From assembly GCA_038204585.1 (NCBI GenBank), contig JBBRCT010000007.1, positions 29,592 to 93,591 on the forward strand: a stretch of 64,000 bases of DNA. Direction: 5' to 3'. Source of the DNA: Sphingomonadales bacterium. Lineage in GTDB: Bacteria; Pseudomonadota; Alphaproteobacteria; Sphingomonadales; Sphingomonadaceae. The notes below the pieces were generated by a model. The model was not told the origin of the DNA. It was given only the letters and a program-made list of their open reading frames with translations, and did not search any database. Numbering within the stretch: position 1 is the first letter of the stretch; every line of letters begins with the position of its first letter. The translations under genes were made by a program, and so were the position numbers. This document shows, in pieces, positions 1 to 64,000 of the stretch.

Positions 1-644
1 TGGCATCTGCTGCTGCACCGCTGGTGACCAATGAAAGCACCAGCCGCGCTTGGGAAATTGGCAAGGATGTGCGGGTGACGCGCGGAGGGGCGCCACGATT
101 GCTTCGACTGTCTGTGGCGGTGGTGATCGACCGCGCGGCGCTGGCACGCGACGGCAAGGTGCCGCCGGGTGAAATCGAAAGTCTGAAGCGGATTATCGAA
201 GGGGCAGTGGGGCAGGACGCACGGCGTGGTGACCGGGTTGAGGTTGTGCTGCGTGATTTTGCGGCACCCGCTGCTGCGCCCGAATTGTCATGGTTCGAAA
301 AGCCGGTGGTGAGAGATTATGCACCGATGGGGCTGGTGGCGCTGTTGGTGGTTGTTGGCGGTGTGTTTTCACTGATGCGGTGGCGTCGGGCTGGGGTGCA
401 ACGCAAGGCGATGGAGGCTGAAGCACTTCGGGCGGCGATTGCGCCGCTGGATGGCGGGACTTTGACGCCTGATGCGGCCCGGGCTCATGGGCTGCCGCCG
501 CTGCTCGACTATAGCGGCAAATTGGGGGCGACGCGTGAACTGGTGACGGGAGACACTGACCGGGCAACCGCTGTCGCACGGATGATGCTGGCCGATGATA
601 GTGCCGACGTACAGGGCGTGTCGCATGCGGATATGGCGGAATGA
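1..644 (+). CDS. fliF: Flagellar MS-ring protein FliF, C-terminal part (5' truncated by the window edge)
   Basis: Frame open from nt 3. RLSVAVVID...AVGQDARRGDRVEV motif followed by a TM helix; directly upstream of fliG with an ATGA overlap. Confidence 0.88.
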   Translation, partial: ASAAAPLVTNESTSRAWEIGKDVRVTRGGAPRLLRLSVAVVIDRAALARDGKVPPGEIESLKRIIEGAVGQDARRGDRVEVVLRDFAAPAAAPELSWFEKPVVRDYAPMGLVALLVVVGGVFSLMRWRRAGVQRKAMEAEALRAAIAPLDGGTLTPDAARAHGLPPLLDYSGKLGATRELVTGDTDRATAVARMMLADDSADVQGVSHADMAE

Positions 645-1681
645 GTGCTGCTGCCATGCTGAACGGCTATGATGAACGTATTGCCGGGCCAGTTTCTGGG
701 CCGCTGACGGGCGCACAGAAATGTGCGATTCTTGTGCTGCTGCTGGAAGAAGCGCAGGCGGCGGAACTGCTGCGGCGGCTCAATGCGGCGGAAGTTCGCG
801 CTGTTGGTGAAGCGATGCTGACTGTGGCCGAGATTGCGCCGGCGATGGTCGATGCTGTGCTTGATGAATTTCTGGCGCGGACGCGCGGTGTTGAGGCGCT
901 TGACGCGCAGGGGCGTGAAGCGCGGGCGCGTCTTAATCTGGCGCTTGGTAGCCCGCGCGCTGAGCGTGTGATCGAGGAGATCGGGCCGCCTGCAGCTGTG
1001 AAGCGCATGGCGGGGCTGGACTGGATCGACGCCTCCGGCGTGGCGGGACTGTTGAATGACGAACATCCGCAAGCCGTGGCGGTGGTGCTGGCGCATCTGG
1101 AGGCGGCGCGGGCGGCGGCTGTTCTCGATGGATTGCCTGAGGAAATGCAAGCTGATGTGGTGCTTCGGCTGGCGACGCTGGGTCCGGTGGCGCCCGACGA
1201 GGTGACGGCGCTGGAGGCTGATCTGGAAGCCAAACTGATGCTGCGCGCTAAGACGCAAGGGGCTGTGAGGCTGGCGGGTGCTGCGTTTACGGCCCGGCTT
1301 GTCAATCTTTCGAGCCGTCAGGCAGCGCTGATTGCAGCCCTTGCCGGGGTTGATCCCGGACTGGCCGGATCGATTGCGGAATCCAGCTTTGCCTTTGGTG
1401 ACTTGGCGAAGCTGGCTCCACGTGAGCTGCAATCGGTGCTTCGTGAAGTGGATCAGGGCGTTCTTGTTCTGGCGCTCAAGGGTGCTGCGGTGAGCCTGCG
1501 GGAGCTGGTCTTTGCAGCCATGTCGAGCCGGGCGGCGGACCAGCTCCGCGACGAACTGGCGGCTATGGGTCCGACGAAGAAGGCCGAAGTGACTGCGGCG
1601 CAGGCCGATGTTTGCGCGCTGGTGCGGCGGATGGCCGATGCAGGCACGGTGATGATGCCAGGAGCAAGCGGATATGTCTGA
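641..1681 (+). CDS. fliG: Flagellar motor switch protein FliG
   Basis: GAQKCAILV N-terminus, EHPQ motif, ALKGA and MSSRAA...RDE torque helix. Confidence 0.93.
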   Translation: MSAAAMLNGYDERIAGPVSGPLTGAQKCAILVLLLEEAQAAELLRRLNAAEVRAVGEAMLTVAEIAPAMVDAVLDEFLARTRGVEALDAQGREARARLNLALGSPRAERVIEEIGPPAAVKRMAGLDWIDASGVAGLLNDEHPQAVAVVLAHLEAARAAAVLDGLPEEMQADVVLRLATLGPVAPDEVTALEADLEAKLMLRAKTQGAVRLAGAAFTARLVNLSSRQAALIAALAGVDPGLAGSIAESSFAFGDLAKLAPRELQSVLREVDQGVLVLALKGAAVSLRELVFAAMSSRAADQLRDELAAMGPTKKAEVTAAQADVCALVRRMADAGTVMMPGASGYV

Positions 1682-2267
1682 GTCCGATTTGCAGGGCACC
1701 AATGGGCTGTCGGTGCTGCTGAACTGGCTGCAGCCGGCTGCGACCGCGCCGTCACCGCTGGCGGCGGCGCGCGATGCCGAGGCGGACCTAGTGGATACAA
1801 TAGCGCAGGAGCGGGCGGCGGCGTTCGAGGCCGGGGTGACGGCTGGACGGGTGGCGGCTGAGGCCGAGCTGGCGCCGATAGTCGCCGCACTTCGCGGTGC
1901 GGAGGGGGCGTTGCAGGCAGCCTGTGTTATTGATGTCGGGGCTGTGCAGTCGGTTCTGACGGGGCTGGTGCGGGCTGTTGTTGAGCGGGTGTTACTGGCG
2001 GAACTGCGCGTCGGGGACAGCGTGTTGGATGCTTTGGTTCTAGCGGCGCTGGCAGAGGTGCAGCCTGACGAGGCCCCGGTGCTTCGTGTTCATCCTGATG
2101 CGCTTGCCCTTATCGAGCAGATTTCTGGGCGGGAAGTGTTGGCCGGGCTGACTATCGTGATTGATGCAGGGATGCCGCGCGATGGTTTTGCGGTGGAGGG
2201 ACCGGAATTTGTCATATCGGCGGGGCTGATGGCGCGACTGGATTGCGTGATGGCGGAACTGTCATGA
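1674..2267 (+). CDS. fliH: Flagellar assembly protein FliH (short form)
   Basis: AxxxGxxxG repeat, LRVHPD motif, position between fliG and fliI. Confidence 0.78.
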   Translation: MSESDLQGTNGLSVLLNWLQPAATAPSPLAAARDAEADLVDTIAQERAAAFEAGVTAGRVAAEAELAPIVAALRGAEGALQAACVIDVGAVQSVLTGLVRAVVERVLLAELRVGDSVLDALVLAALAEVQPDEAPVLRVHPDALALIEQISGREVLAGLTIVIDAGMPRDGFAVEGPEFVISAGLMARLDCVMAELS

Positions 2268-3583
2268 CGGTGACTGAGGCCCTGATGGCGGCGGTGGCAG
2301 GGCGTGTGGTGGCCGATTTGCCGGTGCGGCGCGGTGGCCGGGTGACGGCGTTTGACGGGACGACGCTGGAAGCTGTGGGGTTAGATGCTGTGGTCGGCGG
2401 GCAGGCGCAGGTTGGGCCGGCCGGCCAAGCGGCAGAGATTATCGGGTTTCGCGATGGGCGGGCGTTGTTGATGGGCCTTTCTCCGTTGGCTGGGGTAATG
2501 CCTGGCGTGATGGTGGTGGGGGCTGGCGGGCCGGCTGATGTTGCTGTTGGGGATGGGTTGCTGGGGCGGGTGATCGATGGTCTGGGGCGGCCGATGGATG
2601 GGCTTGGGCCAGTGCGGTGCGATGCGCGGCGGGCGCTGGTTGGGGAGGCCTTGGCGCCGGCTTCGCGGACGCGGGTAAAGCTGCCGTTGGCCACAGGCGT
2701 GCGGGCGATCGACGGCTTGCTGACCCTTGGGCGCGGGCAGCGGGTGGGGATCATGGCCGGGACAGGCGTGGGCAAATCGGTTTTGCTTGGGCAAATTGCG
2801 CGCTGGGCAGTAGCCGATGTGGTGATTGTGGCGCTGATTGGCGAACGCGGCCGTGAGATCACCGACTTTATTGAAACCGAGCTTTCAGGGGCGGCGCGGG
2901 CGCGGACTGTGACTGTTGCTGTGCCGGCGGGGGAGCCACCGCTTCTGCGGGTGAGGGGGGCTGAGCGGGCTTTTGCCATTGCCGAGCATTTTCGTGATCA
3001 GGGGGCTCATGTGCTGCTGATCCTCGATAGCCTGAGCCGGGTTGTGCATGGTGCCCGCGAAGTGGCGCTGGCGCGGGGCGAGAACGCTGGGGGCCGGGGC
3101 TATCCGCCGTCCGCGATGGCGTTGATTGCTGCCTTGGCTGAACGGGCGGGGGGTGCGCGCGCCTCTGGTGGTGTGATCTCGGCGATCATGACGGTATTGC
3201 AGGAAGCCGATGATGGTGGCGACGCTGTTGTGGACGCGGCGCGGGGCGTGCTCGATGGCCATATTCTGCTCAGCAGGAAGCTGGCGGGGCGCGGGAGCTT
3301 TCCGGCGATTGATCTGAGTGCTTCGGCAAGCCGCGTGATGAGCGATGTAGTGGGTGCGGCACATGTCGCGGCAGCGGCCAAGTTTCGGCGGATGAACGCG
3401 CTGATTGAGGACAACCGCGATCTTGTTTTGATGGGCGCCTATGCACCGGGGAGCGATCCTGAGCTTGATATTGCTCTGGCGTTAGCGCCCCGGCTGGAGG
3501 CTTTTCGTTGTCAGGCGCGAGATGCCCGTGCGGCCTGGAGCGACACTGAAGCTGGTCTTATGACGCTTGCGGGGCTGGCATGA
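2264..3583 (+). CDS. fliI: Flagellar export ATPase FliI
   Basis: TGVRAID, Walker A AGTGVGKS, GERGRE, GYPPS, LDGHILLSR. ATG at 2264 overlaps the fliH stop. Confidence 0.93.
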   Translation: MTVTEALMAAVAGRVVADLPVRRGGRVTAFDGTTLEAVGLDAVVGGQAQVGPAGQAAEIIGFRDGRALLMGLSPLAGVMPGVMVVGAGGPADVAVGDGLLGRVIDGLGRPMDGLGPVRCDARRALVGEALAPASRTRVKLPLATGVRAIDGLLTLGRGQRVGIMAGTGVGKSVLLGQIARWAVADVVIVALIGERGREITDFIETELSGAARARTVTVAVPAGEPPLLRVRGAERAFAIAEHFRDQGAHVLLILDSLSRVVHGAREVALARGENAGGRGYPPSAMALIAALAERAGGARASGGVISAIMTVLQEADDGGDAVVDAARGVLDGHILLSRKLAGRGSFPAIDLSASASRVMSDVVGAAHVAAAAKFRRMNALIEDNRDLVLMGAYAPGSDPELDIALALAPRLEAFRCQARDARAAWSDTEAGLMTLAGLA

Positions 3584-3960
3584 GCGGGGCCTTTCGCTCG
3601 AAGCGTGATGTGAAGGCGCTCGACCGGCTTGTGCAGGTTCGGCGGGTGCGTGTGCTGGCGGCAGCGGCAGCGCTTGGCCGTGTGCAGGCGCGGCAGCTTA
3701 ATGAAAAGGGGCTCTTGGCGCGCGTGCGCACGCTGCTGGCGCAAGGCGGGACGCAGACCGGGCCTGTGCAGGCGGCTGAACTGAAGGCGCGGCTGGCGAG
3801 CGATGCGATGCTGGCGCGGCTTGCCGAGGATGTGAGCCGGCGGCTGGGCGGAACGGATGCCGAGCGGGCGCGGCTGGGCGAAGCGCTGGGGCGCGCACGG
3901 GCGGCGGTGGATGCCGCAGTGGAACGGCGGGCGGAGCGCGAGAGCGGGGACGGGCTATGA
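3580..3960 (+). CDS. FliJ-like coiled-coil protein
   Basis: 126-aa helical Ala/Arg-rich protein with ATGA overlaps on both sides, in the fliJ position. Call is positional. Confidence 0.5.
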   Translation: MSGAFRSKRDVKALDRLVQVRRVRVLAAAAALGRVQARQLNEKGLLARVRTLLAQGGTQTGPVQAAELKARLASDAMLARLAEDVSRRLGGTDAERARLGEALGRARAAVDAAVERRAERESGDGL

Positions 3961-5444
3961 CTGTGCTGGCAGGTCTTTTGGAGGGCGGCGCTGTGCTGCC
4001 ATCGGCGTCTTCTGCGGCGTTGGGGCCTGCTGTAGAGTCTGGCCAAGGCATTTTTGGGGCCATGCTGTCGGGCGCTGCGACTGTGGAAGAAGGGCTTTGC
4101 TTGCTGCGGTTTGATGTGGACAGCGACAGTCCCGACGCGATCGAATTGAACCAGGATGAAGCGCCTGAGGCTGTTCTGGCGACACTGACTGTGCCGGACA
4201 CCGGGCCGACAGCGCGGCTGGCGGTGCTTGCGGCCTGGCATCGTATGGTGCCGTTGACGGCGGAAAATGATGCTGCACGTGAGACAGACGAAGCAAGCAT
4301 CGCTTCATTTGATCCGGTTGCGACTGAAATGCGCCCCGCGGAGCTTTGGCCCGAGGTTCGTTCACAGGATGTGTTCGTGCCGGTGGTGCCGATGCTGAAG
4401 CAAGCGAGCATGCCAACGGTACTGGCGGATAGTCCTTTGCCGGTTGTATCCAGTGGACCGGGTGTTGAGCCGGCGTTGCCTCAGGTGCGGATTTTGGGGC
4501 CGGAGCAAGCTTTTGGGACTGACGTGCGGACTGCTCCGGTTGCTGTGGCGGCGGCGGACCGGAAGCCCGGCATTGTGGGACTAGCCCCGACGCTGGCCCC
4601 GACGCTGGCCCCGATGGTGGCGCCGATGGTGGCTATGTTGGGGTCGCAGGCACTGCCACTGACGGCGGATGACGTCGGTTCGGGGGTGTTGGCGCCGGTG
4701 TTGGTGACGGTGGATGGCGACCTGCCGAGCGTGTCTGAAGGGCAGCGGATGGTTGCGCAGCAGCCGGTGCTTCCAGCTATTTTGCAGGGGTCCGGTATCG
4801 CTGGGGCTGAGAAACGCGGTGAATTTGAGCGGTCTTTTGCAGTGCTTGGGCAAAAATCTGATGTGGCGGACACGGTGTCTGAGCCGGTTGCGGTGGGGGT
4901 GCCCAGTGGTTTGACAGGTCCAGCGTCAGGGTTCGGCGTGAATTTCGGGGGTTTGGGTGGCCGAGTGGGGGTGGTTTCACCGCAACATTCGGCAGGTTTG
5001 GCAGCGACGGTGGCGCCGGTGCGCATTGCCGTGGACGGGCCGGGCGAGGCTTTGAGGGTTTCCCTGGCGGCACCAGAGGCTGCTGTGGCGGCGCTTGAGG
5101 GCGGGCGCGGTGAATTGGCAGCGGCGCTGCGGGCGCAGGGGATGCGGCTGGAGTCTTTGGCTGTGCGGCCGGCTGGGGATGATGGTGGGGCAGTTTCGGG
5201 GGTGGCCTCTGTAGCTTCGGTTGGGGTGTCTTTGGGGGCTGATCTGTCTCGGGACGTTGGGCGTGAGGCCGGGGATGCTGATCCGCGTCGAGGCGATGGC
5301 CAGCAAAGTGGCGCGCGCGATGATGGCCGGGCGTCGCGGCAGGGCAGTTTTATGGGCGGCAATGCTGCAGCGCGGAGTGCGGCTGTCGTTGATGAGGGTG
5401 AGCGAGTTGTTTTTGAGCGGGCGGTCGTTGACCGCTTCGCATGA
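3957..5444 (+). CDS. fliK: FliK-like hook-length control protein
   Basis: Low-complexity Ala/Val/Pro N-region; C-terminal LRVSLAA...ELAAALRAQGMRLESLAV resembles the T3S4 domain; lies just before fliL. Confidence 0.62.
   Translation: MTVLAGLLEGGAVLPSASSAALGPAVESGQGIFGAMLSGAATVEEGLCLLRFDVDSDSPDAIELNQDEAPEAVLATLTVPDTGPTARLAVLAAWHRMVPLTAENDAARETDEASIASFDPVATEMRPAELWPEVRSQDVFVPVVPMLKQASMPTVLADSPLPVVSSGPGVEPALPQVRILGPEQAFGTDVRTAPVAVAAADRKPGIVGLAPTLAPTLAPMVAPMVAMLGSQALPLTADDVGSGVLAPVLVTVDGDLPSVSEGQRMVAQQPVLPAILQGSGIAGAEKRGEFERSFAVLGQKSDVADTVSEPVAVGVPSGLTGPASGFGVNFGGLGGRVGVVSPQHSAGLAATVAPVRIAVDGPGEALRVSLAAPEAAVAALEGGRGELAAALRAQGMRLESLAVRPAGDDGGAVSGVASVASVGVSLGADLSRDVGREAGDADPRRGDGQQSGARDDGRASRQGSFMGGNAAARSAAVVDEGERVVFERAVVDRFA
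4581..4634 (+). repeat. In-frame 12-nt tandem repeat (about 4.5 copies; LAPT-LAPT-LAPM-VAPM-VA) in fliK
   Basis: ctagccccgacg ctggccccgacg ctggccccgatg gtggcgccgatg gtggct. Confidence 0.85.
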
Positions 5445-5459
5445 TGTTTGGAGCCAGTG

Positions 5460-6002
5460 ATGCCGGATGCTGTTGACCTGAATATTGCTGATACCAAGGG
5501 CAAAAAAACCAAGAAGCAGGGGGGCGGCATGGGCCGCATGCTGGTGCTGGCGCTGGCCTTTGTGCTGGCGGCGGGGGCTGCCGGGCTGGGGGCGGCAGTG
5601 GGTATTATAAGGTTTGGTGGTGATTTTTTGCCGGGAATTGGCGCTGGTCATGAGGCACCGGCTGCGGCTGCGGCGAAGGTGGCTGGGCCGGTGACCTATG
5701 CTGGGATTGAGACGGCGTTTACCTCCAATCTTGTCGATACCGGCAGGTATTTGCAGGTGAAGATTTCGGTGGGCACGACGGCGGGTGAGGCGGTGACGGC
5801 GGCGATGAAAACGCATGAGCCGGCGGTGATCTCTGCGGTTCTTGCGGTGCTGGGCGAGGCGAGCGAAATCGATGTCGGATCGCGCCAGGCCAAGGCGGCG
5901 CTGGCGGTCCGGGTGCGCGATGCGATCAACCTTGTGCTGCGCGAGCGCGGCGTGGCGGGCGCTGTGGACGAAGTGTATTTCACTTCGTTGGTGGTGCAAT
6001 GA
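5460..6002 (+). CDS. fliL: Flagellar basal body-associated protein FliL
   Basis: Basic KKTKK then TM helix; FTSNL, RYLQV and terminal VYFTSLVVQ. Start may instead be 5448. Confidence 0.9.
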   Translation: MPDAVDLNIADTKGKKTKKQGGGMGRMLVLALAFVLAAGAAGLGAAVGIIRFGGDFLPGIGAGHEAPAAAAAKVAGPVTYAGIETAFTSNLVDTGRYLQVKISVGTTAGEAVTAAMKTHEPAVISAVLAVLGEASEIDVGSRQAKAALAVRVRDAINLVLRERGVAGAVDEVYFTSLVVQ

Positions 6003-6727
6003 GCGAGCTTCGGATCAGATCCGAGGCGGCGGCGACTCTCTGGCCGGAGAGCTGGTTGCCACGGGCGGGGGGGGGTGGCAGCGTTGGCGACACCGGGCCG
6101 CTGCTGATGGCGATTGCGGCAGCCCTTTCGGGGTTGTTCGGGCGGCCAGTTCAGGTGCTCCCAGCGAGTGATGAAGAAGCGGATGAGCTGGCTGATGGCG
6201 GGGGTGCGCGACTGGCGGCATTGCTGCTTTCGATGCGTCTGGGCGGGAAGGCCAGTGATCTGGCACCCGGGACAAGGGTGAGTGGTGCAGCCTGGGCACG
6301 GTACAGGGCGGCGCTGAGCGAGGTTGCGATGACGGCGGGGCGCTGGCCAGCCGGGGTGGAGCGGCTGGTTCTGTTGGTGACGGTGCCCGATGCCGGCGGC
6401 GGGGTGGAAGACCTTTTGGAGTTGCTTGCGCCTGTGGCGAAGGCTTTTTCAGCGCCCGTGGTGTGTGGGCCGGATCCGGTTCTTGAGGCGTCGCTGGCGG
6501 CGGTGCCGATACGGCTTCGGGTCGAACTTGCGGCCGAGGTCATTTCATTGGCGGCGTTGCTGCCGCTGAAAATCGGACAGGTGCTGGCGATTCAGCCGGT
6601 GCCCGAGATGCGGCTACGGATGGGTGACCACGCGATTGGCCGGGTGATGCTGCAGGCGGCTGCCGATGGGCGGCAGACGATGACGCTGGCTGCGATAGAC
6701 ATGGAAAAACTGGGAGAACGGACATGA
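5999..6727 (+). CDS. fliM: Reduced FliM-like switch protein (C-terminal SpoA domain)
   Basis: LRVELAAEVISLAALLPLKIGQVL SpoA-like C-terminus; lies between fliL and fliN. Confidence 0.65.
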   Translation: MSELRIRSEAAATLWPESWLPRAGGGGSVGDTGPLLMAIAAALSGLFGRPVQVLPASDEEADELADGGGARLAALLLSMRLGGKASDLAPGTRVSGAAWARYRAALSEVAMTAGRWPAGVERLVLLVTVPDAGGGVEDLLELLAPVAKAFSAPVVCGPDPVLEASLAAVPIRLRVELAAEVISLAALLPLKIGQVLAIQPVPEMRLRMGDHAIGRVMLQAAADGRQTMTLAAIDMEKLGERT

Positions 6728-7050
6728 ATGCTTTTAATCCTGACGCTTTCAATCCCGATGGTTTGAATCGGGGAGAGCTTAATCCGGATACTATCGAGGG
6801 GCTGGGGCTGAACCTTGGTGCCTTTGGCGGCATTGCCGTGCGGCTGTCGGTCGAAGTCGGGGCGGTGCGACTGCCGCTCAAGGATGTGCTTGGGCTGCAG
6901 GTGGGTGCTGTTCATGCGCTCGATCGGCGCGTCGACCAGCCTGTGGATGTGTTGATCAATGATCGTTTGATCGCGCGGGGCGAGATTGTTTCGATCGGTG
7001 AACGCTTTGGTGTGAAGCTGACCGAGATCGTGCCCGGCGGTGCGGGATGA
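6724..7050 (+). CDS. fliN: Flagellar motor switch protein FliN
   Basis: LSVEVG...PVDVLINDRLIARGEIV...FGVKLTEI. Confidence 0.93.
   Translation: MNAFNPDAFNPDGLNRGELNPDTIEGLGLNLGAFGGIAVRLSVEVGAVRLPLKDVLGLQVGAVHALDRRVDQPVDVLINDRLIARGEIVSIGERFGVKLTEIVPGGAG
6730..6789 (+). repeat. Degenerate 15-nt tandem repeat x4 at the fliN 5' end (AFNPD-AFNPD-GLNRG-ELNPD)
   Basis: gcttttaatcctgac gctttcaatcccgat ggtttgaatcgggga gagcttaatccggat. Confidence 0.75.
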
Positions 7051-7265
7051 TGGCTTTTGGGGGGCGCTTCGACTGGCTGAAGGGTGTGGTGAGGGCGTCT
7101 GAGGCGCGGCGGCACGCGAAGGTGGTGCAGGTCGTGCCTTTGGGACCGGGAAGCCGCTTGCTGGTGGTCGATTTTGGCGGGCGGCGGCTGCTGCTCGGGC
7201 AGGGACGCGGCACGTTGGTGCGGCTGGAATCGGCGGAGAACGATAGTTTTGGCGGTGTGGCGTGA
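7047..7265 (+). CDS. fliO: Minimal FliO-like protein
   Basis: VVQVVPLGPGSRLLVVDFGGRRLLLG matches the FliO beta motif; between fliN and fliP; only 72 aa. Confidence 0.7.
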   Translation: MMAFGGRFDWLKGVVRASEARRHAKVVQVVPLGPGSRLLVVDFGGRRLLLGQGRGTLVRLESAENDSFGGVA

Positions 7266-7975
7266 TGCTGCTGCCGATGCTTGTGCAGGCGGTCCCCGCA
7301 CTTCCGGCACTGCCGGGGGGCGTGGCATCTGCGGTGCCGAGCCTGAGCTCGGCATTGCAGATTCTGCTGGTGATGTCGGCGTTGACGCTGCTGCCGGCCG
7401 CGTTGCTGATGATGACGTGCTTTACGCGGATCGTCATTGTGTTGACGATTTTGCGGCAGGCGCTGGGGCTGGGGCAGAGCCCGCCGAACCAGCTGCTGGT
7501 GGGGATTGCGCTGCTGATGACGGTGTTTGTGATGCGGCCCGGGTTGGAGCGCATTTATGATGGGGCGTATGTGCCGCTGATGGCGGGGAGCATTCCGGCG
7601 GAGGTAGCGCTGGGGCGGGCTGGGGATGAGCTGAAGGGCTTCATGCTGGGCCAGACGCGTGAGGCGGACCTGCGGAAATTTGCCGAGATTGCGCGCGCCG
7701 GGCCTTTCGCCGAGCCGAAGGATGTGCCGCTGCCGGTGGTTCTGCCGGCATTTGTGGCGAGCGAATTGAAGACGGCGTTGCAGATCGGGTTTGTGATTTA
7801 TCTGCCGTTTCTGGTGATTGATCTCATCGTGTCTTCCATTTTGATGTCGATGGGGATGATGATGGTGTCGCCGGCGACGGTTTCATTGCCGGTGAAGCTG
7901 GCGCTTTTTGTGATGGTCGATGGCTGGTCGCTGGTGCTTGGTGCTTTGGCCAAAAGCTTTGGCGGCGGCGGATGA
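7262..7975 (+). CDS. fliP: Flagellar export gate protein FliP
   Basis: FTRIVIVL...LRQALG...PPNQ, PAFVASELKTA, PFLVIDL, MGMMMVSP, DGW. Confidence 0.96.
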   Translation: MMLLPMLVQAVPALPALPGGVASAVPSLSSALQILLVMSALTLLPAALLMMTCFTRIVIVLTILRQALGLGQSPPNQLLVGIALLMTVFVMRPGLERIYDGAYVPLMAGSIPAEVALGRAGDELKGFMLGQTREADLRKFAEIARAGPFAEPKDVPLPVVLPAFVASELKTALQIGFVIYLPFLVIDLIVSSILMSMGMMMVSPATVSLPVKLALFVMVDGWSLVLGALAKSFGGGG

Positions 7976-8274
7976 TATTTCTGGTGCAGCTTGCGGGCGA
8001 TATGCCCGATGACCGGATGATGGCCGCGCTGACGCGCGATGCGGTGCAGCTGTTTGCGACATCGGCGGCGACCTTTCTGGTGCCGGTGCTGGTGGTCGCG
8101 GTGGTGGTGGGGCTGGTGCAGACGATCCTTTCGATCTCCGAGCAGAGCCTGTCGTTTCTTCCCAAGCTGTTGACGCTGGTGGCGGTGATGGCGGTGGCGG
8201 GCGAGAGCGTGATGCGCGGGCTGGCCGGGTTTCTGGAAACTGGGCTGATCGATATGGTCGGTGCCATTCGGTGA
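7972..8274 (+). CDS. fliQ: Flagellar export protein FliQ
   Basis: GLVQTILSISEQSLSFLPKL motif. True start may be 8002 or later. Confidence 0.88.
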   Translation: MIFLVQLAGDMPDDRMMAALTRDAVQLFATSAATFLVPVLVVAVVVGLVQTILSISEQSLSFLPKLLTLVAVMAVAGESVMRGLAGFLETGLIDMVGAIR

Positions 8275-8993
8275 ATGAGTTTGATGGCCTGCAGGCGATG
8301 ATTTCTTTCACGCTGGCCGGGGTTCGGCCGATGGTGATGATGGCGCTGCTGCCGCCGATTGCCGGGGCGGCGCTGCCCTGGGCAGCGCGGCTTGCAGTTG
8401 TGGTATCGATCGCGATTTTTACGGCCTTTGGACCCAACGCAATGGCAATGGATGCGAGCATGCTGGGGGGCGAAGTGCTGGCGGGTTTGCTGGCCGGATT
8501 GGCGCTCGCGGCGGCGTTTGCGGGCGCGGTGATGGCGGGTGAAGTGGCGGCGAGTATTATCGGGCTGGGGTTTGCCAGCTTTGCGACGGCGGTCGGTAAT
8601 GTCTCGGTGCTGGGGAACTTCTATTCGGCGGTGATGGCGGTGGCCTGGCTTTCAACCGATGGTCATTTGAGATTGTTTGAGGGGATGGTTGCCGGCGGCG
8701 TGCTGCTGCCAGCGGGGGGTGTGGCGCTCGACGCGCTGACAATGGGAACGGTTGCGGGCTATGGCGCGGTGATGTTTGAAGGCGCGCTGCGGATGGCACT
8801 GCCGGTGGTCGGGCTGTTGCTGGTCGGCAATTTGCTGGTGGCGCTGGCGGTGCGCGCAGCACCGCAGCTCGGTGCCTTGGCGGTGGGTCCGCCGTTGCTT
8901 CTGCTACTGCTGGTGTGGGCACTGCCGCTGCTGCTTGACGGGCTGGTGATGCGGGCGCGGGTGACGCTTGAAGCGGCGGCGGCGCTGCTATGA
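8271..8993 (+). CDS. fliR: Flagellar export protein FliR
   Basis: Hydrophobic; EVLAGLLAG, MAGE...IGLGFA, DGHL, RAAPQL motifs. Confidence 0.88.
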   Translation: MNEFDGLQAMISFTLAGVRPMVMMALLPPIAGAALPWAARLAVVVSIAIFTAFGPNAMAMDASMLGGEVLAGLLAGLALAAAFAGAVMAGEVAASIIGLGFASFATAVGNVSVLGNFYSAVMAVAWLSTDGHLRLFEGMVAGGVLLPAGGVALDALTMGTVAGYGAVMFEGALRMALPVVGLLLVGNLLVALAVRAAPQLGALAVGPPLLLLLLVWALPLLLDGLVMRARVTLEAAAALL

Positions 8994-10117
8994 GCGATGC
9001 GGAGAAGACGCAGCCCGCAACGCCGAAGCGGCGGGCCGATGCGCTTAAGGAAGGCAATGTTTGGGCGCCGCGCGAGATTGGCCCGGCAGCGGCGGTTTTG
9101 GTGGCGGCAGCACTTCTGACCGCGGCGGGCGAGCGGCTTTGGTTTGGCTTGGCGGCGTTTTTGCGGTTGGCGCTTTCGGCGGCCGGGGAGGCGGCGCTGG
9201 CGGGGCCGGAGATGATGTTGGGCGCGGTGGTGGCGCTGATCCCGTGGCAGGGCGTTGTAGTGCTGGCGGTGGCGGTGATGCTGGTGACGGGCGGGCTGGT
9301 GCAGGGTGCTGCGCGCCATGTCTCTTTAGGGATGGCGGCGCCGAAGCTCTCAAGGCTTAGCCCGATGAAGGGCTTGCAGAAAATCTTTTCCATGCAGGGT
9401 CTGGCGGGGGCTGGGACGAGCCTGCTGAAGCTGGTGGTCATCGGGGGGGCTGGTGCTGCGGTGCTTTTGCCGCTGATCAGTGGTCTGGCCGAGGCGGGTG
9501 AGGGAGCGGGTGGACTGTCAGTTGTGGGGCAGGCTGTCTTGCGGCTGCTGGTCGCGGCGGCGCTGGCGATGATTGTTGTGGCTGGGGCCGATGCCGGGCT
9601 GACCTGGATACTGCGCGAGAACAAGTTGAAGATGAGCCTTGATGAGGTGAAGCGTGAGAACAGGCAGGACAATGGGGCGCCGGAGCTGAAGGCGGCGATC
9701 CGCCGGGCACAATTTGCGGCGTCCAAAAAGCGGCTGACAACGGTGCTGGCCGATGCGTCTGTGGTGGTGGTGAACCCGGTGCATTTTGCGGTGGCGCTGC
9801 GGTATCGGCCTGGTGAGGATGCCGAGCCGGTGATGCTGGAGAAGGGCCGCGAGGATTCAGCGCTGGCGATCATTGCGGTGGCACAGGCGCTGGGCAAGCC
9901 GGTGGTTCGCTCGCCCCGGCTGGCGCGGGCCTTGTTCTTTACAGGCCGCGCCGGGCAGGGCGTGCGCGAGGAGCTTTATCTGGCGGTGGCGACGGTGCTG
10001 GCGTTTGTGATGCGCTTTGAGGACATGCGCGATGTGCCTGCGGTTGAGGTGCCGCCGGCGTTTGACTTTGATGAGACGGGCGGGCGGCGCAAGCCGGGGG
10101 CGCCGCTGCCGTTATGA
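8990..10117 (+). CDS. flhB: Flagellar export switch protein FlhB
   Basis: EKTQPATPKR, LKMS..EVKRE, NPVH cleavage site, LARALF. Confidence 0.94.
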   Translation: MSDAEKTQPATPKRRADALKEGNVWAPREIGPAAAVLVAAALLTAAGERLWFGLAAFLRLALSAAGEAALAGPEMMLGAVVALIPWQGVVVLAVAVMLVTGGLVQGAARHVSLGMAAPKLSRLSPMKGLQKIFSMQGLAGAGTSLLKLVVIGGAGAAVLLPLISGLAEAGEGAGGLSVVGQAVLRLLVAAALAMIVVAGADAGLTWILRENKLKMSLDEVKRENRQDNGAPELKAAIRRAQFAASKKRLTTVLADASVVVVNPVHFAVALRYRPGEDAEPVMLEKGREDSALAIIAVAQALGKPVVRSPRLARALFFTGRAGQGVREELYLAVATVLAFVMRFEDMRDVPAVEVPPAFDFDETGGRRKPGAPLPL

Positions 10118-10124
10118 GGACATT

Positions 10125-11573
10125 ATGACGACTGATATTGTTTCACAGCTGGGGGCGGGCGCCGGGATCAACAGCCGGCAGGTGATCGATGAGCTGGTGT
10201 CGGCACAGCGGACGGCACAGACGACGCCGCTGAATGACCGGCTGGCGGTGCTGACGAGCCGTGGTGAGGCGCTGGGGCAGCTGAGATCAGCGCTTTCAGC
10301 GATTGCAGCATCATTGCAGGACCGGGTGCGCTCGGGTGCTTTTGGATTGCAGGCGCTTAGCAGTGATGCGGCTATTGTGGCTGTAGAGCGGCGCGGGACG
10401 GGTCCTGCGGCGTCGTTTCGATCGAGCCTGGTCGTCGAGCAGCTGGCCGCGGGCCAGCGGCTGGTGGCGGCGGCGCAGCCGGGGCTCGATGCGCCGGTTG
10501 GGCAGGGATCGCTGAACTTTGTGTTCGGCACGCGCACGGCGACGGTTGATGGCGGCTTTGAGTTTTCGGCAGGGGGCGCGGAGGCGGATTTTTCAGTGGT
10601 CATCGGGCCGGAGAATGCCACGCTGGCGGGGATGCGCGATGCCATTAATGCCGCGGCCAATGGCTCTGTGACGGCCTCGATTGTGTCGGGGAGCAATGGT
10701 TCAAGCCTTGTTTTGCGGGGCAAGGAGGGGGCAGCGCGGGCGTTTGTGGTGAGTGCGGCGGAGGATGCGGCGGCGGGCGGTGGCGGGCCAAGCCTGGCGA
10801 CTTTTGCTTATACGGCCGGTAATCCGGCGCTGGGCTTTTCGGCGGCGGCGGCGGATGCTGTGATGGTTTTTGACGGGGTTACGGTGACCCGCGACACCAA
10901 TGTTGTGGATGGGCTGGCGGACGGCATGCGGCTGCGGCTGAACCGAGTGAGCGATCCGCAGGGGGTGATTTTGGGGGCCGAGCGGGATGTGGCGTCACTA
11001 TCGGTGACATTGGCGGACTTTGCCGACACGTTGGGGGCAATGCGGCAGCTGGTGGGCGACTTCCGGCGCGGCGGCAGCGACGGGCAGGCAGCGGGGCCGC
11101 TGGCGGGTGATTCAACGGCGCGGAGCATGGATCAGGCGCTGGTGGCGATGCTGAATGCGCCTGTGGCGGCGGCGGGTGGGCTGCGGCTGCGGGATCTGGG
11201 TGTTGAGGTGACGCGCGAGGGATCGATACGTTTTGATGCGACGCGGTTTGCACAGGCGACGCCGGCGCAGCTGGGGCAGGCGGAGGCGTTGCTGAGTGCG
11301 CTATCGGGCAGTGGTTTTGGGCCTGATGGTCAAAGGCTGGGGCTGGCGGCATTGCAGACGATTGCGGGGCTGGCGACCCCTGCGACCGATGGGCTGGCGC
11401 GGCAGCGACGCGCTGTTTCACAAGCGCTGGAGCGGGCGGAGGCGCGGCTGACGACTTATCGCGAGCAGCTTGTGCGGCAATTTTCAGCGATGGATGTGCT
11501 GGTGGCATCGTCAAAAGCGTTGCAGACGCAGCTCGATCAGCTGGTGGACAGTTGGTATTCGCAGCGCAATTAG
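10125..11573 (+). CDS. fliD: Flagellar filament cap protein FliD
   Basis: LGAGAGIN N-terminus, VEQLA, C-terminal YREQLVRQFSAMD; GAGGA RBS before ATG 10125. Confidence 0.9.
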   Translation: MTTDIVSQLGAGAGINSRQVIDELVSAQRTAQTTPLNDRLAVLTSRGEALGQLRSALSAIAASLQDRVRSGAFGLQALSSDAAIVAVERRGTGPAASFRSSLVVEQLAAGQRLVAAAQPGLDAPVGQGSLNFVFGTRTATVDGGFEFSAGGAEADFSVVIGPENATLAGMRDAINAAANGSVTASIVSGSNGSSLVLRGKEGAARAFVVSAAEDAAAGGGGPSLATFAYTAGNPALGFSAAAADAVMVFDGVTVTRDTNVVDGLADGMRLRLNRVSDPQGVILGAERDVASLSVTLADFADTLGAMRQLVGDFRRGGSDGQAAGPLAGDSTARSMDQALVAMLNAPVAAAGGLRLRDLGVEVTREGSIRFDATRFAQATPAQLGQAEALLSALSGSGFGPDGQRLGLAALQTIAGLATPATDGLARQRRAVSQALERAEARLTTYREQLVRQFSAMDVLVASSKALQTQLDQLVDSWYSQRN

Positions 11574-11590
11574 CGGGTTTTAGATGGGTT

Positions 11591-12604
11591 TCAGGCAGTG
11601 ATTTGAAGGCGGCGCATCTTTTCGATGAGGGTTGTGCGTTGCAGGCCGAGCAAGCGGGCGCTGCCGGATATGGTGCCGCCGCAGGCTGCCAGGGCGGCGC
11701 GGATATAAGCTTGTTCGAGATCGGCGAGGAGCTGCCGGAGATCCACGCTCTGACCTGATTCGAGAGCGGGCGTGGATGCTGAGGCGGGCGCTGGCGCTGC
11801 GGCGCGGGGCGCGGGGCGAGTGGATGTGCGGGGGCGGAGCAGGCAGGCGACGATTTCCGGTCCGATCAACGCGCAGCCATGCTGAGCCTTGGCGCGCTCG
11901 ATGACGTTGCGGAGCTCGCGGACGTTACCGGGCCAGGGATGATCGGCAAGGGCGGACAGGGCGGCGGGGCTGAAACGCACCGGCGGGCCGGGAAGCAGGC
12001 GGCAGAAATGCTCGATCAACGGCGAAAGGTCTTCGGGACGGTCAGCCAGCGGGGGCATTTCGAGGCGGATGACATCGAGGCGATATAGCAGATCGGCGCG
12101 GAACAGGCCGCGCTCGATGGCGGTGTGGAGATCGACGCTGGTTGCGGCGATGAGACGGACATTGACGCCTATCGGGATCATGCCGCCGACTCGCTCGACG
12201 ACCCGGGTTTCCAGGGCGCGCAGCAGCTTTGCCTGCATGGCCGTGGGCATGTCCCCGACTTCATCGAGAAACAGCGTGCCGCCATGGGCAGCTTCGAACC
12301 GGCCGACGCGGGCGCGGGTGGCACCGGTGAAGGCACCGGCTTCATGGCCGAACATCTCGGATTCGAGGAGATCGGCGGCGACGGCGGCGCAATTGAGGGC
12401 CACATAGGGCGCTGTGGCGCGGCGGCTGCGCTGGTGGAGCAATTGGGCTGCGACATCTTTACCGGAGCCGGAGGGTCCGGTGATCAGCACCGATGTGGTG
12501 TTGTCAGCGATTTGCTCGATCTCGCGGCGCAGGGAAACCATTGCCGGGCTAACGCCGATGAGGCTGGCGAGTTGAAGGTGGGCCGGGACCGTGCGGGTGC
12601 GCAT
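11591..12604 (-). CDS. Sigma54-dependent activator (FleQ/FlrA-like), AAA+ plus Fis HTH, no N-terminal sensor domain
   Basis: GPSGSGKD Walker A, ESEMFGHEAGAFTGA, LFLDE, FRADLLYRL, WPGNVREL, C-terminal LGLQRTTLIEKM. Confidence 0.9.
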   Translation of the reverse strand: MRTRTVPAHLQLASLIGVSPAMVSLRREIEQIADNTTSVLITGPSGSGKDVAAQLLHQRSRRATAPYVALNCAAVAADLLESEMFGHEAGAFTGATRARVGRFEAAHGGTLFLDEVGDMPTAMQAKLLRALETRVVERVGGMIPIGVNVRLIAATSVDLHTAIERGLFRADLLYRLDVIRLEMPPLADRPEDLSPLIEHFCRLLPGPPVRFSPAALSALADHPWPGNVRELRNVIERAKAQHGCALIGPEIVACLLRPRTSTRPAPRAAAPAPASASTPALESGQSVDLRQLLADLEQAYIRAALAACGGTISGSARLLGLQRTTLIEKMRRLQITA

Positions 12605-12610
12605 GGGCAA

Positions 12611-12750
12611 TCCAATTGTTAGGTTAAAAAATAGAAAACAAAGTATTAATACTTATTTTTTGCCGGATTACTTGCATTGGTTTAAAAACTATCGTGAATA
12701 GTTATTAGGCAATTTTTCGCCGTTTTGGACTGGGAATTGGCGGAACTGGT
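12611..12750. promoter_or_regulatory. AT-rich divergent promoter region with two palindromes
   Basis: Markedly AT-rich. Perfect palindrome AAGTATTAATACTT (12641-12654) and AACTAT-N5-ATAGTT (12687-12703). Confidence 0.6.
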
Positions 12751-13510
12751 ATGAATTACGACCGGATTGGATTGCAGCCGTTGTTGAGAGTGGTTTCTGA
12801 CCGCCTCGACTGGCCGGAAAGTGGTTTGGGGTGGGCGATGGTGCCGTTCTCCGGCGATCCGCTGGCGGTGGACTGTGTGATTGTCAGCCGCGAGGGGCCA
12901 GTGGCTGAGCTTGGGGCGCTTGGGGTGCCGATGCTGGTAGCACCCATGGCCGAGACGCCGATGGCGCTGATCGATATGGGGCGGGGCATGGTGTTTCTGG
13001 ATGATGCGCCCGAGGCTGTTGCGAGGCTGATGCAGCGGGCGTGTCTGGCGGAGACGCCGGGGTTTCGCGAGCGGGGCCGGGCGGGAGCTGATCTCGGCCT
13101 TGTCGCTGGAGGCGGCGCGGATTGCTGATGCGCTGGCGCGGCTTGCGACGGACGACGGCGATGTTGCGCCGACGACGATTGTGGATACGCAGATGGTGCG
13201 GCGGATCATCAGGCTGCGACGCGACCGCGAGCGCTATTTTCCGGCCGAAATCTTTGCCGACCCCGCCTGGGACATGCTGCTCGATCTGACGGCGGCGAGG
13301 CTGGAGGGGCAGCGGGTAAGTGTTTCGAGCCTGTGCATTGCGGCGGCGGTGCCGACAACGACGGCGCTGCGCTGGGTGCGGAGCTTGTCAGAGGCTGGAC
13401 TCTTCCAGCGCTCGACCGACCCGATGGATGCGCGGCGGACGTGGATCAGGCTGTCCGACCGGGCGCATGATGCGATGATGGGATGGCTGGGGCGGTATGC
13501 TGGGGGGTGA
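12751..13510 (+). pseudogene. Winged-helix (MarR-like) DNA-binding protein split into 12751-13128 and 13100-13510 by an apparent +1 frameshift
   Basis: 3' part carries RRDRERYF...FADPAWDMLLDL...VSSLCIAAAVPTTTALRW...DPMDARR. Total span is 760 nt (253 codons plus 1). The second frame reads RELISALSLEAARIA upstream of its TTG. Confidence 0.6.
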
Positions 13511-13590
13511 CGGGGTTGGATGCGGTGGGGAGATCGGTAGCGTGTCTCCGATAATGCGGTGCTGGCGTAGGCCTGTGCTGCTGACCCTAT

Positions 13591-13611
13591 GCCCCGGGAC
13601 TGGCCCGGGGC
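13591..13611. repeat. GC-rich hairpin (REP-like element or terminator between convergent genes)
   Basis: GCCCCGGG-ACTGG-CCCGGGGC. Confidence 0.55.
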
Positions 13612-13674
13612 GACGAGGGCGATTTGGGACGGTTGTTGAGAGTGGGGTCTGAGGCTGAGGCTGCCGGCGGCGCG

Positions 13675-13738
13675 CCCCTTACCCTCCCACGTGCGGAAGG
13701 GCGCGTGGGCGCCTCCCTCTTTCGCGAGGGAAGTGGGG
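13675..13738. repeat. Degenerate REP-like palindromic intergenic repeat
   Basis: CCCACG..CGTGGG and CCCTC..GAGGG stems. Resembles a ccctcaccc...ccctctccc..gggagaggg repeat common in alphaproteobacteria (recalled, not searched). Confidence 0.5.
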
Positions 13739-13739
13739 T

Positions 13740-14669
13740 TTAAGTGGGCATTGTCCATAATTCGCTGCGGTCGTGGGGGTGGGACCAGCGGGATTTTCTG
13801 GTGAGAGTTTGGGTGGCGGCGCGGGTGATAGCCGACAGTTTTTCGGGGGTGGTGGTGCGCATGCGGGTTTCCAGGGCTTCTTCGCCGGCTTTGGCGAGTT
13901 TTCGGCCGATGTTGCCGTAGATGCTGGCGGCGGCGAGGACGGCCCAGGCGGCGCGGTTTCGCAATTGGGGGGTACCGTGGCGGGCGGATTCTTCGTAGAG
14001 CTCGGCTTGATCGACGAGGCGGATGAGCAGCCGGTAAAGCTGGCGGCGCTGATTGGGGAAGGCGAAATTGGCCGGGGTGAGGCCGACGCTGGCGAGCCAA
14101 TCATCGGGTATGTAGCGGCGGCGGTTCATCGCGTCTTCGATGATGTCCCGCGCGATATTGTTGAGCTGGAAGGCGATGCCGAGATCGGATGCGCGGTCGA
14201 GGGTGGCGCGATCCTTGGAGTCGACTCCCATGACGATGGCCATCATCGCACCGACGCAGCCGGCGACATGGTAACAATAGGTCAGGGTGTCGGCGAAGGT
14301 GTGGAAGGGGCGCTCTTCCATGTCGATACGGAACCCGTGGACGAGATCGAGCGGATAACGGTGGGGCATGTCGGTCTCTTGGACGACCTGGGCGAGGGCG
14401 TGATAGGCGGGGTCTCCCTCTGGTGTGCCGGCGAGCGCAAGGGCTGTGAGGCGTTCGACTTCGGCGAGGCGCTCGGACGGCGGACGGGTGTCGTTATTGC
14501 GGCCTTCTCCGAGGATCTGGCCGTCGATGACATCATCGGTGTGTCGGCACCAGCTGTAGAGCAGCATGGCGCGGTCTCGCGTTGGGGCATCGAACAGCTT
14601 GGAAGCGAGGGCGAAGCTTTTGGAGCCGCGCTCGATGGCGGCTTTGGCGTGGGAGAGGACGTCAGTCAT
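13740..14669 (-). CDS. crtB: Phytoene synthase
   Basis: GSKSFALAS, WCRHTDDVIDG, YCYHVAG, AFQLNNIARD. Confidence 0.95.
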   Translation of the reverse strand: MTDVLSHAKAAIERGSKSFALASKLFDAPTRDRAMLLYSWCRHTDDVIDGQILGEGRNNDTRPPSERLAEVERLTALALAGTPEGDPAYHALAQVVQETDMPHRYPLDLVHGFRIDMEERPFHTFADTLTYCYHVAGCVGAMMAIVMGVDSKDRATLDRASDLGIAFQLNNIARDIIEDAMNRRRYIPDDWLASVGLTPANFAFPNQRRQLYRLLIRLVDQAELYEESARHGTPQLRNRAAWAVLAAASIYGNIGRKLAKAGEEALETRMRTTTPEKLSAITRAATQTLTRKSRWSHPHDRSELWTMPT

Positions 14670-15820
14670 GGGCGTTTGAGTTCGTAATTAAGGAGGGTTT
14701 TGAGGGCGCGCATTGGTGGGATGGGGGGCTTCCCGGAGAGGATCTGAAGCCAATCCGCCAATTCGGGTTTGGCGGCGTAGAAACGGCCGACGAGCGCATC
14801 GGGATGCCGGTAGAAGCGCTGGAGGATGGTGCGACGCTCTTCATTTTCGGCCGCCAGAAAGAGCATGCGATTGAGGATGCGGTACATGCCGCGGGCGCGC
14901 CACGCCCTGATGCTATGGGCGCGGATGGCGCGGAAGACGCGGGGGGCGGAGAGATCGGGGAGGCTGGCGACGAGATCGGCGACCTGCACGGCATCGGGGA
15001 AGCTATAGCCTGTGACAGGGTGGAAGAGGCCGGCGCGAAGGCCGGCGCGGGGGATGCTGTCTTCATTCCAGAAGGCCTTGATGTCACCGCCGATGCCGAG
15101 CGGCAGAATGCCGACCTCCTCGCGGATGATGCGGGTGATTTTCCAGCCCTGGGCCTCGGCGTATTCGGCGAGATGATCACGTAGCGTCTGGGGGGCGAGA
15201 TCCTTGCCGTCGGAGAAATACGTGTCTTCGATAAGGACATGTCTGGGGCCGTAGGGCAGGGTGTAAACGAAGCGATAACCATCATATTGGGGGACGGTGG
15301 CGTCCATGATGATCGGGCCGGTGAGGTTGTGGGGCTCGGCGAGTTCGACTTCGAGCCCGAGGAACTTTTGCCAGCGTAGATCGAGCGCTTTTGCGGGGCG
15401 CTGGCCGCGGGCATCGATGACGCAGCCGGCCTGAAGCACCGACTGATCGGCGAGGGTGACGCTGGTGCTGCTGAGATCGACGACGGGCATGTTGGTGATG
15501 ATGCGATTTGGCGGCAGGACTTTGTGAAGCTCTTCGGCGAAGGCTTCCGACGGAATGCTGCCATAGCCGGCTTCGATGGTGCGGCCGTGCTCGGGGAAGC
15601 GGATGCTGTACCGGTCCCAATGGTGGCGGAAAAAGGGACGGGTCCAGGCTTGCTGGTCGGGCGTGAGATCATGGGCGAAGCTGGACCATGTGTGATTGCC
15701 GCCGAGCGTGGGGCCGGCTTCGATGATGGTGACCTTTACGTCGGGGCGCAGCGTGGCGAGCCGGTAAGCGATGAGGCCGTTGGCGAGGCCTCCGCCGGCA
15801 AGGATCAGGTCGTGGTGCAT
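14666..15820 (-). CDS. crtY: Lycopene beta-cyclase
   Basis: GGGLANG FAD motif, GNHTWS, QKFLG, MDATV, LIEDT, FHPVTGYS. Confidence 0.95.
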   Translation of the reverse strand: MHHDLILAGGGLANGLIAYRLATLRPDVKVTIIEAGPTLGGNHTWSSFAHDLTPDQQAWTRPFFRHHWDRYSIRFPEHGRTIEAGYGSIPSEAFAEELHKVLPPNRIITNMPVVDLSSTSVTLADQSVLQAGCVIDARGQRPAKALDLRWQKFLGLEVELAEPHNLTGPIIMDATVPQYDGYRFVYTLPYGPRHVLIEDTYFSDGKDLAPQTLRDHLAEYAEAQGWKITRIIREEVGILPLGIGGDIKAFWNEDSIPRAGLRAGLFHPVTGYSFPDAVQVADLVASLPDLSAPRVFRAIRAHSIRAWRARGMYRILNRMLFLAAENEERRTILQRFYRHPDALVGRFYAAKPELADWLQILSGKPPIPPMRALKTLLNYELKRP

Positions 15821-15835
15821 GCTGGATTCTGGTTA

Positions 15836-15877
15836 GGGGATGGCGGTGGGGATGGCTAGGGGTGGGGATAGGGTGGG
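15836..15877 (+). promoter_or_regulatory. Putative G-quadruplex-forming sequence (six G tracts) in the divergent intergenic region upstream of crtY
   Basis: GGGG atggcggt GGGG atggcta GGGG t GGGG ata GGG t GGG. Confidence 0.55.
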
Positions 15878-15904
15878 ACGGATCTATGTGGTATTTTACA
15901 GGCC

Positions 15905-16702
15905 ATGGAAGAGATATTCGACATCGAGGGGATGGAGAGGGCGACGCGGCAGGTTGACGCGCTTGATGACGGGCGACTTCAGGGGCTGGTGCTGTCCCTG
16001 TTGGTGGCGGAAAGCAAAGAGACGCAGGGAGCAGCTTCCGTGGCAGCGTTTTTGCAGGGCCATATCTTATATTTGCCGGGTATGTTTCAATTGATGGACG
16101 GCCGGGCGGATGTGGCGACGTTATTGGCTGATGTGGAGCGCGAAATTCTGGCAGCAGACACAGGGGACGGGCTTTATGGCCTGTTGGATGCATTGTGGTT
16201 GATGGGGAAGGCGCTGGCGTGGTGCCGAGATAAGGGGCTGGCGCTGCCCGAGGGCTTGAACATCGATCAGGTTAACACGATTGCCGGGTGGCTGATTGGA
16301 AAGACGGGCGTATTTCTGTTGCAAAAGCGCCTGAATGCCGCCGGGATCGGTGTGCAATATGATGAGCGTCTGATCGGGACATGGCATCATAGCGTGATAT
16401 ATTCGTCGGATGATTTCAGCCATGTGAGCGTGGTGTCGCGGATATATGGGCGCGATGGCCGCTATGTCGATGGGTCGCAGTCGTTTGTGGATATGGTGCA
16501 CCGAAATAGTCGCGGGGAGATGATCGGGCAGGACCTTGGGCAGGAGGCGCCGGCCGAGGCACGGGGGCTGTGGCGGGTGACGGACGGGGTGCTGGTTCTA
16601 AAAGCGGACAACGGGTCTAGCCGGCAGTTTACGCTCGAGGCCTATGCAAATTCGCATCTGCTGACGGCGCCGCGGATTGAGCCGCAGCTTTGGAAGCGGT
16701 GA
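15905..16702 (+). CDS. Hypothetical two-domain protein (helical N-terminus; beta-rich, lipocalin-like C-terminus)
   Basis: 265-aa ORF with ATG start; LIGTW and RGLWRVTDGVLVL strands in the C-terminal half. Confidence 0.7.
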   Translation: MEEIFDIEGMERATRQVDALDDGRLQGLVLSLLVAESKETQGAASVAAFLQGHILYLPGMFQLMDGRADVATLLADVEREILAADTGDGLYGLLDALWLMGKALAWCRDKGLALPEGLNIDQVNTIAGWLIGKTGVFLLQKRLNAAGIGVQYDERLIGTWHHSVIYSSDDFSHVSVVSRIYGRDGRYVDGSQSFVDMVHRNSRGEMIGQDLGQEAPAEARGLWRVTDGVLVLKADNGSSRQFTLEAYANSHLLTAPRIEPQLWKR

Positions 16703-16788
16703 GCCGTTGTTGCATTGCAGTTGCCGGTCAGTTTGCGTATTCAGTGTCCCTAATTTGAGTGCCGCTTGACTGATTTAGGGAATATGGA

Positions 16789-18171
16789 ATGAATGCGCCG
16801 ACTGCTGCTTTGGCCTTTGTGCCTGCTGATTTGCCGGTGACGGGGATGGCGGAGCTGGGGCATTTGCCGGGGCAGTTGCCGGCGCGGTTGCCGATGCTGC
16901 GGACAATCAATTTTTTGCGTGATCCGCTTGGGACTTCGCTGCAGTTGGTGGCGGCGCATGGGCGGGTGTTTCGGCGGCAGGATTTTGGCGGCTGGGGGGT
17001 GACGCTTGTGGGGCCCGAGGCCAATGAGCTGGTGTTGTTCAACAAGGACCGCAATTTTTCGAGCGCTGAAGGTTGGAATCCGGTTCTGGAGCTGCTGTTT
17101 CCGCGCGGGCTTATGCTGATGGATTTCGAGGAGCATCGGGTTCATCGCAAATCGCTGTCGGTGGCGTTCAAGACCGAGCCGATGCAGCATTATCTTGGGG
17201 CGCTGCTGGAGGGCATAGGGCGCGGCACGGCGGACTGGGGCGGGCGTGGCACGTTCAAATTTTATCCGGCGATCAAGGCGCTGACGCTTGATCTGGCGGC
17301 GGCGAGCTTCCTGGGCGTGCCCTGGGGGCCGGAAGCGGCGAAGATCAATACGGCGTTCATGGACATGGTGCTGGCATCGGTGGCGGTGGTGAGGAAGCCA
17401 TTGCCATTCACCCAGATGCGGCGCGGGGTGAAGGGTCGGGCGTATCTGGGGCGGTTTTTCGGGGCCGAGATACAGAAGCGGCGCGGGGCGGCGAGCGACG
17501 ACATCTTTACTCATATCTGCAACGCGCGGACGGATGATGGCGAGCTGCTGAGCGACCAGGCGATCATCGACCATATGAACTTTCTGATGATGGCGGCGCA
17601 TGACACGATCACCTCGTCGATGTCCTCCATGGTCTATTTTCTCGGGCGCCACCCGGAATGGCAGGAGGCGATGCGCGCTGAGATTTTGGCGATAGCGGCG
17701 AAGCATGATGGTCGGCTGCCTTATGAGGCGCTGGGCGATATGGACGTGACGGAGAGGGTGTTCAAAGAGGCGCTGCGATTGATTCCGCCGGTGCCGGCGG
17801 TGCCGCGCCGGGCGCTGGGCGACTTTGTGTTCATGAACCATCATATTCCGGCGGGAACGCAGATCGGTGTTAACATGATGCTTACGCACCGGCTGGCTGA
17901 TGTTTGGCCTGAGCCTGAGCGGTTTGACCCCGACAGGTTTACGCCGGAGAATTCGAAGGGGCGGCACAAATATGCCTGGGTGCCGTTTGGCGGCGGCGCG
18001 CATATGTGTCTGGGGCTGCACTTTGCCTATATGCAGGTAAAGGCATTCTTTTTTACGGTTCTGCAGACGCAGCGGATCGTGCTCGGCGAGGGTGCTACCG
18101 GCGAATTCCAGATGTTTCCGATTCCGCGGCCCAAGGATGGTTTGCCGGTGAAGTTTGAACGGATCTTATAA
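16789..18171 (+). CDS. Cytochrome P450
   Basis: I-helix AAHDT, EALR, PERFDP, heme motif FGGGAHMCLG. Confidence 0.96.
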   Translation: MNAPTAALAFVPADLPVTGMAELGHLPGQLPARLPMLRTINFLRDPLGTSLQLVAAHGRVFRRQDFGGWGVTLVGPEANELVLFNKDRNFSSAEGWNPVLELLFPRGLMLMDFEEHRVHRKSLSVAFKTEPMQHYLGALLEGIGRGTADWGGRGTFKFYPAIKALTLDLAAASFLGVPWGPEAAKINTAFMDMVLASVAVVRKPLPFTQMRRGVKGRAYLGRFFGAEIQKRRGAASDDIFTHICNARTDDGELLSDQAIIDHMNFLMMAAHDTITSSMSSMVYFLGRHPEWQEAMRAEILAIAAKHDGRLPYEALGDMDVTERVFKEALRLIPPVPAVPRRALGDFVFMNHHIPAGTQIGVNMMLTHRLADVWPEPERFDPDRFTPENSKGRHKYAWVPFGGGAHMCLGLHFAYMQVKAFFFTVLQTQRIVLGEGATGEFQMFPIPRPKDGLPVKFERIL

Positions 18172-19172
18172 TGGCGCGACTGTTTAAATGGCTGGGCTTT
18201 GCCCTGCTTGGTCTTGTGCTTCTCGTGACCGGGCTGCTGGTTGCGGGGCGGGTCCCCGATAGCGACGGGGCGGCGATGCGGGCGAAATATTCGAATGCGG
18301 CGTCGCGATTTGTCGAGCTTGCGCCGGGGACGACGATCCATGTGCGCGACGAAGGACCGGCGCAGGCGCCGGTGATTATGCTGCTGCATGGGTCGAACGC
18401 TTCGCTGCAGACGTGGGAGCCCTGGGTTGAACGTCTGAAGGGTCGCTACCGCGTTGTGAGCCTTGATTTTCCCGCACACGGTCTGACCGGGCCATCGGCC
18501 GATGGTGATTATACCGGGGCGGCCTATGTCGAGATCGTTGAGGGCGTGCGCGCGAAGCTTGGGATCGAGCGGATGGTGCTGGGGGGTAATTCCATGGGTG
18601 GCGGCGTGGCGTGGCGCTATGCTGTGAAATATCCTGATCGGCTGGCGGGACTGGTGTTGGTGGATGCCAGCGGGCAGCCACAGCCGCAGGGCTCGACGCC
18701 GCCGCTGGGCTTTTATCTGGCGCGAGTTCCGGTGGTTCGGGATATTTTGGCGAGCGTGACGCCGCGCTGGATCATCGAGCGCTCGCTTCGGCAGTCTGTT
18801 TCAGTTGGCGAGATTGTCGATGATGCGATGATCGACCGCTATTGGGAATTGCTGCTGTATCCCGGCAACCGTCAGGCGACGCTCGACCGGTTCAGCCAAT
18901 ATGGCGAGCCGCCGAATGGGGACTTGTTGCGGACGCTGGAGGTGCCAACGGTGGTGCTATGGGGCCGCGAGGACAAGCTGATTCCGGTGAGTGTGGCGGG
19001 TTGGTTTGCCGAGCGGCTGCCCAATGCGCGGGTGACGGTGTTGGACGGGGTGGGGCATATCCCGATGGAAGAAGCGCCTGACCGGGCTATAGTACCGGTG
19101 TTAAAGCTGCTTAGCGAAGTTTATCCAGACCCCGCTTTGCCAGCGCCAGCAACCGCCGCTGGCGGTGAATGA
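18171..19172 (+). CDS. Membrane-anchored alpha/beta hydrolase
   Basis: N-terminal TM, LLHG, GNSMGG nucleophile elbow, WGREDK, GHIP; TAATG overlap with the P450. Confidence 0.92.
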   Translation: MARLFKWLGFALLGLVLLVTGLLVAGRVPDSDGAAMRAKYSNAASRFVELAPGTTIHVRDEGPAQAPVIMLLHGSNASLQTWEPWVERLKGRYRVVSLDFPAHGLTGPSADGDYTGAAYVEIVEGVRAKLGIERMVLGGNSMGGGVAWRYAVKYPDRLAGLVLVDASGQPQPQGSTPPLGFYLARVPVVRDILASVTPRWIIERSLRQSVSVGEIVDDAMIDRYWELLLYPGNRQATLDRFSQYGEPPNGDLLRTLEVPTVVLWGREDKLIPVSVAGWFAERLPNARVTVLDGVGHIPMEEAPDRAIVPVLKLLSEVYPDPALPAPATAAGGE

Positions 19173-19575
19173 AGAGTAGCTGGGCTGAGAGCCATACGAA
19201 TGGGGTGAGCAGGCCGGCACCGATTGTGAGATCATCGGTGTAAGTGGTTGTGCCGTCGTGATTGTCGCTGACGGTTATGGTGTGATCCCAGCGTTTGATC
19301 AGCGGGCCATGGCCATTGTCACGCAAGCGGGCGATGCCGGGGGATGGTGGGGGCCAGCTTATATCGATGGTCTGTGGGCCGAGCGGCAGGACGCCGAACA
19401 GCCGCAACTTGACGCGGTGGGTGCCGCCTGGCCATCGGGCGGGGTAACCGCCGGGTTCGTCCGATATGAGCTGCATGAGAGGCGCTGCGGCCGCTTGCAT
19501 CAGTGCAGGGCGGTCAAGGGCTTCAGCGACTTTGGTGAAAGGTGCGGCGAGCACAACCTGCCGTTGCAGGCGCAT
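19111..19575 (-). CDS. SRPBCC/START-like small protein
   Basis: WDHTITV...TTYTDDL...C-terminal helix FIHRQRRL pattern; 62-nt convergent overlap with the hydrolase. Confidence 0.65.
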   Translation of the reverse strand: MRLQRQVVLAAPFTKVAEALDRPALMQAAAAPLMQLISDEPGGYPARWPGGTHRVKLRLFGVLPLGPQTIDISWPPPSPGIARLRDNGHGPLIKRWDHTITVSDNHDGTTTYTDDLTIGAGLLTPFVWLSAQLLFIHRQRRLLALAKRGLDKLR

Positions 19576-19577
19576 TA

Positions 19578-19764
19578 TGTCGTGAACTCACAAATATTAT
19601 GCCCAGGCACGAGCCTCTCCGGGCCGCCCTTAGGGTGACCAGAGGAAGCCAGATGCCGTCGTTTCGAGAGCTTGCCGGGGGCCGATGGCCCGCCAGCACT
19701 CGCGCGCCTGGGCATCTGGCTTCCGCAGGTCATGACGGGACATGATATTTGAGATTTCACGACC
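19578..19764. mobile_element. 187-bp MITE, IS5-family (IS427-group-like) ends, TA target duplication
   Basis: Terminal inverted repeats GTCGTGAACTCACAAATATTATGCCC and GTCGTGAAATCTCAAATATCATGTCC (22/26 identical). TA on both flanks (19576-77 and 19765-66). Internal 14-bp perfect inverted repeat. No transposase. Confidence 0.82.
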
Positions 19765-20333
19765 TAGCTGGCCGGTTCGATTTCGACTTCCGAGACCGCC
19801 ATGTCTCTTGACAGCTTATTGGAGCGGAGTTTGCCTGCGCCCGAGGCTTCGAGCTGGGCGAGCAGGTCGCGGACGGGTGGCGCCCAGAGGAAACCGTAGC
19901 TCACAGTGCCGTGCTTTGATTCGACGACGTGATGAAGACGGTGGGCCTGGACGATGCGCTTGAGATAGCGGCCCTGTGGGTTCCAGCTATGTTTGATGCG
20001 GCGGTGGACCAGAATATCGTGGAAGCCGAAGTAGATTGCACCATAGGCTGTGATGCCAGCGCCGATGGCGGTGATGAAGGGCTCGTTCCAGCCGGTGCCC
20101 CAGACGAGCAGGATGATGGACGGGACAGCGCCCATGACGGCGAACCAGTCGTTCATCTCGAAATTGCCGGGGCGAGGCTCGTGGTGGGATTTGTGGAGGC
20201 TCCAGAGGAAGCCGTGCATGACCCATTTGTGGGAGACGATGGCGACGACTTCCATGACCGCAATGACGAGGGCGACGATGCCGAGGCCCTGAAAGAAGCC
20301 GATCTGCGGCCACATATGGATGAAGTCGTTCAT
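19764..20333 (-). CDS. crtZ: Beta-carotene 3-hydroxylase
   Basis: His boxes HKWVMHG, HKSHH, FHDILVHRR, AHRLHH; NDWFA; VSYGF. Confidence 0.93.
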   Translation of the reverse strand: MNDFIHMWPQIGFFQGLGIVALVIAVMEVVAIVSHKWVMHGFLWSLHKSHHEPRPGNFEMNDWFAVMGAVPSIILLVWGTGWNEPFITAIGAGITAYGAIYFGFHDILVHRRIKHSWNPQGRYLKRIVQAHRLHHVVESKHGTVSYGFLWAPPVRDLLAQLEASGAGKLRSNKLSRDMAVSEVEIEPAS

Positions 20334-20397
20334 ATGTGCTCAATAGCGGCGGTGGCAGACCTTGGCGAGGCGTGAGTTGCCGCAGGTGGAGGGTTTG

Positions 20398-20703
20398 ATG
20401 CACGGGAAATTGATGGTGCTGGGGGCGCTGGTGGTTTTGGCAGGTTGCGCCAGTCCGGCGCAACGGATCGAGCGCAAACTGGTGGAGATTGGCGTGCCGG
20501 AAGGGCAGGCCCGGTGCATGGGCAGCCAGCTGCAAGCGCGGCTGACGGGCGCGCAGCTGCGACGGCTGGGCGAGCTGGCCGGGGTGAACCGCGAACGGGT
20601 TGGGCGGATGCGCCTGGACGAGATTGGCCGTTTGCTGAGCGACCCGCGTGATGCAGCGATGGCAAGTGAGGTGCTGCGAGCGGGCGTAGGGTGTTTGATT
20701 TGA
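20398..20703 (+). CDS. Small lipoprotein of unknown function
   Basis: Lipobox LAGC after a hydrophobic stretch; ARCM motif. Confidence 0.75.
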   Translation: MHGKLMVLGALVVLAGCASPAQRIERKLVEIGVPEGQARCMGSQLQARLTGAQLRRLGELAGVNRERVGRMRLDEIGRLLSDPRDAAMASEVLRAGVGCLI

Positions 20704-20711
20704 CGTTTTGA

Positions 20712-22904
20712 TCAGACGCGGGCGCGGCTGGCTTTCTTTTTCATTTTTTCGAAGCGTGTGGTTCGTGTGCCGGGTTGGCCGGCGTTTGCGCGGCCTCTGG
20801 GGGATGCGACACGGTCTGAGGGAGGGAGGCCGAGTTCGTCCATTTCCAGCCGTCTGATCTGATCACGGATGGCGGCGGCGGTTTCGAATTCGAGGTCGGC
20901 GGCGGCGGCGGCCATCTGCTTTTCGAGATCTGCGATATAGGTTTTGAGATTGTGGCCGACCATGTGCGGGGTTTCAGCGTCGCCGGTCGGGACGATGAGG
21001 CCGTCCTTCTGGCTGGTGTCTTTGAGGAGATCGGCGATGTCGCGCTTGATGGTGGCAGGGGTTATGCCGTGCTCGGTGTTGTAGAGCTCCTGCCTTGTCC
21101 GGCGGCGATCGGTCTCGGCCATGGCGCGTTCCATGCTGCCGGTGATGTGATCGGCATAGAGGATGACGCGGCCTTCGACGTTGCGCGCTGCACGCCCTAT
21201 GGTCTGGATGAGGCTGGTTTCGGAGCGGAGGAACCCCTCCTTATCGGCATCGAGGATGGCGACGAGGCCACATTCGGGGATGTCGAGGCCTTCACGCAGT
21301 AGATTGATGCCGACGAGGACATCGTAGACGCCAAGGCGCAGATCGCGGATTAGCTCGATGCGTTCGAGGGTTTCCACGTCCGAGTGCATGTAGCGGACGC
21401 GCAGGCCGGATTCGTGGAGATATTCGGTGAGATCCTCGGCCATGCGCTTGGTGAGCGTGGTGACGAGGCTGCGATAGCCTTTGGCGGCGGTGGCTTTGGC
21501 TTCCTGGATGAGATCCTGCACCTGATCTTCGACGGGGCGGATGGTGACCGGGGGATCGACGAGGCCGGTGGGGCGAATGACCTGCTCGACATAGACGCCT
21601 TCGGTCTGGTTCATTTCCCAGGGGCCGGGGGTGGCGCTGACGAAGACGGTTTGCGGGCGCATCGCCTCCCATTCCTCGAATTTGAGGGGGCGATTGTCGA
21701 TGCAGCTGGGCAGGCGGAAGCCATATTCGGCGAGCGTGAGCTTGCGGCGGTGATCGCCCTTCGACATGCCGCCGATCTGGGGCACGGTGACATGGCTCTC
21801 ATCGATGAAGAGCATGGCGTTTTCGGGTATATATTCAAAGAGCGTGGGGGGTGGCTCGCCGGGGAGGCGGCCGGTGAGGAAGCGGCTGTAGTTTTCGATG
21901 CCGGCGCAGGAGCCGGTGGCGGCGATCATCTCGAGATCGAAGTTGGTGCGCTGTTCAAGCCGTTGGGCTTCGAGCAGTTTGCCTTCGATGTTAAGCTCTT
22001 TGAGGCGCTCGGTAAGCTCGTGGCGGATCGCGTCGGAGGCTTGTTTGAGGGTGGGGCCGGGGGTGACATAATGGCTGTTGGCGTAGATTTTGATGAAATC
22101 GAGCTTGGCGATGGTCTGGCCGGTGAGGGGATCGAACTCGGTGATGGCCTCGATCTCATCGCCGAAGAAGCTGATGCGCCAGGCGCTGTCTTCATAGTGT
22201 GAGGGGAAAAGCTCCAGACTGTCCCCGCGCAGGCGGAAATTGCCGCGGGCAAAGGACATTTCGTTGCGCTTATATTGGAGGGCGACGAGCTTGCGGACGA
22301 TCTCTGACAGATCGGCAGTGCCGCCTTTTTTGAGGCTGAAGGTCATGGCCGAATAGGTTTCGACCGAGCCGATGCCGTAGATGCAGCTGACCGAGGCGAC
22401 GATGATGACATCATCGCGTTCGAGCAGCGACCTTGTGGCGGCATGGCGCATCCGGTCGATGGCTTCGTTTACGCTCGATTCTTTTTCGATGTAGGTGTCC
22501 GAGCGGGGGACATAGGCTTCGGGCTGGTAATAATCATAGTAGCTGACGAAATATTCGACCGCGTTTTCGGGGAAGAAGCTCTTGAATTCGCCGTATAATT
22601 GGGCGGCGAGGATCTTGTTGGGGGCGAGGACGAGTGCTGGGCGCTGCACGGCTTCGATGACCTTGGCCATGGTGAAGGTCTTGCCCGAGCCGGTGACGCC
22701 GAGGAGCACCTGATCGCGCTCGCCGGCGTTGGCCTCGGCGACGAGCTGGGCGATGGCGGCGGGTTGATCGCCGGCGGGTTGATATTCGGACGCGAGAACG
22801 AAAGGCCGGCCGCCTTCGGACTTTTCCGGGCGGGCGGGGCGGTGGGGAACAAAGGCTTCGCTCGTTTCGGGCTCGGCGAGGCTGGTGCGAATCTGGATGG
22901 CCAT
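20712..22904 (-). CDS. uvrB: Excinuclease ABC subunit B
   Basis: [42 protein letters not shown]-terminal UVR domain. Confidence 0.98.
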
Positions 22905-22912
22905 GTCTGAGA

Positions 22913-23689
22913 CTAGCGGACCATGCGGCCGATGGCACGGGTGGCCCCTGCCAGATGCGCCAGGATGAAAATCCCGAACAGCAGCGGCAGCCGGTCACGG
23001 TGCATGGTTTCGGCGAGCGGATCGGCCGGCAGGTTGGGCAGCTTGAGGCCGTAGAGATCAACCGGCGTGTCGATCATCGCCAGCCCTGATACGCACGTGG
23101 CAACGATGAGTGCATAACCGGCGGTATGGGCGAGCATTGCCCGGCCTGATGTGGGCGGGCTGGGGCGCAGCAGCCGCTCGATCATTCGGCCGAAGGTGAG
23201 GAGGAAGATGGCGCCGCCGATGGCCAGATGGGTGGCGAGGAACATGGCGTGTTCGGGGACTGCGGGCGACAGAACGGTAACGAATTGGCCCATGGTGAAG
23301 GCGGCGAAGATAAGCACAGCGCTTGTCCAGTGCAGCGCACGGGTGACTTGCCCGTAAGCCTGATTCGTACCGCGGGCTGGAGGTGGATCGGTGGGGCCGG
23401 CGCGAAGTTGGCGGGGGATCGACCAGAAGGCGGCACCGGCGATGGCGACCAGGACAATGGCCTCCAGAGTCAGCCAGTAGGGCATATTGCTTGCAAGAGC
23501 AGCGGTGTTGGGGACAGCGGTATTGCGGGCGGCGGCGAAGGTTCCGTCGGTCCAGGCGAGGGCTATCGATCCGGCCATGAAACATAGCGCCAGCCCGGCG
23601 ATGGCGGCGCCCATTGCCCGCACGAGCGGACGATGCTGATTGAGGGCGACGGCGATGATGAGTGCCAGGGCTAGATAAAAGCTTGTCAT
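22913..23689 (-). CDS. Cytochrome b561-like membrane protein with extra N-terminal TM helices
   Basis: [26 protein letters not shown] provide four candidate heme His residues. Confidence 0.72.
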
Positions 23690-23767
23690 GGCCGCCTATG
23701 CAGCCGAGAGCGGGGCGGTTGGCAAGCGCATTGTCGACGCGGTCGAGCAATGGATGGGGGTGCGGCG

Positions 23768-23947
23768 ATGGGCGAAAAGTTCGAGCGGCACAAACAGCCG
23801 TGGACGACAGAGGAAGTGCAGAAGCTGCATACGCTGGCCAAAAAGGGCATGCCGATCCGCGCGATTGCAAAGGCTCTGACCCGCAGCGAGGAATCGGTGA
23901 AGGCGCGGGCGAAGGCGGACAAGCTGGGCATTACCGCACTTCGGTGA
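23768..23947 (+). CDS. 59-aa HTH mini-protein (Myb/GcrA-N-like)
   Basis: PWTTEEVQKL...GMPIRAIAKALTRSEESVK. Confidence 0.75.
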   Translation: MGEKFERHKQPWTTEEVQKLHTLAKKGMPIRAIAKALTRSEESVKARAKADKLGITALR

Positions 23948-23949
23948 CC

Positions 23950-24654
23950 CTAGCGGCAGAAACTGCCACCGCGCCGTGCTCCGTCGAGATGAAAATGATC
24001 AGCATGGGCAGCATTGTAGTCGGGCGAAAGGATCGTTCCGAACAATTTGCAGGCGCCGTTACGAACCTCGCGCAGGAAAGCCGCTTTTTCATCATCTCGC
24101 GTCCAATCGGCTGCCACAGTGATGCGCGTGCCGTCGGCGAGACGGAAGCCGGCGATATCGATGGCGTTGGCGGTCGAATGTTCTGAGCGGTTGCTGCTGC
24201 CTGCGATGTTGCGGCAGCTGTAAGTGCCATAATGGTCGATCCGCTTGACGTCGCTGCCAAAATGCTTCTGGGCGGCAGGGCGGACAATCTCGCGCTCCCA
24301 CAGGACAAAGGCGGCCGCGAGCGGGCATGACAGGCCCGGGTCGGCCGGGACAAGCGCTGATGCGATGGCGCCGCCCGCAGCCAGCGTCACAGCGTTGTCA
24401 TAGCCGCAGCGGTCGGCATCGCGCGGTGGCAATGGCGTGTACGCGACGTCGGAGGCTTCAAGCAAAACGAGACACCCCGGCGTATCATCGGCAAGCGCTC
24501 CAAGCTTTCGCGCGGTGAAGGGACCGATCGGATGCGACAGCGCAAGGGGCATCCACGGAACCTTTTCCGGATTGGCGACCACCCATTTCTGGAACTGCTG
24601 CCAGCCGATGGCGAGTGCTACTGCAAGCATGATCAGGACGATAAGGGCACGCAT
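23950..24654 (-). CDS. Extensin-like family protein (Zn-peptidase-like C-terminal domain)
   Basis: GTYSCR, SEHSTANAIDIAGF, ACKLFGTILSPDYNAAHADHFHLD; N-terminal TM. Confidence 0.88.
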   Translation of the reverse strand: MRALIVLIMLAVALAIGWQQFQKWVVANPEKVPWMPLALSHPIGPFTARKLGALADDTPGCLVLLEASDVAYTPLPPRDADRCGYDNAVTLAAGGAIASALVPADPGLSCPLAAAFVLWEREIVRPAAQKHFGSDVKRIDHYGTYSCRNIAGSSNRSEHSTANAIDIAGFRLADGTRITVAADWTRDDEKAAFLREVRNGACKLFGTILSPDYNAAHADHFHLDGARRGGSFCR

Positions 24655-25133
24655 TATGAGACGTCGACAATTTCCGCTTCTCCGGCCGGCAGCCAAACTA
24701 AATCGCCGACGCTGCGGCCGGTCAGCGCTCGTGCCACCGGCGACGCCCATGAGATGCGGCCCTGTGATGGATCGGCCTCATCATCGCCAACGATATGCCA
24801 CTGGCCTGTGCGGCCATCTTGATGCTCGAAGGTGACGCGGGTGTTGAAGCCGGCGCGGCCCTCGGTTGGGCGGGCTTCGACAAGCTGTGCCGAAGCCCGC
24901 CGCGCTGACCAATAACGCAGCTCGCGGGTGGCCTGTGCCATGGCGGTGCGATCGGTAGTGATGTTTTCAGATGACTGGGCGAGAGCATAGGCAGCGCGGG
25001 CGGAAGCGAGTTCGGAATCGAGCTGCGCCAAGCCACCCGGTGTGACGAGATTGGCGTGGGGCGGTATTGGCCGGTCGGGGAGATCGGCTGCTACCGCTTC
25101 CGCATCTGATTCCTTGGTGAAAGCAACACTCAT
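24654..25133 (-). CDS. GreA/GreB-family protein
   Basis: MSVAFTKE start, NLVTPGG, IVGDDEADP..GRISWASPVARAL. Confidence 0.85.
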   Translation of the reverse strand: MSVAFTKESDAEAVAADLPDRPIPPHANLVTPGGLAQLDSELASARAAYALAQSSENITTDRTAMAQATRELRYWSARRASAQLVEARPTEGRAGFNTRVTFEHQDGRTGQWHIVGDDEADPSQGRISWASPVARALTGRSVGDLVWLPAGEAEIVDVS

Positions 25134-25185
25134 CTGATTGATATGGGGGCTTGCCGGGCAGGGCGCAAATTGCAAGCGTAGTGAA

Positions 25186-26448
25186 ATGATCAAGATATTG
25201 CTTTTGAGCCTGATGCTCTCATCTTCGGCATTCGCAACACCCCTGGCGGATGTGGCAGCTGGTCGGACGGCGTCAACGGCCGGGCTGAGCGGTCTGGTGG
25301 GGGTGGTGGCGACGCGTGATGGGGTGCTGCGGGCAGAGGCGCACGGCGATGCGGTGATTGGCGCGCGGGCGATGACCGTGGAAACGCCGATGCGGGTAGC
25401 TTCGATATCGAAGCTCGTCGTTGCAATTGCGGTCTGGCGGTTGGTCGAGCAGGGTGTTCTTGATCTGGATGCTGATGTTTCCGACCGTCTGGGATGGCGG
25501 TTTGTGCATCCGCGTTTTGCGGATGCGCCGGTGACGCTGCGGATGCTGCTTGGCCATACGTCTGGGATTGTCGACGGGCCGGGCTATGTCTTTCCTTTGG
25601 AAGCGACGTTGCAGGGATCGATGACTGCGGCGCACTGGGGGCCGGGGGCGCCTGGGCGGCGATTTGAATATGCCAATTTGAATTATGGTGTGATCGCCAG
25701 CCTGATGGAGGCGGCGACGGGGGAGCGTTTTGATGCTTTGATGAGCCGTCTGGTGCTAGGGCCATTGGGGCTTGATGCTGGCTATCAATGGCAAGGTGCG
25801 AGCGATGGGGCGGTCGCACGGGCGGCGGCGCTCTACCGCCGGGGGTCAGTTCAGGGTGGCTGGGAAAAGGGTGCGGGCTGGCTGGCGCAGGTCGATGATC
25901 TGAAGGGCGTGCGGCCGGACTGCCCGGTCAGAAGCGAGGCAGGATGCAATCTTGCGGCCTACCGGCCTGGCGCCAACGGCACATTATTTGGGCCGCAGGG
26001 CGGATTACGAATCTCGGCTCTGGGACTGGCGAAAATCGGCCGGTTGCTGCTGCGCGGTGGCGAGGTGGACGGGGTTCGTCTGTTGAAGCCCGAGACGGTG
26101 GCTGCGATGCGGGCGCCGGTGTGGCGTGAGGGCGAGGGTGTTCCGGGGGATACTTATAAGGGCCAAATGCTGTGTTATGCAGCAGGGCCGCAATGTCTGT
26201 CGGGCAGGGCCGGGGCGAGCGACCAGCCGGTGCAGGGCGCTGAATGGTGGGGGCATCTGGGGGAGGCTTATGGGCTTCTTGCCGGGCTTTGGATCGATGA
26301 TACGAAAGGCAGGGTGATGGTTTATGCGCTTACCGGGAGCGCAGAAGATCCGTTTTCGATTTTGCATCAGGGGTCGAGTTTCAGTGCTGTTGAAGATATC
26401 ATCATGCAGGCGCTGGCGGCGGAAATGCCGGACGCCAAGGGAGAATGA
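25186..26448 (+). CDS. Secreted serine hydrolase (beta-lactamase class C-like)
   Basis: Signal peptide, SISK, LLGHTSG, YAN, GHLG. Confidence 0.9.
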   Translation: MIKILLLSLMLSSSAFATPLADVAAGRTASTAGLSGLVGVVATRDGVLRAEAHGDAVIGARAMTVETPMRVASISKLVVAIAVWRLVEQGVLDLDADVSDRLGWRFVHPRFADAPVTLRMLLGHTSGIVDGPGYVFPLEATLQGSMTAAHWGPGAPGRRFEYANLNYGVIASLMEAATGERFDALMSRLVLGPLGLDAGYQWQGASDGAVARAAALYRRGSVQGGWEKGAGWLAQVDDLKGVRPDCPVRSEAGCNLAAYRPGANGTLFGPQGGLRISALGLAKIGRLLLRGGEVDGVRLLKPETVAAMRAPVWREGEGVPGDTYKGQMLCYAAGPQCLSGRAGASDQPVQGAEWWGHLGEAYGLLAGLWIDDTKGRVMVYALTGSAEDPFSILHQGSSFSAVEDIIMQALAAEMPDAKGE

Positions 26449-26451
26449 GCC

Positions 26452-26841
26452 ATGATTGGATATGTGACGCTCGGCACAAACCATCTCGACAAGGCTGTGG
26501 CATTTTATGATGCGCTTTTGGGGCCGTTGGGCGCCAGCCGATTGATGCCGATGCCGCAAGGCGGCTTTGTATGGGGCACGGATTGGGGCCAGCCGATGCT
26601 GGCGGTCAGCCCGCCTTTTGATGGCAAGCCTGCGACGGTTGGCAATGGTGTGATGGTGGCGCTGATGCTGGATAGCCGCGAGGCTATTGATGCCCTGCAT
26701 GCACGCGCGCTGGCGGCGGGCGGCAGCGACGAAGGCTCGCCGGGGCTGCGCGGCACTGAGGGTGAGCAGGCTTTTTATGGCGGGTATTTCAGGGATCTGG
26801 ATGGCAACAAGCTGTGTGCGTTTCGCATGGGGCCTGCCTGA
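26452..26841 (+). CDS. VOC/glyoxalase family protein
   Basis: MIGYVTLGTN, GNGVMVA, FYGGYFRDLDGNKL. Confidence 0.92.
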   Translation: MIGYVTLGTNHLDKAVAFYDALLGPLGASRLMPMPQGGFVWGTDWGQPMLAVSPPFDGKPATVGNGVMVALMLDSREAIDALHARALAAGGSDEGSPGLRGTEGEQAFYGGYFRDLDGNKLCAFRMGPA

Positions 26842-27455
26842 CGACGCTTGATGCCGAATTGCGCGAGCGGGACCGCGAGCTTTGGCTGGCGACGCTCTAT
26901 GCGCCGGCCGGGGTTCGGCCGGCGCTGGTGAGCCTGTTTGCGCTGGACGCAGCCCTGCGTAACATCACTGAAACGGTGAGCGATCCGATGGTGGGCGCGA
27001 TACGCCTGGCATGGTGGCGCGATGCGCTGCGCGCTCTTGATGGTGGTCGTGCGCCAGATGAGCCGCATCTGCAGGCCATAGCCAAGTTTGTGCTGCCGAT
27101 GGGTGTCTCGGGTGCTGATCTGGCAGGGCTTGAGGAGCGGTGGGGATGCCGGTTGGCGAGCGATCTCGACGAGACGGGTGAACGGGCGGCCGAGGCTGAG
27201 GGCGGTGCACTTTTGTTTGGGCTGGCGGGGAGACTTTTGGGCGGGGATGAAGCGCTGGCTGCAGCGCTTGGACGTGGTTGGGCTGTGGGGCAAGGTTGGA
27301 ATGGCATCGTTGTGGGCGCGTTGCGGCCGTTGCTGGCGCTGGCTATGCTGGGGATGAGGGATGCTGAGGATGTGGCGGCTGGGCGGCCCCGCGCGGCGCG
27401 GGCAGGGGCTGGGCGGCAACTCAGGATGTTATGGGCAGTTGCCAGCGGGCGCTGA
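26814..27455 (+). CDS. Squalene/phytoene synthase-fold protein (NDUFAF6-like); start uncertain
   Basis: DRELWLATLYAP, PMVGAIRLAWWRDAL; no DxxxD motif. Confidence 0.75.
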   Translation: MCVSHGACLTTLDAELRERDRELWLATLYAPAGVRPALVSLFALDAALRNITETVSDPMVGAIRLAWWRDALRALDGGRAPDEPHLQAIAKFVLPMGVSGADLAGLEERWGCRLASDLDETGERAAEAEGGALLFGLAGRLLGGDEALAAALGRGWAVGQGWNGIVVGALRPLLALAMLGMRDAEDVAAGRPRAARAGAGRQLRMLWAVASGR

Positions 27456-27493
27456 GGGCGGCTAGAGACTGGCTGAGGGTCTGAAATGGGGTC

Positions 27494-27958
27494 GTGATGC
27501 GGCGTCTGCTGGCTTTTTCCGTGGCTTTTATTGCGCTTATTGCAGCGGGGTTCCTGTGGACCCGAGACCGTCCGGTTGCGGAGGCGCAGACTGCCTTGCC
27601 GCCGGCTGCGGCGCCGATGTCCTACTCGAATGCGTCCCCTCTTCCGAGCGCGCCAAAATCGCCTTTGACGCCTGAGCAACGGGAGGCGCGGCGGTTCAAC
27701 CGTTATGACAAGGACAAGGATGACCTGATCGACCGGGGCGAATATCTCGTTAACCGGCAGAAGGCCTTTGTCAAAGCGGATGCGAATGGTGACGGCCGCC
27801 TGGATTTTGAAGAATTTGCGGTGACGACATCGCGCAAGTTCAAAAAGACCGACCGTAACGGCGATGGTCATTTGGGTCGTGAAGAATTTGCCACAACGGC
27901 TGTGAAACGCCGGGCACCGGAAAAGGCGGCGCCCTGCAAGTGCGAGGCCGAGGACTGA
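27494..27958 (+). CDS. EF-hand domain protein with N-terminal TM
   Basis: DKDKDDLIDRGE, DANGDGRLDFEE, DRNGDGHLGREE. Confidence 0.9.
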   Translation: MMRRLLAFSVAFIALIAAGFLWTRDRPVAEAQTALPPAAAPMSYSNASPLPSAPKSPLTPEQREARRFNRYDKDKDDLIDRGEYLVNRQKAFVKADANGDGRLDFEEFAVTTSRKFKKTDRNGDGHLGREEFATTAVKRRAPEKAAPCKCEAED

Positions 27959-27963
27959 ACATA

Positions 27964-28959
27964 TTATTGTTTTTTGCGGCGTTCCAGAGCTTCGGTGGCG
28001 AGCCAGGAGATTGCGTGAACGGCGAGGGTCATCACGCCTTGTGCGGCCATCAGGGCGGCGACGGCGGGGGCTTCATCGTTGGCGAGGCTGACCGCGGCGG
28101 CGGCAAAGAGCAGCTGTTTGTTGGGCAGCGGCAGGCGGGCGATGACAAGGCGGAGTGCGCCGAGCAGCAGCCATGCTGAAAATCCAACGAGCGGCAGGGC
28201 TACAAGCCAGGTGCCGACGAGCAGCGCATGGGCCAGGCTGACACGGGCAAAGTGCAGGACGAAGCTGCGCAGATTTGCGCGCACGGTCAGGCTGAACAGA
28301 CGGTTGCGATTAAACAGGATGAGAATGTTGATGGCGATGAGGGCGGCAAAGCCGAGGCCGCCCTGCCTCAGCAACTTTGGATCAAGGGCTGACCCGAGCG
28401 CGTCACCCGCCCCCATGGCGATGGCGAGGAGGAGCATGATGAGCGTGAAAAGATTGCCAGCCAGCCCGGAGGTGATGGCGGCATCCTTGACGTCGGCGAA
28501 AGGATTCTGGCCCGGTTCCAGGCCCTTGCTGGTGCCGCGGCCGGCGATGCTGGGGGGATTGGCGGGATCAAACGCCGCGCCGGAGCGACGCGCGGCCCAG
28601 GCCAGGAGCCAGCCTTCACCGGCATAGGCGAACAGGGTTTCATTGAGCGCGTGTTTGCGCAGGAAGATAGCGATATCCGACGGGCGCAGCGTCCACCACG
28701 GGCGATAGATCAGCCAGTCGATAATGGGCTGGGTGAGATATTGGCCGATGAAGAACAGCCAGAAAGCGAATGCTGCCAGCGGAGACTTGGGCAAAACCTC
28801 GATGAGATTGAACCAGCCGATGGCATTGATGGCGCGGATGAGCAGGGCGAAGATGAACAGCGACAGGACAACACTGATGACCTGGCCTGTACGGCGGCCG
28901 GCGGGGGTTCGGGCCCAGCCTTTAGTGGCTTCAATGCGGTGCCAGGGGCTGCTGCTCAT
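27964..28959 (-). CDS. Multi-pass membrane protein (LPG synthase TM/flippase-like)
   Basis: Several hydrophobic segments; LNETLFAYAGE and VKDAAITS motifs; coupled to the GNAT gene. Confidence 0.65.
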   Translation of the reverse strand: MSSSPWHRIEATKGWARTPAGRRTGQVISVVLSLFIFALLIRAINAIGWFNLIEVLPKSPLAAFAFWLFFIGQYLTQPIIDWLIYRPWWTLRPSDIAIFLRKHALNETLFAYAGEGWLLAWAARRSGAAFDPANPPSIAGRGTSKGLEPGQNPFADVKDAAITSGLAGNLFTLIMLLLAIAMGAGDALGSALDPKLLRQGGLGFAALIAINILILFNRNRLFSLTVRANLRSFVLHFARVSLAHALLVGTWLVALPLVGFSAWLLLGALRLVIARLPLPNKQLLFAAAAVSLANDEAPAVAALMAAQGVMTLAVHAISWLATEALERRKKQ

Positions 28960-29501
28960 GCGAGATAGGCGATGGGGCCGGTTGCGAAGGCGGCTTGATT
29001 GATAGCGTAAATGACGTGTGGGACAGGCTGGCCGGCAATATGGGTGATGAATGTCCGGCGAATGAGGACAGCGCCTATCTTCTCGACCGCACGGCGCGAG
29101 CGGCGGTTCTCTTCGCCGATCAGGAAGATGACCGACGCGAAGGCTTGCAGCGCATGGGCGAGCATCAGGGCCTTCATCGACGGGTTGGCGAGCGTGCCCC
29201 AGTGCGAACGGGCGAGGAAGGTCCAGCCGATTTCGACTTCGCCGGCTCCGGCGCGCGTCGTGTCGAAGCGTGACGATCCGATGACGGCGCCTGTGGCGGT
29301 ATCAGTTGCGAGCAGCGCGCCGCCGCTGGCCATAGCATCATCGAAAAAGGCATTGAACACGGGCACCTGCCAGCGGTTATTGGCGGGATGTTGTTCCCAG
29401 ATCAGCGGGTCGGCGGCGATAGCATAAAGCGCGGCACGGTCTGTGGCCTCAAGCGGACGCAGGGTGACGAGCGAATTGGCGAGGTGAGGCTGGAGGGTCA
29501 T
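28956..29501 (-). CDS. GNAT (RimJ/RimL-like) N-acetyltransferase
   Basis: [33 protein letters not shown]. Confidence 0.9.
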
Positions 29502-30832
29502 GCGGTGATCCAGGTGGCGAGATCGTTGCGGGCGCGGGCGACGAGCATGGGTTTACGCTGATCCTTGGAAGGCGCGGTGGGACTGAGCGGCGGGAACAGA
29601 CCGAAGTTGACGTTCATGGGCTGGAAGCTCCTGGCATCCGCTCCCCCGGTGATATGAGAGAGGAGGGCGCCCATGGCGGTGGTGGGCGGCGGTGGTATGG
29701 GCATGCGCCCTTGGCGCTCGGCAATAGCGAAGCGGGCGGCGACGAGGCCGATGGCGGCGGACTCGACATAGCCCTCACAGCCGGTGATCTGGCCGGCGAA
29801 GCGGATGCGCGGATCAAGCTTGAGGCGAAGGGTTTCATCGAGGAGCACTGGCGACTTTATGAAGGTGTTGCGGTGGAGGCCGCCGAGGCGCGCGAACTGG
29901 GCATTTTCAAGGCCGGGGATCGTGCGGAAGACGCGAACCTGCTCGGCGTGCTTCATCTTGGTCTGGAAGCCGACCATGTTCCACAATGTGCCCAGCGCAT
30001 TGTCCTGCCGCAGCTGAACCACGGCGAAGGCGCGGCGCCCGGTGGCGGGGTTGGTGAGCCCGACGGGTTTCATCGGGCCGAATCGTGGCGTGTTCCGGCC
30101 GCGCTCGGCCATGACTTCGATGGGCATGCAGCCATCGAAATAGGGGGTATTGGCTTCCCAGTCTTTGAAGCTGGCCTTTTCGGCGGCGAGCATGGCGTCG
30201 ATGAAGTGGTTATACTGCTCCTTGTCCATCGGGCAGTTGAGATAATCGGTGGTGCCGCCGCTTTCATTCTCGCGGTCCCAGCGGGATTGGGCCCAGGCGA
30301 TATCGAGGTTGATCGATTCGTGGTGGATGACCGGGGCGATGGCATCGAAGAAGGCGAGTTGATCCTGGCCGGTGAGGTCGCGGATGGCCTCGGCCAGCGG
30401 TGTGGCTGTCAGGGGCCCGGTGGCGATGATGACATTGTCCCAGTCAGCCGGGGGCAGGCCATCGATCAGCTCACGGCGGATGGTGACATTTGGGTGCGCT
30501 TCGAGCGTCTCGGTGACATGGGCAGCGAAGATATCCCGGTCTACGGCGAGCGCTGAGCCTGCGGGCACACGGGCTTTGTCGGCAGCGAGCATGATGAGGC
30601 TCCCGAGTTCACGCATTTCGGCGTGGAGGAGGCCGACGGCGTTATTGTTCGGATCATCGGAGCGGAAGCTGTTTGAGCAGACAAGCTCGGCAAGACGGTC
30701 GGTGTGGTGGGCCTCGGTTTTATGGGGGCCACGCATCTCGTGAAGTATGACGGAGACGCCAGCCTGTGCGAGCTGCCAGGCGGCTTCGCTGCCGGCAAGG
30801 CCGCCGCCGATGATGTGAACAGGATTAATCAT
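29498..30832 (-). CDS. trmFO: Folate-dependent tRNA m5U54 methyltransferase TrmFO
   Basis: [44 protein letters not shown]. Confidence 0.97.
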
Positions 30833-30884
30833 CCGGGGTGCATGCCGCGAGCTGGCAACGTTCGCAAGTGCGGCGAAACCCTGC

Positions 30885-30913
30885 TTCCCCTTGCGGTCAG
30901 GCGTGTCTATAGC
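30885..30913 (+). promoter_or_regulatory. Possible sigma70 promoter for the nuoG-N unit
   Basis: TTCCCC-N17-TATAGC upstream of nuoG; the -35 element is weak. Confidence 0.3.
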
Positions 30914-30964
30914 GTGCCACCAACGCCTGTGCTTCGACGCGGGTGGCGTATTACGGAAAGAATT

Positions 30965-32980
30965 ATGCCCAAGCTAACCGTTGACGGAATCGAAGTTGAG
31001 GTGCCCGCTGGCGCCACGGTTCTGCAGGCGTGCGAGGCAGCCGGGGCCGAGATACCGCGCTTTTGTTATCATGAGCGGCTGAGCATTGCCGGCAATTGCC
31101 GGATGTGTCTGGTGGACATGGAGAAAGCGCCGAAGCCGGTGGCGAGCTGCGCGATGCCTGCCGCTGATGGCCAGGTGGTCTTTACGCGCACACCCAAGGT
31201 GAAGAAGGCACGCGAGGGGGTGATGGAGTTTTTGCTCATCAACCATCCGCTCGACTGCCCGATTTGCGACCAGGGCGGTGAATGCGATTTGCAGGACCAG
31301 GCGCTGGCTTATGGGCGCGGCGGCTCGCGGTATGATGAGAACAAGCGGGCGGTGACCGAGAAATTCATGGGGCCACTGGTCAAGACGATCATGACGCGGT
31401 GCATTCACTGCACGCGGTGTGTGCGTTTTGCCGAGGAAATCGCGGGCGTTGAGGAGATTGGTGCGGTCGGGCGCGGCGAGAATATGGAGATCACAAGCTA
31501 TCTTGAGAAGGCTGTGACGAGCGAAGTGTCGGGCAATATCATCGATTTGTGTCCGGTGGGGGCGCTGACCAGCAAGCCGTATGCGTTTCAGGCGCGGCCC
31601 TGGGAGCTGAAGAAGACCGATGGCATCGATGTGATGGATGCGGTGGGGACAAATATCGTCATCGGCAGCCGTGGCCCTGCGGTGCTGCGGGTGACGCCGC
31701 GGATCAATGATGATGTCAACGAAGAGTGGTTGGCCGACAAGGGGCGGTTTGCGCATGATGGTTTGCGCGAGCGGCGGTTGGACAGCCCCTGGGTTCGGCG
31801 TAATGGCACGCTGGTGAAGGCGAGTTGGGCTGAAGCTTTTGCGGCGGTGAAGGCCGGGCTTGAGGGGGTATCGGGGGGCGAGATTGCCGGGGTTGTCGGC
31901 GATTTGTGCGCGGTTGAGGAGATGGTGGCGTTTAAGGATCTGCTGGCGGCGCTGGGCGCCGGGCGCGTGGAATGTCGGCAGGATGGGGCTGAATTTTGGG
32001 GTTTGCGAGGTGATTACCTGCTGGGGTCGGGGTTGGCGGGGCTGGAGCGGGCGGATGTGATCCTGCTGGTAGGGACGGACCCCCGGCGCGAGGCGCCGCT
32101 TGCCAATGTTCGTCTTCGCAAGGCGGTGATGAAGGGCCGGGCCAAGGTTTTTGGTATCGGGCCGACGGTGGACCTGACCTATCCGGTGACGTGGCTTGGT
32201 GAGGATGCAAGGGTGTTGGCCGCATTGCCGGCGGAAGTGGTGGCAGCGCTTGAAGGGGCAGAGCGGCCAGCGATTATGGTTGGCATGGGGGGGCTGCGCA
32301 CATCGGGTGTGTGGGCGGCGGCTCAGGCGCTGGCGCGGCAGTTCAGGGTGCGGCGTGAGGGCTGGAATGGCTGGAATGTGTTGCATACGGCGGCGGCACG
32401 CGTTGGCGGGATGGATCTGGGGCTGACGACCGAGGGCGGGATTGACGAGATTTTGGCTGACCATGGGCTGAAGGCGGTGTTTCTGCTTGGGGCGGATGAG
32501 TTTGACATGGCGCGGCTGAAGGACCGGTTTGTGGTCTATGTGGGGACGCATGGCGATGCCGGGGTGCGGCATGCCGATGTGATTTTGCCGGGCGCTGCTT
32601 ATACGGAAAAGCCGGGGACGTGGGTGAATATGGAGGGGCGGGTGCAGCGAGGGTTGCGCGCCGTGTTCCCGCCGGGTGATGCGCGTGAGGACTGGACCAT
32701 CCTGCGGGCTTTGAGTGCTGTTATGGGTTTGACCTTGCCCTATGATGACTTGGGGGCGCTGAGGGCGCGGATGGTGGCGGAATGGCCACATCTTGGGGAT
32801 TTGAGTGTGTTACCGGGGGATTTGCCGGCGCTGAGCGTGCAGGAGCAGGCGGTTTCGGGGGTGTTGCGGTCGGCATTTGGCAATTATTATCTGACCAATC
32901 CGGTGGCGCGGGCGAGCGAGACCATGGCGGAATGTGTGGCGCAGATTCTGGGCGGTGACGCTCGGGAGGCGGCGGAATGA
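30965..32980 (+). CDS. nuoG: NADH-quinone oxidoreductase subunit G
   Basis: [40 protein letters not shown]; ATG 30965 follows GGAAAG. Confidence 0.97.
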
Positions 32981-34065
32981 CGTTTACCGGGTGGTTTCAG
33001 GGTGTGTTTGGTGATGGTTTGGGGTGGTTTCTGGCCACGCTGGCGCTGATCCTGGCCATTGTGCTGCCGGTGATGGTGGGCGTGGCGATGGCGGTTTATG
33101 CGGATCGCAAGATCTGGGCGGCGATGCAGATGCGGCGCGGGCCGAATGTTGTGGGGCCATTTGGCCTGCTGCAGACCTTTGCTGATGCAGCAAAGCTGTT
33201 TTTGAAGGAGACGATCATTCCTTCAGGGGCGAGCCGGGCGGTGTTCTTGCTGGCGCCGATGATTTCATTCGTGCTGGCGCTGGCGATCTGGGCTGTGATG
33301 CCATTTGATGCCGGGCTGGTGCTGGCTGATCTGAATGTCGGGCTGCTCTATGTGTTCGCGGTGAGCTCGATGGGGGTCTATGGCATCATTATGTCGGGCT
33401 GGGCTTCGAACTCCAAATATCCGTTTCTGGGCGGCCTGCGCTCGGCGGCGCAGATGGTCTCTTATGAAGTGTCGATGGGGTTCATTCTGGTGGCGGTGAT
33501 GCTTTATGCGCAGTCGCTGAACCTGTCCGACATCGTGATGGCGCAGAAGGGCAATGTGCTGGGGATTTTGAACGGCAACATCTTCAATCCGCTGCTGTTT
33601 CCGATGGCGATCATGTTCTTCATTACCGCATTGGCCGAGACTAACCGGCCACCGTTCGACTTGCCCGAAGCGGAGGCGGAACTGGTGGCGGGCTATCAGG
33701 TCGAATATTCCTCGATGTCGTTCGCGCTGTTCTTCTTGGGCGAATATGCAAACATTCTGTTCATGTGTGCGCTGATCCCGGTGTTGTTTCTGGGGGGCTG
33801 GCTGCCGCCGCTGGATATTCCGTTCCTTTATCTGGTCCCGGGATTCATCTGGATGCTGGGCAAGATGGCGTTCATGTTCTTTTGCTTCGCATGGGTGAAG
33901 GCGGCGGTGCCGCGCTACCGCTATGACCAGCTGATGCGGCTGGGGTGGAAGGTGTTTTTGCCGCTGAGCCTGTTCTGGGTTGTGGTGGTGAGTGGCTGGC
34001 TTTTGTTTTTTACGGATAAGTTTGCGACGGCGCCGGGGCGCGCTCTTGGGAGTGTTGTACTGTGA
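32977..34065 (+). CDS. nuoH: NADH-quinone oxidoreductase subunit H
   Basis: [34 protein letters not shown]. Confidence 0.97.
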
Positions 34066-34550
34066 GTGCTGTTTTCAATGCTGCCAAATCTCTGCTGTTG
34101 CTGGAATTTCTCGGCGGCCTTGGTTTGACGCTGAAGTATTTTTTCAAGCCCAAGGTTACGTTGAACTACCCTTATGAGAAGGGGCCGATTTCGCCGCGAT
34201 TTCGGGGCGAACATGCGCTGCGGCGCTACCCGAATGGTGAGGAGCGGTGCATTGCTTGCAAGCTCTGCGAGGCGGTGTGTCCGGCGCAGGCGATAACCAT
34301 CGAGGCCGAGCCGCGGGAGGATGGGTCACGCCGGACGACGCGCTATGACATCGACATGACCAAATGCATCTATTGCGGGCTGTGCCAGGAAGCATGCCCG
34401 GTGGATGCGATTGTCGAGGGGCCGAACTTCGAATTCGCGACCGAAACGCGCGAGGAGCTGATTTACGACAAGGACAAGCTGCTGGCGAATGGCGACAAGT
34501 GGGAGCGGGCGATCGCTGCAAACCTTGCGGCGGATGCGCGGTGGCGGTAA
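34062..34550 (+). CDS. nuoI: NADH-quinone oxidoreductase subunit I
   Basis: [12 protein letters not shown] and [12 protein letters not shown]. Confidence 0.98.
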
Positions 34551-34620
34551 GGCCCGCGGCGACTCCTGCGGCGCTCTGTCGGCGGGTTCGGATGCACCGG
34601 GCTGCCGGTGCTGGTGAGTT

Positions 34621-35253
34621 GTGACAACAGCGGTTTTTGCCTTTTATCTGTTTGCCGTGGTTCTGATCACCTCGGCAGTGCTGGTGATCACAGCGAAGAA
34701 TCCGGTGCATTCTGTGCTCTGGCTGATCGTGTCGTTTTTCAACGCCGGCGGGCTGTTCATTTTGCTGGGGGCCGAGTTTTTGGCGATGCTTTTGATCATT
34801 GTCTATGTCGGCGCGGTCGCGGTTTTGTTCCTGTTCGTGGTGATGATGCTCGACGTTGATTTTGCGACGTTGCGCAAGGGCTTCTGGTCGAACCTGCCGC
34901 TGGGGCTTGGGGTTTCGGCGGTTATTTTGGCTGAAATGGTTCTGGCGGTCGGGAGTTGGGTGCCGGCGGAGGCTGTTGTCATGGGCCGCCTGCCAGGCGG
35001 GGCCCCCGAGGGCATGACCAATACGCAGTGGATCGGATCGGTGATGTACACCGACTATCTGTTTGTGTTTCAGGCGGCAGGCCTTGTGCTGCTGGTGGCA
35101 ATGATCGGTGCGATCGTGCTGACGCATCGGACGCGCGAAGGCGTGAAACGGCAGGACATTGGCAGGCAGGTGGCGCGCACACCGGCGGGTGCGACGCAAA
35201 CGGCGAGGCCTGCGCTCGGCGCCGGGGTCGACCTCAGGGGAATGGACAAATGA
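34621..35253 (+). CDS. nuoJ: NADH-quinone oxidoreductase subunit J
   Basis: [26 protein letters not shown]. Confidence 0.96.
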
Positions 35254-35555
35254 TCGGTCTGTCCCATTATCTGACGGTGTCGGCGATGCTGTTTGTGCTG
35301 GGCGTGCTCGGCATCTTTTTGAACCGGAAGAACGTCATCATCATTCTGATGGCGATTGAGCTGATTTTGCTCGCGGTGAACATTAACTTCGTGGCTTTTG
35401 CGGCGCATCTGGGCCAAGTGCATGGGCAGATTTTTGCGATGCTGGTGCTCACTGTGGCGGCCGGTGAGGCGGCGATTGGTTTGGCAATTTTGGTTATCTA
35501 TTTCCGCAATCGCGGCACTATTGCCGTTGATGATGCGACCATGCTCAAGGGCTGA
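35250..35555 (+). CDS. nuoK: NADH-quinone oxidoreductase subunit K
   Basis: [23 protein letters not shown]; ATG 35250 overlaps the nuoJ stop. Confidence 0.96.
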
Positions 35556-35560
35556 GCGGC

Positions 35561-37576
35561 GTGATCCATATCCTTGTTTTTCTGCCGTTGCTGACGGCGT
35601 TGATTGCCGGGCTGGGCGGCCGGGCGATTGGGGCTGTTGCTGCGAAACTGCTGACGACCGGCGGGTTGTTTGTTTCGGCGATATTGGCCTGGGTTATTTT
35701 TGTTGGTTTTTGGCAGGACGGCACCGAGGCTTCGACTGTGCTGGTGTTGGACTGGATACGCTCGGGCGACCTTGTGGTGGATTGGGCGCTGAAGGTCGAC
35801 ATGCTGACGGCGGTGATGCTGGTGGTGGTGACGACCGTGGCCGCGCTCGTGCACCTCTATTCGTGGGGATACATGGAGGAGGATCCGTCGCAGAGCCGTT
35901 TCTTTGCCTATTTGTCGCTGTTTACGTTCGCCATGCTGATGTTGGTGACGGCCGATAATCTGGTGCAGATGTTCTTCGGGTGGGAAGGGGTCGGGCTGGC
36001 GTCTTATCTGCTCATCGGCTTCTGGTATCACAAGCCGAGCGCCAATGCGGCGGCGATAAAGGCGTTTGTCGTCAATCGGGTAGGCGACTTTGGGTTTTCG
36101 CTCGGGATTTTCGGGACGTTCATGGTTTTCGGGACTGTGTCGCTCGATGCGATCAATGCGGCTGTGCCTCTGGTGGCGGGCTCGACCTTTTCGTTTCTGG
36201 GGGGGCAGGTTGATGTGATGACCTGCCTTTGCCTGCTGCTTTTTGTGGGGGCGATGGGGAAATCTGCGCAGCTTGGGCTGCATACCTGGCTGCCCGATGC
36301 GATGGAGGGGCCGACGCCGGTTTCAGCGCTGATCCATGCAGCTACCATGGTGACGGCGGGGGTGTTCATGGTATGCCGGCTGTCCCCGATGTTTGAGGCG
36401 AGTGCGACGGCCCTTGCTGTTGTGACTTATGTTGGCGCTGCGACGGCGCTCTTTGCGGCGTCGGTGGCGCTGGTGCAGACTGATATCAAGCGGGTGATCG
36501 CCTATTCGACCTGCTCGCAGCTGGGATACATGTTCTTTGCGGCTGGCTCCGGGGCCTATGGGGCGGCGATGTTCCATCTGTTTACCCATGCATTCTTCAA
36601 GGCGTTGCTGTTTTTGGGGGCGGGCTCGGTCATTCATGCGATGCACCATGAGCAGGATATGCGGTTTTATGGTGGACTGCGTAAGGCCGTTCCGCTGACG
36701 TTTGCGATGATGACCGTGGGCACGCTGGCGCTGACGGGGTTCTTTTATACCGCAGGCTATTACTCCAAAGATGCGATTCTGGAGGCGGCGTTTGCCAGCG
36801 GGACTGATGCCGGGCAGCGAGCGTTCTTTATCGGTGCGCTGGTGGCGTTGATGACGAGCTTTTATTCGTGGCGATTGGTGTTTCTGACGTTTTTTGGGAC
36901 GCCGCGCTGGGCGGGGTCGGAGCATATTGCGCATGCGGCGCATCATGGCGATGACCATGGCCATTCGGACGATCCGACGGCGGGATATCATCCGCATGAG
37001 AGTCCGTGGACGATGACATTGCCGCTGGTGGTGCTGGCTGTGGGGGCGCTGTTTGCCGGGCTGGTGTTTCATGACGGCTTTGTGGGTGCTGAGGCTGGTG
37101 TGGCGTTCTGGCGGGACTCGATCGCGTTTGATGCCGGCCTGATGGAAGCGCTGCATCATGTGCCGGGATGGGTGGTTGCTGCCCCTTCGGTTGCTTTTTT
37201 TGCCGGGCTTTTGGGGGCTTATGTTGCATATATCGCACGGCCCGGGCTGCCCGGTGCTGTGGTGGCTGCGGTGCCGGCGCTGTATCGGTTTTTGAGCGAA
37301 AAATGGTATTTCGATAAATTATATGACCTGATTTTCGTGCGGCCTTCGATGGCGCTTGGGCGGTTTTTCTGGGTGCGGGGTGATCAGAAGACGATCGATG
37401 CGCTGGGGCCGGATGGTGCGGCAGCTGTGGTGGCTGGCGGCGCGTTGGCGGCGAGGCGGCTGCAATCAGGTCAGCTTTATGCCTATGCGCTGGTGATGCT
37501 GATAGGGATTGGAGCGCTGGCGGCGTGGTTTGTGCCGGATGCCTTTGCGGTTCTCTGGCAGGCGGGCGGGCAGTGA
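35561..37576 (+). CDS. nuoL: NADH-quinone oxidoreductase subunit L
   Basis: [42 protein letters not shown]. Confidence 0.97.
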
Positions 37577-39156
37577 CGGACATGCCGATCCTGAGCCTGA
37601 TGATTGTTTTGCCCTTGCTGGCGGCGATGCTTGTGCTGGTGCTTCCCGGCGACGAGGCGGGCAAGGCACGGGCTTCGCGGTGGACCGCATTGGCGACGAC
37701 GCTTGTGCTGCTGGGGTTGGGGCTGACGCTTTGGCAGGGTTATGTGAACGATGCGCCGGGATTTCAGTTTGTCGAGCGGGCGGCGCTGTTCGGGCCGTGG
37801 CTGGAGTGGCATCTCGGGATAGACGGGATTGCGTTGATGCTGATCCTGCTCTCGGCGTTTTTGATGCCGCTGTGTGTGTTGGCGGGGTGGGAGAGCGTGA
37901 CGCGGCGGGTGCCGGAATATCTGGCGGCATTTCTGGTGATGGAAAGCCTGATGATCGGCACTTTTGCGGCGCGCGATATGCTGTTGTTTTATCTGTTCTT
38001 CGAGGCTGGGCTGATCCCGATGTTCCTGATCATCGGGATTTGGGGCGGGGCGCGGCGGATTTATGCGTCGTATAAGTTTTTTCTCTACACCTTGCTGGGC
38101 TCGGTGCTGATGCTGGTTGGCATGTTGTGGATGGTGAACGAGGTGGGCTCCACCGACATTGGCGTGCTGACGGCGTATGACTTTGATCCACGGGCACAGT
38201 TCTGGTTGTTCCTGGCGTTCTTTGCGAGCTTTGCGGTGAAGATGCCGATGTGGCCTGTGCACACCTGGCTGCCGGATGCGCATGTCGAGGCGCCGACGGC
38301 GGGATCGGTGATTCTGGCCGGTGTGCTGCTGAAGCTGGGCGGCTATGGGTTTGTGCGTTTCTCGCTGCCGATGTTTCCTGATGCGAGCGCGCAGCTGATT
38401 TGGCTGGTATTTGGGCTGTCGATGGTGGCGGTGGTTTATGCCTCTCTGGTCGCGCTTGTGCAGGCAGATATGAAAAAGCTGATCGCTTATTCCAGCGTGG
38501 CACACATGGCTTTCGTTACGGCTGGGCTGTTTGCACTGAATGAGCAGGGGATTGAGGGCTCACTGGTGATGATGCTCTCGCATGGGTTGGTGTCGGGTGC
38601 GTTGTTCCTGTGTGTGGGGGTGATTTATGACCGGCTCCATACGCGCGAGATTGCTCGTTATGGTGGATTGGCTGACACGATGCCGCGCTACGCGCTACTG
38701 CTGCTGTTCTTCACGATGGCGAGCGTTGGGCTGCCGGCGACGAGCGGCTTTGTGGCGGAATTTTTGGTCCTGATCGGGCTGTATCAGACGAGCACATGGG
38801 CGACATTTGTGATGACGACCGGGATTATATTGGGGGCCGCCTATATGCTCTGGCTTTACCGGCGGGTGGCGTTTGGTGCTGCTGCGGGGGACGATACACG
38901 GGCGATGCCTGACCTTAGTTTGCGCGAAACGGTGATTTTGCTGCCAGTGGTGGCGGCTGTGCTGTGGATGGGGATTTATCCGGCGAGTTTTCAGGAGCCT
39001 ATGAAGCCGGCGGTGGCGGCCATTGTCGAGCGGCTCGACGGGGTGGCGCTGGCGACGGTACCCACGGACATGACGATCCTTCAGGCCGCAGCGCCGCAGA
39101 CGGTGCCGGCAGGGCAGGCGGCGCGGCATCTGGTCAATATTGAGGCGGCGCACTGA
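37573..39156 (+). CDS. nuoM: NADH-quinone oxidoreductase subunit M
   Basis: [36 protein letters not shown]. Start is GTG 37573 or ATG 37582. Confidence 0.97.
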
Positions 39157-40631
39157 TGCATCCGAACCTGGCCTCGATTGTGGTGGCGGCGCCGGAGCTT
39201 GTGCTCACGGTGGGGAGCTTGCTGCTGCTGATGCTGGGCACTTTTGGCGGTGGTGCCAAGGATTTTGGTGATCGGCTGACGGCGCGGGGTGTGACCTTTG
39301 CCGCTGTGGTGATCATGGGGATTGCTGGCTGGGCTGTGATCGATGCGCCGGTGGGCCGGGCTGTGGCGTTTAACGGGCTTTATGTGGCCGACGGGTTTTC
39401 TGCTTTTCTGAAAGTTTTGATTCTGGGGGCTGCGGCGGCATCGATGGTGTTGGCGCTGCCGTGGCTGGAGGGGGCGAAAACGCTGCGCTTTGAATATCCG
39501 GTGCTGCTGACGATGGCCGCCCTGGGCATGTGCATGATGGTGAGCGCTGATGATATGCTGTCGCTTTATATCGGGCTCGAATTGCAATCGCTGGCGGCTT
39601 ATGTGTTGGCGGCGTTTCATCGGGGCGAGGGGCGATCGGCGGAGGCGGGGCTGAAGTATTTTGTGCTGGGTGCGCTGGCGAGCGGTATTCTGCTTTATGG
39701 CGTGACGCTGGTTTATGGCTTTGCTGGCACGACGAATTTTGGCGGCATTGCGCTGGCGCTGTCTGACGGGTCCAAGTCTCTGGGGTTAGTATTCGGATTG
39801 GTGTTCATTGTTGCCGGGCTGGCGTTCAAGATTTCAGCGGTGCCCTTCCACATGTGGACGCCGGATGTTTATGAGGGCGCACCGACGCCGGTGGCGGCGT
39901 TTTTTTCTGCGGCACCAAAGGCTGCGGCCCTTGGCTTGATGGTGCGGGTGTTGGTGACGGCGTTTGCGCCGGCGGTGTTTGATTGGCAGCAGATTGTCGC
40001 CTTTCTGAGCGTGGCATCGATGATCTTGGGGGCAGTGGCGGCGATTGCGCAGAGCAATTTGAAGCGGCTGCTGGCCTATTCGTCGATTGCGAATATCGGC
40101 TTTGCGCTTGTCGGGCTGACGGCGGCGACGCCGGTGGGGATCGAGGCATTGCTGTTTTACCTGGCGGTGTATCTTGCGATGACGCTGGGGACCTTCATGG
40201 TGGTCATGCAACTGAGGACGCCCGATGGACGGCCGGTCGAAGCAATGGCCGATCTGGCCGGGCTCTCCCGCTCGCAGCCGCGGCTGGCGTTAGCCATGGC
40301 AATATTCATGTTTTCGTTGGCGGGGATTCCGCCGCTTCTGGGCTTTTGGCCGAAGCTGGCGGTGTTTCAGGCGGTGATTGCCGCGGGCATGGTGCCGCTG
40401 GCGCTGATCGGTTTTGTGACGTCGGTGGTGGCAGCCTATTATTACCTTCGGCTCGTCAAGATCATGTATTTTGATGAGGACAAGGTGGGTCTGGTGTCGG
40501 AAGGCAGCCGGGCCAATGGCGCGATGATTCTTGGGGCGGCGTTGTTCTGCTCGCCTGTCGGGATGTTAGCCATGGGGCCTATTGCGGCGGCGACGGCGGC
40601 GGCGGCCGGGGCGTTGTTCGGGCTTGGTTGA
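39156..40631 (+). CDS. nuoN: NADH-quinone oxidoreductase subunit N
   Basis: EAGLKYF, FKISAVPFHMWTPDVYEGAP, SLAGIPP. Confidence 0.97.
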   Translation: MHPNLASIVVAAPELVLTVGSLLLLMLGTFGGGAKDFGDRLTARGVTFAAVVIMGIAGWAVIDAPVGRAVAFNGLYVADGFSAFLKVLILGAAAASMVLALPWLEGAKTLRFEYPVLLTMAALGMCMMVSADDMLSLYIGLELQSLAAYVLAAFHRGEGRSAEAGLKYFVLGALASGILLYGVTLVYGFAGTTNFGGIALALSDGSKSLGLVFGLVFIVAGLAFKISAVPFHMWTPDVYEGAPTPVAAFFSAAPKAAALGLMVRVLVTAFAPAVFDWQQIVAFLSVASMILGAVAAIAQSNLKRLLAYSSIANIGFALVGLTAATPVGIEALLFYLAVYLAMTLGTFMVVMQLRTPDGRPVEAMADLAGLSRSQPRLALAMAIFMFSLAGIPPLLGFWPKLAVFQAVIAAGMVPLALIGFVTSVVAAYYYLRLVKIMYFDEDKVGLVSEGSRANGAMILGAALFCSPVGMLAMGPIAAATAAAAGALFGLG

Positions 40632-41337
40632 GGCCAACTTCACCCATCTGGAAACTGTGGGATCGACCAATGACTGGTTGCTGGCCCGGGCGGCGGACTT
40701 GCCCGATGGCTTTTGGGTGCGGACTGACCGCCAGACGTCGGGGCGCGGGCGGCGGGGACGCATCTGGCATGACGGTGCAGGCAATTTGATGGCCAGTGTT
40801 CTGGTCAGGGCCGAGGGGGCGGTTCAGACGTTTTCCTTTGTTGCAGCGGTTGCTTTGCGGGAGGCGATTTTAGCGGCGACCGGGAAAGAGGCGCGGTTGA
40901 AGTGGCCCAACGACCTGTTGCTGGATGGTGCTAAAGTGAGCGGGATTTTGCTTGAGCGGGCGGGCGATGCGTTGGTGGTGGGGATTGGCGTCAATGTCGG
41001 CTGGGCGCCGGACGATCTGGAGCGGCCTGCGGCGGCAGTGGGCGGCAGTGTGGATGCGCTGTTTTTGGCGCTGCAGGCGCGGTTTGCGCTCTGGCGGGCT
41101 GATTGGGAGCAGCAGGGGTTTGCGCCGGTCCGCGCGGCGTGGCTGGCGGCGGCAGATGGCGTCGGCAGCATGATCGAAGTGCGATTGGGCGATCAAACGC
41201 TTGTTGGGCGGTTTGAGGGGCTGGCCGCTGACGGGGCACTGCTGCTGGCAATGGACGGCGGGGTTCGGCATGTGCATGCCGGCGAGGTGTTTGCGCTGGG
41301 TGGATTGAAGGGCGTGGCCGATGCTTCTTGCGATTGA
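40624..41337 (+). CDS. birA: Biotin--protein ligase (no HTH); start approximate
   Basis: STN, QTSGRGRRGRIW, KWPND, KVSGIL, GIGVN. Confidence 0.93.
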   Translation: MVEANFTHLETVGSTNDWLLARAADLPDGFWVRTDRQTSGRGRRGRIWHDGAGNLMASVLVRAEGAVQTFSFVAAVALREAILAATGKEARLKWPNDLLLDGAKVSGILLERAGDALVVGIGVNVGWAPDDLERPAAAVGGSVDALFLALQARFALWRADWEQQGFAPVRAAWLAAADGVGSMIEVRLGDQTLVGRFEGLAADGALLLAMDGGVRHVHAGEVFALGGLKGVADASCD

Positions 41338-42121
41338 TGTGGGGAATACCAACATAGTTTTTGCCATTTGTGATGGCGATGACATTCGTTGGCGCTGGCG
41401 TATTTCAACCGATGGTCAGCGGACGGCGGATGAATATGCTGTCTGGCTGCATCAGTTGATGGCTTTGGAGGGGGTGGAGCGGACGCATATTGATGCGGCG
41501 ATCATTGCCACGGTTGTGCCGCCTACGCTCTTCAATCTGCAGCGATTGTGCCGGAAGTATTTCCATGTCGAGCCGCTTGTGGTGGCGGTTGGCAGCTTGG
41601 AACTTGGTTTAAAGATTGTCGTGCCGAACCCGGCTGAAGTGGGGGCGGACCGGCTGGTCAACGCGATTGCAGCGCATCATGGCTATCCGGGCACCCTGAT
41701 TGTGGTGGATTTTGGCACTGCCACGACCTTTGATGTTGTGGCGTCCGATGGCTCTTATCTGGGCGGCGTGATTGCGCCGGGGATAAATCTGAGCATGGAC
41801 GCGCTCTATCAGGCGGCGGCGAAACTGCCGCGGATTGCGGTTGAGCCCCCGGTTGATCCGCAGGGCGAAGCACTGGGTGTTATCGGCAAGGGGACGGTTC
41901 ACGCCATGCAGTCCGGCGTGTTCTGGGGCTATGTGGGGTTGATTGAAGGGCTGGTTCAGCGCATTGGACAGGAGATCGGCGGACCGGTGACGGTGATAGC
42001 GACCGGCGGACTTGCCACATTGTTTAACCGGCACACAGCGTCCATTGACCTGGTGGACGGTGATTTGACCATAAGCGGGCTGATCCGCATCCATGAATTG
42101 AATGAGAAGATAACTGAATGA
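41321..42121 (+). CDS. coaX: Type III pantothenate kinase
   Basis: LAIDVGNT, GADR, DFGTATT, ATGG. Confidence 0.96.
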   Translation: MLLAIDVGNTNIVFAICDGDDIRWRWRISTDGQRTADEYAVWLHQLMALEGVERTHIDAAIIATVVPPTLFNLQRLCRKYFHVEPLVVAVGSLELGLKIVVPNPAEVGADRLVNAIAAHHGYPGTLIVVDFGTATTFDVVASDGSYLGGVIAPGINLSMDALYQAAAKLPRIAVEPPVDPQGEALGVIGKGTVHAMQSGVFWGYVGLIEGLVQRIGQEIGGPVTVIATGGLATLFNRHTASIDLVDGDLTISGLIRIHELNEKITE

Positions 42122-43827
42122 AACCTGGTAAAGAACTGATTTTCCTGCCGCTTGGCGGGAGTGGCGAGATTGGCATGAACGTCAATCTTTATGGCTGCGA
42201 AGGCAAATGGGTGATGGTGGATCTGGGCATGACCTTTGCCGATCCGAGCTATCCCGGCGTTGATCTGGTACTGCCTGATCTGGCCTTCATTGAGGAGCGG
42301 GCCAAGGATCTGCTTGGCGTGGTGCTGACGCATGGGCATGAAGACCATATCGGCGCCATTCCCTATCTGGCGGCTGACCTTGGTGTGCCGCTGTATGCGA
42401 CGCCTTTCACAGCTGGGCTGATTGCCAAGAAGCTGAAGGAAGAAGGGATCGAGCGGGAGGTCGAGCTGAGGATTATACCGCTGGGCGGGAAATTGCAGTT
42501 GGGGCCTTTCGGTTTTGAATATGTGTCTCTGGCGCACTCGATTCTTGAGGGCAATGCGCTGATCATCGATACGCCTTATGGACGGCTGTTTCATACCGGC
42601 GACTGGAAGCTGGATGATACGCCTTTGCTGGGAACGCCGGCGAGTGCCGAGATGCTGACGGCGATTGGTGATTCCGGCGTGCTGGCGATGATCGGCGATT
42701 CGACCAATGTTTTCAATACAGAAGCTTCGGGCAGTGAAGGTGATGTGCGTGCCGGGCTGCTGCAGGTGGTGAAAAGCCGCAAGAAGGGGCGGGTGGTTGT
42801 GACGACCTTTGCCTCGAATGCGGCGCGGATTGCGACCTTGGGCCACGTGGCAAAGGAAACCGGGCGGCATCTGGTGCTGGCTGGCAGGTCGATGGACCGG
42901 ATTACGGAAGTTGCGAAGGCGACCGGCTATCTAAAGGATTTGCCGCCGGTGATGAGCTGGGACCAGGCGAGCGGGATGGCGCCTGAGAAGCTGTTGATAT
43001 TGTGCACTGGTGCGCAGGGCGAGCCAGCGGCCGCACTTAGCCGGATTGCGGATGGCAGCCACCCTGCGCTGAAGCTGGAGCCGGGTGATCTGGTGGTTTA
43101 TTCATCCAAGCAGATACCGGGCAATGAGCTGGCGATTGGCCGGGTTCAGAACCAGCTCGCGACGCGCGGGATTGAGGTGATCACTGAGCGGCAGGCGCAT
43201 GTGCATGTGTCCGGCCATCCCGGGCGCCCGGAGCTTGAGGCTATGTATGAGTGGATCAGGCCCGAGATCGCTATTCCGGTGCACGGCGAGCGGCGGCACA
43301 TGGAAGAACATGCGCGCTTTGCCAAGGAATGTGGGGTGAAGAAAACCATGGTGCCGATTAATGGTTCGGCCATCCGGCTGGCGCCGAACGGGCCGCATTT
43401 GATGGGCCATGAGAAGGCTGGTCGGCTGGTGCTCGACGGGGATGTGATCCTGCCGGCTGATGGCTCGACCATGGCCGAACGGCGGCGGTTGATGATGAAT
43501 GGCGTGATGGCGGTTGCCGTCGTGCTTGACCGTGAGGGCCGGCTGCTGGCCGATCCTGTCATCAATGCGCAGGGTGTGCCTGTGGAGGCTGACAAGGAGG
43601 CATTCCTGGCTGAATGTTCCGATGCTGCGGCAAAGGCTGTAAACGGCGGTGGGCGTGCGCCGAGAGGCGGGCGTGGTGGTCCCAAGGGCGCTGGCAAAGC
43701 TGGCAATGGTAATGGCGGCGGTGGCGACAAGCTGGCCGATGACATTCGCGTAGCTGTGCGGCGCGTGGTCAGAGAGTGGACGGGCAAGAAGCCAGTGACC
43801 GAAGTTCAGATCGTCAGGCTGGGATAG
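42118..43827 (+). CDS. rnj: Ribonuclease J
   Basis: PLGGSGEIGMN, HGHEDH, TGDWK, HVSGH, PVHGE. Confidence 0.96.
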   Translation: MKPGKELIFLPLGGSGEIGMNVNLYGCEGKWVMVDLGMTFADPSYPGVDLVLPDLAFIEERAKDLLGVVLTHGHEDHIGAIPYLAADLGVPLYATPFTAGLIAKKLKEEGIEREVELRIIPLGGKLQLGPFGFEYVSLAHSILEGNALIIDTPYGRLFHTGDWKLDDTPLLGTPASAEMLTAIGDSGVLAMIGDSTNVFNTEASGSEGDVRAGLLQVVKSRKKGRVVVTTFASNAARIATLGHVAKETGRHLVLAGRSMDRITEVAKATGYLKDLPPVMSWDQASGMAPEKLLILCTGAQGEPAAALSRIADGSHPALKLEPGDLVVYSSKQIPGNELAIGRVQNQLATRGIEVITERQAHVHVSGHPGRPELEAMYEWIRPEIAIPVHGERRHMEEHARFAKECGVKKTMVPINGSAIRLAPNGPHLMGHEKAGRLVLDGDVILPADGSTMAERRRLMMNGVMAVAVVLDREGRLLADPVINAQGVPVEADKEAFLAECSDAAAKAVNGGGRAPRGGRGGPKGAGKAGNGNGGGGDKLADDIRVAVRRVVREWTGKKPVTEVQIVRLG

Positions 43828-43831
43828 GGCG

Positions 43832-44092
43832 ATGAAGCCGGTTTCGGTGGCGGCGATATACCTGTTGTTCTGGGTGCTGACGCTGTTTGCCGTGCTGCCC
43901 TTCTGGGTCAAAACGAGTGAAGAGGCTGGTGAGGACGCGCTACCGGGCCAAGCTGATTCTGCGCCGGCCAATCCGCAGCTGGGGCGAAAACTGATCTGGA
44001 CGACTTTGATTTCCGCGGTCCTGTTTGGCGTATTTGCTATTAATTATATCTTTGGGTGGATCGAGATTGCGGATGTTCCGGGCTGGCGCTGA
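43832..44092 (+). CDS. DUF1467-like membrane protein
   Basis: W..TLFAVLP, PGQADSAP, WTT motifs; usual neighbour of rnj. Confidence 0.85.
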   Translation: MKPVSVAAIYLLFWVLTLFAVLPFWVKTSEEAGEDALPGQADSAPANPQLGRKLIWTTLISAVLFGVFAINYIFGWIEIADVPGWR

Positions 44093-44098
44093 TGCAGA

Positions 44099-46480
44099 TC
44101 AGCTGTCGCCTGAATTGATTTGTGTGAGGGCGAGGTAGAGCTTGCCGGGATCGGAGGCCAACAGGGTTCCGGCGAGAGCGCGGCCCTGCCTGTCGGCGGT
44201 GACATGGGTGATGAGGCTTTCGAAATCCTGTGCGAAACGCGCGGCATCGACCCTGAAGGCTGCATCATGGGCAAGATGGCGGCTGATGGCGCGCCCTGTA
44301 TCGGAATCGAGCGCCAGCGCCAGACCCCGCAGGAAGCGGCTGCGATCGCCGGCAAGCCAATCTTCATAGGCCTGATCCTCGATATCAAGGGCTAGCAGGC
44401 GGGTCAGGTCGATTGCCTGATCTTTCATGCTGCCGAGCAACTCAGTGGCGCGTCGGGCGAGATCGGATCGTTCGCGGATTTCGACTTCGGTCTGGCGTTT
44501 GTCGAAATGGGTTTCGACGCTGGTGACTGTTTGAGTGAGGGCAACCAGCCGGTTGGAGATGCGCTCGGCTGCGGCCTGAGCGGCGGCAGCGGCGCGATTT
44601 TGCTGGCTTTCAAGCGAGGCCAAGGCCGTGCGGACGGGCGCGCCAAAGGCAGATTCGGCTTTGGCGGTGGCGGCGCGGTCCAATGCTGCCTCAGCTTCCG
44701 CAACGACGCCTGAAAGCGTTTCGCGCATGGTGCCGGCGGACTGGGCTGCGACGTCGCGAATTCGGCTGAAACTTTCCAGCAGGGCGGCCGTGGCTACGAG
44801 CGCTTCATCCTCTGCACCCCGGGTAACGGCTGCGAGGCGGGTTTCTGCGCTGGTCAAACGTTCGTTGAGTGCTGCGGTGGCGTCCTCAAGCGCAGCGCCC
44901 GCGACTTCGAGGCGAGATTGGGCGGTAGCGAGACTGTCGATGCTCGCTTCAATTGGGGTGGAGAGGGCGGCGGCATCGTCCGAAAGCCTGGCAAGGCGGC
45001 TCCCAAGGTCTTCAAGGCCGGGCACGGCGGCCGGCACGGCTTCGGCGAGCTGCTCGAAGAACTGACCCGCTGCGCCGTCTAGGGTTGCGAGGTGGCCGAT
45101 GACCTTTTCGAGGCCGGACTGGGCTTCGGCGACAGGCGTGGCGAGGCCGGAGACACTCGAATGCACAGCGCTGAGGCGGCTATCGACGATTGTAAGCGTG
45201 GCATTGCCATGTTCGGCGCTGGCAGCGAGGGCCGCGTCGAAGCCCTCGATCTGAGCCTTGAGCGTTTCAGCCAATCGCGCGGCGCGTTCGGCCTGTGTGT
45301 CCAGATTGCTACCGAGGTCTGTGATACCGCCGGTCAGTTCGGCGATTCGAATGGCGATGGCGCGTGCCGATTCGCCGCCGATATTATCGATCGTCGTGCG
45401 GGCTTGTTCGACACTGGCGAGCATGGCGTTGGTTTGGGCGTGAACACCATCGCGTGTACTGCCGAGCGCGTCACTGGTCCGTATCAGGGCATTATCGACG
45501 GTCGTGACGATCTTTTCGGCCTGTGCGTCTAACGTCTCACGTGTGGTGGCCATCGCCTCGGCAGCGCGAGCGAGCACGGACTCTATAGCCACCAAGAAGA
45601 CACCGGACTGTGCGTCAAGGTCGTTGCGTGTTGTGGCGAGCGCCTCGGAGACGGTGGCAGCAAGGCTGACCGTCTGTTCACCGATGCCCTGGCGGGCGCT
45701 TTCAACGGCTTGATGTGTACGAGCGAGGGCGGAGTCGACGCCATCATTCAAGGCGCCAAGCGGCTCGGCGAGTGCGATTCGGGCTGTGTCGGTGGCTGCG
45801 GTGATGGCCATGATGCGCGCCTCTGCGGCGTCAGCTGTGGCTGTGGCTTCTGCGCGTGCCTCGGCAAGGCGCGCGGCGAGCCGTGAGAGAAGGCCTTCCG
45901 CATCGGCCATCTGGGTTGCCAGCGCATCCCGGCTGCCGGCGAGAATTACAGTGAGTTGCTCGGCCTTGACGGCCGCTGCTGGCGTTTCCTGACCAAGAGT
46001 AGCTGTAGCGACCTCGGTTCGCTGGACAGCCTCAAGGAGGCCGCTGCTGGTCTGCTGAAGGTCGGTAATCGTGGCGGCAAGGGCTTGGTGCTGGCGTTCG
46101 ACAGGCTTTGCCATGGCAGTGAGCTGGCCAGTGAGGTCCGAAAGGCGCTGTTCAAGCTGGCTTATGGCATCGGCCCCCTGTGCGAGCTGAAGCGTGGTGA
46201 GACGGGTCTGTTCGGCGAGAAGAGCACTACGCTCGGCGCGGAAACGGCCGCTATCCTGCAAGCGCAGGGCCACAAACCACAGCAAGGCGAGAGGCGCTGC
46301 GAAACTCAGGGTAATGCCTGCCACTACAGCAACGATATCGAAGCTGCCGGGCAGGCGCAGGCCGGGAATGAGCGGGATCATTGCGGCAGCTGTTACAAGG
46401 AGCCACAAAATAGTTGCGGCACCCGCGATCCAGAGCGGCCAGCGAGGTGGGGCGGGAAGGGGAGAGTCGTCTGACATCAT
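44099..46480 (-). CDS. TipN-like membrane-anchored coiled-coil polarity protein
   Basis: Two N-terminal TMs, long Ala-rich helical repeats, C-terminal WLAGDRSRF...DFESL...LLASDPGKLYLAL. ATG 46480 overlaps the upstream TAA. Confidence 0.68.
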   Translation of the reverse strand: MMSDDSPLPAPPRWPLWIAGAATILWLLVTAAAMIPLIPGLRLPGSFDIVAVVAGITLSFAAPLALLWFVALRLQDSGRFRAERSALLAEQTRLTTLQLAQGADAISQLEQRLSDLTGQLTAMAKPVERQHQALAATITDLQQTSSGLLEAVQRTEVATATLGQETPAAAVKAEQLTVILAGSRDALATQMADAEGLLSRLAARLAEARAEATATADAAEARIMAITAATDTARIALAEPLGALNDGVDSALARTHQAVESARQGIGEQTVSLAATVSEALATTRNDLDAQSGVFLVAIESVLARAAEAMATTRETLDAQAEKIVTTVDNALIRTSDALGSTRDGVHAQTNAMLASVEQARTTIDNIGGESARAIAIRIAELTGGITDLGSNLDTQAERAARLAETLKAQIEGFDAALAASAEHGNATLTIVDSRLSAVHSSVSGLATPVAEAQSGLEKVIGHLATLDGAAGQFFEQLAEAVPAAVPGLEDLGSRLARLSDDAAALSTPIEASIDSLATAQSRLEVAGAALEDATAALNERLTSAETRLAAVTRGAEDEALVATAALLESFSRIRDVAAQSAGTMRETLSGVVAEAEAALDRAATAKAESAFGAPVRTALASLESQQNRAAAAAQAAAERISNRLVALTQTVTSVETHFDKRQTEVEIRERSDLARRATELLGSMKDQAIDLTRLLALDIEDQAYEDWLAGDRSRFLRGLALALDSDTGRAISRHLAHDAAFRVDAARFAQDFESLITHVTADRQGRALAGTLLASDPGKLYLALTQINSGDS

Positions 46481-47370
46481 TACTCCGGACGTAGCACCGC
46501 AGAGGATTGGCTGGCCAGCGTAGCTTCGCGATTCCGCAGTCGATTGTTCATAAAGAATGCAATTAGCGTTAGGGCTATGATCTCCCACCACCAATAGAGC
46601 CGCGGATCGCCGGCGAGGCAGGCGAGTGCGATGGCGATTGTGCGATTATTTGCCGAGAGAATGGACATCTGGCGAATGATCGGCGCGGTAAGATCGAGAT
46701 AGTCGGGAAGCAAGCCTGGCCGCGCGGTGAGCGCCATGTCCATTCGCCGGTGACTGCGATTGAACCGATTCTCGGCCCAGTTATAGGGCGCTGCAATGGC
46801 GGGGCCGGCAGGGCGGGGCGCTATGGTGAACTCACCGACAAGGCGACGCTTCCACGCCTCGCGCTCACCTTCGTACCAGGCCGATTGGAGCGCATGGAAG
46901 CAACCAGAAACCGCAGCCAGAGCAAGCGTGTTCTTCCAGTCCGGGAAGGACAGGGCGAGCGGGATGATAACGACTATGAAGGTTAGATAATCGCAAACGC
47001 CGTCGATCACCCTGCCAAGCGGGCTGGCCTTGCCCGATGCGCGAGCGAGTTTGCCATCGAGACCGTCACAGACATGCCATGCGAACATGGCCAGAAAGCC
47101 CGCGATGACAAACCTTGGATCGTGCCAATTCCAGTAACAAAAGCCGGCCAGAATACCGAACCCCATGCCCGCAAAAGACACTGTGTTGGGATGAATATCC
47201 AGCTTGAGTGCGGCTGGCAGCAGCCGCCATGACATGGGATGGACCAGCCAGAGGTTGCTGGGATCCTCGATCGCATCAGGGCGCGCGGTATCTGTTGCAG
47301 TTTTGTGCACGGCTGCTTTGCTAGGCCGGTGGATCGGGGGTTGGCAAGCGGCCTTGGCAAGATGTGGCAC
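46480..47370 (-). CDS. CDP-alcohol phosphotransferase (start may be GTG 47310)
   Basis: HPNTVS and the full signature DGLDGKLAR...GRVIDGVCD. Confidence 0.92.
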   Translation of the reverse strand: MPHLAKAACQPPIHRPSKAAVHKTATDTARPDAIEDPSNLWLVHPMSWRLLPAALKLDIHPNTVSFAGMGFGILAGFCYWNWHDPRFVIAGFLAMFAWHVCDGLDGKLARASGKASPLGRVIDGVCDYLTFIVVIIPLALSFPDWKNTLALAAVSGCFHALQSAWYEGEREAWKRRLVGEFTIAPRPAGPAIAAPYNWAENRFNRSHRRMDMALTARPGLLPDYLDLTAPIIRQMSILSANNRTIAIALACLAGDPRLYWWWEIIALTLIAFFMNNRLRNREATLASQSSAVLRPE

Positions 47371-47394
47371 AAACCCCTATGAGACGCGCCAGCG

Positions 47395-48717
47395 ATGGCG
47401 TGTATTGGCGTTCTTTTGGCCCCCGAGGCGTTCCAGGCGGGATTGGTCATTGGCGGGATCACATTGCTTGAGCGTCAAGCACGCACTCTTAGGCGGGCAG
47501 GATGCACGACGCTGCTTCTGGTGGCGCCACAGCCGCTTACAAAGGTGCCTGAAGGGGTTGAAACTGTAACGATGGCGGGGCTGCCGGCGCGAATGGCAGA
47601 TGCCGGATTCGCGGTTGTTCTGGCGCCAGGACTGACGATCGACGAACGGGCGGTGGCGGCGATTCTTGACGTCGAAGAAGCGGCAATTCTGGTGAGCGAT
47701 GGCGCTTCACATGGTGGCGTTGAACGCCTTGATGCGGCCAACCTCGCGTCGGGCGTGATGAAATTGCCGGCCGCAATGCTTGCTGAAGTGGCTGGGGGGC
47801 TAGGCGACTGGGACTTCCATTCGACACTGATTCGTCTGGCGGCTGCGGACCCGACGGTGACGCGCATTTCGATCGCTGATATCGAGCTTTATGCGCCCGA
47901 GCGGCGGCGTCTGGTGCCAATGATATGGGCGCGACCGGTGGAAGAGGCGGCGGCTGCTGAGACAACTCGGCTAGTGATTGCAGCAGCCCAGAAAGGCGCG
48001 CTCGACTGGCCGGCGCGGTTTGTGCATCCATTGATCGAAGACACGCTGGTGCGCCTGCTTGCCCCCAGCTTTGTGACGCCGAACATGGTAACGCTGGTGA
48101 CGGCGATCCTGGGATTTGCTGCTGCCGGGCTGTTTGCCGCTGGAATGTTGTGGTGGGCATTGGGACTGGCCTTGCTTTGTGGCCCGCTTGACGGCGTGGA
48201 CGGCAAGCTGGCGCGGACCCGGATCGAGTTTTCGCGCTGGGGGGACCTTGAGCATGTGCTCGACAAGCTGATCGAATATGTCTGGTATCTCTGTGCCGCC
48301 TGGTGGTTTTCCGGGGCGGCTGCCGATGGTGGGCTGGGATCGGGCTTGCCCTGGGCTGTGGCGGCGCTGATTATTTTTCCAGCACTTTCGGAATCGCTTC
48401 AGGGCGAATTTTTTCGGCGTATTACCGGCAAGCAGCTGGACGATGCTGGCACCTTCGAGCGCCGATTGCGGCTTGTTGCCGGACGCCGGAACACCTTTCT
48501 TTGGACATGGGCAGCGATGGCAGCAATGGGCTGGTGGTTTCAAGGCTTTGTGCTGCTGGCAGGCTATAGCATGGTTACAACCGCCATCACGCAGTGGCGC
48601 TTTTACAGTCGGTTAGGTGAATTCCTCAGGGCTGGCGATGCTCGTGTGAAGGCCAACTATGCTGCCAGCAGCTATGGTTTCCTCACCAAAGCGTCCTTGC
48701 CGAGCGAACCCCTGTAG
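47395..48717 (+). CDS. Degenerate nucleotidyltransferase-like domain fused to a CDP-alcohol phosphotransferase
   Basis: N-terminal IGGITLLERQARTLRRAG; C-terminal TPNMVT and DGVDGKLAR...GDLEHVLD. Confidence 0.85.
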   Translation: MACIGVLLAPEAFQAGLVIGGITLLERQARTLRRAGCTTLLLVAPQPLTKVPEGVETVTMAGLPARMADAGFAVVLAPGLTIDERAVAAILDVEEAAILVSDGASHGGVERLDAANLASGVMKLPAAMLAEVAGGLGDWDFHSTLIRLAAADPTVTRISIADIELYAPERRRLVPMIWARPVEEAAAAETTRLVIAAAQKGALDWPARFVHPLIEDTLVRLLAPSFVTPNMVTLVTAILGFAAAGLFAAGMLWWALGLALLCGPLDGVDGKLARTRIEFSRWGDLEHVLDKLIEYVWYLCAAWWFSGAAADGGLGSGLPWAVAALIIFPALSESLQGEFFRRITGKQLDDAGTFERRLRLVAGRRNTFLWTWAAMAAMGWWFQGFVLLAGYSMVTTAITQWRFYSRLGEFLRAGDARVKANYAASSYGFLTKASLPSEPL

Positions 48718-48788
48718 TATAACTGCCACAAATTATCTGCCTCGCCGGTATGGGGGCTGAGGTTTCGTCGTGAAAGGAACTGCTTGAA

Positions 48789-49892
48789 ATGTCGTTGATT
48801 CCTGTCGCCCTGATTGGGGTGGGCAATTGCGTTTCGTCGCTTGTGCAGGGCCTTTACCACTACGCCAATGGCGGGTCCAACGACGAGCAAGGCCTTATGC
48901 ATTGGGATATGGGCGGCTATCGGCCCAAGGACATCAAGGTTGTGTCGGCCTGGGATATTGATGCCCGCAAGGTTGGCAAGGATGTGTCCGAGGCGATCTT
49001 TGCCAAGCCTAATTGCACTGCTGTGTTCTGCGATCATGTTGAGCCGACGGGAACTATCGTCCAGATGGGGCGGATTCTCGATGGTGTTTCGCCGCATATG
49101 GCTTCCCACCCGGAGCATCGGCGCTTCATCGTCTCCGACGCTCCGCAGCCGACCAAGGCCGAGGTCGTTGAAAGCCTGAAGCGTTCCGGTGCTGAGGTGA
49201 TGTGCAATTATTTACCGGTCGGCAGCCAGGAGGCCACCGAATTCTACGCTGATGTGGCGATTACGGCAGGCGTGGCGTTCGTTAACAACATGCCGGTGTT
49301 CATCGCTTCCAACCCGGTATGGGCGGAAAAATTCCGGGCGGCCGGTGTGCCGATCATTGGTGATGACATCAAGGCGCAGCTTGGTGCCACCATCGTCCAC
49401 CGGACATTGACCGACCTGTTTGCCAAGCGCGGCGTAACGCTGGACCGGACGTATCAGCTGAACACCGGCGGCAACACCGACTTTCTGAACATGCTGAACC
49501 GTGAGCGGCTGGCTTCTAAGAAGGAATCTAAAACCGAGGCTGTGCAATCGGTGGCGCATACCAGGCTTGACGATGAGAACATCCATGTTGGGCCTTCGGA
49601 CTATGTGCCGTGGCAGAACGACAACAAGGTCTGCTTCTTGCGCATGGAAGGCCGTATGTTTGGCGGCGTGCCGATGAACATAGAGCTTCGTCTATCGGTG
49701 GAAGACAGCCCGAACTCGGCGGGCGTTGCCATCGATATGATCCGTTGTGCAAAGATTGCACTCGATCGTGGCCTGGCAGGCCCGGTTCTTCAGCCATCAT
49801 CCTATTTCTGCAAGCATCCGCCCGTGCAGGTGACCGATGATGAGGCCTTTGTGGCAGTTGAACAGTTTGTTGCTGGCGAGACGCTGAACTAG
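48789..49892 (+). CDS. ino1: myo-inositol-1(3)-phosphate synthase (MIPS)
   Basis: GVGNCVSSLVQG, GDDIK, YQLNTGGNTDFLNM, KKESKT, HVGPSDYV, DSPNSAG, KHPP. Confidence 0.96.
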   Translation: MSLIPVALIGVGNCVSSLVQGLYHYANGGSNDEQGLMHWDMGGYRPKDIKVVSAWDIDARKVGKDVSEAIFAKPNCTAVFCDHVEPTGTIVQMGRILDGVSPHMASHPEHRRFIVSDAPQPTKAEVVESLKRSGAEVMCNYLPVGSQEATEFYADVAITAGVAFVNNMPVFIASNPVWAEKFRAAGVPIIGDDIKAQLGATIVHRTLTDLFAKRGVTLDRTYQLNTGGNTDFLNMLNRERLASKKESKTEAVQSVAHTRLDDENIHVGPSDYVPWQNDNKVCFLRMEGRMFGGVPMNIELRLSVEDSPNSAGVAIDMIRCAKIALDRGLAGPVLQPSSYFCKHPPVQVTDDEAFVAVEQFVAGETLN

Positions 49893-49917
49893 TCTGAACT
49901 GGGCCGGGTACGCGAGC

Positions 49918-50616
49918 GTGCAGGCGATCATCCTTGCCGCTGGTATGGGCACACGTTTACGCAGCGTATCGGCCTCAAAGCCGCTGACTCTTGTTGGCGG
50001 TAAGCCACTCCTGCGCCGCATAATGGACAATCTTGCAGCCGCCGGTGTGAGCAGGACGGTTGTGATTACTGGCTATGAGGGGGACCGTGTGTCTGCTGCG
50101 GCGCGGGCTGCGGGCGCGGAGACGGTGCACAATGACCGCTGGGCCGAGCCGAACGGGGTTTCTGTTATGGCAGCCTCTGTGGTGCTGGAGGAAAAGGCAT
50201 TGCTGGTGATGGGCGATCATTTGGCGTCGCCGGAACTTTACGCTGCCGTGGCGGCGGCGTCGCTGGTCAATGCCGGGCTGGTTCTTGGGGTTGATCGCAG
50301 GTTGGGGCATCCATGGGTGGACGAAGAAGATGTGACGCGCGTTTCAACGCGGCCGTCGAGTGAAGGTGCTGACCGGATTGTTGCCATAGGCAAGTCTATC
50401 GCCAGCTATGATGCGTATGATTGCGGGGTTTTCCTTATTACCGCCGAGCTTATGGATGCGTTGGCCAGGCTGCCGCGACCGGGTCTTTCCGACGGGGTGA
50501 GGGTGCTTGCTGCCCGTGGTCGGGCAGCGGTGCACGATGTGTCGCTTCACGATTGGATCGATATTGATGATCCGCGGGCCCTTGCGCTCGCCGAGCAATG
50601 GGTGGCGGCAGCTTAG
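49918..50616 (+). CDS. CTP:inositol-phosphate cytidylyltransferase-like (IPCT/LicC family)
   Basis: ILAAGMGTRL, KPL, NGVS, MGDH, DCGVF, WIDIDD; directly downstream of MIPS. Confidence 0.82.
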   Translation: MQAIILAAGMGTRLRSVSASKPLTLVGGKPLLRRIMDNLAAAGVSRTVVITGYEGDRVSAAARAAGAETVHNDRWAEPNGVSVMAASVVLEEKALLVMGDHLASPELYAAVAAASLVNAGLVLGVDRRLGHPWVDEEDVTRVSTRPSSEGADRIVAIGKSIASYDAYDCGVFLITAELMDALARLPRPGLSDGVRVLAARGRAAVHDVSLHDWIDIDDPRALALAEQWVAAA

Positions 50617-52190
50617 AAACGCTGACGCAATTGGACTTCGATTGCTGCGCGTGATGCTCTGCGGCCCGGTGTGCTGGGACTGTCGGATTGCCACCGCGTT
50701 TCAATCCTGAGATCGCCAAACTTCAATGGCAGTTCGGCGCCGGCGGTGAGAATAGCGAATTTTTCGGATGACGTTGAAACCGGATTGCTGATCGCGGGAC
50801 CTGGGCTGCCATCGGGCCTTGGGAAAATGGCTGTGGGCGGATTGCCGAGATCGATGATGTTGAGATGGACGGAGCGTGCCGATGTATACCAGCGGCGATT
50901 GCGTGTATCGGTGATGGCGGCGTGGATTACGAGATTGCGGCTATCACCTGCGGACCAATGGCCGATGGGGCGACCGCGATAGGTGAATCCGGATGTGTAC
51001 AGGCTGTTGTTATAAAACGCGCCGGGATAGCGGGTTTGGCCACCGGTGGCGGCTTCGAGCGGCGTGCCGTTGAAAAACGAGACCGCCAGTGTATCGGAAT
51101 ATTCGATTGTCGTGGAGTAGCTGGCACCGCGACTGCCGGCTGCACCGCTCAGCGTGAGGCCGATGAGACGGCCCCATTGTTCGAGGATGATATTGTCGAA
51201 ATCCTCGGCCTCCCCTTCGAAATAGAGCTTGGCGGCGACGCCCCTGAAGTTGTGCGTGTAGCTGAGATCGAAGCCGGCAAGCTGGTTGCCGGCCTGGGAC
51301 AGGAACGCGGCGGTATTACCCGGATCCGGATTATCGGCATTGCCGACGCCGATGAAGGATTGCGCGATCTGGCGCAGTCCGCATGGGCGCCCTTGACCGC
51401 AAAGCATCTGCGCACGGTTAAGGCCGACCTCGAAGCCCTGTGAGGGCATGAAACTGAGGCGCGTGCCGACGGTGATGGCATTGTTGAAATCCCGATTCTC
51501 GTTGAGGACGCCGGCGAACAGATCGAGCCGGACCGGGCCGAGCCAGCGCAGGACGGGGAGATCAATCGGATCGGGATTGAGGCGTTTTATGCCAATTTTT
51601 GGTATCGGGCGGGCGCTGTTGGAGAATAGGAGCGCGCCATCGACGCCGGGGCCGAACCATTGCTCATTGTTGCCGGCATATAGAGCCCAATTGCCGAGGC
51701 GGAGGGTAGCCTGGGAGGGCTCAAGATGAAATGGTGCGCTGGCCTGATCGCTGCGGTAGCCGCCGCCGACGCTGATTGAGATGATATCGCCATTGGCTTC
51801 GATACGGCCGGACACATCGGCCTTTCCCCGGGCAAGCGTTCCGAAATCGCGGGCGGTGGAGACTTCGTTGGTGCCCATCAGCCGGGCTTCGACAGCGATG
51901 CCCTTGGCGTTGAAATCGGCCAGTCGATCGAGTCTCGTGACGGCGGCCTGGAGATGAAGCGGCAGTGCGCGGCCGTCCTTGGCGCGATTGAGGCCTGATT
52001 CTATCTGTGCCCAGGGCAACGGCCAGCTGTCTACCGGGCCACGGATAAGCCCGGCAGCCGCGAGCAAGCCGACATCCTGACGGAGTTGGCGATCGCCGAC
52101 TTCGGCGAAAGGTCCGGCGACCGCCGTTGTTCCTGATGCGGTGGCGATCAGGACGGCAGCAAACCGGATCAGAAAGCGGCTTGCTGCCAT
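50613..52190 (-). CDS. wzi: Capsule assembly Wzi-family outer-membrane protein
   Basis: Signal peptide, LAAAGLI..PVDSWPLPW, WFGPG.DGALLFSNSARP, GNQLAGFD, terminal Phe. Confidence 0.9.
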   Translation of the reverse strand: MAASRFLIRFAAVLIATASGTTAVAGPFAEVGDRQLRQDVGLLAAAGLIRGPVDSWPLPWAQIESGLNRAKDGRALPLHLQAAVTRLDRLADFNAKGIAVEARLMGTNEVSTARDFGTLARGKADVSGRIEANGDIISISVGGGYRSDQASAPFHLEPSQATLRLGNWALYAGNNEQWFGPGVDGALLFSNSARPIPKIGIKRLNPDPIDLPVLRWLGPVRLDLFAGVLNENRDFNNAITVGTRLSFMPSQGFEVGLNRAQMLCGQGRPCGLRQIAQSFIGVGNADNPDPGNTAAFLSQAGNQLAGFDLSYTHNFRGVAAKLYFEGEAEDFDNIILEQWGRLIGLTLSGAAGSRGASYSTTIEYSDTLAVSFFNGTPLEAATGGQTRYPGAFYNNSLYTSGFTYRGRPIGHWSAGDSRNLVIHAAITDTRNRRWYTSARSVHLNIIDLGNPPTAIFPRPDGSPGPAISNPVSTSSEKFAILTAGAELPLKFGDLRIETRWQSDSPSTPGRRASRAAIEVQLRQRF

Positions 52191-52202
52191 GGTGTGACGC
52201 TC

Positions 52203-53489
52203 TCAGCTACGCAGGCTGAGGGGCACATAGTCCCGCACATCGGGTCCTGTGTAGAGCTGGCGCGGCCGCCCTATTTTCTGCTCGGGGTCTTCCATCATCT
52301 CGGTCCATTGCGCGATCCAGCCTACAGAGCGGGAAATGGCGAAAAGTACGGTGAACATCGATGTGGGGAAGCCGATCGCCGACATGACCACGCCGGAATA
52401 GAAATCGACGTTCGGGTATAGCTTCTTGTCGATGAAATACTGGTCTGTCAGAGCGATATGCTCAAGCTCGCGAGCAACATCGAAAATCGGATCGGCAATA
52501 CCGAGTCGGTCGAGGATATTCTTGGCGACGCCGGCCATGACCTTGGCGCGCGGATCATAGCTCTTGTAGACCCGGTGGCCGAAGCCCATCAGACGGAACG
52601 GATCGTCCTTATTTTTGGCCCGGGCAATGAACTCCGGGATACGGTCGGGGGTGCCGATTTCCCGCAGCATGTTGAGCGCAGCTTCGTTGGCGCCGCCATG
52701 GGCAGGGCCCCAGAGGCAGGCGATTCCGGCTGAGATACAGGCGAAAGGATTTGCGCCCGATGAACCGGCGAGGCGGACTGTCGACGTGCTGGCGTTTTGC
52801 TCATGATCGGCCTGCAGGATGAGCAGCTTTTCCATCGCGTCCTCGACGACGGGATCGATAATGTAAGGCTCGGCAGGGACGCCGAAGGTCATGCGCAGAA
52901 AATTACCGGCGAATGACAAGGAGTTATCCGGATAGAGGAAGGGTTGGCCGACGCTGTATTTGTATGCCATGGCAGCGAGCGTCGGCATCTTGGCGATGAT
53001 ACGGTGTGAAGCGATGACGCGTTGCTGCGGATCGTGAATGTCGGTGGAATCGTGATAAAATGCGGCCATGGCGCCGACGATTCCGCACATGATGGCCATT
53101 GGGTGGGCATCGCGCCGAAAACCACGATAGAATTGCGCCAGCTGTTCGTGGATCATAGTGTGGCGGGTGATGAGATGCGTGAACTCGTGATGTTCGTCCG
53201 CACTTGGCAGATCGCCATTCAGCAGGAGATAGGCAACTTCGAGAAAGCTCGATTTTTCAGCGAGCTGATCGATGGGATAGCCACGATAGAGCAGCACGCC
53301 AGCGTCACCATCAATGTAGGTGATTTTCGATTCGCACGAAGCGGTGCTTGTGAAGCCCGGATCATAGGTGAAGCGCCCGGTATTGGCATAAAGCTTGCGG
53401 ATATCGATGACCTGAGGGCCTACGGAGCCGGACAGGACCGCATAGTCGTTGCTGTTCCCATCCAACTTGATTGAGGCTGAGTTGCTCAT
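52203..53489 (-). CDS. gltA: Citrate synthase (type II)
   Basis: [36 protein letters not shown]. Confidence 0.98.
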
Positions 53490-53508
53490 CCCTTGGGCCC
53501 TTTCGCTT

Positions 53509-54951
53509 TCAAGCGCTTGTTGTTGATATTGTTGTTAACGCAATTACATCATCAATACGACCTAGTGACTCGTCTCGCCCGAGGGCTTCCATCACATCGA
53601 AAATGCCCGGTGATTGGGCAGCGCCGGTGAGTGCGGCTCGCAATGGCTGGGCAATGCTGCCAAGTTTAATCGATTCAGCGTCTGCCAGCTCCCTTGCCGA
53701 TGCTTCAAGGCCAGCCACACCCCAGGGCGTTACAGCTGCAAGCGCCGTGCGCGCCCGGGAAAGCAGGCCCTGTGGCGCTGATGCTAGCAGCCGCAGTGCG
53801 GCATCGTCCATGTTTATTGGGCGAGTGCGAAGATAGAAAAGCGTAGATGCAGCCAAGCTATTGATATCTATAGCACGCTTCTTCAGTTCGGGCATGCTGC
53901 GTTGCAGCAGGTCGCTATCGACCTGACTCAACTTGCGGCCGAGCGTCGACTCAATGGCTGGTGTTATCAGGCCGGTGAGGCGAGTATCGTCGGCTGTTCG
54001 AAGATAGTGACCGTTGACCGATTCGAGCTTCTTCATGTCGAAGCGCGACGGGCTGCGGCCCACACCCTCGAGATTGAACCACTCGATAGCCTGTGCGCGG
54101 GTTATGAACTCATCGTCGCCATGTCCCCAGCCGAGGCGGAGGAGATAGTTTTCGAGTGCCTCGGGAAGCATGCCAAACTGATCGCGGTAGGCGTCGACAC
54201 CAAGCGCACCATGGCGCTTGGAGAGCTTTGCGCCATCAGCGCCGTGGATGAGCGGAATATGGGCATAGACAGGCTCCGGCCAGCCCATGGCTCTGATGAG
54301 CGCCAGCTGGCGGAATGCGTTGTTGAGATGATCATCGCCGCGAATAATATGGGTGACACCCATATCGTGATCATCAACGACCACGGCGAGCATGTAGGTG
54401 GGGGTGCCGTCCGAGCGGAGGAGCACCATGTCGTCGAGCTCGGCATTGGCGACGGTAACCGGGCCCTGAACCTGGTCGTTGATGGTGACATTGCCAGTTT
54501 GGGGTGCTTTGAGGCGAATAACGAAAGGCTGACCTTGCGGCCAGTCAGTCCGATCGCGCCAGCGTCCGTCGTAGCGGAGCGGGCGCTTTTGGGCGCGCTG
54601 CTCGGCGCGCATGGCTTCAAGCTCCTCGGCTGTGGCGAAGCAGCGATAGGCGTGGCCGGCGGCGAGCAGCTGGTTTGCGACTTCGGCATGTCGAGCGGCA
54701 CGGCTGAACTGGTAAATCACCTCGCCATCATGATCGAGGCCGAGCCATTGCATGCCATCGAGAATTGCAGCGATGGCTTCATCTGTGGAGCGGACGCGAT
54801 CGGTATCTTCAATCCGCAGGTGGAACTCGCCGCCGTGATGGCGCGCGAACAGAAAGTTGAAGAGCGCGGTGCGGGCGCCGCCGATATGCAGAAAACCGGT
54901 GGGCGAGGGAGCGAAACGAGTGACGACCTTTGCGGGAGCGCTTGCGCTCAT
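53509..54951 (-). CDS. gltX: Glutamate--tRNA ligase
   Basis: [25 protein letters not shown]; ATG at 54951. Confidence 0.97.
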
Positions 54952-54981
54952 GGTTTGAATGTCCAATGCTACTGACGAGGG

Positions 54982-57138
54982 TTGTGGGGCCGTTTGGCGC
55001 CGGGGCGGAGCCGTTATCGGGTGACTAGCAGAACCCTTTGGGTGGTTCAAACCGCATCCGGCCGAGGCCCGCTGGCTCGGCTCACGGCGCTCGTTCAGGC
55101 AGAACGCGAGATGTTCCCGCTATGGTTGCCGGTTGCGCTTGGGGCGGGCGTGGTGAGCTGGTTTCTTTTGCCCTGGCAGGCGCAGCGGCTTGGGCTGGCT
55201 GTGATGGCTGGCGGGTTTGGACTTGGGCTGTTTCTGATGGGGCGACGTTGGCCGGCTACGCTGATGCTCATGATAGTTTTGGGGCTTGGTGCATCGGAAT
55301 TTCGATCTACGCGAACAGCGCATTTGGTACTTCCTGATCGGCGGATGGCTAGTTTGACGGCCAGTGTTGTGACGATAGAGCCGAGGTTGGCGCGTGATCA
55401 GCTGCGACTTTTGCTTGATGTCGACCCGCAGCAGGGGGTTCCGGACAGGGTTCGGGTGACGCTGAGAGGACACGCTGCGGTTCGGGCTATGGCCGCCGAG
55501 GGGCTGGGATCCGGTGCTCGGGTGGAATTGCGTGCGATGCTGATGCCACCGGCGGGACCGATGTTTCCCGGCGGCTTTGATGCATCCCGGTCTCTGTGGT
55601 TCGATGACGTGGGTGCGACCGGAACCGTTCTGGGTCCTTTAAGAGTGCTGAGTTCGGCGCCTGAACCTGAGGGGTTGATGGCGTGGTTGGCGGATATCAG
55701 GCGAGCGCTGACCCGAAGGATTACGACGTCGATACCGGGAGAAGCGGGGGCGGTCGCTACGGTTTTTGTGACGGGAGACCGGGGCGCCGTACCGGAAGAT
55801 GCTGCCCAGGCTGTTCGGGATGCAGGGCTGGCGCATTTGCTGTCGATTTCGGGCCTACACATGGCGGTGGTGGTGGGGGGTGTGGTTTGGCTTATGCGGC
55901 GGATTCTCGGGCTTTTTCCGTGGCTGGCGCTTCGGGTTTCGGTGAAGGCATTGGCGCTCCTCGCCGGTGCGGCCGCGGGTCTTGGCTATACTTTGATGGC
56001 TGGCAGCGAGGTGCCGACTGTGCGCAGCCTGATCGCGACGCTGATCGTGCTGGCAGGATTATTGGCCGGGCGCGATGCGATTTCATTGCGGCTGTTGGCG
56101 GCGGGGGCCTTTGTGATTTTGCTGGTTCGGCCTGAAGCCTTGATGGGACCAAGCTTCCAGATGAGCTTTGCCGCAGTTGCCGCGATTGTGGCGCTTTATG
56201 AGACGACATTTGCAAAGCGGATGTTCGGGCCAGATGCTCAGGTCGGATGGGGCTTGCTGATGTTGCGGGGGCTTTTGGCATTGGTCGCCACGGGGTTTGT
56301 CGCTGAGGTAGCATTGTCTCCCATCGGGCTGTTCCATTTCCAGCAATCGGGACTCTACGGCATGATGGCAAATCTGCTGGCGATCCCGCTGGCCAGCTTT
56401 GGTATAATCCCGGCGTTGGTGCTCGGGCTATTGGGCGATGCGCTGGGGCTGGGGGCAGTGTCATATCGGCCGGCGGGCTGGATGGTCGAGGGACTGCTCG
56501 ACATCGCTTACTGGACCGCAGCGTTGCCAGGTGCGGTTGCGCGGCTGCCGGTGATGCCGAGCATGGCGTTCGGACTGATTGTGCTTGGGGGTCTATGGCT
56601 GATTTTGTGGCGTACTAATCTGAGACTTGGAGGTGTACCTATGGTTATAGCGGGCGCTGTGCTGGCGCTGATGTCTCCGCCGCCGGACCTGCTGGTGAGC
56701 CGTGATGGCCGGCATGTCGCCCTTCGTACGGCAGAGGGGCCTCTGGCCTTTCTGCGGCCTCGGACAGGCGCAATTTTACAGGAAAGCTGGTCGGCGGCAG
56801 TTGGCAATGACAATATTGCCCGGAAGTTTGATGATGTGCCCGGCATGAATTGCAGCCACGACTCCTGTCTGGGGCAAGTCGGATCGCGCACGCTGTTTGC
56901 AACACGGTCCCGAGAAATGCTTATGCAGGATAGCATGCAGCCTGCGTGCGAGGCGGCAGACATTGTAGTCAGCGAACGGCGGCTACCCGATTGGTGCTCA
57001 CCGCGCTGGCTCAGGCTCGACCAACAGGCATTGGAACGGCGCGGCGCTGTTGCGATCTGGCTTGAAAGTGGCCGGGTAAGGGGGGCGCGGGATAATCTCG
57101 GCGATCATCCCTGGGCGGGTGTTTCCAAGACCATGTGA
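54982..57138 (+). CDS. comEC: ComEC/Rec2 competence channel (start uncertain, probably downstream of 54982)
   Basis: GLAHLLSISGLHM, VPTVRS, SFQMSF, ANLLAIP. Confidence 0.92.
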   Translation: MWGRLAPGRSRYRVTSRTLWVVQTASGRGPLARLTALVQAEREMFPLWLPVALGAGVVSWFLLPWQAQRLGLAVMAGGFGLGLFLMGRRWPATLMLMIVLGLGASEFRSTRTAHLVLPDRRMASLTASVVTIEPRLARDQLRLLLDVDPQQGVPDRVRVTLRGHAAVRAMAAEGLGSGARVELRAMLMPPAGPMFPGGFDASRSLWFDDVGATGTVLGPLRVLSSAPEPEGLMAWLADIRRALTRRITTSIPGEAGAVATVFVTGDRGAVPEDAAQAVRDAGLAHLLSISGLHMAVVVGGVVWLMRRILGLFPWLALRVSVKALALLAGAAAGLGYTLMAGSEVPTVRSLIATLIVLAGLLAGRDAISLRLLAAGAFVILLVRPEALMGPSFQMSFAAVAAIVALYETTFAKRMFGPDAQVGWGLLMLRGLLALVATGFVAEVALSPIGLFHFQQSGLYGMMANLLAIPLASFGIIPALVLGLLGDALGLGAVSYRPAGWMVEGLLDIAYWTAALPGAVARLPVMPSMAFGLIVLGGLWLILWRTNLRLGGVPMVIAGAVLALMSPPPDLLVSRDGRHVALRTAEGPLAFLRPRTGAILQESWSAAVGNDNIARKFDDVPGMNCSHDSCLGQVGSRTLFATRSREMLMQDSMQPACEAADIVVSERRLPDWCSPRWLRLDQQALERRGAVAIWLESGRVRGARDNLGDHPWAGVSKTM

Positions 57139-57142
57139 GCGC

Positions 57143-57799
57143 TCAATGATAGCGCCGCAGAATACCTGCAAGCCGCCCCTGGACCTGCACCTGATCAGGA
57201 CGGTAGCGCTGCGATTGATGTGTGCTGTTGGCAGGATCAAGGCGCACAATGCCCTTCTCCCGTCTGAGATATTTGAGAGTGGCTTCGTTGTTGTCGATGA
57301 GGGCGACGACAATGTCCCCGTCACGAGCTTCGTCACAACGGCGGATAAGAGCATAATCACCATCGAAGATTCCGGCTTCGATCATGGAGTCGCCCGACAC
57401 TTCGAGCGCATAATGATCGCCCGGCCCGAGCAGCGCAGAGGGAACTGCGAGTGAACGGTCAGACTCGAGCGCCTCCAAGGGCAAGCCAGCGGCGATGCGG
57501 CCATGCAGCGGCACTGAAACGCTGTCATTAGCGGGTTCAGGGAGTGCTGCAGGCTTGAGAAATAGCTTCACGCCGGGGTTCATGGCATCTGGCAGGCGCA
57601 AAACTTCGAGGGCACGAGCGCGGTTGGGCAGGCGGCGAATAAAATGCCGCTCTTCAAGCGCGTTTATCAGCCTATGGACACCCGATTTGGAGCGGAGGCT
57701 GAGTGCATCCTTCATTTCCTCGAAGCTCGGCGAAATGCCGTTCTCCTTCAGGCGCGTGTCAATGAAGCCGAGAAGTTCCTGCTGCTTGCGCGTCAACAT
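57143..57799 (-). CDS. lexA: SOS repressor LexA
   Basis: [25 protein letters not shown] cleavage site, GDSM, ATLK. Confidence 0.97.
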
Positions 57800-57817
57800 G
57801 GCCCACACCCTTATTCG

Positions 57818-57853
57818 GAACACATGCGGAACGATTAGGCAACATAAGAGAAC
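57818..57853. promoter_or_regulatory. Tandem alphaproteobacterial LexA (SOS) boxes upstream of lexA
   Basis: GAAC-acatgcg-GAAC (57818-57832), then CAAC (57840-43) and GAAC (57850-53). Confidence 0.85.
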
Positions 57854-59034
57854 ATGTCAAGCGGGATGGCGGCCACTATGTCTCCAGACTGCGCAGCCGG
57901 CGCAAAAGCCTCGCGGAGAATGAGAACGTCTGCCATGGCCAGCAAGGCGAGTTGTGCGCTGTCCTGCGTTGGTGCGGGCTGAAGTGATCCGTCGGGTTGA
58001 CGCGTGGCGCGCAGATGATCCCGGCGATTGCCGTTGGCTGGAAGCGGCGCTGAAAGCTGCGCGTGGATGATTGGCAATGTTGTGGCGAGCCCTGCGATGG
58101 CGTGGATCAGCGGCCATGCAAACAGCAGCGCGCAAACATAGGCGGAAACGGGATTGCCCGGGAGGCCGAGAATGTGGGTGTTGCCCAGATGCCCCGCTAT
58201 GAGGGGCTTTCCAGGACGCATGGCGATTTTCCAGAAATCGAGTGTGGCGCCAAGGTCATTCAGGACTGGAATGATGAGATCGTGATCGCCGACTGAAGCG
58301 CCGCCAACGGTAATGATAAGGTCGGCTTTGGCCTTAGTGAGTGCGGCGGCAATCTGGTCGCGCTGATCGGGTAGAATGCCGAGATCGGAGACATCGGCGC
58401 CCGCCGCGGTCAGGAGGGCCGAGAGCATCGGGCCGGCGGCATTGACGATCTGGCCGGCGCCCGGACGGTGTCCGGCAGGTACAAGCTCATCGCCGGTGGC
58501 AATCAGGGTGACACGCGGCCGGGCATGAACGCTGACCCTGTTGTTGCCAGATGCCGCTAACAGGCCGAGATGGCGGGCCGTGAGTCTTGTGCCGGCCGGA
58601 ATTAGTGGTTGATCTTGGCTGAAATCTTGCCCCGCTGCTCGGACATGGGCGCCGATGTGGGGCGGGCCTTCGCCGATCAGGGTCGCGCTGTCTGCTGTTG
58701 CAGAAACCTCTTCCTGCACGATGACAGTATCTGCGCCTGCCGGCATGACCGCGCCGGTGAAGATGCGGACAGTTTGCCCCTTGGACAGTTCGCCTTGGAA
58801 CGGATGTCCGGCTGCGGATTGGCCTGTGATCGCAAATGGGCCCGGGAGATCATTGTAGCGAACGGCCCATCCGTCCATGGCGCTGGCGGGGAAGGGCGGT
58901 TGTGTGAGGCGGGCTACGACTTGCTTGGCGGTTGTTCGACCGGCCGCGTCTGCAAAGTAGATCTCTTCATGCGACAATTGTTTTACGCTGCTTAGCAACT
59001 GGGCGCGGGCGTCGTCAGGATGGATGAGGCTCAC
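57835..59034 (-). CDS. moeA: Molybdopterin molybdenumtransferase MoeA
   Basis: SAMDGWA, IFTGA, TGDEL, MRPGKP, LPGNPVS. Confidence 0.95.
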
Positions 59035-59498
59035 GCCGTAAAGTCACCCGAACGGCCGCCAGACTTTTTGAGCAAGCGGATGCCGGTTATGGTCATGCCG
59101 CGATCCAGTGCCTTGGCCATGTCGTAAACTGTGAGTAGTGCGACTGAAACTGCTGTTATTGCTTCCATCTCGACGCCAGTGCCATGGGTTGTCACCACAG
59201 TTGCCTGCGCACGAATGCCGGTCGCCTCGATTTTCAGATCGAGGCTGATAGCGTCGAGTGGAAGCGGATGGCAGAGCGGTATGAGACTGGCTGTCTGCTT
59301 GGCGGCCATGATTCCGGCAATTCGGGCGGTTGCGATGGCATCGCCCTTTTCCAGCGTTGACTCCCGAATGGCTCTCAATGCCGCTTCTGCAATCAGGATG
59401 AAGCCTTCCGCCACAGCTTCGCGACGGGTCGCGGCCTTGGCTGAGATATCCACCATCTGAGCCGCCCCCGCTTCATCCAGATGGGTGAGCTTTGTCAT
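59031..59498 (-). CDS. moaC: Cyclic pyranopterin monophosphate synthase MoaC
   Basis: [29 protein letters not shown]. Confidence 0.97.
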
Positions 59499-60268
59499 GC
59501 CAGAAGCGCTCTTGTTGCTGCTTCGACATCTTGTTGCCGCATTAGCGATTCGCCAATCAGGAAGGTGGTGATGCCGACGCCGCTGAGGCGCGCCAGTTCG
59601 GCTGGCCCGGAAAGGCCAGATTCTGCGACCAAAATGCGATCCGGGGTGTCTGAAAGCTCGATGCTGGTCTGAAGATCGACCTGTAATGTTTTCAAATTAC
59701 GATTATTAATTCCGAGGAGTGGTGTCTTGAGACAAAGAGCGCGATCGCGTTCCTCCGCATTGTGGACCTCGACCAGAACATCGAGGCCAAGATCATTGGC
59801 ATAAGCTTCGAAGTTCTGAGCCTCGTCGTCGGTGAGCGCCGCCATAATGAGCAATATGCAATCGGCTCCTATGGCGCGAGCATTGGCGATCTGCCAGCGG
59901 GTGACGGTGAAATCTTTGGCGAGAACAGGTAATTGGCAAGCTGCTCGCGCTTGCTGAAGAAACTCATCCGAGCCCAGAAACCATTCTTCTTCGGTAAGCA
60001 CCGACAGGCATGTGGCCCCTCCTGCGGAATACGCACGCGCAAGGTCGGCAGGCATGAAGTCTTGTCTAATCATGCCTTTTGACGGCGAAGCTCGCTTGAT
60101 TTCTGCGATCAAGGCATAGTGTTTAGCAGCCTGAATAGCCCTGATGAAGCCTCGGGGCGCCGGTGCGGCGATGGCGGCGGCTTCGCGCTCCGCCAGGCTC
60201 TGGACCTGCTGCCGTTCGGCGACGCGAAGGCGTTTGGCGTTGCAGATGGTGGCGAGAGTATCGGTCAT
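59495..60268 (-). CDS. trpC: Indole-3-glycerol phosphate synthase
   Basis: [31 protein letters not shown]. Confidence 0.96.
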
Positions 60269-61251
60269 CGAAAAGCTTTCCAGCGAGCGAGCGTGTCTGC
60301 GGCGGCGCCGGACGAGATAGCTTGGCGGGCTTGCAATGATGCGGCAGCAAGCGTGATGGCCGGATCGGCAACTGTGAGCGCTGCTGCGGCATTGAGCACT
60401 GTGATGTCGTGATAGGCACCTTGCTCGCCAGACAGGAGGCGGAGCAGTGCTGCGGCGTTATGGGCGGGTTCTCCGCCTTTGAGCGCAGTCGATGGCTGCT
60501 GGCTCAAGCCTGCGTCTTGCGGCGTGATCGTCCGGATTGCCAACTCGCCATTCGTCAGGACTATGGCTTGGCTGGCTGCAGATATTGCGAGCTCATCAAA
60601 GCCGTCTCCATGGACGACCATGGCCGCTTCGCTGCCGAGATTTTTCAGCGCGCCGGCCATCAAGGGGAGAATATGCGGTGCATAGACGCCGACCAGCTGG
60701 CGGCGCACACCTGCGGGACTGGCCAATGGCCCCAGAAGATTGAATATCGTGCGGCGGCCGAGTGCGCGCCTGACAGGCGCTACCCGCGCCATGGCAGGAT
60801 GGTGCCTTGCGGCGTGGAGGAAGGTGATTCCGGTCGTTTTCAAGCACGCTTCAAGACGGTCGACTTGCAGCTCGGGCACGCCGAGTGCCGAAAGAACATC
60901 AGCAGCACCTGACTGCGACGAGGCAGCGCGATTTCCGTGCTTTGCGACGGGAATGCCGCAAGCCGCGACCACAAGAGCGACGGCGGTGCTGATATTGAGG
61001 CTGTGTTGACCATCACCGCCGGTGCCGCAGACATCAATGGAATCAGGTGCATGGATCGGGTTCGAAATGCGAGCTCGAAGAGCGTGAGCGGCGGCGGTCA
61101 CTTCGTCAATGGTCTCGCCGCGGTCGGCGAGGATCGTGAGGAAATTTGTCAGGGCGGCTTCGTCGATCTCGCCTTCGAATATGCGTTCGAACGCATCCGA
61201 GGCCTGGTCGGAATCCATGGGCTGGGAGGGATCGGGCAGAAGGCGGTTCAT
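60265..61251 (-). CDS. trpD: Anthranilate phosphoribosyltransferase
   Basis: DVCGTGGDG, NIST, KHGN, RTIFNLLGPL. Confidence 0.97.
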   Translation of the reverse strand: MNRLLPDPSQPMDSDQASDAFERIFEGEIDEAALTNFLTILADRGETIDEVTAAAHALRARISNPIHAPDSIDVCGTGGDGQHSLNISTAVALVVAACGIPVAKHGNRAASSQSGAADVLSALGVPELQVDRLEACLKTTGITFLHAARHHPAMARVAPVRRALGRRTIFNLLGPLASPAGVRRQLVGVYAPHILPLMAGALKNLGSEAAMVVHGDGFDELAISAASQAIVLTNGELAIRTITPQDAGLSQQPSTALKGGEPAHNAAALLRLLSGEQGAYHDITVLNAAAALTVADPAITLAAASLQARQAISSGAAADTLARWKAFR

Positions 61252-61838
61252 CGCGGCGTGTGACGGATGTTGGCAAGCTGCAGGAAGTTGGCGAGCAAGG
61301 TATGGCCGTGTTCGGTTGCGATGCTCTCGGGATGAAACTGCACGCCGTGGAATGGCAGCGCATTGTGATGCATACCCATGATAAGCCCATCAGGGCTGGT
61401 TGCATTGACAATGAAGCACGACGGCAGAGTTTCCGCCTCGACGATCAGGCTGTGATATCGGGTTGCCTGAAACGGGCTGGGAATATCTATGAAAACACCA
61501 GTACAGGCGTGGGTGATGGCGCTGGTTTTTCCGTGCATCACCTGAGGCGCGCGGATGACGCGGCCGCCGAACGCCTGTCCGAGCGCTTGATGCCCGAGGC
61601 AGACGCCCAAAATCGGCGTCTTCGTTTGGGCGGCGGCGTCTATGAGATCGAGACAGATGCCGGCTTCATTGGGCGTGCAGGGGCCTGGTGACAGCAAAAT
61701 GGCTTGAGGCTGCATGGCCATGGCTTCGGCCACTGTGATCATATCGTTACGGATCACATGCGTCGACGCGCCAAGCTCTTCCAGATAATGGACGAGATTG
61801 AAGGTAAAGCTGTCGTAATTGTCGATAACCAGGATCAT
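61248..61838 (-). CDS. trpG: Anthranilate synthase component II
   Basis: IDNYDSF, SPGP, GVCLGHQ, QFHPES. Confidence 0.96.
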   Translation of the reverse strand: MILVIDNYDSFTFNLVHYLEELGASTHVIRNDMITVAEAMAMQPQAILLSPGPCTPNEAGICLDLIDAAAQTKTPILGVCLGHQALGQAFGGRVIRAPQVMHGKTSAITHACTGVFIDIPSPFQATRYHSLIVEAETLPSCFIVNATSPDGLIMGMHHNALPFHGVQFHPESIATEHGHTLLANFLQLANIRHTPR

Positions 61839-61848
61839 CGTGCAAAAC

Positions 61849-62133
61849 TCATGGCGTTACTTTGACGCCCTTCCAGAAAGCGATTCTACCCTTGATGTTG
61901 GCGGCGGCAGACTTAGGCTCGGGATAATACCAGGCAGCGTCCTTGTTAACTGCGCCGTCCACGATAAGGCTATGATAATGCGCGGTACCTTTCCAGCCGC
62001 AGACGCTGGTGTGGTTGCTGGGGCTGAGCAGATCACCGTTGATGCTCTCGGGCGGGAAGTAGTGATTACCTTCGACGACGACGGTGTCGTCCGACTGGGC
62101 GATCAGAACGCCATTCCATTCGGCCTTGGGCAT
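61849..62133 (-). CDS. DUF427-family protein
   Basis: VEGNHYFP, CGWKG.AHY, AAWYYP; ATG at 62133. Confidence 0.9.
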   Translation of the reverse strand: MPKAEWNGVLIAQSDDTVVVEGNHYFPPESINGDLLSPSNHTSVCGWKGTAHYHSLIVDGAVNKDAAWYYPEPKSAAANIKGRIAFWKGVKVTP

Positions 62134-62146
62134 GCGATAGTTCCTT

Positions 62147-63667
62147 CTACTGGCCGTAATCTGGATCGGAGGCGGCAGACATTGCGGCGCGGGCGGCAGC
62201 GATGAGCGCGCCAGCTTTGGCCTCACACTCGCGTTGTTCATAGGCTGCAATGCTGTCTGCGACGATTCCGGCCCCTGCCTGAATGTGCATTGTGCCATCT
62301 TTGACGATGGCTGTCCGCAGAACGATGCAGCTATCCATATTTCCGTCAGGCGAAAAATAGCCAACGCCGCCGGCATAGGCTCCGCGTTGCTCAGACTCGA
62401 GTTCGGCAATGACCTGCATTGCCCGGACCTTTGGGGCGCCGCTGACGGTGCCGGCCGGAAAACCCGCTAGCAATGCGTCAACTGCATCAACGCCGGGTGC
62501 GAGCCGGCCCTGGACGTTGGAAACGATGTGCATGACATGGCTATAAAACTCGACTTGCGCCCGGTCTGTCACATGGACCGATCCAGGCACGGAGATTTTT
62601 CCGGTGTCATGGCGACCAAGATCGAGAAGCATCAAATGCTCGGCCTGTTCTTTGGCATCGGCAAGAAGATCGGCTTTGTTTTGAGCATCTTCAGCGGCAT
62701 CTTTGCCGCGGGGGCGGGTGCCTGCGATCGGGCGAATGGTCACATTACCGTCCCTCGAACGCACCAGAATCTCGGGCGAAGATCCGACGAGGGCGAAACC
62801 CGGCAGATCAAGCACATAGAGGAACGGTGACGGGTTGATACGGCGCAGTGCGCGGTAAAGATCGAAAGCCGGAAGCGGGAAAGGGAGACTGAAACGCTGG
62901 GCCAGTACGACCTGAAATATGTCGCCAGCAAATATGTATTCCTTGGCTTTCTCGACCATTTCCGCATAGCGGGCCGGGTCTGTGTGGGCTGTGATGTTGG
63001 TTTCGGGTTGGACGTCCGGGGCATGGCGCGCGGGCAGGGCGCCTTTCAGGCGACGCGCCACAGCGTCAATCCGTTCCATGGCTGCGTCGTACTTCGCTGC
63101 TGGTGCTCCGTCTTGATCGGGGAATATCGGGGCAACGATGTGTAATTCGTCTGACAGTCGGTCAAAGACCAGCAGTAATGTTGGGCGGACAAAAACCATG
63201 TCCGGAAGACCGAGCGGGGATGGCGGAGCCAGAGGAACGCTGTTTTCGACAAGTCGGACGGCTTCATAGCCAATATAGCCGACAAGGCAGGCCAGGGCGG
63301 CAGGCAGCCCTTGGGGGACATCGGCGCGGGCCTCTGCGACAAGTGCGCGGAGATTATCGAGAGCATCACTGGATTGCGAGACGAACGCGTCTGCATCACG
63401 CTGCCATTGGCGATTGATCCGCGCCTCATTGCCCCGGGCTTCCCAGACGAGGTCGGGATCAAGACCGATCAACGAATAACGCCCTCGTACCTGACCGCCT
63501 TCGACCGATTCCAGAAGAAATGCGCCTGAACCCGGCCGCGCAAGTTTGAGCATGGCGGAAACCGGTGTTTCGGTATCGGCGACGATACGAATGTGAACAA
63601 GCTGCGCTTTGCCGCCGGTTAGTCCCGCGATGGCGGCGTCGCGGGCGTGCAGGCCGGGACTCACCAC
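62147..63667 (-). CDS. trpE: Anthranilate synthase component I
   Basis: LLES, GDIFQVV, NPSPF, SSPE, PIAGT, AEHLML, GTVSGAPK. Confidence 0.97.
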   Translation of the reverse strand: MVSPGLHARDAAIAGLTGGKAQLVHIRIVADTETPVSAMLKLARPGSGAFLLESVEGGQVRGRYSLIGLDPDLVWEARGNEARINRQWQRDADAFVSQSSDALDNLRALVAEARADVPQGLPAALACLVGYIGYEAVRLVENSVPLAPPSPLGLPDMVFVRPTLLLVFDRLSDELHIVAPIFPDQDGAPAAKYDAAMERIDAVARRLKGALPARHAPDVQPETNITAHTDPARYAEMVEKAKEYIFAGDIFQVVLAQRFSLPFPLPAFDLYRALRRINPSPFLYVLDLPGFALVGSSPEILVRSRDGNVTIRPIAGTRPRGKDAAEDAQNKADLLADAKEQAEHLMLLDLGRHDTGKISVPGSVHVTDRAQVEFYSHVMHIVSNVQGRLAPGVDAVDALLAGFPAGTVSGAPKVRAMQVIAELESEQRGAYAGGVGYFSPDGNMDSCIVLRTAIVKDGTMHIQAGAGIVADSIAAYEQRECEAKAGALIAAARAAMSAASDPDYGQ

Positions 63668-63670
63668 AGT

Positions 63671-64000
63671 CTATTGGCTGGCCGCCGACTGACCACCGAG
63701 GCGGCGGCGCAGAGCGTCGATAGCAGCAGTATTCCGCTTCGTCTTGATCTCGCGCTGGGCAGCAGCGGCAAAGGCCTCGGCGAATTCGTTTGTGAGTTGG
63801 CCCGCGATTTCCCGGCGCATGGCATCAACGATGCCCGGGGCTGCAGCGAGATCGCCCGGCTCAATGCTATCGACATGGATCAGCGCCCAGCCCTCGGCCC
63901 CGCCAAGAACACGCGTGGTGTTTGCGGGTGTGCCAAGAAAGGCCTGTACTATGGGCGGGACCTGCTGGCCCTGCTGCATGGCATCGAGGCGTCGGCCGGC
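63671..64000 (-). CDS. C-terminal end of a PpiD/SurA-like periplasmic chaperone (truncated by the window edge)
   Basis: Open frame runs off the window; C-terminal helix IKTKRNTAAIDAL; ppiD normally precedes trpE in alphaproteobacteria. Confidence 0.6.
   Translation of the reverse strand, partial: AGRRLDAMQQGQQVPPIVQAFLGTPANTTRVLGGAEGWALIHVDSIEPGDLAAAPGIVDAMRREIAGQLTNEFAEAFAAAAQREIKTKRNTAAIDALRRRLGGQSAASQ

Follow-up and report, generated by a model that had tools for sequence, protein, structure and literature searches.

In Rhodothermus marinus, a MIPS-IPCT-BEPIS operon is responsible for CDP-inositol-dependent ether-lipid synthesis (Jorge et al. 2015, as cited in PMC4587543 and PMC9246714). 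A locus in the window analysed here (the whole stretch of 64,000 nucleotides) resembles this system as these sources describe it: MIPS, a stand-alone IPCT and a CDP-alcohol phosphotransferase lie in one operon-like unit, and CDP-inositol would give its head group straight to a lipid alcohol, with no PIP intermediate or phosphatase. The differences, from the same sources, are the BEPIS acceptor, a dialkylether glycerol, and the host, a thermophilic member of the Bacteroidota/Rhodothermota not known there for sphingolipids. A second, DIPPS-like transferase (T2) is present in our locus, and the small transferase (T1) is compared with BEPIS by description. Our host produces sphingolipids, and outside its order the family goes with gene clusters of serine palmitoyltransferase (SPT), so that the acceptor is likely to be ceramide, unlike for BEPIS. 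The abstract of the 2015 study by Jorge and colleagues reportedly mentions alphaproteobacterial homologues already.

The putative 'alternative' inositol-lipid cluster of Bacteroides vulgatus and Prevotella likewise combines MIPS, an NTP-transferase-domain protein and a CDP-alcohol phosphatidyltransferase; CDP-inositol was proposed there too, with inositol-phosphodihydroceramide as the end product of a scheme that is itself a proposal (Heaver et al. 2022, PMC9246714). A HAD hydrolase of that cluster, proposed to act in PI-DAG to PI-DHC conversion (PMC9246714), is absent here, and its absence speaks for a transfer directly to ceramide. The two sphingomonads tested by Heaver et al. had no homology to the clusters of that paper. 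In Novosphingobium acidiphilum, for which a PI-dihydroceramide-like lipid with no known genes has been reported, they found no homology to the 'alternative' NTP-transferase/transferase genes of Bacteroides (PMC9246714).

The pathway to di-myo-inositol phosphate (DIP) consists of MIPS, IPCT and DIPPS (A. fulgidus AF0263, PDB 4MND/2XME), and we compared AF2299 (4O6M) along with it. IPCT is the closest solved relative of our cytidylyltransferase, T2 has the two-domain IPCT-DIPPS/AF2299 architecture with its juxtamembrane helix, and in structure the T1 membrane domain comes nearest to AF2299 and DIPPS. However, the nucleotidyltransferase domain of T2 is degenerate, as is that of AF2299, and the host here is a non-thermophile in which the gene context speaks for an exported lipid, not a solute. 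In Caulobacter crescentus, CpgD and CpgA act on a sphingolipid (ceramide diphosphoglycerate): the IMPCT-like cytidylyltransferase CpgD makes the CDP-activated head group (PMC12275187, PMC9393093), and an enzyme of the PgsA-domain CDP-alcohol transferase family, compared here by description, adds it to the sphingolipid. The Caulobacter system sets an alphaproteobacterial precedent for the proposed chemistry, including the tandem addition from CPG to CPG2, although the head group is phosphoglycerate, the first phosphate comes from the ceramide kinase CpgB and MIPS is uninvolved.

Gene content and conservation of the locus

The four open reading frames described in the earlier note were all present at the coordinates and on the strands given there (Table 1), and its divergent pair of CDP-alcohol phosphotransferases was borne out, T1 lying on the minus strand and T2 leading a single plus-strand operon with MIPS and IPCT. 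T1 may start at GTG 47370 or alternatively at GTG 47311, a two-way choice because its homologues measure 255-285 aa; the T1/T2 gap is 24 bp with the first start and 83 bp with the second. A simple consensus scan of this 24-bp region found no sigma-70-like site. The surmise of a sphingomonad host agrees with the nearest named relatives, which are Polymorphobacter MAGs, and with the SPT of the genome (732 bits against a curated alphaproteobacterial cut-off of 670 bits).

Table 1. Positions of the module genes and adjoining features in the window
Feature	Coordinates	Strand	Evidence
T1, small CDP-alcohol phosphotransferase, core module member	46480..47370	-	PF01066, 39.5 bits
Divergent intergenic region between T1 and the T2-MIPS-IPCT operon	47371..47394	.	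from sequence
T2, IPCT-DIPPS/AF2299-like CDP-alcohol phosphotransferase, accessory, 440 aa	47395..48717	+	PF01066, 31.2 bits
MIPS, myo-inositol-3-phosphate (L-myo-inositol-1-phosphate) synthase	48789..49892	+	PF01658, 126 bits; TIGR03450, 437 bits
IPCT-like cytidylyltransferase, candidate for CTP + inositol phosphate to CDP-inositol	49918..50616	+	NTP_transf_3, 60 bits
Wzi-like outer-membrane protein, neighbour	50613..52190	-	PF14052, 5e-59

The analysis shows the identities of the genes, their conserved catalytic residues and folds, and their co-occurrence and synteny. None of the four module enzymes reached a curated equivalog cut-off in the NCBIfam profile search. The TIGR03450 score of MIPS is below the 638-bit actinobacterial cut-off; the protein shares 62-89% identity with its counterparts. 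Among NCBIfam models, the IPCT-like enzyme best matched the IPCT half of IPCT/DIPPS (97.5 bits); its best relatives among solved structures were A. fulgidus IPCT 2XME (6.5e-15), IPCT/DIPPS 4MND and T. maritima IMPCT 4JD0. Residues G9, G11, R13, K21 and D100 were invariant in an alignment of 23 orthologues, and the gene is the sole one of its kind in the genome. As Caulobacter CpgD is IPCT-like in structure yet uses phosphoglycerate, the specificity assigned to this enzyme rests mainly on its invariable MIPS neighbour.

T1 carries the canonical motif D102-G-x-D105-G-x2-A109-R110-x8-G119-x3-D123-x3-D127, which was invariant in an alignment of 34 homologues. Its best relatives among solved structures were CDP-choline:DAG phosphotransferases (8ERO, 2e-5) and DIPPS when compared by sequence, and AF2299 and DIPPS when compared by structure; the AF2 model (pLDDT 90) matched AF2299 with a VIA Z of 18.8, DIPPS with 16.7, PIPS with 14 and CPT1/CEPT1 with 11-12.7. 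A soluble CDP-alcohol is the known donor for CPT1/CEPT1 and DIPPS (AF2299 is not counted in this respect). A domain search found no domain other than CDP-OH_P_transf in either T1 or T2.

A survey of 301 Sphingomonadales genomes detected T1 in 101 and IPCT in 99; 98 carried both, 199 neither and 4 only one of the two (IPCT alone in one genome, T1 alone in three, all of them incomplete MAGs). T1, MIPS and IPCT were together in 20 of 20 loci sampled from seven families of the order, Novosphingobium having the bare three-gene module. This clustering and the genome-by-genome co-occurrence of T1 and IPCT mean that the arrangement is not due to chance. MIPS adjoins T1/IPCT in 24 of 33 loci, namely the 20 loci of the order sample, two of named Polymorphobacter and two of five from the outgroup. 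Catalytic T2 is carried by ∼38 of the 101 T1-bearing genomes (∼38%). Thus, the conserved unit is T1, MIPS and IPCT, with T2 as an accessory; of the four-gene module of the earlier note, for which it had suggested a synteny survey, these three genes hold across relatives and T2 is not universal.

The Wzi-like gene adjoins IPCT in seven of the loci. It occurs in 71 of 281 genomes independently of the module: one family has it in 10 of 12 genomes with T1/IPCT in none of the 12, and all 18 Novosphingobium genomes lack it. The Wzi-like protein is probably outside the pathway.

The proposed pathway and its lipid acceptor

Our favoured reading, which we consider moderately probable, is a CDP-inositol-dependent, Kennedy-type inositol-phosphoceramide pathway with T2 as an accessory, DIPPS-like enzyme. 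The head group rather than the lipid would be activated. For the substrates of IPCT, T1 and T2 and for the product, we infer the following: MIPS would convert glucose-6-phosphate to L-myo-inositol-1-phosphate, the IPCT-like enzyme would combine this with CTP to give CDP-inositol, and membrane-bound T1 would use CDP-inositol to attach inositol phosphate to a membrane lipid at its free hydroxyl, releasing CMP, so that a phosphatase step would be unnecessary. The near-perfect co-occurrence of T1 and IPCT supports the earlier proposal that MIPS and IPCT supply CDP-inositol for a membrane lipid. With ceramide as the acceptor, the product would be inositol-phosphoceramide bound for the outer membrane, and we propose T1 as a putative CDP-inositol:ceramide inositol-phosphotransferase. 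The eukaryotic AUR1-type and Bacteroides BT_1522 synthases make the same product class, but they belong to other protein families than T1/T2 and take the head group from phosphatidylinositol; the proposed route is PI-free. Because the phosphate of L-myo-inositol-1-phosphate would become the diester, the opposite inositol linkage position is predicted, enantiomeric to that of eukaryotic IPC. The cluster thus offers candidates for the genes behind the inositol sphingolipid that has been reported from a Novosphingobium species.

The case for ceramide comes from outside the order, since all Sphingomonadales members make sphingolipids and an association with SPT is uninformative among them. In a sample of 400 other Alphaproteobacteria (about three per family), T1 occurred in five genomes. 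SPT was present in all five, against a base rate of 52/401 (13%); the five fall into four genera, and close relatives do not count as independent cases. In three of them (an Aliidongia-like genome and two others), MIPS-IPCT-T1 lies within ∼8 kb of SPT (649-677 bits, above the curated cut-off of 500 bits) and other ceramide genes. These clusters also hold an AMP-binding ACP-synthetase-like gene, a CerR-like epimerase and a fatty-acid hydroxylase, as well as LptF/G-like permeases, GT4, GT32 and PIG-L genes. In the window genome, SPT and homologues of the AMP-binding, CerR-like and hydroxylase genes lie on contig C1 and the module on contig C7.

It is possible, though doubtful, that the product of the module is instead phosphatidylinositol or some other inositol glycerophospholipid, with T1 and/or T2 transferring inositol phosphate to diacylglycerol and no ceramide involved. 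Modules within Sphingomonadales are not adjacent to ceramide genes, the top sequence match of T1 among solved structures is a CDP-choline:DAG phosphotransferase, the sole CDP-inositol lipid enzyme characterised according to PMC4587543, BEPIS, uses a glycerol acceptor, and the scheme of Heaver et al. runs via PI-DAG (PMC9246714). Against this stand the confinement of outgroup T1 to SPT-bearing genomes, its place among ceramide-synthesis genes in three of the five, and the domain search, which found no HAD/AUR1-like enzyme for transfer of the head group from PI to ceramide in the module. Ceramide, which the earlier note had named beside DAG as a possible acceptor, is in our view the most likely one.

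At 6 loci of relatives the module includes an MMPL/RND transporter that has a sterol-sensing domain, and at 9 loci it includes a MOP flippase-like protein. Like the LptF/G-like permeases of the outgroup clusters, such genes fit an exported lipid rather than a cytoplasmic solute, in line with the membrane-lipid product suggested earlier, and the product is probably exported.

T2, an accessory two-domain transferase

The PF01066 match of T2 spans residues 227-329 and is preceded by an N-terminal domain of ∼200 aa. This domain is without GxGxR and, judged from its sequence, is a dead pseudo-cytidylyltransferase. The membrane motif DGVDGKLAR-x8-G-x2-EH-x2-DK was invariant in 15 orthologues; all 15 have Glu in place of the third Asp of the signature, and the spacing differs (G-x2-E-H-x2-D versus G-x3-D-x3-D). 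A sequence search of solved structures at E<=1 returned AF2299 4O6M (2.2e-6) and IPCT/DIPPS 4MND (4.6e-6) and nothing else, and in a Foldseek comparison of the AF2 model (pLDDT 87) the closest full-length structure was 4MND (1.3e-12 over 455 columns), AF2299 giving a TMt of 0.8. The 'two different transferases' of the earlier note are both real, and the dead domain and invariant altered signature make T2 more specifically an IPCT-DIPPS/AF2299-type two-domain protein.

For T2 we prefer a role in which it would perform the DIPPS reaction on a lipid-bound acceptor, so that IPC would receive a second inositol phosphate, in parallel with Caulobacter CpgA (CPG to CPG2); alternatively, it could serve a second acceptor such as diacylglycerol. 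That T2 is instead a true DIPP synthase, forming DIP as a compatible solute in a mesophile together with MIPS and IPCT while T1 is otherwise engaged, appears highly improbable, although the closest full-length structure, the top NCBIfam match (IPCT/DIPPS) and the single T2-MIPS-IPCT operon agree with it. The NCBIfam score is 42 bits against a cut-off of 580 bits, and the degenerate domain, the altered signature, the patchy occurrence of T2 beside a nearly universal T1 and the lipid exporter genes of relatives speak against this role. The cluster also has no phosphatase gene, for PIP or otherwise. To our knowledge, DIP occurs in (hyper)thermophiles only, which also counts against it; DIP is an unlikely product and was rightly ranked second at the outset.

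T2 always lies directly upstream of MIPS, even where the module is dispersed (as in genome G161). Module-less relatives have a T2-like gene at the same locus (RNaseJ-unk831-[T2]-gltA-gltX), and where MIPS, IPCT and T1 are absent it has lost the catalytic motif and two further conserved motifs, which indicates that T2 catalysis depends on the pathway. This loss fits dependence on inositol phosphate and on CDP-inositol equally. It would suit, as does the constant MIPS neighbour, a classical PIP synthase that makes PI from CDP-diacylglycerol and inositol-1-phosphate without IPCT, by the mycobacterial/Bacteroides route, leaving T1 and IPCT to make the sphingolipid. Weak matches of T2 to the PIP synthase (35 bits) and archaetidylinositol-phosphate synthase (32 bits) models point the same way. 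We regard this role as improbable, given the restricted set of solved-structure matches and the lack of a PIP phosphatase gene in the cluster. Moreover, of the 29 genomes in which T2 matched most strongly (E<=1e-40), 27 also carry IPCT, and no case of T2 and MIPS without IPCT was seen in a survey that covered T2 and IPCT genome-wide and MIPS at the loci.

Layout and distribution of the module

The earlier note had placed four genes here, with the small CDP-alcohol phosphotransferase T1 divergent from the others, and the ORF listing together with profile searches bore this out (see table). The 440-aa DIPPS/AF2299-like transferase T2, the inositol-3-phosphate synthase (MIPS) and the IPCT-like cytidylyltransferase (IPCT) are read in the same direction with gaps of 71 and 25 bp, and the start codon of T1 is either GTG 47370 or GTG 47311. 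The genes flanking the module are those for RNase J and an 831-aa membrane protein with a coiled coil at one end, and Wzi, gltA and gltX at the other. Between 46300 and 50900, simple scans for promoters and terminators gave nothing above the shuffled expectation.

Coordinates of the module genes, their neighbours and the related loci (L numbers denote loci fetched from relatives)
Feature	Position	Strand	Remarks
T1, CDP-alcohol phosphotransferase	46480-47370	-	canonical catalytic signature
T2, CDP-alcohol transferase domain in C-terminal half, plus ~200-residue N-terminal domain	47395-48717	+	profile searches
MIPS, inositol-3-phosphate synthase	48789-49892	+	profile searches
IPCT, small nucleotidyltransferase	49918-50616	+	IPCT half of archaeal IPCT/DIPPS model; solved IPCTs
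831-aa protein	44099-46594	-	two N-terminal membrane helices, ~700-aa Ala/Leu-rich coiled coil
Wzi-like outer-membrane protein	50613-52190	-	convergent, 4-bp overlap with IPCT stop
MOP flippase-like and MMPL/RND genes	L023:6247-7704 and 8409-10928		also L024-L027, L030-L033; several families of the order
MIPS-IPCT-T1 with SPT, LptF/G-like, GT4, GT32 (Gly_transf_sug) and PIG-L genes	L048:5588-16507; L047:7772-16899; L049:845-7719		outside the order
T2-like relics	L061:7821-9119; L062:7510-8700; L063:7918-9153		
T2-like relics	L064:7674-8873; L065:7549-8757; L066:8051-9283		

The assembly to which this contig (C7) belongs is 2.26 Mb in size and 81% complete. Its nearest named relatives are Polymorphobacter MAGs, where the gene order is identical; close homologues of T1 were found in Polymorphobacter and Sandarakinorhabdus, and a contig search with a single protein returned three close relatives only. 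The GC skew has unusually high values, 0.1-0.29 along the window and, taken as absolute values, up to ~0.18 for entire contigs of this genome, which looks like a genome-wide strand asymmetry and not a local feature.

Among 301 Sphingomonadales genomes, T1-like genes were present in 101 and IPCT-like genes in 99, with near-identical family and genus tallies. Both occurred in 98 genomes, IPCT alone in one and T1 alone in three, all of the latter being incomplete MAGs. T1, MIPS and IPCT were together in all 20 fetched loci, covering seven families. The core is present in about one third of the sampled Sphingomonadales. In Novosphingobium the unit consists of just these three genes, and 14 of the 18 sampled species carry it. 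T2 orthologues with an intact motif were observed in ~38 of the 101 T1-bearing genomes, always directly upstream of MIPS. The conserved core thus comprises three genes, T2 being an accessory member. The expectation in the earlier note that all four genes co-occur in relatives was upheld by the synteny survey of Sphingomonadales for T1, MIPS and IPCT, and for T2 in the minority of genomes given above.

Two adjacent genes were considered as further members and rejected. Wzi adjoins the module in seven loci. It occurs in 71 of 281 genomes whether or not these carry the module, and all 18 Novosphingobium genomes lack it; since this genome-wide distribution is independent of the module, we treated it as a neighbour. 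Other genera have it on the IPCT strand, downstream of that gene, and its orientation here and in the Polymorphobacter MAGs is thus inverted. The 831-aa gene downstream of T1 stays by RNase J across the family with or without the inositol module and is probably unrelated; a partial paralogue is located on another contig (C24) of this genome. Among related loci, nine hold a MOP/Polysacc_synt flippase-like gene and six a transporter of the MMPL/RND type that has a sterol-sensing domain; the genome of the window itself, 81% complete, gave no MMPL homologue.

The cytidylyltransferase and T1

Residues G9, G11, R13, K21 and D100 of the IPCT-like protein (P0004) were invariant in 23 aligned orthologues, the first three forming the G-x-G-x-R loop of the nucleotidyltransferase fold. 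In T. maritima IMPCT the active-site residues are R16, K26 and D112 (PMC12275187), and P0004 combines the loop with a Lys and an Asp matching this active site. Its solved relatives 2XME (6.5e-15), 4MND (3.4e-14) and 4JD0 (7.3e-10) all rank ahead of LicC 1JYK (2.3e-8), the solved IPCTs being those of A. fulgidus and T. maritima. The top NCBIfam match is the IPCT half of NF041135, with 97.5 bits against a cut-off of 580; this model describes the fused Thermococcales IPCT/DIPPS, of which only half can match. Judged by sequence, the nearest characterised relatives of P0004 are IPCTs and not other cytidylyl- or uridylyltransferases. A preference for inositol-1-phosphate and CTP over the phosphoglycerate used by CpgD is a candidate activity suggested by the MIPS context: MIPS was beside a P0004-type gene or within the same module in 24 of 33 loci, including all 20 of the order sample.

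The catalytic signature of T1 was invariant in 34 homologues. Its best solved relatives by sequence are CDP-choline:DAG phosphotransferases and DIPPS, and its AlphaFold model (pLDDT 90) is closest to AF2299 (Z 18.8) and DIPPS (Z 16.7), with PIP synthases and CPT1/CEPT1 behind. CPT1/CEPT1 and DIPPS take a soluble CDP-alcohol donor. Naming the acceptor of T1 from the fold was rejected, because the model has matches in all solved classes of CDP-alcohol transferase (Z 9-19) and such a comparison cannot separate lipid from soluble acceptors. Against the PIP synthase models NF045883 and NF040950 (cut-offs 170 and 180), T1 scored 28 and 44 bits. An IPC synthase of the AUR1/BT_1522 type, which would carry out a PI-dependent transfer to give inositol-phosphoceramide (IPC), was also rejected, as PF01066 is the only Pfam match of T1 and of T2. 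T1 is homologous to the membrane domain of T2 (hhalign probability 98.5%). None of the module proteins reaches any curated equivalog cut-off; their database names are generic, and the ESM Atlas gave only CDP-alcohol transferase clusters with generic names.

T1 does have the gene context of BEPIS, the Rhodothermus CDP-inositol lipid enzyme, being a CDP-OH_P_transf enzyme whose gene forms an operon-like unit with those of MIPS and IPCT. The most economical reading is a three-step scheme. MIPS would provide L-myo-inositol-1-phosphate, IPCT would convert it to CDP-inositol, and T1 would transfer the inositol phosphate to ceramide with release of CMP, the product then being exported. Such a pathway would require no phosphatase, and no phosphatase gene is encoded in the module.

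Linkage to ceramide genes

Inositol sphingolipids are characteristic of fungi, plants and protozoa; to our knowledge, those of bacteria are genetically understood only in Bacteroides. In the window's genome, serine palmitoyltransferase (SPT) scored 732 bits against the curated alphaproteobacterial cut-off of 670. On another contig (C1), it adjoins homologues of an AMP-binding ACP-synthetase-like gene and of a CerR-like epimerase, with a fatty-acid hydroxylase ~6 kb from this group. The SPT score and these ceramide-gene homologues identify the host as a ceramide producer. The inositol module, on C7, does not adjoin the ceramide genes.

As far as we know, all Sphingomonadales make sphingolipids, and the informative comparison therefore lies outside the order. 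Among 400 other Alphaproteobacteria (~3 per family), the search for T1 gave matches in five genomes. All five had a strong SPT match, against a base rate of 52 of 401 in the same sample; five genomes are a small sample, and those that are related do not count as independent. Three of these genomes have MIPS, IPCT and T1 within a few kb of SPT (649-677 bits; NF047599 cut-off 500). The same clusters also contain an AMP-binding enzyme, a CerR-like epimerase, a fatty-acid hydroxylase, two LptF/G-like permeases, GT4 and GT32 glycosyltransferases and a PIG-L-type deacetylase. By their named homologues, these genomes fall among Aliidongia, Nitrospirillum and Acetobacteraceae. No other evidence points as strongly to ceramide as the probable acceptor of T1 as this position within ceramide clusters does. 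The gene content of the outgroup clusters (Aliidongia-like and others) further suggests a glycosylated, GIPC/GPI-like inositol sphingolipid with an exporter of its own.

The inositol-lipid interpretation put forward in the earlier note thus gains support, as a prediction, from co-occurrence and from the outgroup SPT clusters. Computationally, the module is well anchored as a variant of the CDP-inositol-dependent lipid head-group pathways. The MIPS-IPCT-BEPIS operon of Rhodothermus (as cited in PMC4587543) follows the same logic, as does the candidate 'alternative' cluster of Bacteroides vulgatus and Prevotella (PMC9246714), although the HAD gene of the latter is missing here and T2 is extra. 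Heaver et al. (PMC9246714) reported a PI-dihydroceramide-like lipid in Novosphingobium acidiphilum, where their search for homologues of the two known gene clusters found none. The three-gene core offers concrete candidate genes for this lipid. Our literature search found no paper characterising the module in Alphaproteobacteria.

If T1 uses ceramide, there would be a third, independent route to IPC in which CDP-inositol is the activated form of the head group, and the CpgD/CpgA principle of Caulobacter would extend to inositol. The outer membrane of sphingomonads is LPS-free, and an anionic lipid added to it would bear on envelope charge and on interactions with antimicrobial peptides and phages.

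T2 and its relics

The AlphaFold model of T2 (pLDDT 87) superposes over its full length on the A. fulgidus IPCT-DIPPS 4MND (Foldseek 1.3e-12, 455 columns), and thus has the same two-domain architecture. With the AF2299 structures 4O6N/4O6M/4Q7C (TMt 0.79-0.81) it shares an N-domain of nucleotidyltransferase fold without the catalytic loop, GxGxR being present in no orthologue, fused to a six-helix transferase core. As we know of no physiological substrate for AF2299, membership in this type assigns T2 no function. The membrane signature D-G-V-D-G-K-L-A-R-x8-G-x2-E-H-x2-D-K was present in all 15 orthologues; compared to the canonical D-x2-D-G-x2-A-R-x8-G-x3-D-x3-D of DIPPS, Glu replaces the third Asp and the spacing is reduced by one residue.

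We favour a DIPPS reaction on a lipid-bound acceptor, in which T2 would add a second inositol phosphate to IPC. A parallel is found in Caulobacter, where CpgA converts CPG to CPG2 with CDP-glycerate from the IMPCT-like CpgD (PMC12275187, PMC9393093). T2 may instead transfer to DAG, carry out classical PIP synthesis or make DIPP. It scores below the curated cut-offs for the last two, with 35 and 32 bits on NF045883 and NF040950 and 42.3 bits against the DIPPS equivalog cut-off of 580. A true pathway to a di-myo-inositol-phosphate (DIP) solute is unlikely because T2 occurs only sporadically and has an altered motif, and because the genomic context is that of lipid export.

Taking both transferases together, T1 might be an uncharacterised kind of bacterial IPC synthase, forming IPC directly from CDP-inositol and ceramide with the inositol linkage position opposite to that of eukaryotic IPC, and T2 a lipid-directed descendant of DIPP synthases. 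The resulting ceramide with a di-inositol-diphosphate head group in the LPS-free outer membrane is a speculative proposal, and we consider it rather improbable that it holds in full.

In Sphingomonadaceae devoid of T1, MIPS and IPCT, a T2-like ORF of 400-430 aa is still present in this place, with RNase J and the coiled-coil protein before it and gltA and gltX after it. Pfam no longer recognises the CDP-alcohol transferase domain in these genes, and in the alignment they retain neither the D-G-x2-A-R core nor the AQKGxLDWPAR helix nor the GEFFRR...QLDDAG loop. Since the motifs are lost in module-free relatives, catalytic T2 is kept only alongside the synthesis of inositol phosphate and CDP-inositol. 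The relics tie T2 to the pathway; they do not show that its donor is CDP-inositol. The retained gene either encodes a conserved pseudoenzyme or has acquired a new role, and the decayed copies provide a natural loss-of-function series for evolutionary study.
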